A program made the position numbers and the translations under genes. A DNA stretch of 62,818 bases, filler included, from Octopus bimaculoides (taxonomy: Eukaryota), in assembly GCF_001194135.2 (NCBI RefSeq). It is 6 parts of 6 records of this genome, joined end to end, with 100 filler letters (N's around TTAATTAATTAA, not from the genome) between each part and the next. Parts side by side here need not be neighbours in the genome. Positions count along the whole stretch, not along the records: positions 57,809 to 62,818 come from NW_026385730.1; 5 more parts are not named here. The stretch is one strand, 5' to 3'. How positions within the stretch are numbered: the first letter of the stretch is position 1; each line of letters begins with the position of its first letter. Shown in pieces: positions 1 to 62,818 of this stretch. The notes under the pieces were generated by a model. It made no database searches, was not told the DNA's origin, and was given only the letters and a program-made list of their open reading frames with translations.

Positions 1-452
1 TGTGTGTGTGTGTGTGTGTGTGTGTGTAAACATTATATATAATTGAAAAATATTGTATACATGTATATCTGTGTGTGTGTGCATATGTAAGTGATGGAGT
101 GCCAACAACAACAACAACGTAGCAGGTCAAACGACTGCATATAGATTTGTTGGCTGAGGTTCCTTAAATGGATCATGTTTGTTTTTTTTTGTTTGTTGTT
201 ATTGTTGTTTTTTTGGTTGCTGTTGAAGTTGGTGTCGTTGTTGAATTGATGCTCTTGTTGTTGCTGTTGCTATTAATGTTGTTGGTGGTGGTGGTATTGG
301 TGTTGTTGTTGTGGTGGTGGTGCTGCTGCTCTGCTGCTGTTGTTGTTGTTGTTGTTGTTGTTGATATGGTATTGACTGATGTGTTTCATATTGGTGCTGT
401 TCACATTATTGTTGTTGTTCTTGTTGTCATCATTGTATCGGTTTCCTGTTAC

Positions 453-504
453 CTTCATAAGGAAGTGAAGATCTCGGAGGAACAATTTCTTCTTTAACAG
501 AATC
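453..504 (-). CDS. Candidate 52-nt exon (DSVKEEIVPPRSSLPYE)
   Basis: Acceptor gtttcttttgtcattag, donor AAG|gtaaca; open in phase 0 (also open in a second frame). Confidence 0.4.
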
Positions 505-740
505 CTAATGACAAAAGAAACTAATTAGTGAAATTTAATTACTACAAGCTATTATTAGGTCCGGGTCTTGAACACAGATTACTAAAGAGAGAAAATGACA
601 CCATGTGGTGTGCTTGGCACTTTTTTTTATATCCATATATGGAAGTAAAAGGAAATAGCTCCAGCTGGTACCAAAAGCCAGATTACGAGGAAGTGGTATT
701 CACATTGACCTTACAGCACTTACCATAGCCTAGTCTAGTC

Positions 741-1052
741 TGGCACGCCATTGGTTACGACGACGAGGGTTCCAGTTCATCCAATCAACAGAGGGGGCCT
801 CCTCATGAAATTAATGTGCAAGTGGCTGAGCACTCCACAGACATGTGTACCCTTAATGTAGTTCTCGGAGAGGTTCAGCATGACACAGAGTGTGACAAGG
901 CTGGCCCTTTGAAATACAGGTTCTACTCATTTTTGCCAGCTGAGTGGACTGGAGCAATGTCAAATAAAGTGTCTTGCTCAAGGACACAATGCATTGCCAG
1001 GATTTGAACTCATGACCTTGCAATCATGAGCCGAATACTCTAACCAATAAGC
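741..1052 (-). mobile_element. SINE with alternative tRNA head (head-2) and family A 3' body
   Basis: Body matches family A; head ..TTGAGCAAGACACTTTAT..CCACTCAGCTG. Similar copies at 2731-3028(-) and 33488-33808(-). Confidence 0.8.
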
Positions 1053-1408
1053 NNNNNNNNNNNNNNNNNNNNNNNNNNNNNNNNNNNNNNNNNNNNNNNN
1101 NNNNNNNNNNNNNNNNNNNNNNNNNNNNNNNNNNNNNNNNNNNNNNNNNNNNNNNNNNNNNNNNNNNNNNNNNNNNNNNNNNNNNNNNNNNNNNNNNNNN
1201 NNNNNNNNNNNNNNNNNNNNNNNNNNNNNNNNNNNNNNNNNNNNNNNNNNNNNNNNNNNNNNNNNNNNNNNNNNNNNNNNNNNNNNNNNNNNNNNNNNNN
1301 NNNNNNNNNNNNNNNNNNNNNNNNNNNNNNNNNNNNNNNNNNNNNNNNNNNNNNNNNNNNNNNNNNNNNNNNNNNNNNNNNNNNNNNNNNNNNNNNNNNN
1401 NNNNNNNN

Positions 1409-1738
1409 TTACCTGTGCCTTAGCTAAGGCAAGGGTATTATTTTGTTTGTCTGTGGACAAGATATCTCAAGAACTGCTGGATGGATTCGGATGAAACTTT
1501 CAGGGATGTTTGGCTTCGTGACTTTGGGATTGATCTGGTACCCAACAAGGATTCTGGATTATTTTTCCAGTTTTTTTACTTAATTTTTGAGAGCGGTCAG
1601 CTTCATTTTTAGTATTCTCGTTTGTGAGAGCAGTCAAGTTTATTTCAGATATTCTCATTTTAAAAATCATCTCTGGTTAATCGTTGAGAGGATGTTGGTG
1701 TTGCCTTGGCAGAGGTTTGTGCTCTCTGAGTGCTCTTG
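1409..1738 (+). mobile_element. Non-autonomous Helentron-associated (HINE/DINE-1-like) element
   Basis: 5' palindromic ACCT..GCCTTAGCTAAGGC, 3' sub-terminal GCCTTGGCAGAGGT, 3' stem-loop GTGCTCTCTGAGTGC, flanking TT. Class is by recalled architecture. Confidence 0.5.
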
Positions 1739-1896
1739 CTATTATCATTTTGGTTTCTTTCTCAAAGCTCTTTCATCACACATCCTGTTACCTCATCAGT
1801 GACTTTTTAGTATTTCAAGATATTCTTATGTAATTTTGGTAAATATATCTATTAAGATGAGATGTCAGTGTTATTTTCATTTTCTATTTTTCTCAC

Positions 1897-1923
1897 AGAC
1901 GGTGCCCAACAGACTCTACAATA
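1897..1923 (-). CDS. Candidate 27-nt exon (YCRVCWAPS)
   Basis: Acceptor ttttgtcaactacacag, donor TCT|gtgaga. Confidence 0.35.
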
Positions 1924-2693
1924 CTGTGTAGTTGACAAAATCAAGAATAAAACAATGCACATGTGTAAAATTAAAATTATAAAATGGCAACAATTTACCC
2001 ATTGCACTCTGTATTATTTACACACACACACACACTTGAGCGTGTGTGTGTGTGTGCGCGCGCGCGCGCATAGGATAATCTTCAACATAGGTTTTGCCTA
2101 CCAAGTTTCCTTTCATAAGACATTGACCAAGCTGAAGCTGTGGAAGATGTTACCAACCTAAAGTGCTTCATAAGAAGATTAAAAAAACTTGGTTGCAAAA
2201 CAACTTTTTTTCTCTCTTCTTTCCTTTCCAAACAATGGATTAATCACACATCCATGCTTGCATCCATTTGTATAAACTAAAAGCACCAAGAGATTGAGTG
2301 TCCTGATAAACTGATAAATAAAATGGCTCAGTAGTAAAACCCCTTTTAAGCAGAACCATTAAATTCTCATCCATTAAAAACCCTATACTAAAAACAATAA
2401 AAAGAAATCCAAAGACTTAAAACAAATATTATTCATCATCTGACACACAAACGAGTGAATAGAAAGGGTTCTTTTAGTTTTTATTTTTACCTGTTTTAGT
2501 CGTTAGATTGCAGCCATGCTGGGCCTTCACCTTGAAGGGTTTAGTTGAACAAATTGCTTATATTTTTAAAGTCTGGTACTTATTCCATCAGTTTCTTTTT
2601 GCTGAACCTCTAAGTCATGAGCACATAAACAAACCAGCACTAGTTATCAAGCAATGGTGGGGAAAACACAAAGACACACACACAGACATACGC

Positions 2694-2728
<35 letters not shown>

Positions 2729-4433
2729 ACTGACACAGAATGGATTACGATGGCAAGGGTTCTAGTTGATCGGATCAACGGAACAACCTGCTTTCGAAAT
2801 TAATGTGAAAGTGGCTGAGCATTTCACAGACACACGCATTCTTAATGTAGTTCTCAGGGACATTAAGTGTGACACAGAATATGACAAGACTACTCATTTT
2901 TGCCAGCTGAGTGGACAGGAGCATGGTGAAATAAAGTGTCTTGCTCAAGGACACAATGTGTCACCAATATATCAAACTCACAATTTTACGACCATGAACC
3001 TGATACCCTAACCACTTAGTCACACACCTTTACAGAGTCACACGCACACACACATGCACACACATGCACATATATCATCATCATCATCATCATCATCATC
3101 ATCGTTAACATCTGTTTTCCATGCTGGCATGGGTTGGCCAGTTCGACTGGGGTCTGGAAGCCAGGAGGCTGCACCAGGCCCCAATCTGATCTGGCAGTGT
3201 TTCTACAGTTGGATGCCCTTCCTAACACCAACGACTCCAAGAGTGCAGTATATATATATATATATATATATTTATATAATACAAATGATATATGAGCATA
3301 TGCATGTATACATACATATATGAACATACCTACATCTACATGTATATATAGATGCATGTCCGGGTACAGGATGTCAAAAAAGGAACGGGAACATAAACAA
3401 AGCACAAAAAAACGGACTTTTTTTANNNNNNNNNNNNNNNNNNNNNNNNNNNNNNNNNNNNNNNNNNNNNNNNNNNNNNNNNNNNNNNNNNNNNNNNNNN
3501 NNNNNNNNNNNNNNNNNNNNNNNNNNNNNNNNNNNNNNNNNNNNNNNNNNNNNNNNNNNNNNNNNNNNNNNNNNNNNNNNNNNNNNNNNNNNNNNNNNNN
3601 NNNNNNNNNNNNNNNNNNNNNNNNNNNNNNNNNNNNNNNNATATATATATATATATATATACATACATACATACATATCTATATGAGGGGCTTCTTTCAG
3701 TTTCCATCTATCAAATCCAATCACAAGGCTTCATTTGACCCGAGGTTATAGTAGAAGATATTTGCCCAAGGTGGCATGCAGTAGAACTAAGCCTAAGACC
3801 ACATGATTGGCAAGCAAGGTTCTTGACCACACAGCTTACACTTCCAGCTAGCCGCCGTACAAGCCATACCTGCACCTAGAACAATATAGACATTCCACCT
3901 TACAACTATAATGCACCAAAAAAAAAAACCAACAGTAAAAAACAAAACTGAACCATTCATATAGTGTACTGCATTAACCAAATGCACTCTAGTAATAAAA
4001 CACATGAATATGTCATCAACAAACTCATAAAATGGAACATGTCATATATTTACATGCAACCACAAACAAACAGAAAGAATGTATTACAGCAAACCCAAAA
4101 TTATAACCATCTTCATCAAAACAAAACCACAAAGCTGTAAGTGACAGAATGTCCTTCCATTAACTAGTGTAATAAATGAATTTTAAAATAAACATATACC
4201 ATGGTTGTTAACTTTGTTTCTGACTTAAGCTATTACATTGGATACATAAACATGTTGTATACATGAATATAGGTGCAGGTGTGGCTGTGTGGTAAGAAGC
4301 TTGCTCTCCAACCACATGGTTCTGGATTAAGTCCCACTGCATGGCACCTTGAGCAAGTGTCTTCTGCTATAGCAGCAGGCCAAGAAAAGACATGTGAGTG
4401 GATTTGGTAGACAGAAACTGAAAGAAGCCCGTC

Positions 4434-4492
<59 letters not shown>

Positions 4493-4670
4493 TGACTGCT
4501 AAATCCACAAGTTTTTTTTACTCTGTCTGTGTTTATTTTCTCTTATTCTTTCCTGTTAAAGAGCGTAGGCTTGAAACATAAACGAGTTTCTCACTTTCCC
4601 AAGTGTCAAACTAATACACCTGCTTGTTGTTCATACACCTGTCTTCATCTTTTGTTTTTCTGTAAATTTC

Positions 4671-4711
<41 letters not shown>

Positions 4712-5223
4712 CACTCTGTTAAGTAGTTGGTATTAGGAAAGGCATCCAGCTGTAGAAATCAAGCCACAACAGACAGTTGGAGTCTGAACAGCTCCCAGCT
4801 AGCAAGTTCTATGTGAAATAGTCCAACCCATCCCAGCATGGAAAGCGGATGTTAAACGATGATGATGACAATGTGTGTGTGTGTTCCCCACCGCTGTTGG
4901 ACAATCAGTGTTGGTGTGTTTATGTCCCCATTACTTAGCAGTTCAGCAAAAGAGACCAATAGAATAAGTACCAGTCTTTAAAAAAAAGTACTGGTGGTCA
5001 ATTCATTTAACTAAAATATTTTTCAAGGCAGTGCCCCAGCATGGCCACAGTATTATGACCGAAGCAAGTTTCTCTCCTGTTCATCAAGCATTCACAGTGT
5101 GTGGCAGAAGAAACTCCCATATTTTACATGGCCATTAGTATGGCACTAGTGACATTACACAGAAGATAATAACATTTACAAGTAGCTAATGTTTTACTGT
5201 TTTCTTTTTATTATTATTTTTAC

Positions 5224-5304
5224 AGTTTGGTCAATGCATATGGCATGTTTGCTGTTGAAACATTTATCAAGAATGGGAATCAGAGCAAGGAGTTTTTGCC
5301 ACCT
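5224..5304 (-). CDS. Candidate 81-nt phase 0-0 exon (RWQKLLALIPILDKCFNSKHAICIDQT)
   Basis: Acceptor ttattgtacag, donor ACT|gtaaaa; overlaps a competing + strand exon candidate (5226-5411). Confidence 0.35.
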
Positions 5305-5619
5305 CTGTACAATAAAGTCTTTGTAATTACAATACAGAACAGGAGAAGAAAACAGTTAAATAGAAAAAAACTACCATTCTGTATAGAATTCCAAGAAAAA
5401 TTAGATCAGTGGTAAAGGATTTAATCTATAGCCAAATACAAATCAAAGTTTAGAACACATAGTCAACATTTCAGTAATAAACTAAGAACAGTTATTGATG
5501 GCTAAAAAGTCACTTAGAATTAATAGTAGAAAGAAGAATATGAAATGCCACAGACAACCACTTCATGAAGAATATAAGATTAGAAAGGTCGAGGAGCACT
5601 GGTGACCTAAGACGTTTAC

Positions 5620-5643
5620 CATTTTGAGCGAAACAACATGAAA
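5620..5643 (-). CDS. Candidate 24-nt exon (FHVVSLKM)
   Basis: Strong acceptor ctttcttatttcatttatag, donor ATG|gtaaac; phase-compatible with neighbouring candidates. Confidence 0.4.
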
Positions 5644-6222
5644 CTATAAATGAAATAAGAAAGTCATTAATAAAAAATAAAATAAAATAATTAAAAAAAC
5701 TGTTAATATCAAACAGTCATATTATCAATATCTGAAACAAAACAAAAAGATTATTCAACACATATAGAAATTTAAGTGTGTTTGAGTGTGTGTGGGGGGA
5801 AGAGTGTGCACATGTGTGTGTATGTGTGTATATGTGTGTGCCTGTGTATGTGTGCATGTGTGTGTGCACGTGTGTGTATACACGTGTGTGTGTGCATGTG
5901 TGTATGCACGTGTGTGTATGTATGTATGCATGTGTGTGTGAGTATGTGTGGGGGGAGAGTGTGCATGTGTGTGTGTGTGGTGCATGTATGTGCACGTGTG
6001 TGTGCATTTGTGTATGCACGCGTGTGTATTATGTATGCATGTGTGTGTGTGTGTGTGCATGTAGATGGTTGTAGCTACCCCCAGTATAGCTACAATCAAC
6101 TGGCTGGAAGCTGGAGGGGAAGGCAGGGCAAGTTGAGCCTAGGGTTAAGTTGAGCCACCACCTCTCAGTCGGTTATGAATTAGCCAAGTGGTGACATCAT
6201 CTCTGGATGAAAGAAGCCTGTT

Positions 6223-6274
<52 letters not shown>

Positions 6275-6321
6275 ACATCATGATGATGATATAAAAGCTT
6301 CTGCGTGGTGTCACATAGAAG

Positions 6322-6400
6322 CACCCATGCAGTGCCATGTAAAAGTTCCCATGTGGCACCATGTAAAAGCGCCCATGTGGCACCATGTAAAAGTACCCAC
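6322..6400 (+). repeat. 24-bp tandem repeat (CCCATGTGGCACCATGTAAAAG-NN)x3 inside a family D element
   Basis: Direct reading. Confidence 0.8.
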
Positions 6401-6907
6401 CACACTGTGAAGTGGTTGGCGTTAGGAAGGGCATCCAGCTGTAGAAACCACGTCAAATCAGACTGGAGTCTGGTGCAGCTCCTCAGCTTGCCAACTCTGC
6501 TCAAACCATCCAACCCATGCCAGCATGGACAATGGACATTAAATGATGATCATGATGATGATATACATATGTGTGTGTGTGTGTGTATGAGTATGTGTGT
6601 TTGTGTCTCCTGGTCTGGACATTGCATGATAGTTGTGCCCAACCATCACACAAGTGATGTTGCCCATTTCTATTCTTTGAGGCAAACATGTCCAGCCAAG
6701 GGAAAAATATTAAATTGCTTGGAAACAAGCAAAGGTTGGCAGCAGGAAGGGCATCTGGTTGTAAAAAAAATCTGCATCAACTAATTCCATCTGACCCATG
6801 CAAGCATGGAAATGTGGATGCCAAAACGATGATGATGATGATGACAACGACGGCACTGACAACACTGCCGCTGCTGATGCCAACAATGATTACAATGGTG
6901 ATGATGG

Positions 6908-6938
<31 letters not shown>

Positions 6939-8479
6939 AGTGATTATGATGACAATGATGAATGAATGAATGAACAAACAGCCAAAACAAACAAAATATC
7001 TCAGATTCCTGGGAGAGAAAAATGTATTAACAAAAGCTACTGAAATACAAATGTAAGAAAGAAAAAAAAAAGAAGAGAAATTAAGATGTTTAAACAACAG
7101 AAAAACATCTCTCATCTTGGTTTGAGGAATTTTCTTGTTAAACATGTTGAAATCCTATTTCAAAAGAGATAACTTTAAAAAAACAGAAATTAAAACATGA
7201 TATAAAAATGTATTTCCTTGTATCATCTTTCACTTGAAGTTTTTGTTTTCCAAAAGTGAGAGCGAGAGAGAGAGAATCAAACATGAAGAATTCCTCAATA
7301 ATTCCATATTCAGAGAACAATACCGTATCTGTGATCCTTCAAAGTCTTCAGAAAATCAATTTTAAGTCCAAAAATACGGTTTAATATTTTGTTTAGTTTT
7401 GAATTTGTCTTTTAACATGTTACAAGTGAGTTGAAGAGAGTTGGGAGAATAAAAGATTAAATTGTCTGCACTTAAAAGAGGTGTAGGTATGGCTATGTGG
7501 TTAAGAAGCTTCCTTCCCGAACACATGGTTTCAGAGTTCAGTCCTATTGTGTGGCACCTTGGGGAAGTGTCTTGTACTATGGTCCAAGATTAACCAAAGC
7601 CTTGTGAGTGGATTTGGTAATCAGAAACTGAAAGAAGCCCATCATCATTTAACATGCGTTGTCCAAGCTGGCATGGGTTGGACAGTTTGACTGAGCTGAC
7701 ACGCTGGAAGGCTGCGCCAGACTCTAGTCTGATTTGCTATGGTTTTCTATGGCTAGATGCCCTTAATAACGCCAACCACTCTGAGAGTGTAATGGGAGCT
7801 TTTATGTGCCACTGATAGGGGGGGGGGCTATTTGCATGACACCGGTATCTGCCATGACTGCAATTTTGCTCGGCATATACCATGAATATATATATACACA
7901 CACACATATATACATATATATATATATATATAGGTTATGAGCTAAAGTGGTGTCAATTAGACCCAGAGGTTTCAGGTAATGCTGAGTAAGTGCTGTGGAT
8001 AGACTATAGCTAAGCTCCAGTTTCTGTGATTATGCGAATAAGGGGTCCAACGTAAGTCATAGATCAGCGTGTGAATATAAGGATTTCGTAATGAGATAAA
8101 AAACCAAGGGTGTGTATAATATAGAACATTTATAAATGTTCTGTATTATACACAGCCTTGGTTTATCTCATTACAAAATCCTTACATATATATATATATA
8201 TATATNNNNNNNNNNNNNNNNNNNNNNNNNNNNNNNNNNNNNNNNNNNNNNNNNNNNNNNNNNNNNNNNNNNNNNNNNNNNNNNNNNNNNNNNNNNNNNN
8301 NNNNNNNNNNNNNNNNNNNNNNNNNNNNNNNNNNNNNNNNNNNNNNNNNNNNNNNNNNNNNNNNNNNNNNNNNNNNNNNNNNNNNNNNNNNNNNNNNNNN
8401 NNNNNNNNNNNNNNNNNNNNNNNNNNNNNNNNNNNNNNNNNNNNNNNNNNNNNNNNNNNNNNNNNNNNNNNNTATAGAC

Positions 8480-8772
8480 ATTCGAGCGAGATCGTCGCCA
8501 GTGCTGCCGAACTGGCTCCTGTGCAGGTGGCACGTAAAATACACCATTTTGAGCATGGCCGTTGCCAGTACCACCTGACTGGCCTTCGTGCCGGCGGCAC
8601 GTAAAAGCACCCACTACACTCTCGGAGTGGTTGACGTTAGGAAGGGCATCCAGCTGTAGAAACTCTGCCAAATCAGATTGGAGCCTGGTGTAGCCATCTG
8701 GTTTCACCAGTCCTCAGTCAAATCGTCCAACCCATGCCAGCATGGAAAGTGGACGTTAAACGGCGACGACGA
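8480..8772 (+). mobile_element. Retroposon family D with (GAT)n tail
   Basis: GTGGTTG(G/A)CGTTAGGAAGGGCATCCAGCTGTAGAAAC..CCATGCCAGCATGGAAAG..GACGTTAAAC. Copies at ~3066-3248, 4722-4872, 6295-6565, 6660-6850, 7645-7875, 11135-11345, 13840-14000, 14715-14945, 19116-19232 and 19445-19566. Confidence 0.8.
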
Positions 8773-9152
8773 TATATATATTCTTTCATTTGTTTCAGTC
8801 ATTTGAATACTTTAATATTGGCTTTTGGGGTCAAGATTGGTAAAATAGGACCAGGAAGAACCTCAGGCAAACTGATATTGATAAGGTTATCAGGGCATGT
8901 ATTTCATATAATAAAACAGAACATATTACTCGTGCTTTATGTTGGTACTGATAGGTTGTATACCAGTTCTTAAAACATAACACAGGTGAGTCATATAATG
9001 CAGATTGATCAGAGAGATGGTGTCACACTGCTGATTGATCAGGTAGATGAAGTGTATACATATACACACATATTTTTGTATCTATCTATCTATCTATCTA
9101 ATTCTCACTTTCTATATAAATATATATATACATATACACACATACACACACA

Positions 9153-9214
<62 letters not shown>

Positions 9215-9390
9215 NNNNNNNNNNNNNNNNNNNNNNNNNNNNNNNNNNNNNNNNNNNNNNNNNNNNNNNNNNNNNNNNNNNNNNNNNNNNNNNNNNNNNN
9301 NNNNNNNNNNNNNNNNNNNNNNNNNNNNNNNNNNNNNNNNNNNNNNNNNNNNNNNNNNNNNNNNNNNNNNNNNNNNNNNNNNNNNNNNNN

Positions 9391-9436
<46 letters not shown>

Positions 9437-12400
9437 ACATATACACACATTCATACATGTGTGTGTGTGTGTGTGTGATCAGGTAGACAGTGTATAGGTA
9501 GTTGTCAGGTTTTTATCAGGTGATTAACTAATAACATTAGGGATCTAATTCTTTAAATAATTCTGAACAGTTATGATTATTCCACTTACCAGGAGAGTAG
9601 TAGAATCAGGTGAGAGAGGTGGAAAAGGATGAAAGAAGAGAGAGAGAGAGACTGGAGAGGATGTGAGATAGAAAGGCAGAAAAAGAGTGAGAGTTCAGAG
9701 GGAGTAAAAGATAGCGAGAGAGAAAATAGAAGGATGTAAGAAAATATGAGAGGGGAGAGGTAGGAGGAAGAGTAGAGGGAGAATGCACAGAGGGGGGGGG
9801 GGAGAATGAAAGAAAGAAGAGAGCTGAGCTGCCAGGAAATTGGTGTTTGGGTTGGCTAAGTTTGGCTTGATAGTATAAAAAGCTGACATCAAATGATTAA
9901 CAAATTGATTGGTTAATCAATTTATTTATTAACATTTATGTAATAATTATCTCATTAATTATTACAGTGAAACAATAATTTATTCAGTCTTTCCCTATCA
10001 ATTCTTTTCACAGTTTTTTTTCTTTTCAACTTGGTAATATTGGTTTCAAATTTTGGCACAAGGCCAGCAATTTCGGGTGGTGGTGGGGATAAGTCAAATC
10101 GACCCCCAGTGCTAAACTGGTACTTATTTTAATGACTCCTCCCCACAAAGGATGAAAGGCAAAGTCAACTACGGCAGCATTTGAACTCAAAATGTAAAGA
10201 NNNNNNNNNNNNNNNNNNNNNNNNNNNNNNNNNNNNNNNNNNNNNNNNNNNNNNNNNNNNNNNNNNNNNNNNNNNNNNNNNNNNNNNNNNNNNNNNNNNN
10301 NNNNNNNNNNNNNNNNNNNNNNNNNNNNNNNNNNNNNNNNNNNNNNNNNNNNNNNNNNNNNNNNNNNNNNNNNNNNNNNNNNNNNNNNNNNNNNNNNNNN
10401 NNNNNNNNNNNNNNNNNNNNNNNNNNNNNNNNNNNNNNNNNNNNNNNNNNNNNNNNNNNNNNNNNNNNNNNNNNNNNNNNNNNNNNNNNNNNNNNNNNNN
10501 NNNNNNNNNNNNNNNNNNNNNNNNNNNNNNNNNNNNNNNNNNNNNNNNNNNNNNNNNNNNNNNNNNNNNNNNNNNNNNNNNNNNNNNNNNNNNNNNNNNN
10601 NNNNNNNNNNNNNNNNNNNNNNNNNNNNNNNNNNNNNNNNNNNNNNNNNNNNNNNNNNNNNNNNNNNNNNNNNNNNNNNNNNNNNNNNNNNNNNNNNNNN
10701 NNNGGTGGTGGTGGTGGTGGTGGTGCTGCTGCTGCTGCTGCTGGCTATGATTGTCAGCTAAGTACCGAACACTTTTCCGGTTCCCAGCTGGGGCTTTAAT
10801 AAAGCTTGAACATCTTGCTTTATGTCTCAAGACAAAAGGACCTTCTATACTGAACAGTTTTATTTTTTTATTTCATTTTATTGTTATTCTTTTTTTATCA
10901 GTTAGTCAGAGAAGGACTGGATATTCTACCTTTGAGAGTTTCCAGGACCTCCAAAATTCCAGATAAGAAAGGGTTGAGGAAGGGATCCTCAAAATCAGAC
11001 AGAAACCTGACCTTGAATGATTGCAACAGAGTGCAATGATGAGTGAAAGGTGGCAAAGATGGCTTTATGGGAAAATTCACCCTACATTTAGTTGACAATT
11101 CATAAGTAGCATGACACAAGAACATAGAATTGAAAATTGTTGTCATCGTTGTCATCTGGCATACATTTTCCATGCTGGCATGGTTTGGATCCAATGAACA
11201 ACAGGACTGCATCAAATTCCAATGTTAGCTTTAGCATAGTTTCTGCAGCTGGATACCCTTCTTAATGCCAACCACTTCACAGTGTGCATTGGGTAATTTT
11301 TTGTGACAATAACACTAATGAGGTTGCCAGGTAACTTACAAGACAAGAAAAGAAAAGGGGAAAATCCCCTTGACTGTGGGGGATGTATTTGCAAGAACAG
11401 GAAGTGGTTTTATGCCAGGTGTCAAGAGACAAAGGGCTATTAGAGGGATAAGCATGGGTCTCTTGCAATAGAGGATATACATGGCTACCCTGCCTTATTT
11501 AGGGGTTGGTGGTGGTAGCTAAAAAGAAGATAGAGATGGTGTAAAGAAGAACCAGAGCGAACTCTCAAGGTAAAAGAAGGTGAATATAAGAGAGAATATG
11601 AGCAGTGGATGAAAGGTGGAGGTTAGGGAAGGAACAATTTTCTGTGCTAGAGGAGAGTAACAGATATTCAGAGATGGGGGTAGATGAGAACATAGTGAGT
11701 TATGAACACAGGTAGAGGTGTGTTGGATGGGAAATATCAGTATGGAGGAGAGATAAGAGGAAATGAGATAAAATAAGAACAAAAGTTTCCAAATAATATC
11801 AACAACGGTAAAGAAATCCTGATAGAAATATCAAAGTTAATATTAGTTAATATTTATAGCACTTCCAAAGAAATCTGGATCCATGGATTATTTATTGTAT
11901 AGAACAATAAATCTTGTTATGTATTGTTCTACTGAAATAAACATGTTGACAGTAAAAAAAAAAAAAAAAAAAATGGAGGTAGAGAGAAAGAAAGAGAGAG
12001 AAGCAGGTTTAAACCAGAAATTTCATAGAGGGTAGGTTGTTGAGAGTCGTTGTACAAGTAGCAACAACCTTTATTCCTTGGAAATATTCCTTTTGTGAGC
12101 TCATAAAGACAAATACTTATGTTTCATAAACATAGTTTTGTTATATTGAGGAAAATATGAAATGGATCAAGATCAAATATTTAAACTCTTAAACTCTTTT
12201 GTTATCATATTCCTTTTGAAATACTCTATCTTTGTTTCAATTAATTTTGAAAATAATAAAGAATTTGGTTAAATAACCATGTCCTTATTAAGATGGAAGG
12301 GAAGGCGTCGAGCTGGCAGAATCGTTGGCACCCCAGGAGAAATGCTTACCAGTGTTTCATCTGCCGCAACATTCTGAGTTCTAATTCTGCCGAGGTCGAC

Positions 12401-12597
12401 TTTGCCTTTCATCCTTTCGGGGTCGATAAATTAAATACCAGTGAAACACTGGGGTCAATGTAATCGACTCATCCTATACTCAAAATGGCTGCCCTTGTGG
12501 CAAAATTTGAAATCATTATTAAGATGGAAGATTTTAATTTAGATTACTTTAAGTGTTTAGCATTCACATTATTCTGTCGAATGTAATGCTTATTTGT

Positions 12598-12986
12598 GGA
12601 GGCGCAATGACCCAGTGGTTAGGGCAGCGGACTCGCGGTCATAGGATCGCAGTTTCGATTCCCAGACCAGGCGTTGTGAGTGTTTATCGAGCAAAAACAC
12701 CTAAAGCTCCACGAGGCTCCGGCAGGGTATGGTGGCGAACCCTGCTGTNNNNNNNNNNACCACAACTTCCTCTCACTCTTACTTCCTGTTTCTGTTGTGC
12801 CTGTAATTCAAAGGGTCAGCCTTGTCAGACTGTGTCACGCTGAATATCCCCGAGAACTACGTTAAGGGTACACGTGTCTGTGGAGTGCTCAGCCACTTGC
12901 ACATTATTTTCACGAGTAGGCTGTTCCATTAATCGGATCAACTGGAACCCTCGACGTCGTAAGCGACGGAGTGCCGACAACAACAA
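12598..12986 (+). mobile_element. tRNA(Arg)-like SINE family A, full length (probably octopus OR-type)
   Basis: A-box TGACCCAGTGGTTAG, B-box GTTTCGATTCC, body ending GTCGTAAGCGACGGAGTGCCGACAAC. Confidence 0.85.
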
Positions 12987-13998
12987 TGCTTATTTATTCA
13001 CATTGGTTTGAATTATCATGTATAGTCACACAGCTTTGAGATTTCAATGGTGTCTTTGTCTATTTTAGAATGATATTGCAGGTCAAATCAGGTCAGTTTG
13101 AACATAAAACAAATAGATTATTTGGGCTGGTACGGCCGATTTAAATGTAAAAGGGTTAAAGCAGGAAGTTTGTATCATAAAACTGAGGATGATCTCAGGC
13201 AGATTGGTATTAAAAGGGTCAAACACCTTGATCATGTTTGTATCAAAATGTTCTTACCATTTTTCCTAGATGTTTAAGTCAGAAGTTATCAGTTCTCAGG
13301 TAATCTTTTTTGAAAGTCTAGTTCACTATTTGTGGAGGCACGTGGCTTAGTGGTTAGAGTGTCAGCACCATGATCGTAAGATTGTGGTTTCGATTCCTGG
13401 ACCGGGCAACGCGTTGTGTTCTTGAGCAAAACACTTCATTTCACGTTATATATATATAGATGTGTCTTTGTGTCAGTGTCCACTGCCCCCTCCATCATCA
13501 CTTGACAAGTAGTGTTGGTGCATATGTCCTCATAACTTAGCAGTTTCGCAAAGAGACTGATAGAATAAGTACCAGGCTTACAAAGAATAAGTCCTGGAAC
13601 CAAATTGTCTGCCTGCANNNNNNNNNNNNNNNNNNNNNNNNNNNNNNNNNNNNNNNNNNNNNNNNNNNNNNNNNNNNNNNNNNNNNNNNNNNNNNNNNNN
13701 NNNNNNNNNNNNNNNNNNNNNNNNNNNNNNNNNNNNNNNNNNNNNNNNNNNNNNNNNNNNNNNNNNNNNNNNNNNNNNNNNNNNNNNNNNNNNNNNNNNN
13801 NNNNNNNNNNNNNNNNNNATATATATATATATATATATATTCTGAGTGGTTGGCGTTAGGAAGGGCATCCAGCTGTAGAAACTCTGCCAAATTTAGATTG
13901 GAGCCTGGTGTTGCCATCCGGTTTCACCAGTCCTCAGTCAAGTCGTCCAACCCATGCTAGCATGGAAAGCGGACGTTAAACGATGATGATGATGATGA

Positions 13999-14066
<68 letters not shown>

Positions 14067-26044: not shown

Positions 26045-26728
26045 CCAGAATGTAGATTGCAAGGACAAGAAATTACGGAGAGTACGAGTTGTATGGTTTA
26101 GCACTACTTTTAAGATTTCGTATATGACAGTTTTCCCAAGACTTATCCAAGGAAGCTACTGACTTTATTTAATGTGAATCTTAGCGCTCCAATCACAAGT
26201 GGTATTGTTTACGTCTTCAGTGTTCTTGCTTATTTCAGATTCCAGGCGTTTATATTTGGCAAGTTTATCATATTCATTGGCAGGTACATATTTCTTTGAT
26301 ATACAGGTCTTGATTTTGGTTGACTTTAACAATATTTGGCAGTTAGCATTGTTTGTGTGATCAGTGTTAATTGCAAAGTCGCAACAGATGGTAATGTTAC
26401 TTTCAACTACTGGTTTCGGTTGATATTTATACCAGCTCTTCGCATGTTCAGCACCTACGCTTTTGCACAAAGTTCAGTGAAAGTGTTGGCCAACTCTGTC
26501 CTCTCTAGCAGAGTATTCAGTTGGAGCCAGAGTTGGGTATTCATATATTATATGGTCAATTAGCGTTTTTGTGGGCAACACAAACTTTGCACTTAGGGCC
26601 TGGTTCGTTTTTGTGGAAGTTAGCTTGATAATTGTTTGTGCTTAGACTGAATCACTCTTTCAGCCTTCAACTCTGAACTTCGAAGCTTTCTGTCTTCAAC
26701 CCTGAACTTCTCAGCCATTTATCGAAGC
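26045..26728 (-). mobile_element. R4/Dong-type LINE 3' fragment, degenerate
   Basis: WLRSSGLKTES...IDHII..PTLAPTEYSARED RVGQHFH*TLCKS..KSWYKYQP...KLAKYKRLESEISK; 5' end abuts (AAT)n at 26729-26846. Confidence 0.8.
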
Positions 26729-26815
<87 letters not shown>

Positions 26816-27344
26816 CATCATTATTATTATTATTATTATTATTATTGGATGACAGAGTAGTGCATGCCAACAAACTGTCACTGGGGTACAAATATACGAA
26901 AGCCAATATACCCATCATGACTACCCGTCTGATATGGGTACATCAGGCACTTGCATCACAACCATATATGCGCGATATGATGATCTCATATGATAAACTG
27001 CATGAATTTGCAGGTTGGGTCCAGTTAGAATTTTCTTCATGTCGAGTAGCCCATCCCGCTCAAAAGGTCCTTGAATAAGGGTTTTTTAAGGATGATGAAA
27101 AAAAAAAAAACACCCATGTTATCAGAGGTGAATTATTCAAACCCCCCACCAAATTTCTCTCAACAGATGGCTATGATCCTCCCCAATTACTTCAGCTCGT
27201 GATCACAGATGCACATATCGTCAGCCACGAAGGGACATGCTCAACTGGTTAAGTTCAAACAACTGACAAGCAAATTGGTAGTATTGAGCAGAATATTTAC
27301 TGTGGCCCACCTATTTTGCACCACCACAATACATATACAAGATA

Positions 27345-27557
27345 AGCCGGCAAGCTGGCAGAAACGTTAGCACGCCGGGCGAAATGCTTAGCGGTATTTC
27401 GTCTGTCTTTACGTTCTGAGTTCAAATTCCACCGAGGTTGACTTTGCCTTTCATCCTTTCGGAGTAGATAAATTAAGCACCAGTTGCATACTGGGGTCGA
27501 TGTAATCGACTGGCCCCCTCCCCAAAGATTTTGGACCTTGTACCTAGAATAGAAAAG
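27345..27557 (+). mobile_element. SINE family C with 17-bp target-site duplication
   Basis: Head GCTGGCAGAAACGTTAGCAC..GAGTTCAAATTCC, core GACTTTGCCTTTCATCCTTTCGG..GATAAATTAAG. TSD AATACATA(T/G)ACAAGATA at 27328-27344 and 27558-27574. Confidence 0.85.
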
Positions 27558-27774
27558 AATACATAGACAAGATAGCACTTCCAAACAAGTGACAAGCAAA
27601 TCGGTGATATTGAGCAGAATATTTGCTGTAGCCCATCTTTTATACCAAGACGAAACATGCACATGACAACACTTCCAATCAGTTAATATCGGAAGCCATG
27701 AGAGCCACTGCCTGGTGCTGCATCAGGGCATTTATTATCCTGTAAAACGAATTCAACTCTCGGCCAAGTGTATA

Positions 27775-28240
27775 GTGAAGACCGACGCACCATCTCCTCT
27801 TAGCAGAGAAAGGAAATCTTTCTCTGCTTAGTGGCTGTGGCAAAAGAGGCTGTGTGGTGGACACATCTGAAAGGTTTGAAGACTGGCATATTTCTATCTG
27901 GACAAGCCCTCATCAATTTCTTCAGATATCATTTGAAGAGGAAGGTGAGGGTAAAGAGGGAGGTGCTGCCTTCTAGTGTGTTTATCAAAAGGTGATCAAC
28001 AGTGGCAAGACTGGTGAGACTGAATGGATCTACTATCAATATGCTTTTCTAAGCAGGGGGAAAGAAACTGGACGAGGGCACTTTCTCATACCTTGCAGAT
28101 GGCAGAGTAACCCGGGATTTTGTGTGGGGGTCTCCGCTATTGGGGATGCTATTTATCTATTTGTTTGTTTATTTCTCTACTTTCTATTATATATCCTCTG
28201 TTATATCCATTATTGTGGTAGTATCTGCCCTTGATTCAAA
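27775..28240 (+). mobile_element. Tx1/L1-like LINE ORF2 C-terminus and 3' UTR
   Basis: LCLVAVAKEAVWWTHLKGLKTGIFLSGQALINFFRYHLKRKVRVKREVL..FIKR*. Confidence 0.75.
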
Positions 28241-28406
28241 TTAACACCACATGCTTCTGTAATTTTTGTGCTGTAACTCGTCCTTCGATATTGTCCTCCA
28301 TGTTTTGATCCCATGTGGCCAATAAAAGAAATCATTATTGTCATCATCATCATCATCATCATCATCATCGTCATCGTCATCATCATCATCGTCCTCCTCC
28401 TCCTCC

Positions 28407-28440
<34 letters not shown>

Positions 28441-28469
28441 AATCCTCCTCGTCCTCGTCCTCGTCGTCG

Positions 28470-28503
<34 letters not shown>

Positions 28504-28507
28504 TATT

Positions 28508-29043
28508 GCCTTTGCACAACTTCTAACGCTGGAGATGTACTACAGTGTCAGCTGTTCCCTACCAGTGAACTAAGGTTACACCTCTTATTTTTCGAGCACC
28601 TTCCGGAGTATTCGGGCGGTTCCAAGCAGTGCTGTTTTCTGCAAGTGCTCCACCTTTATTGTAGCCCCTATTTGTTCCACGTACTTCTCGAGATTTTTGC
28701 TCACTGTTCCCAGGGCTCCGACAATTATTGTTGCTACTGCTACCTTTTTCATCGACCACAACTGCTTAACTTCCCAAGCTTACCTGTCATATCCCTCGAC
28801 TTTTCTTTCTTCCTTATCGCATACCTTGTTGTCAGCTGGGCATGTTATATCTATGATTCAGCATAGTTTGTTTTCTTTCTCAATTAAGACTATGTCTGGC
28901 TTCCTATTCTCTATCTCATGGTCGCACTGAATCATAAAATCCCATTCGATCTTTGCATTTTTATTTTCGACCATGCCTTTGGTTTTGTGGTCGTACCAAT
29001 ATTTTGCTGTCTGGTTTGTGGTCGTACCAATTTTTTGCTCATG
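28508..29043 (-). mobile_element. R4/Dong-type LINE 3' fragment (RLE domain)
   Basis: WYDHK..VENKNAKIEWDFMIQCDHEIENRKPDIVLIEK...IIDITCPAD...IVGALGTVSKNLEK...LQKTALLGTARILRKVLEK*; flanked by (AAT)n and (GAT)n. Confidence 0.9.
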
Positions 29044-29168
<125 letters not shown>

Positions 29169-29459
29169 CCAGTCCGGAAAGCTGGCAGAATCAATTGTAC
29201 ACCGGGGAAAATATTCAGCGGTATTTCGTCCGTCTTTGCCAAGGTCAGATTTGCCGAGGTCAGCTTTGCCAGTTATCCTTTCAGAATCGATAAAGTTAGT
29301 ATCAGTTGAGCACTGGGGTCGATGTAATCTACTTAGCCCCGCTCCCGAAATTGCTGGTATTGTGCCAAAATTTGACACCATTATTAATGTTATTATGAGT
29401 TTATGAGCTTTCTTCTTGCTGGTTTGTTTCCATTTCTTGCTGAGTGTCTTCCCGACACC

Positions 29460-29812
29460 TAGGCCAAATAAACTCACTTTTGCAAACGGTTCGAGATTTG
29501 CTCTTCGCAGACTATTGCGCACTTGTAGCACACTCTCTTGGGGACATGCAATGGATTCTAAACAACTCGCGTGCATCGAAGGCTTTTGGTCCGACCATCA
29601 GCACCAAGAAAACTGAGCTTGTCCATCAGCCCCATTCGTGACTGTCTTCCTGCTGTTTCCCCACATTGTATATTTTTTGATGGGAAAGAATTAAAAACTG
29701 TTTTCTCCTTCACTTATCTTGGTTTTATTGTGTCCTATAATGCAAAGATAGATAAAGAAATCGAGCCCAGAATCGGAAAGGCTGGTTCTGCTTTTGGAAC
29801 AGCCACGACGTT
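29460..29812 (+). mobile_element. RTE/BovB-like LINE reverse transcriptase fragment
   Basis: [33 protein letters not shown] and FSFTYLGFIVSYNAKIDKEIEPRIGKAGSAFG. Confidence 0.85.
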
Positions 29813-29821
29813 ATATATATG

Positions 29822-30400
29822 CAAATCAGCGGCACTATACAAAAAGATCGACACAGTCCAACAGATGAACTACAGGGAGCGACTGAAGGCACTAGGTCTC
29901 TATTCCCGGGAGCGCAGGCGGGAGAGATATGTAATAATATACATATGGAAAATATTGGAAGGACTGGTACCAAACTTTGGCATCAAGTACTACACGAATG
30001 CCCGCACAGGTCGCCACTGCATGGTACCAAGGGTACCGTCCACTGCATCTCACATAAGAACAAGGTACTGCAACAGCCTCGGTTTCAGAGGACCTCAGCT
30101 CTTTAATGCCCTGCCAAAACATTTGAAAGACCTGCAAGACATCGATATAGAGGTCTTCAAAACAAAACTCGACGTTTTCCTCTCCACGATACCAGACGAA
30201 CCAATAGCTCGAAATGAGACACAGTTTAGGGCAGCGATGTCAAATTCTCTTAGGCACCAGATGTGCCATCAAAACTCTTGATTGGACTATATCAGTTGGA
30301 GGAGAAGAGCCATGCAAGGAACGTGAAGAAAGCACAAAAGTCACGGTGGTGCTCCAGCATGACCACATCCACTTGGCTGAAACCCATAAATGAATAATTA
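29822..30400 (+). mobile_element. CR1/L2-group LINE 3' end with 3' UTR
   Basis: MNYRERLKALGLYSRERRRERYVIIYIWKILEGLVPN...RGPQLFNALPKHLK..FKTKLDVFLSTIPDEP; tail GGTGGTGCTCCAGCATGACCAC..CTGAAAC. Confidence 0.85.
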
Positions 30401-31182
30401 AAATATATATATATATATATATATATANNNNNNNNNNNNNNNNNNNNNNNNNNNNNNNNNNNNNNNNNNNNNNNNNNNNNNNNNNNNNNNNNNNNNNNNN
30501 NNNNNNNNNNNNNNNNNNNNNNNNNNNNNNNNNNNNNNNNNNNNNNNNNNNNNNNNNNNTATATATATGTGTGAACACGTGGACAAACGCAGATACACAC
30601 AAAAGCCACAGACCATCCAACTTTGATGGCAGTGTTTAAACGGCAAATATAATGCGCACGCGCAGACACATGAAAGCATACACATACATACAAAGAGACA
30701 TAGATACAAGCTCATAGGCAAGCATATCAGAATGATGTATATTAGTTGATACAATACAAATCCATGGTTACATATACACACACATATTAAGCCACACATT
30801 TACACACGTATGTAGAAAACAAAAGCTTTTTGTCTATGGATAGTTTTGGCTAGTCATGCATATATTACCAACCATTCTATAAGTGTGTCAGCGTGAAATT
30901 GATGGGTGTATCGGTTTTAGTGTGTTTGTATGTGCGTCCGTGTGTGTGCGTGCGCGTGTGCATGTGTGTGAGACAGAGGGTATGTCTGAATATGTATCCG
31001 TGTGCGTGCGAAGTATGTATATGGGTGGGTTGGTGTCTTTTTTTTTCTGTGAACTAGCGTGTCTTTATAATCCAGTGTAATTAATAGAGTAAAAATCCCA
31101 CGAAATTTACCCGCATCTTTTTGAAAGTAACATTTCGTTTGTGACTTTCATGGGAAAATAATAGTAATGAGTATAATTGTGA

Positions 31183-31230
<48 letters not shown>

Positions 31231-31642
31231 GAGGAGGAGGAGGAGGCACTGGTTTCTATTGTGTGTAGCACAAGTTCTGAAAATTGGAGGAGGAATTACT
31301 CACTAACTTCAACCTCAGTATTTGACTGGTATTGTTTCTTCTCAGCCCCGGAGAGGAAAGACAAAGTTGACCACAACTGAAATCAAACTCGGACAATAAA
31401 GAACTAGAACAAATAATAAAAGGCTATAACTGCTTCTTTTTTAACCGACGCCCCAACAATCCTGCCATCGTTGAACTGAATTTCGGCATAATAACAGTAA
31501 ATTTGAAGAGCGGGCAATATTTTGATACTATCATCAAGTACTATCGTTGATGGTATCGGCTAAACTCATCCTCTAAAATGGTGGACTCTTGCCCAAATCA
31601 GTAACCATTGTTGTTGTGGTTATCTTTATTTTTGTTGTTGTT

Positions 31643-32110
31643 AGGCAGCGAGCTGGTAGAATCGTTAGCGCACTGGGCAAAATGCATGGCGCTATTTCTT
31701 CTGGGGCAGCGTTCTGAGTTGAAATTCCACCGAGATCAACTTTGCCTTTCATCCTTTCGGTGTCGATAAAATAAGTACTACTTGAACACTTGGGTCGATG
31801 TAATCGACTCATCCCCTCCCCGCAAATTGCTGCCTTTGTGGCAAAATTTGAAACCATTATTAGTGTTGTTGTTGTTTTCGTTTTTATCTTTAAAGTGGCG
31901 ACCTCACAGATTCGTTAGCACGCCGGGCAAAATGTCTAGAGGTATTTCGTCTGTCTTTACGTTCTGAGTTCAAATTCCGCCGAGGTCGACTTTGCCTTTC
32001 ATCTTTTCGGGGTTGATAAATTAAGTACCAGTGAAACACTGAGGTCGATGTAATCGACTAGCCACCCCACACACACAAAGACTTTCAGGCCTTGTGTCTA
32101 TAGTAGAAAA
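31643..32110 (+). mobile_element. Two tandem SINE family C copies
   Basis: 31643-31858 and 31895-32110. Other copies at ~10040-10200(-), 12300-12518(+), 16255-16460(-), 29172-29385(+), 31245-31400(-) and 47443-47580(-). Confidence 0.85.
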
Positions 32111-32124
32111 CATTATTATTATTA

Positions 32125-32191
<67 letters not shown>

Positions 32192-32195
<4 letters not shown>

Positions 32196-32761
32196 TAGTT
32201 TTATTTTTATAACGTGCTTTCACTTCACTACCGAGCGCAGCTCTGTGCGCCTTGGGTATGTGCTGTGGTTTGCTGTGGTGCTCTTATGTTTACTGTATTG
32301 AAAGTGTTTTGCGTAGAATGTGTGCAGTACCCAGTAGTGCAATTTTCTGTATGTTATATATATTTGTAAGTCCTGGTGTTTTTGTTATGTATTTGTCTGA
32401 ATATTTTTTTATTATACCTAAGGCACCTACTATGATAGGAATTGTTTCTGTTTTTAGATTCCACATTCGAGTTATCTCTATTTCCAGGTCTTTGTATTTT
32501 GAAAGTTTTTCCATTTCTTTTAGGGAAACGTTGTCATCTGCTGGTATTGAAACATCAATTAGAAGGCATTTTTTTCCTTCATGATCTTTGACAACTATAT
32601 CTGGTCTATTTGCCTTAATTTCTCTATCTGTGTGTATTGGCATATCCCAGAGTATGGTTGCTTTCTCGTTTTCTGTGACCTTTTCTGGCGTGTGTTTATA
32701 CCATCTTTTTTCTGTTGCTATTCCATAATGTTGGCATAGCTTCCAGTGTATATAGGTCCCA
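32192..32761 (-). mobile_element. R4/Dong-type LINE 3' fragment, RLE ORF intact (young copy)
   Basis: Uninterrupted GTYIHWKLCQHYG..WYKHTPEKVTENEKATILWDMPIHTDREIKANRPDIVV..IDVSIP..KYKDLEIE..IIVGALG..QKIALLGTAHILRKTLSIQ*; (AAT)n on both sides. Confidence 0.92.
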
Positions 32762-33487
32762 TATTATTATTATTATTATCATTATTATTATTAATATTAT
32801 TGTTATTATTGTTGTTGTTGTTCTTGTTATTGTTGTTGTTGTTGTTGTCGTTGCTATTATTATCATCATCATTATCACTATCGGCTGAACATGTGTCGTA
32901 CTGCTCTTATGTTCATCGCTTTAATTGTTTCTGCAAAAGTGGTTAATTGTTCAATTTTGTGACAAAACGTTTGTTGAAAAAACAACCATTATGTAGGTCT
33001 GGCTGGTTTGTTCGTTTGTTTTCATTTTGTTGTGGAAAATGTAATTTAAAAAAAAAAACATGTCCGCTCTGCTCAGACACATGGAGTAGGAAGTCAAAGG
33101 TAGCTTTGATAATGAGTTATAGTACACGTCAGAGTTATCTGTCTTCAACCCTCAAACGGTAGGCGAGCTAACTACTCACTAAGTTCAAAGTTCAGTGGAC
33201 CACACTAACCATATGACAATTAACAGCAGCAGCAACGACAACAGCGACAACACAGCATGGTAATTTAATTCCAAATATTGAGTTAATTTTCCCCCAATGA
33301 AAGTGATAATACCACAGATATTACCTAACAGCAACAATACGACCATGAACACGACAACCACCACTGCAACAACAAAAATTATAATAGAAAGAAAAATCAA
33401 AAACAACAGTAACCTCGGCTACATTAACGGCAACAATATTCCCACCGTGAATAGCAATAGCAACAGGAACAACTATAACACCAGCAA

Positions 33488-33808
33488 TGGCACTCCGTCG
33501 GTTACGACGACGAGGGTTCCAGTTGATCCGATCAACAGAACATTCTCCTCGTTAAATTATCCTGCATGTGCTTGAGCATTCCACCGACACGTGTACCCTT
33601 AACGTAGTTCTCGGGAAGATTCAGTGTGACACAGAGTGTGATAAGGTTGGTCCTTTGAAATACAAGTACTACTCATTTTTCCTAGCTGAGTGGACTCGAG
33701 CAACATGAAATAAAGTGTCTTGATCAAGGATTCAACGCGTCGCTGGGAATTGAACTCACGATCTTACGATCTTGAGACGAATATCCTAACCACTAAGCCA
33801 TGCGCCTT
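33488..33808 (-). mobile_element. Head-2/family A-body SINE
   Basis: GGCGCATGGCTTAGTGGTTAGG head plus family A body. Confidence 0.8.
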
Positions 33809-33954
33809 CATAACATCAACAGTACATTCGCAGCAACGGCTGCTGCAGGGAACTATACAGAACTATATAGAAAGGATGAGATCTTCGAGGGAGAGGGTGA
33901 GATTTTCGGCACTAGCTTTGTTCAAGTGCCAACAACTCTTATGATAATACAGTT

Positions 33955-34177
33955 CTATATTTAAGAGATGAGGAATTATATACATTATTTACATTATTTA
34001 CAATTGACGGATATTTGCTCTCATCTTGTTTGTTAACACAACGTTTCGGATGATATACCCTCCAGCCTTCATCAGGTGTCTTGGGGAAATTTCGAACCTG
34101 GGTTCTCATTCCTAAGGAATTTTTCGATGTTGCTGTTGCTGTTGTTGTTGTTGTTATTGTTGTTGTTGTTGTTGTTG

Positions 34178-34246
<69 letters not shown>

Positions 34247-34292
34247 TCACTGCCTGGAATCGAATTCGGAATCTTGGTGTTAGTAGCCCCGT
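33955..34292 (-). mobile_element. Composite element: tRNA-like head, (AAT/AAC)n linker, hammerhead-containing body
   Basis: Minus strand reads GGGGCTACTAACACC (anticodon-arm-like) AAGATTCCGAATTCGATTCCAGGC (B-box-like), then the microsatellite, then a body with the HHR at 34035-34080. Confidence 0.55.
34035..34080 (-). ncRNA. Minimal hammerhead ribozyme motif (PLE-type), canonical core
   Basis: GACAC-CTGATGA-A-GGCTG-gagggtatat-CATCC-GAAAC-GTT-GTGTT: stem I 5 bp, stem II 4/5 bp, minimal stem III, GUU triplet. Confidence 0.7.
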
Positions 34293-34295
34293 TCT

Positions 34296-35000
34296 AGGTG
34301 GCCCGTGTCATCTAGAAATGGGCAAGGAGGAAGCTGTTTCTGAAGGGTCAGAAAGAGGTAACAAATGCGCACATTCCGTCATCTACTACAGTCTGACCGT
34401 CACTTGTACTTCGTGGTTAATCAAGTTGGAGCTTTTGCTCTTCTGCTTTCTGTGGAAAGAATGTGTTCCACTTGCTAGATGGTCCACTTGCTGTCAGAAG
34501 TTGCTGAATGGAAGACCAGGCATGCCGTGGCTAATGATGTGCAGAGGCTGCGACAACTTCAGTGTTTCTTTTTAAGTGAGTAGGTGTGGTCACCTTTTGC
34601 CAGACAGGATTTCATTGACGGAGCTACAGTTCCACATTAGAGTTCTATACAGGATTAGTGGTGGTGTTGGGAGCGGAGAGCAACGACGATGACGTTCTTC
34701 GGGAGGCTCTGAGCATCGACGAAAACCAGCTAGCTAGTCTGTTCTTGAAGATTTTCGGGTTGGGGCTAGTAATTCCTGGCCTGGCAGTGCTAACATTGGT
34801 ATCTGCTGATTCGAGACAAACTCTACAGGTTCTATCAGACGGACCTGTCCGAGATGTGGGCACGGTGATGAAACCGTTCAACATGCGCTCGTCCAGTGTC
34901 CAGGAATTGCTAACAGGTGGAAGAGTTTTGTTGGACAGATGTTGATGAGTTTAGGATGAAAAATTCCTAAAAATAGGGAGACTTTGTAGAGCTGCTCACG
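34296..35000 (+). mobile_element. Tx1/L1-like LINE fragment (RT thumb + CCHC)
   Basis: WARRKLFLKG..; LFCFLWKECVPL..CCQ..NGRPGMPWL; RTCPRCGHGDETVQHALVQCP. Confidence 0.75.
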
Positions 35001-35039
35001 AAAACCTCACAAAACTACGGTCGCCTTGACAAATAGGAC

Positions 35040-35660
35040 AAGTGCCCTTTCCACATTGTCCTCCTTCGACCTACAGACACATACCTAGAATAGACCCGTT
35101 CACTTGGATTATTCTGGACACATTCACCCACCTTTGAACAAAATTGCTGAGAGGCAGCAAATTTTCTACCTTCATTTCCTTTTCTACCTTCAATTTTTTC
35201 CCAACTTGAAACATTTGGTGAAAATTTTGCTAAGGAAGATATGTCTTCTGCCCTTTCAATCTGGTCCACCATACAGCCTCTTTCACTAAATCTACCAGAC
35301 ATATAGATACTGCACACCCTTCCCGACCAGCTGACGGCAGGTGTTTGACATAAACCTACAAGTCAGCAATGCTCGGGTACGCACTGAACGAGAGTATGCA
35401 GAACACTTTCGTCGCTCTGAGAGCATCTCGGGCGAGCCCGGCTGACGATACTTCCATGCCTTTACAGCTTATTCCGAACCGGTAATACTCCCCGGTAGCA
35501 CTGCCAAGCCAAGGATTTCTGGAAATTATCCATGGATACCGCCCAAAAGTCTTCCGGAAGAAACACGCCAGTTGATTTTTGTCGACACCTATTCTCTCCC
35601 CAAGAACGTCATTGCACTTGCCTTCCACTAATCCTTTACAGAACACCAAAGTTGATAATC
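35040..35660 (-). mobile_element. Tx1/L1-like LINE 3' fragment, opposite orientation
   Basis: MDNFQKSLAWQCYRGVLPVRNKL..PRCSQSDESVLH..; LVKEAVWWTRLKG. Confidence 0.75.
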
Positions 35661-36512
35661 ATAATCATGAGCATAATGGATAATTACTATTACATAAAGA
35701 AACAATTAAGAATAGCATCCAAATCTTTTCCAAATTACATCACAATGTCCGCAAAACAAACAGAACATGTACTCGTAAGTATAGTCTCTTAAAAAGATGG
35801 AACGGACACAAGTGGAACACCATTTATCATACATCTACACTAGCAGAGCTAACTTAATGCAAAACCGAAAATATGATAAAAGTAAAAACTTAAAAAATAA
35901 CCGAAAATGAACAGTGGCTATGACAATGATGATGACGATGATGATGATGTTGATAGTAAATGATGATGATTATGAGGAGAAGGAGGAGAACGACGACGAC
36001 GATGACGAAGACAACGATGACGTCGACGTTGGTGATAGTTTAGACACGCGGGAAAATAATAGTGAAAAAGGGAAAGGTACAGGTAAAAAATAAATAACAC
36101 ATGTGAAGTGTGTAGAATATAATATAAAAGCAATCGTTAGCTAAAAGCCCACGTCTTTGTTCAAATATTGTATTCATTACACTCATTTGAATAATCTGGC
36201 TCCCACTGATGGCAAAATTATATATACATGTATGTATGTGTGTGTGTGTATATATATATATATATAGTGTGTGTGTGAGTGTTTTTGTGTGTTGAGAGAA
36301 GAAAAAATAAAACATAAAAATAGAATAAATAAAATAACTTGTTTTTTGTTTTGGTGGCACACTTACGCGGTACACACGCGAACGGAACATTGCCTAGTGT
36401 GCTTCTTGCTTTAGAGTGCATGTATATGCGTGAATATACATACACACACAAACAAATACATACATACATATATACATACACACACACACGCACACGCACA
36501 CGCACGCGCACG

Positions 36513-36565
<53 letters not shown>

Positions 36566-37200
36566 NNNNNNNNNNNNNNNNNNNNNNNNNNNNNNNNNNN
36601 NNNNNNNNNNNNNNNNNNNNNNNNNNNNNNNNNNNNNNNNNNNNNNNNNNNNNNNNNNNNNNNNNNNNNNNNNNNNNNNNNNNNNNNNNNNNNNNNNNNN
36701 NNNNNNNNNNNNNNNNNNNNNNNNNNNNNNNNNNNNNNNNNNNNNNNNNNNNNNNNNNNNNNNNNNNNNNNNNNNNNNNNNNNNNNNNNNNNNNNNNNNN
36801 NNNNNNNNNNNNNNNNNNNNNNNNNNNNNNNNNNNNNNNNNNNNNNNNNNNNNNNNNNNNNNNNNNNNNNNNNNNNNNNNNNNNNNNNNNNNNNNNNNNN
36901 NNNNNNNNNNNNNNNNNNNNNNNNNNNNNNNNNNNNNNNNNNNNNNNNNNNNNNNNNNNNNNNNNNNNNNNNNNNNNNNNNNNNNNNNNNNNNNNNNNNN
37001 NNNNNNNNNNNNNNNNNNNNNNNNNNNNNNNNNNNNNNNNNNNNNNNNNNNNNNNNNNNNNNNNNNNNNNNNNNNNNNNNNNNNNNNNNNNNNNNNNNNN
37101 NNNNNNNNNNNNNNNNNNNNNNNNNNNNNNNNNNNNNNNNNNNNNNNNNNNNNNNNNNNNNNNNNNNNNNNNNNNNNNNNNNNNNNNNNNNNNNNNNNNN

Positions 37201-37235
<35 letters not shown>

Positions 37236-37382
37236 ATATAAGAAGAAAAATAAGCTAAAATGCACATTTGAAATCAAATAAGTAAAGGCTTTTTATAAAA
37301 AGTAACGATAGATATATACAATTAGATGAACTGAGGTAGGAATAAATGTAATAAAAGACATTATTGCAAATAGTTAAAGAGA

Positions 37383-37428
37383 TTCAAAAGCATACCTGTT
37401 TCGTAAAGTTACTAATCATTGCTTTGAA
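37383..37428 (-). ncRNA. Minimal type I hammerhead motif, A3-U8 core variant (inverted pLTR copy)
   Basis: Minus strand reads TTCAAAGCA-ATGATTA-GTAACTTTAC-GAAAC-AG-GTA-TGCTTTTGAA; stem II GTA/TAC intact. Confidence 0.6.
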
Positions 37429-37967
37429 TGCACAACGATTACTGAACGGTGTCAGGTCTACTAGTCCCCGAGTAAAAAGATTATGTGTAAGGGAGGTAAG
37501 TAGTTCTGGATTTGTTGGAACTAGGGTAGATATAATTATATTGGCCAAACAGGAATATCACTCCGTCGAAGAACCATTTTCCACAAAGAACAAATCCGCA
37601 ACCCACAATACAGACAGATGCAGGTCAGTGGACACATAGAAAAGTATGCAAGGAAACTTAATCCTAATTTCCTAATTTTCCTCTTCTATCAATGTTCACA
37701 CAATACCTAAGTACAAGAAAGAATGAATAAAGAAGCAACTTTCATCAATAGATATATTCCAAAACTCAATATGAATACATAACATAATACAGAACACTTA
37801 TAACCTTTCAATTAATACCACTAACCCCCATACATCCCATACACCATTCACATTACGGATCTATATTTACCCCAATTGCACCAAATCCAGAACTACTTAC
37901 CTCCCTTACACATAATCTTTTTACTCAGGGACTAGTAGACCTGAGACCGTTCAGTAATCGGTGTGCA

Positions 37968-38013
37968 TTCAAAGCAATGATTAATAACTTTACGAAACCG
38001 GTATGCTTTTGAA
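37968..38013 (+). ncRNA. Minimal type I hammerhead ribozyme motif, A3-U8 core variant
   Basis: Stem I TTCAAAGCA/TGCTTTTGAA; core ATGATTA; stem II ATAACTTTAC (first pair broken); GAAA; palindromic stem III ACCGGT; GUA cleavage triplet. Confidence 0.6.
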
Positions 38014-51916: not shown

Positions 51917-52676
51917 TTCCTTCTTTTCTATCTTTCTTTCAATATTCTACTCACGTTCCATTGTTTGTGACCTAATGTATAAAAATTAGTCCGTTCAGCT
52001 CTCACTATAATTTGTTGTGTATGTATGTATGTATGCATGTATGTATGTATGTATGTATGTATGTATGTACGTATGTATGTATGTATGCACGCATGTATGT
52101 ACGCATGGTAATTTCAGAGTTCATATCTTTTTTTAAATAACTATTTGAGTACTTTGTACAGCAGTGCACTCCCCTGTTTCAACCACGTTGGTTTGATCAG
52201 GTCGTTGATGACAGTAACGGGCCGTGGGACGGAAAGAAAATACTTTATTTTCTTAGCCACAGGATAAAGATGATTCAGACAAAAAAAAAGAGATATTTTG
52301 CGGGGAGAACTTGGTAAGAAGAGGGGCACATTCCAGCAGTTAAGTGCTGCTATTGCTCCTATTTCGGACCTGAAAATCCCTATAACTAAGAGGGGCATGA
52401 GATCAACTTTCGAAGAGTTAAAGTATTGTTGAGAAGAATTAACTGGGCGATTGCTGTGCATGTGTGACTGTGCTGTGTAGTAAGAAGTTTACTTACCAAT
52501 CACATGGTTCCGGGTTCAGTCCCACTGCGTGGCGCCTTGCACTACTGTCTCCTACTACAGCCCTGGGCCGACCAGATTCTTGTGAGCGGATTTGGTAGAT
52601 GGAAAAGAGCACTGGCATTGAACCTAAAACCATGTGGTTGGGAAACAATCTTGTTACCACACACCGACGTCTGGGC

Positions 52677-52709
<33 letters not shown>

Positions 52710-53394
52710 CTGTGTGTATACACAAATGTATATATTTTTATATGTACAAATTTATATCTGTATATAAACTTACATACATACATATTTACATAAACACACA
52801 TATTTTATACTAGGATAGCTTGTGTTTATATAGACATAATTAAGTACATAATAACACACACATAAACACACACACACACATACTCACACACATACACACA
52901 TGCGCACGCATGCAGACGCGCACACGCGCACACAATTATTCCTTATTGTGTTGAAAGCCATTTCCAATTTAACACTTCAAAAAATCCATTTGATTTCTCC
53001 TCCTTCCAAATTTACTTTGCAAGAGTATTTCATTGGACTCCTTCTTACGGCTGTTGTTGTTACTATTGTTATTGTTGTAGATGTTGTTGCTTTTGCTGTT
53101 GTTGTTGTTCGTGGTGGTGGTGGTGGTGGTGGTGGTGCTGTTTCTTTTATCTTTCTTGGCAGCTTTTGGTTTTTATTAAATAAAAATGTGACACGTTATA
53201 AAGGTCACCTTGAATATTAAATTATTTTGATGTGNNNNNNNNNNNNNNNNNNNNNNNNNNNNNNNNNNNNNNNNNNNNTTAATTAATTAANNNNNNNNNN
53301 NNNNNNNNNNNNNNNNNNNNNNNNNNNNNNNNNNTCTGTCTCCCCTCCTCCTCCTCCTCCTCCTCCTCCCCCTCTCCCTCCTTTGAATATACCA

Positions 53395-54027
53395 GAAGAG
53401 TTAAAAAGCTATGTAGATCCAGGCTGAATGGAGAAAACCTGATTAGGGGTATCAACGCGTAGAGCAGAAAATCTAGGACGATAATAGCTGTGCATGGGTG
53501 CTTTCATACTAGAAGTGAGGTGGCGAGGCTCTACTTACCTATGAAGAAAGGTGGGAGCGGACTGGTTGTGAAGGAGATCAAATCCTTTCATACCTATCTG
53601 AGAACTAGGAATGAAAGAATGTTGCAGGCTGCAGTGACTGAGAAGGTGGTCAGTGACAATGAGGAGACCCTCCAGGAATACAAATTGAGGACTGATAAAG
53701 AGAAAATCATACACGGGGAGCTTTTCCATCAAACGTCGGATGAAGCTGATGAAGAATCGCGGAGATGGTTAAGGCACGGATTTTTGAAGAAAGAGACAGA
53801 AGGATTGTCTCTTGCTGCTTAAGAACAAGCTTTACGGACCGATCCAATCAAGTGTAGCATTGATAAGACAGCAGCATCACCTTTGTGTAGATGATGTGAG
53901 AAACCATCTGAAACAGTTAGACATATAATAATTAGTGGTTGCTCAAAACCAGCCCAAAAGGAGAACAAAAGACGCCATGACTAAATGGTAATGCGAATAC
54001 ACTGGGGGTCGTGCAAAAAGTATGGAC

Positions 54028-54029
<2 letters not shown>
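53395..54029 (+). mobile_element. R4/Dong-type LINE fragment (post-RT region + CCHC), degenerate
   Basis: ARLYLPMKKGGSGL...WLRHGFLKKETEGLSLAA*EQALRT...PLCR*CEKPSETVRHIISGC..RRHD..IHWGSCKKYGL, running into (AAT)n. Confidence 0.85.
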
Positions 54030-54077
<48 letters not shown>

Positions 54078-54089
54078 TAATAATAATAA

Positions 54090-54257
54090 TACGGTCATGC
54101 GCTGTTTATTTTAGTATGTGATGACCATGTCGCGCACATATGGTTGTGATGCATGTGCCTGGTGTACCCTTATCAGACGGGTAGTCATGATGGGTATATT
54201 GGGCTTCGTATATTTTACCCCAGTGTCACTTCGATGGCATGCACTACTCTCTCACTC

Positions 54258-54258
<1 letters not shown>
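54090..54258 (+). mobile_element. Short repeat family E embedded in (AAT)n
   Basis: Homologous to 26847-26990(-); ends GGCATGCACTACTCT..(AAT)n. Confidence 0.65.
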
Positions 54259-54327
<69 letters not shown>

Positions 54328-54669
54328 GCAACAGCAGCAGCAGCAGCAACTTTCCAGAATATCGATCACGCAAAATAAAAACTAAACACATAGAAAAAGG
54401 CCAGCCTCGGCTTTTTGGAGTTAATCATTTTTAATGTTAGATTGTCGATCGGTCGGCCATAGTAAAACCACACGTAAGCTACTTGTCAGGTTTATAAAAC
54501 GACAAAACCGTTACACTATCGACTTATTATGTCTGCCAGCATGGCTGTCGGTCTGTTAGTCTGCCATAAAGTAAAAGTCATCGATTACTCATGTCTCGTA
54601 ATGTTAAATGATCGATTTAGCTAACCCAACATTGTTTCAAAAACAATTTATAAGCCTACTAACATTTTA

Positions 54670-54712
54670 TAGCGTTTATTTTATAATTTGTTTTTATTAC
54701 TCATTATCCTTT

Positions 54713-54772
<60 letters not shown>

Positions 54773-54804
54773 TGTTTCCTTCTTTGTTTGTTTGTTTGTT
54801 TGTT

Positions 54805-54847
<43 letters not shown>

Positions 54848-55020
54848 CACTTCCTTCATGTCTTCTGACTTTTGGTTCCCTATCTCCCTCATTTCCCATT
54901 CTCTTAAATCATCATCATCATCATCATCTTCTTCTTCTTCTTCTTCTTCTTCTTCTTCTTCTTCTTCTTCTTCTTCTCCTCCTCCTCCTCCTCCTCCTCC
55001 TCCTCCCCTTCTTCTTCTTC

Positions 55021-55052
<32 letters not shown>

Positions 55053-55275
55053 CTTCTTCTTCTTCTTCTTCTTCTTCTTCTTCTTCTTGTTTTCCTCCTC
55101 CACTTGTTTCTTCTCCATCTCCCCTTTCTCTTTACCCTTTTGCTCTTCCTCTCTCCTTCACTGACCCCCTTTCTCTCGTTCTCTTTTTCTTCTTCTTCTT
55201 CTTCTTCTTCTTCTTCTTCTTCTTCTTCTTCTTCTCCTTCTTCTTCTTCTTCTTCTTCTTCTTCTTCTCTCCTCC
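54670..55275 (+). repeat. Compound (CTTT)n/(CAT)n/(CTT)n/(CCT)n tract
   Basis: Direct reading. Confidence 0.9.
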
Positions 55276-55789
55276 TTTCCTCCCACCCCTAATTTTTCTA
55301 CTTTTTTTTCTTTTTCTACGTCCTTACTCCTCCTCTCACTCCTCCACCTCCTCCTCCCTCCACTTCTCTCTATATTTAGCAGAGTCGCTAGAATCTTCCA
55401 CACTGCTTTGTTGTTTTCCCCTTTCTTTCCCCACACCCTTCTTCATTCTCATTATTATTATTATTATTATCATTATTATTTCTTCGTTTCTCAATGCAAA
55501 CTCTTCACCTTTAATGGAAATAATATATCATATCAACAATGTTGATATTCTCTACAATAGGCTGTCAACAACCGATCAACCAATCCAATATGGCGATATC
55601 CTTTCATCGTGAAAGATCATTCATCTTCAGTTGCTTCATAGACTATCCTTGATTCCTTGATGTCATTCTAACAACCTACCTACCTACCTACCTACCTACC
55701 TACCTACCTACCTACCTACTATCACACACTCACACAGCCATCCATCTTACACACACACACAAACATGTGCAAACCCATATACAGATATA

Positions 55790-56096
55790 CATGAGTGGCT
55801 GTGTGGTAAGTAGCTTGCTTACCAACCACATGGTTCCGGGTTCAGTCCCACTGCGTGGCACCTTGGGCAAGTGTCTTCTACTATAGCCTCGGGCCGACCA
55901 AAGCCTTGTGAGTGGATTTGGTAGACGGAAACTGAAAGAAGCCCGTCGTATATATGTATTTATATGTATATGTTTGTGTGTCTTTGTTTGTCACCCCCAA
56001 CATCGCTTGACAACCGATGCTGGTGTGTTTACGTCCCTGTAACTTAGCAGTTCGACAAAAAAGATCGATAGAATGAGTACTAGGCTTCCAAAGAAT
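55790..56096 (+). mobile_element. SINE family B, truncated by gap
   Basis: CpG-rich young copy. Further copies or halves at ~2471-2690, 3684-3878, 4268-4436, 4870-5075, 7478-7645, 13455-13615, 38158-38240, 38735-38915, 41560-41880, 47700-47900 and 52459-52660. Confidence 0.85.
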
Positions 56097-56883
56097 ANNN
56101 NNNNNNNNNNNNNNNNNNNNNNNNNNNNNNNNNNNNNNNNNNNNNNNNNNNNNNNNNNNNNNNNNNNNNNNNNNNNNNNNNNNNNNNNNNNNNNNNNNNN
56201 NNNNNNNNNNNNNNNNNNNNNNNNNNNNNNNNNNNNNNNNNNNNNNNNNNNNNNNNNNNNNNNNNNNNNNNNNNNNNNNNNNNNNNNNNNNNNNNNNNNN
56301 NNNNNNNNNNNNNNNNNNNNNNNNNNNNNNNNNNNNNNNNNNNNNNNNNNNNNNNNNNNNNNNNNNNNNNNNNNNNNNNNNNNNNNNNNNNNNNNNNNNN
56401 NNNNNNNNNNNNNNNNNNNNNNNNNNNNNNNNNNNNNNNNNNNNNNNNNNNNNNNNNNNNNNNNNNNNNNNNNNNNNNNNNNNNNNNNNNNNNNNNNNNN
56501 NNNNNNNNNNNNNNNNNNNNNNNNNNNNNNNNNNNNNNNNNNNNNNNNNNNNNNNNNNNNNNNNNNNNNNNNNNNNNNNNNNNNNNNNNNNNNNNNNNNN
56601 NNNNNNNNNNNNNNNNNNNNNNNNNNNNNNNNNNNNNNNNNNNNNNNNNNNNNNNNNNNNNNNNNNNNNNNNNNNNNNNNNNNNNNNNNNNNNNNNNNNN
56701 NNNNNNNNNNNNNNNNNNNNNNNNNNNNNNNNNNNNNNNNNNNNNNNNNNNNNNNNNNNNNNNNNNNNNNNNNNNNNNNNNNNNNNNNNNNNNNNNNNNN
56801 NNNNNNNNNNNNNNNNNNNNNNNNNNNNNNNNNNNNNNNNNNNNNNNNNNNNNNNNNNNNNNNNNNNNNNNNNNNNNNNNNNN

Positions 56884-56939
<56 letters not shown>

Positions 56940-57513
56940 GTCATCGTCGTCGTCGTCGTCGTCATCATCATCATCATCATCATCATCAACCACAACAACA
57001 ACAATATCAAACACCCCCAACAATCATATACGAGGTATGAGGCCAGAAATTGTATTGTAAATAATGATTCTGCGATAATTCTGTGTGTTTGTGTTTTAGG
57101 TATACATATCTATAATTTCAGTATTGTTCGGAAATATTTTTACTATTCTTTTTACTTAATGCAATATAATATTTATTTACATTCGTGCGAGTCGAGTGCT
57201 ATTTGAAATGCATCGTCAGACCCCGGGATAATGTCATTGTTGTTTGGCCAACGTGATCAGCAAGATCAGAAAAGGAAAGAAAAATCAATACATCGAAGCA
57301 TAGTTATATAGATAAAGACAAAATCTAGAATCTGGGGAAATCTAATTATTAGTCTGCGTTGTGGAGGTTAATCCAAGGAAAAGCGCGCGCGCGAGAGAGA
57401 GACCAAGAGTAAAGTAAGAGTTATTAAATTGTGTGGAAAAGACGTTTAAAGCAAAGCCCTTTATTAAGAGATGAATTTGAATAGAGACAAAGAGATAGAT
57501 AGAAAGATAGATG

Positions 57514-57553
<40 letters not shown>

Positions 57554-57554
57554 G

Positions 57555-57708
57555 AAACATATATATATATGGGAGAATATACAAATAATAACAACAGACG
57601 AGGACAGGTGGTGTAAATAACAAAAGTATATATTAGTATGACGCTCGGGAATACGGAAAGTCTTTGACGTTTCGAGCTACGCTCTTCAACAGAAAGAATA
57701 CGGAGACA
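57555..57708 (-). mobile_element. Short hammerhead-bearing non-autonomous element (PLE pLTR-like) ending in (TA)n
   Basis: Homologous to 4510-4680(+), 19262-19440(+), 48027-48120(-) and 41481-41545(-); shared HHR, then a CACCTGTCYTCRTCT motif and a pyrimidine-rich tract running into TATATA. Confidence 0.6.
57661..57697 (-). ncRNA. Minimal hammerhead motif, position-6 variant (CUGUUGA)
   Basis: TCTTT-CTGTTGA-A-GAGC-GTA-GCTC-GAAAC-GTC-AAAGA. Confidence 0.55.
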
Positions 57709-58342
57709 NNNNNNNNNNNNNNNNNNNNNNNNNNNNNNNNNNNNNNNNNNNNTTAATTAATTAANNNNNNNNNNNNNNNNNNNNNNNNNNNNNNNNNNNN
57801 NNNNNNNNTGTGTGTGTGTGTGTGTGTGTGTGTGTTTTGAGGAATACATATATGTGTATGTATATATCGCTGAATTATGTAAAGGCTTTTAGCGAAACGT
57901 GTTTCGCAATATCTTTTATTGTTGTTGCATAGAAACTGACAATTCGTCTCGCATATAAACGAGTACATAACCAGTGTTAACACATCTAATAATTTGTAAT
58001 AATAAGATGTCTGTAAGAAAGCTATTACACGAAAATAATTGATAAACATTTTGTTTAAAGGTTTTAACGGCTTCACAACTTTATAATATTGCAAATCTCT
58101 GAGAATATTATTGCTGCTTATCCTGTTTTAGTAATACGTTTGTTTCCTGAAATAGCATATTATTTTGATAAAATAATATCTAAAATCATACCAATCGTTC
58201 TCTAATATTGAGTCTCTCTTCTATGTTATGGTCTAGTTTTCCTTCGACATAAGGCAAATAGAACTATAGCTGAAAATCGAATAGTAAATTCATTAAAAAA
58301 AAAAACCTTGACTCTTCCCTGTCGTCGATTTCATTTGCCGAT

Positions 58343-59317
58343 ATGGAAACTCATTCTGAAGATATAGAAAATATGAAACGGAAGCGAACACAGTTCCTCA
58401 AAATTTTGGAATTTCACAGTAAATTTAATACTATTAGGAAATCAGTTATGGATATTTCCTCGCCGCAGTTTGGAAGAATATTTTTCCACGCTTTATATAT
58501 AATGCATTTTCTATGTCTGATTATAAACCCTATTCGTTACATTGTTAATTTTATACTACTGGAAGTTTATGAAACCGATGAAATGTTTGTGTATATTCTC
58601 ATCATATTTTATCGAATTATGCTTGCCTTTTGTTGTCTGATACAATTCTTTTGGCATTCTAAAAACAAACAGCTAATTGAAACATTTGCTCAAATTGAAA
58701 TCGAAGAAGAAGATAGAAAATTTTATAACTGCAATATAAGATTCTCATACATATCTCTCTCTATAGGTATACTGCTACCGGTAGCTCTTTACATATTTTT
58801 GAAGTATGTTGTGCCGCTTTTTAGCCCTGGTATGCTGATTTTCATAACATATCCTGTACCAATCAACAGTACTTTCAACATTCCATTTCTAACAATACAA
58901 GTTGTAATTAATTGCATGTCACTGACGTCTTATTTATTTGATGTACATATAAATGTAATGATTGGATTCATTCTTAAGTATGAATTTGACAAGCTGGCGA
59001 CTCAGGCTCAATGCTGCCTAAAGGAACAGCAGCCACACATTTCAATTTTGGCGAAGAAACCTAGAGAGATTACAGATTTATGTAATGCACACGATAATCT
59101 GAGTACAATACTGGGATTAGTAAATGAATCATTACGGTTTTCTACAGCATTTATCGTTCTTGGTAGCATCATTAATTGCTGTATTGCAACGTACGCAACT
59201 ATAAATGTTCTATATAGAAACAACGTTCCTGTATACGTTTATATAACAATGATTGCATTCGGCAGTCTGATGACTTGGATTTTAACACTTTGGAATGGTG
59301 TTCGTTTACATGCTGCG
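58343..59317 (+). CDS. Gustatory receptor-like (GRL / 7TM chemoreceptor ion-channel family) long first coding exon, TM1-TM6; TM7 exon(s) not seen in window
   Basis: 325 uninterrupted codons with six hydrophobic segments (~aa45-71, 81-104, 134-153, 182-212, 268-290, 296-318). There is a 'ILKYEF' after TM4 and a GR-type loop 'EITDLCNAHDNLSTILGLVNESL' before TM5. It ends '..LWNGVRLHAA' at a phase-0 consensus donor GCG|GTAAGT (GT at 59318). Family assignment is by pattern recognition, not HMM. Confidence 0.8.
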
Positions 59318-60649
59318 GTAAGTTATAAAAAATACTTACATAATACCATGTCAGTGTAATATCCTTATTTTCAACACGAACCAAAAATGCCATTGCATTC
59401 AATTGCAAGTGACTATGAATGGTGGAATACTCTATGCATTCGATTGCTAATCTCGATCTTTAAGTTTTGCAGGCACCAAGAACTATCGTTTCAGTTCTCG
59501 GCTCCATGACCTACTGAAACTCTTGAACGTTTCGCTCGGTGGAATCTAGAGATGCTCGACATATCAAATGCTAGCCACATCTGTCACCCTATCCATAAAT
59601 CGAAACAACGACCTTATGGTCTTGTGCTAAGTATCGTAACCACCAGACCATATATTTCATATATAGTACTTCGACTTTATTATACTAAAATGTATTATAT
59701 AACATGTCGCTTTCTAATACTATAGGCATCATATTCTTGGATGAGAAGTTATATATTTTTTTAAAAGATGGGGAAGACAGACACATCACATTTTTTGGCA
59801 GATTTCAGTACTTAGATATTGCTTTTGATAAGTATCAAATTATGGTGTAGAATCTCCTTTCTTCCTGTTTCCTGAGTAACGCTGCGATGGACTGAAAAGA
59901 ATGGAATAGATTATTGAGTAGACGAGTGGGAATGTTTTTATGCAAGTATAAACATAAATATAAGGCAACACGTATATATACAAAAAAATAAGTAATTAAT
60001 TATAGGCAAAAGAAATGCTAAAAGTTTTGCGAATTTAATAACTAACGTATAAAGTAACCCAAAAGAAATAACAAACTAAGATTATGTAAATTAATGTTAA
60101 AGTTAATTAGCATATTTTATCATATATTATCATATATTATCGCATTGTCACGCTTAGAAGTTCATTAAGTTGAATGATGTTTAATAGAGAGGGAATCAGA
60201 TACTGGACAGTAATGGGTGAGTAAAACCTAAATGAAATTGAAATGTATGAATATACATACATTATTAGTGACAAGCAACCCTAAAATTTATATTGGGTTG
60301 TACAAATAAAGGTAAACAAAAACCTATTGGTCAAAAATTTCAATATTTCAGCGTTCCCGGAGTGAGTTTAGGTAACGGAAATAGAAGAAGGAAATATGGT
60401 GGAAAGCTACAAACACTAGGGAAGAAGCGAATGATTCAGTTTAAAACTATGAAATAGTAGAGTAAGATGGGAGTACATCATAGCTTACAAAAATAAGGGC
60501 ATAAAAAAGGGTTCAAAATATGAGAGTTTACTACAAATTGGTTTTAATTAATTTTAATTAGGTTGGCTTCGATACCGGAAGTAGGAATTTATTTTAGGGA
60601 GGAAAATAACAAGATGGAGGGGGAGAGAATAACAACATAAGAGAAAATT

Positions 60650-60793
<144 letters not shown>

Positions 60794-61061
60794 CACACAT
60801 ATACATGTACATACACACATACATATGTATTAAAGGAAAAAGGACAACAAAATCCAAGGCAGGACGAGCATTTCAAGTCATTTAGAATATTTAATTGGAG
60901 TAAGATGCATTTGATGTAATCAATTAATTAATTAGTTTTTCAGGCCATTTGACTCTGTAAATAATAGTACTCGAATACTAGAGATAGAGTAATATACTTT
61001 ATTAAAAAGCAGCAAAAATATCACAAAAAACCTGTTGTATATATGTATATATATGTATATA

Positions 61062-61094
<33 letters not shown>

Positions 61095-61097
<3 letters not shown>

Positions 61098-61320
61098 TGT
61101 GTCTGTGTTTGTCCCCCCAACATCGCTTGACAACCGATGGTGGTGTGTTTACGTCCGCCTAAATTAGCGGTTCGGCAAAAGAGACCGATAGAATAAATAC
61201 TAGGCATCCAAAGATGGGGTCCTGGGGTCGATTTACTCGACTAAAGGCGGTGCTCCAGCCATGGCCACAGTCAAAATGACTGAAACAAGTAAAGGAGTAA
61301 AAGAGTAAAAGAGTAAAAAA
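61095..61320 (+). mobile_element. SINE family B 3' half, inside the GRL inter-exon interval
   Basis: CAACATCGCTTGACAACCGATG..GGCGGTGCTCCAGCCATGGCCACAGTC..CTGAAACAAGTAAA. Confidence 0.85.
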
Positions 61321-61353
<33 letters not shown>

Positions 61354-61931
61354 NNNNNNNNNNTATATAAACATATAGCTTATATTCATATTTAAGAAGA
61401 AAAGGAAAATGGCGATTGGGTAGTCAATAACTGTTTATTATTAACTGCAAATTAATCCATTATAGATATATATAAACACACGCATACAGAATCACACACA
61501 CACACATATGTACATATACACGATGATATGTACATACACACACATCACATACGTATTCTTTCATCTTCTTTGGCAACTTCAAAAAACGAATGAGTGCATA
61601 TTGATTATTCTTGTAACATCAACATAAACGATTATATTGTTGACAAAGTTAAACAGATGTATGATGCAATGGTAAATATACCCACTTGCTATCACTTAGG
61701 CACTTTTTCATTAAGGTGTTATATAAAAGAAACTAATTGAAGTTTATGCAATAGAGGTGTGTTAATTGTCGTTCAAGAAGATATTATTAAGTGTTGATAG
61801 GAAAACTAAATAGAGAACACTTCCGACCATGTTTATCGAATTATAATAAGGAAGAAAACATTAACTTCTTTTACAAAAAAGTGTCATTCATTTATAGAAA
61901 GTCACGCGTGCACGTGATCGCGCTCGCACGC

Positions 61932-61977
<46 letters not shown>

Positions 61978-62310
61978 AGGCCACTGGAAGCTATATATTT
62001 AGTTATCCATTCTGTTATATCATAATGGAAAGAACGTATATACTAACGCCTTCTAATTTTTATTTCCATTCGTAGAAAGAAGATATTTGATAACAATTAA
62101 GAGCTCAATATTACCTTCATAATCTAACAATTTAACGTCTACTTATAGGAGAAAATAAGTTTCTTATATTTTGAGTCTAAAATTAATATTTGAATTCATT
62201 AAAGGAAGCATATCGGAAGCAAATTTTGCCTCAATACATAGAAACCTCTGATAGTTACATTGTCTCAGTTGGTTTCAGTTTAACGGAAGTCACACACGTA
62301 TACATACATG

Positions 62311-62365
<55 letters not shown>

Positions 62366-62434
62366 GCAGATATCCTATTTCTTTATTGCCCACAAGGGAC
62401 TAAACATAGAGGGGACACACAAGGAGAGACAAAA

Positions 62435-62608
62435 GGATTAAGTCGATTACATCGACCCCAGTGCGTAACTGGTACTTAATTTATCGACCCCGAAAGGATG
62501 AAAGGCAAAATCGACTTCGGCGGAATTTGAACTCAGAACGTAACGGCAGACGAAATACCGCTAAGCATTCCGTCCAGCACGCTAACGTTTCTGCCAGCTC
62601 GCCGCCTT
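62435..62608 (-). mobile_element. SINE family C, ~90 bp upstream of the second GRL exon acceptor
   Basis: Reverse complement of GGCGGCGAGCTGGCAGAAACGTTAGC..GGGGTCGATAAATTAAGTACCAG. Confidence 0.85.
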
Positions 62609-62706
62609 AAATACACACAGATATCCGTTAAGCCATTTAGAAAGACTATTCAAGACATTAAGAAATAAAGCGTGCGTCTTCTTTTCTACCGATTTCAGTT
62701 GCCGAT

Positions 62707-62818
62707 ATGGCATCTCTTTTTGAAGTTGACGGAACTGGAGAAAATATGAAAACAAATGAAACACGGTTCATGAAATTACTGGAATTTCATCGGAAAATTA
62801 ATATTATTACGAAACCAC
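62707..62818 (+). CDS. Second GRL paralogous first exon (5' part, runs off window)
   Basis: MASLFEVDGTGENMKTNETRFMKLLEFHRKINIITKP aligns to the N-terminus of the 58343 exon (ENMKRKRTQFLKILEFHSKFNTIRK). The two share the upstream context GATTTCA(G/T)TTGCCGAT-ATG. A pyrimidine tract plus AG acceptor lies at 62697-62698. Confidence 0.8.
   Translation, partial: MASLFEVDGTGENMKTNETRFMKLLEFHRKINIITKP

What the first reader, a model, noticed from the sequence alone, without database searches (positions are those of the whole stretch)
58343..59317. Gustatory-receptor-like 7TM ion channel in an apparent octopus genome
Seen: six TM segments with GR-type spacing, a post-TM4 'EF', the 'L..AHDNL..IL..VN..L' loop and a 'GVRLHAA|' exon end. 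Established: characterised octopus sucker chemotactile receptors are Cys-loop/nAChR-derived, and GRLs occur in molluscs but are little studied. Inference: this is a separate, probably expanded, chemosensory family.
Basis: partly seen in the sequence, partly recalled or inferred. Interest (0 to 1): 0.75.

Follow-up and report, generated by a model that had tools for sequence, protein, structure and literature searches.

The report
Octopus gustatory-receptor-family variable first exon
This is the long first exon of an octopus relative of the insect taste and smell receptor ion channels; it is one of a row of interchangeable first exons that probably all splice to one shared pore-forming tail, as in insect Gr28b and Gr39a.

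Summary
Window 58343-59317 (+) is an intact 325-codon ORF running from an ATG to a gtaagt donor. Shuffles of this 32%-GC DNA gave ORFs of at most 148 aa.

The exon alone has no Pfam hit. An AlphaFold2 model from an 18-sequence alignment (pLDDT 82.8, pTM 0.78) matches only insect OR/Orco/GR channels in its top 12 PDB hits (probability 0.99-1.0, TM 0.45-0.60). ABC transporters and GPCRs fall below TM 0.3.

Its closest named relatives are Octopus sinensis LOC118764607 isoforms. They pass Pfam 7tm_7's gathering score and add a TM7 with TYILVVIQ.

In O. sinensis, seven such long exons lie in tandem upstream of a single set of 69-bp, 90-bp and short terminal exons, all with phase-0 introns. That is the canonical GR gene structure.

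The window shows the same layout. A second first exon starts at 62709, and no TM7 exon lies between the two.

So this is a variable first exon (helices S0-S6, the ligand side) of an alternatively spliced GR-like locus with a shared pore helix. The family looks cephalopod-restricted at sequence level: 17 hits among 1.84 billion representatives. Chemosensory function is inferred, not shown. It is a new member of a known kind.

The parts
58343..59317 (+). Variable long first exon A. It has its own ATG and encodes 325 aa: the N-terminal helix S0 and transmembrane helices S1-S6 of a GR-family 7TM ion channel subunit.
   Evidence: Intact ORF. 58-72% aa identity to octopus homologues. AF2 model pLDDT 82.8, with top 12 Foldseek PDB hits all insect OR/Orco/GR. 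dN/dS 0.55-0.59 against the closest homologues.
59318..59323 (+). Phase-0 splice donor (gtaagt) directly after codon 325 (..GVRLHAA).
   Evidence: Sequence. The same donor (GTAAGT or GTGAGT) sits at the same codon in all 7 O. sinensis and all 5 full-length O. vulgaris paralogous exons. ORF calls on unrelated contigs all read through it as ..VS...
58469..58651 (+). Helices S1 (residues 43-72) and S2 (78-103), joined by a short acidic outside loop.
   Evidence: Hydropathy, AF2 secondary structure, loop charges.
58748..59023 (+). Helix S3 (136-169), outside loop EL2 with the N175-S-T glycosylation sequon, and the long helix S4 (179-227), which runs on into the cytoplasm and carries the conserved Y-E-F.
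   Evidence: N175, Y213, E214 and F215 are invariant in alignment A1.
59039..59314 (+). Long helix S5 (233-287), whose cytoplasmic half holds CNAHDNLSTILGLVNESL, and helix S6 (295-324). The S4/S5 cytoplasmic halves are the best conserved part, as expected for an anchor domain.
   Evidence: Per-segment conservation over 21 family members: cytoplasmic S4 and S5 have entropy about 1.5, against about 2.0-2.7 for S3, membrane S4, S6 and EL1.
59318..62708 (+). Spacer between first exons A and B. It would be intron sequence for transcripts that start at exon A. It holds repeats and microsatellites but no TM7-encoding exon.
   Evidence: tblastn with the O. sinensis constant exons found nothing better than E 0.7. 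No [TS][YF]h5[QKE] ORF on either strand. Caveat: a 10-N assembly gap at 61355-61364.
62709..62818 (+). Start of the next variable first exon B (MASLFEVDGTGENMKTNETRFMKLLEFHRKINIITKP...), cut off by the end of the piece.
   Evidence: tblastn with P0001 residues 12-36, E 2.5e-4. blastn 75-77% identity to the starts of O. sinensis and O. vulgaris variable exons. Shared upstream string CGATTTCA(T/G)TTGCCGATATGG with exon A.

Best explanation
The ORF is one of several alternative long first exons of an octopus gene of the insect gustatory/odorant receptor superfamily (GR-like 7TM ion channels, Pfam 7tm_7).

Each first exon has its own start codon, and by inference its own promoter. It encodes helices S0-S6, the part that forms the ligand pocket in solved insect receptors. 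It ends in a conserved phase-0 donor.

By inference from the homologous O. sinensis locus, that donor splices to three shared downstream exons of 69 bp, 90 bp and 54 bp plus stop. These lie beyond the end of this piece and encode the S6-S7 linker and the pore-lining helix S7 with its TYxxxxxQ motif.

The locus would therefore make a set of channel subunits with different sensing halves on one common pore and assembly module, in the same way as Drosophila Gr28b and Gr39a or Tribolium Gr214. The products most likely form tetrameric ligand-gated cation channels in sensory cells.

What is shown: the ORF, the donor, the fold, the family relationship, the tandem exon array, and the single constant-exon set in O. 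sinensis. What is inferred: splicing of this particular exon to a shared tail, a promoter for each exon, channel activity, and a chemosensory role.
For: - The ORF is intact far beyond chance.
- The fold model (pLDDT 82.8, pTM 0.78) has 12 top PDB hits that are all insect OR/Orco/GR: AgOR28 8v3c, Gr43a 8x84/8jm9, AaOR10 8v02, Orco 6c70, MhOR5 7lic. Probability is 0.99-1.0 and TM 0.45-0.60. The next hits have TM < 0.3.
- O. sinensis isoforms P0002 and P0003 (72% and 71% identical to the window exon) pass the 7tm_7 gathering score. The window exon plus that tail scores 25.3 bits, E 1.2e-5, with residues 50-394 against profile positions 37-367 of 370.
- O. sinensis locus L001 has 7 full-length first exons in tandem on one strand, each with an ATG and a GTAAGT/GTGAGT donor at the same codon. 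One set of exons follows: 69 bp, 90 bp and 54 bp plus stop, all phase 0. This equals the GR gene structure described in PMC13388675, which also states that GRs often occur as multiple long first exons spliced to conserved C-terminal exons.
- Two annotated products with different gene starts end at the same terminal-exon coordinate.
- The TM7 sequence TYILVVIQT fits 3 of the 4 positions of the GRL motif given in PMC7746228.
- The window shows the same layout: exon B starts 3.4 kb downstream with no TM7 exon between. The O. vulgaris locus L004 has 5 full and 3 partial first exons in 68 kb and no tail exon.
- dN/dS is 0.44-0.70, and charges follow the positive-inside rule, 20 against 1.
Against: - The window exon alone has no Pfam hit. 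Only 2 of 7 conceptual full-length isoforms (the window chimera and one of six O. sinensis exons, each joined to the 69-bp-form tail) gave any 7tm_7 hit, both below the gathering score.
- A family profile found no GR in PDB sequences.
- The constant exons are not in the piece, so splicing of this exon to a shared tail rests on another species' locus and on RefSeq models, not on transcript data.
- The fourth position of the TM7 motif is T rather than F/L/M.
- No conserved promoter motif was found upstream of the first exons.
- A 10-N gap lies in the spacer.
- dN/dS near 0.5-0.7 means constraint is weak, and some exons in relatives are pseudo-exons with stops.
- GR-like proteins outside arthropods are not all chemoreceptors.
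Confidence: 0.8

Rival explanations
1. Each long exon belongs to a separate complete GR-like gene with its own TM7 exons. The apparent sharing would be an annotation or assembly artefact, so the family is expanded by whole-gene duplication and not by alternative first exons.
For: The piece ends before any constant exon could be seen, and there is a 10-N gap at 61355-61364. A neighbouring O. sinensis gene, LOC118764608, has its own slightly different tail (P0016), so tails can be duplicated.
Against: No tail-like exon lies between exons A and B in the window. None lies between any of the 7 O. sinensis first exons over 60 kb, and none in 68 kb of the O. vulgaris array. In L001 the only 69-bp, 90-bp and terminal exon set lies after the last first exon.
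Confidence: 0.08
2. The exon is a decaying or non-functional copy (a pseudo-exon) in a rapidly turning-over array. It is kept open by chance or recent duplication and makes no working receptor.
For: dN/dS is 0.55-0.59 against the closest homologues, and flank identity (about 75%) is similar to exon identity. Pseudo-exons with in-frame stops and inverted fragments exist in the arrays of relatives.
Against: A 325-codon open frame in 32%-GC DNA has probability about 2e-12. The start codon, the donor and all family-wide conserved residues are kept: N261, H250, Y284, E214/F215 and G319. dN is lower than dS in every comparison.
Confidence: 0.07
3. It is a 7TM protein of another class (a GPCR or a transporter) that only looks GR-like in hydropathy.
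For: No Pfam hit for the exon alone. Foldseek E-values for the OR/GR hits are modest (0.016-0.2).
Against: GPCR hits have TM 0.16-0.18 and probability about 0.1. ABC transporter hits have TM < 0.3 and probability <= 0.3, against 0.45-0.60 and 0.99-1.0 for OR/Orco/GR. The only Pfam family that homologues pass is 7tm_7. Gene structure and the TM7 motif are GR-specific (PMC13388675, PMC7746228).
Confidence: 0.02

Closest known systems
[quoted passage not shown]
   Same: Tandem long first exons, each with its own ATG, encode everything up to TM6. All end in a phase-0 donor. [quoted passage not shown]
   Different: This locus is in a cephalopod mollusc, not an arthropod. Sequence similarity to insect GRs is at the limit of detection. 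The last position of the TM7 motif is T. Splicing here is inferred from genome layout and RefSeq models, not from characterised transcripts.
Gustatory receptor-like (GRL) proteins of non-arthropod animals, including other molluscs (Robertson 2015 as cited in PMC7746228)
   Same: [quoted passage not shown]
   Different: HMMER found no relatives outside a small group that, wherever it carries a name, is octopus: 17 hits among 1.84 billion representatives. This therefore looks like a lineage-specific, fast-evolving branch. I found no paper in the searchable library that describes cephalopod members.
Solved insect OR/Orco/GR channels (Orco 6c70, MhOR5 7lic, AgOR28 8v3c, AaOR10 8v02, DmGr43a 8jm9/8x84)
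   Same: The predicted fold of S0-S6 superposes with TM 0.45-0.60, and long S4 and S5 helices extend into the cytoplasm.
   Different: Only 9-14% sequence identity. The query lacks S7. Tetramer formation, the ligand and ion conduction are untested.
Octopus chemotactile receptors (CRs, nAChR-derived Cys-loop channels; PMC11526382)
   Same: Both would be ionotropic receptor families expanded in octopus.
   Different: The fold and family are unrelated. There was no Cys-loop or Neur_chan Pfam hit, and no Cys-loop receptor among the 50 listed structure hits.

Membership tests
GR/GRL superfamily (7TM ion channels; Pfam 7tm_7 PF08395) | Match to the Pfam 7tm_7 profile at or above the gathering score (26.6 bits) | tested here: inconclusive
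   Window exon alone: no hit. O. sinensis homologues P0002 and P0003: 30.3 and 27.4 bits, which pass. Window exon plus O. sinensis tail: 25.3 bits, E 1.2e-5, collinear over profile positions 37-367 of 370, just below the cut-off. Several other conceptual isoforms gave no hit.
GR/GRL superfamily (7TM ion channels; Pfam 7tm_7 PF08395) | OR/GR/Orco three-dimensional fold | tested here: met
   AF2 model pLDDT 82.8, pTM 0.78. Top 12 Foldseek PDB hits are all insect OR/Orco/GR, with probability 0.99-1.0 and TM 0.45-0.60. All other folds have TM < 0.3.
GR/GRL superfamily (7TM ion channels; Pfam 7tm_7 PF08395) | Seven TM helices with an intracellular N-terminus | tested here: met
   Six helices in the window exon. 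The seventh is in the shared exons of the O. sinensis homologue. K+R count is 20 in predicted inside segments against 1 outside, and an NST sequon sits in predicted outside loop EL2. This is a prediction only; the TM7 exon is outside the piece.
GR/GRL superfamily (7TM ion channels; Pfam 7tm_7 PF08395) | TM7 motif (T/S)Yhhhhh(Q/K/E)(F/L/M) (PMC7746228) | tested here: met
   The O. sinensis terminal exon encodes MIGSFITYILVVIQTKSL, so T, Y and Q are conserved and the last position is T. This cannot be tested in the window itself because the exon lies beyond the piece.
GR/GRL superfamily (7TM ion channels; Pfam 7tm_7 PF08395) | [quoted passage not shown] | tested here: met
   Window: a 975-bp first exon ending in a phase-0 gtaagt donor. 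O. sinensis L001: exons of 69 bp (75234-75302), 90 bp (79184-79273) and 54 bp plus stop (81267-81323), all with ag/gt borders and phase 0.
GR/GRL superfamily (7TM ion channels; Pfam 7tm_7 PF08395) | Forms a tetrameric ligand-gated cation channel | not testable with these tools
   Needs expression, electrophysiology or cryo-EM.
Alternatively spliced GR locus (Gr28b/Gr39a/TcGr214 type) | Several long first exons in tandem on one strand, each with its own start codon and a donor at the same codon | tested here: met
   Window: exon A at 58343 and exon B at 62709. O. sinensis: 7 exons. O. vulgaris: 5 full and 3 partial exons.
Alternatively spliced GR locus (Gr28b/Gr39a/TcGr214 type) | One shared set of 3' exons downstream of the array and none between the first exons | tested here: met
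   Met in O. sinensis L001. In the window, no tail exon lies between A and B, but the shared exons themselves lie outside the piece.
Alternatively spliced GR locus (Gr28b/Gr39a/TcGr214 type) | Transcripts that join different first exons to the same 3' exons | not testable with these tools
   There is only indirect support. Two RefSeq products with different gene starts end at the same terminal-exon coordinate. No RNA reads were available.
G protein-coupled receptors | GPCR 7TM bundle fold or family profile match | tested here: not met
   No GPCR Pfam hit. GPCR structures score TM 0.16-0.18 and probability about 0.1.
Octopus chemotactile receptors (Cys-loop) | Cys-loop ligand-binding and channel domains | tested here: not met
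   No Neur_chan Pfam hit, and no Cys-loop structure among the 50 listed fold hits.

The most novel reading that the evidence does not exclude
Octopods carry one or more large arrays of alternative first exons (tens of sensing modules) on a common GR-type pore module, laid out like Gr28b or a protocadherin cluster. These arrays would give a second ionotropic chemoreceptor repertoire beside the nAChR-derived chemotactile receptors. The exon layout (long exon, 69 bp, 90 bp, short exon, all phase 0), and perhaps the alternative-first-exon mechanism itself, would go back to the protostome ancestor.
Probability: 0.35. Interest if true: 0.7.

Novelty: new member of a known kind. Interest (0 to 1): 0.45.

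Why it matters
Octopus chemosensation is currently explained mainly by the nAChR-derived chemotactile receptors and by GPCRs. A GR-family channel locus with many alternative sensing exons on a shared pore would add a further candidate receptor system. It is still labelled 'uncharacterized protein' in RefSeq.

It also shows that the canonical GR exon structure is conserved between insects and a cephalopod. The alternative-first-exon arrangement appears in both, whether inherited or convergent. This bears on how old that way of diversifying receptors is.

The claim is directly testable with existing octopus RNA-seq and with heterologous expression.

Tried and rejected
- Pfam, NCBIfam and PDB sequence searches with the exon alone gave nothing meaningful.
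- A family profile that included the tail found no GR among PDB sequences.
- The three word-indexed protein searches returned only 3-4 proteins each, even with a 22-sequence alignment. They could not size the family or show its taxonomic spread. The exhaustive HMMER search gave 17 hits, but its profile lost the tail columns.
- The first structure prediction, with 4 sequences, was useless (pLDDT 39.8). Only the 18-sequence alignment worked.
- A search for the constant exons in the window found nothing (tblastn with word size 2, and a motif regex).
- Exact-sequence look-ups of the window ORF and of P0016 found no contig, so the source species and the rest of the cluster could not be recovered.
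- Locus L003, which holds the most distant member P0017, showed one copy and no tail within 10 kb. Its organism is unknown.
- A search for a shared promoter motif upstream of 15 first exons found nothing: the best shared 8-mer occurred in 7 of 15, equal to the shuffle maximum.
- Rfam hits (mir-297, mir-466 and similar) are below their gathering scores and sit on TA/CA microsatellites. No tRNA was found.
- GPCR, transporter and Cys-loop readings were rejected on fold.
- Literature searches found no description of cephalopod GR-like genes. Absence from this library does not prove absence from the literature.

Full report
**1. What is in the sequence**

The piece (57809-62818) is AT-rich eukaryotic DNA, 31.8% GC, with many microsatellites.

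On the + strand, 58343-59317 is an open frame of 325 codons. It starts at an ATG and ends ...LWNGVRLHAA, directly followed by gtaagt.

The frame stays open 13 codons into the intron, so the ORF as listed is 338 aa. In 500 shuffles of the piece the longest ATG-ORF averaged 71 aa and never exceeded 148. The chance of 325 stop-free codons at this composition is about 2e-12.

Hydropathy and the later structure model give an N-terminal helix (17-34) and six long helices: 43-72, 78-103, 136-169, 179-227, 233-287 and 295-324.

**2. Relatives**

The exon alone matches no Pfam, NCBIfam or PDB sequence.

The protein database search found three relatives.
- P0001 is an ORF call on a 1.5-kb Logan contig. 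It is 58% identical and reads through the same donor.
- P0002 and P0003 are isoforms X4 and X3 of Octopus sinensis LOC118764607, 72% and 71% identical. RefSeq calls them 'uncharacterized protein'.

After ...GVRLHAA these isoforms continue with (VHSITRSIHYMQFQ)DIKPEVVAKILVFLNRLTTESHGIDVGGCFVITPSSTLTMIGSFITYILVVIQTKSL. This stretch contains a seventh hydrophobic helix with TYILVVIQ.

An exhaustive HMMER search of 1.84 billion representative proteins found only 17 hits at E <= 1e-3.
- Those with names are from O. sinensis (LOC118764607 and LOC118764608) and O. vulgaris.
- Most of the rest are ORF calls that read through the same donor as '..VS..'.
- At sequence level this is a small, fast-evolving group that looks cephalopod-restricted.

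**3. Family assignment**

- *Pfam.* P0002 and P0003 pass the 7tm_7 (PF08395, '7tm chemosensory receptor') gathering score: 30.3 and 27.4 bits against 26.6. P0003 aligns in one stretch to profile positions 165-367 of 370. The window exon conceptually joined to the O. sinensis tail gives one collinear match, residues 50-394 to profile 37-367. It scores 25.3 bits, E 1.2e-5, just under the cut-off. With the shorter tail form it scores 21.5 bits. Other conceptual isoforms give weaker or no hits, so the sequence signal is real but marginal.
- *Fold.* AlphaFold2 with four sequences failed (pLDDT 39.8). With 18 family sequences it gave pLDDT 82.8 and pTM 0.78. Foldseek against the PDB returned as its top 12 hits only insect odorant receptors, Orco and gustatory receptors: AgOR28 8v3c/8v3d, DmGr43a 8x84/8jm9/8x82, D. 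mojavensis Gr43a 8zdz, AaOR10 8v02, ApOR5-Orco 8z9a, Orco 6c70 and MhOR5 7lic/7lid. Probability was 0.99-1.00 and query-normalised TM 0.45-0.60, for a query that lacks S7. The next hits, ABC transporters, have probability <= 0.3 and TM < 0.3, and GPCRs have TM 0.16-0.18.
- *Topology.* Predicted inside segments carry 20 K/R and predicted outside loops carry 1. The family-invariant N175 lies in an NST sequon in the predicted outside loop EL2. This fits an N-terminus inside the cell.
- *TM7 motif.* TYILVVIQT matches three of the four positions of (T/S)Yhhhhh(Q/K/E)(F/L/M), the only known primary-sequence signature of animal GRLs (PMC7746228).
- *Gene structure.* See section 4.

**4. Locus anatomy**

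I fetched 91 kb around LOC118764607 (L001, O. sinensis CM016866.1).

tblastn with the window exon found seven full-length homologous exons in tandem on the same strand, starting at 9527, 12449, 31361, 39876, 51136, 56579 and 69989. It also found two inverted fragments.
- Each full-length exon has its own ATG and ends in GTAAGT or GTGAGT at the same codon.
- One of them carries an in-frame stop.

Only after the last of these exons come the tail exons.
- 69 bp at 75234-75302, with an internal alternative acceptor that gives a 27-bp form.
- 90 bp at 79184-79273.
- 54 bp plus stop at 81267-81323.
- All have ag/gt borders and phase-0 introns.

[quoted passage not shown] Two annotated O. sinensis products with different gene starts end at the same coordinate, 81323.

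A 68-kb stretch of O. vulgaris (L004) holds five full and three partial first exons. All full ones have GTAAGT at the same codon, and there is no tail exon.

The window shows the same layout.
- A second first exon begins at 62709 (MASLFEVDGTGENMKTNETRFMKLLEFHRKINIITKP...) and is cut by the end of the piece.
- It shares the upstream string CGATTTCA(T/G)TTGCCGATATGG with exon A.
- The 3.4 kb between the two exons contains no tail-like exon by tblastn or by a motif scan on either strand.
- One caveat is a 10-N gap at 61355-61364.

**5. How it most likely works**

In solved insect receptors the pocket is built from the outer halves of S2-S6. S7b lines the pore, and the cytoplasmic parts of S4-S7 form the anchor domain that holds the tetramer together. 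This is established knowledge of Orco, OR5 and Gr43a structures; PMC7746228 summarises the roles of the TM7 motif residues.

Here the variable exon encodes S0-S6 and the shared exons encode the S6-S7 linker and S7. The locus should therefore produce subunits with different sensing halves on one common pore and assembly helix.

Across 21 family members, the cytoplasmic halves of S4 and S5 and membrane S5 are the most conserved (entropy about 1.5). EL1, S3, membrane S4, EL3 and S6 are the most variable (2.0-2.7). This trend is modest but in the expected direction.

dN/dS is 0.44-0.70 in all comparisons. That means weak purifying selection, as is common in young chemoreceptor expansions.

Promoter choice per exon, channel activity and a chemosensory role are inferences. 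Some GR-family members have other roles, for example the warmth sensor Gr28b(D) noted in PMC6307266.

**6. Rivals**

- Separate complete genes with private tails: unlikely, because no tail exon lies between any first exons in three species.
- Pseudo-exon: possible for some array members. For this one the intact frame, start, donor and conserved residues argue against it.
- GPCR or transporter: rejected on fold.
- Cys-loop chemotactile receptor: an unrelated fold and family.

**7. Novelty**

The kind is well known: the GR/GRL superfamily and alternatively spliced multi-first-exon GR loci. GRLs in molluscs have been reported (Robertson 2015, as cited in PMC7746228).

I found no paper in the searchable library that describes cephalopod members or their clustered first exons, and RefSeq leaves them unnamed.

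I therefore rate this a new member of a known kind, of moderate interest. It offers a candidate receptor system additional to the nAChR-derived chemotactile receptors. It also shows that the GR exon layout is conserved between insects and cephalopods.

**8. Limits**

- The source species is unknown. Nucleotide identity is 75-77% to both O. sinensis and O. vulgaris, so the window is probably from another octopod.
- The shared exons for this exon were not seen.
- There are no transcript or expression data.
- The family size per genome is not determined.

Noticed in passing
window 61036-61353 and 62299-62609: Two interspersed repeats. They have several copies in both orientations in the O. sinensis (L001) and O. 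vulgaris (L004) loci, at 70-90% identity. They are probably SINE-like elements; no tRNA-like part was detected by ARAGORN.
   Followed up: partly
window 57809-57835, 60650-60787, 61062-61112, 61927-61978, 62300-62364: Microsatellites: (TG)n, (TA)69, (TG)n, (CA)n and (AT)n. Sub-threshold Rfam hits to mir-297, mir-466 and mir-1277 sit on or beside these and similar CA/TA-rich tracts (one at 61491-61558), and are artefacts.
   Followed up: yes
window 61355-61364: An assembly gap of 10 N inside the spacer between the two first exons. Some sequence may be missing here.
   Followed up: no
L001 56564-57532; L004 19972-20931; L001 37999-37784 and 49665-49186: The arrays in relatives contain pseudo-exons with an in-frame stop and inverted partial exon copies. 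This points to ongoing birth and death of first exons.
   Followed up: partly
P0016 (O. sinensis LOC118764608 isoform X3): A neighbouring gene has its own, slightly different shared tail (GVDQEVVAK...TKPL). At least two such clusters therefore exist in O. sinensis.
   Followed up: no
L001 75234-75302: The 69-bp shared exon has an internal alternative acceptor that yields a 27-bp form (isoform X4 against X3). The 69-bp form is the canonical GR size and aligns to 7tm_7 in one stretch.
   Followed up: partly
P0014 (O. vulgaris CAI9727304.1), locus L004 10001-58380: This annotated 'hypothetical protein' joins an unrelated N-terminal part to pieces of two different first exons over 48 kb. It is probably a mis-merged gene model.
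   Followed up: no
L003 (ENA ERZ21867824 contig ctg123125l) 10001-11068: The most distant family member, P0017 (about 20% identity), lies as a single copy on a 543-kb contig of unknown organism, next to a retrotransposon fragment (RVT_1, Pao). No tail exon lies within 10 kb.
   Followed up: partly
tool behaviour (against 30): The word-indexed protein search returned only 3-4 family members in three tries. The exhaustive search showed 17 representatives in the same collection, so counts from the indexed search understate this family.
   Followed up: yes
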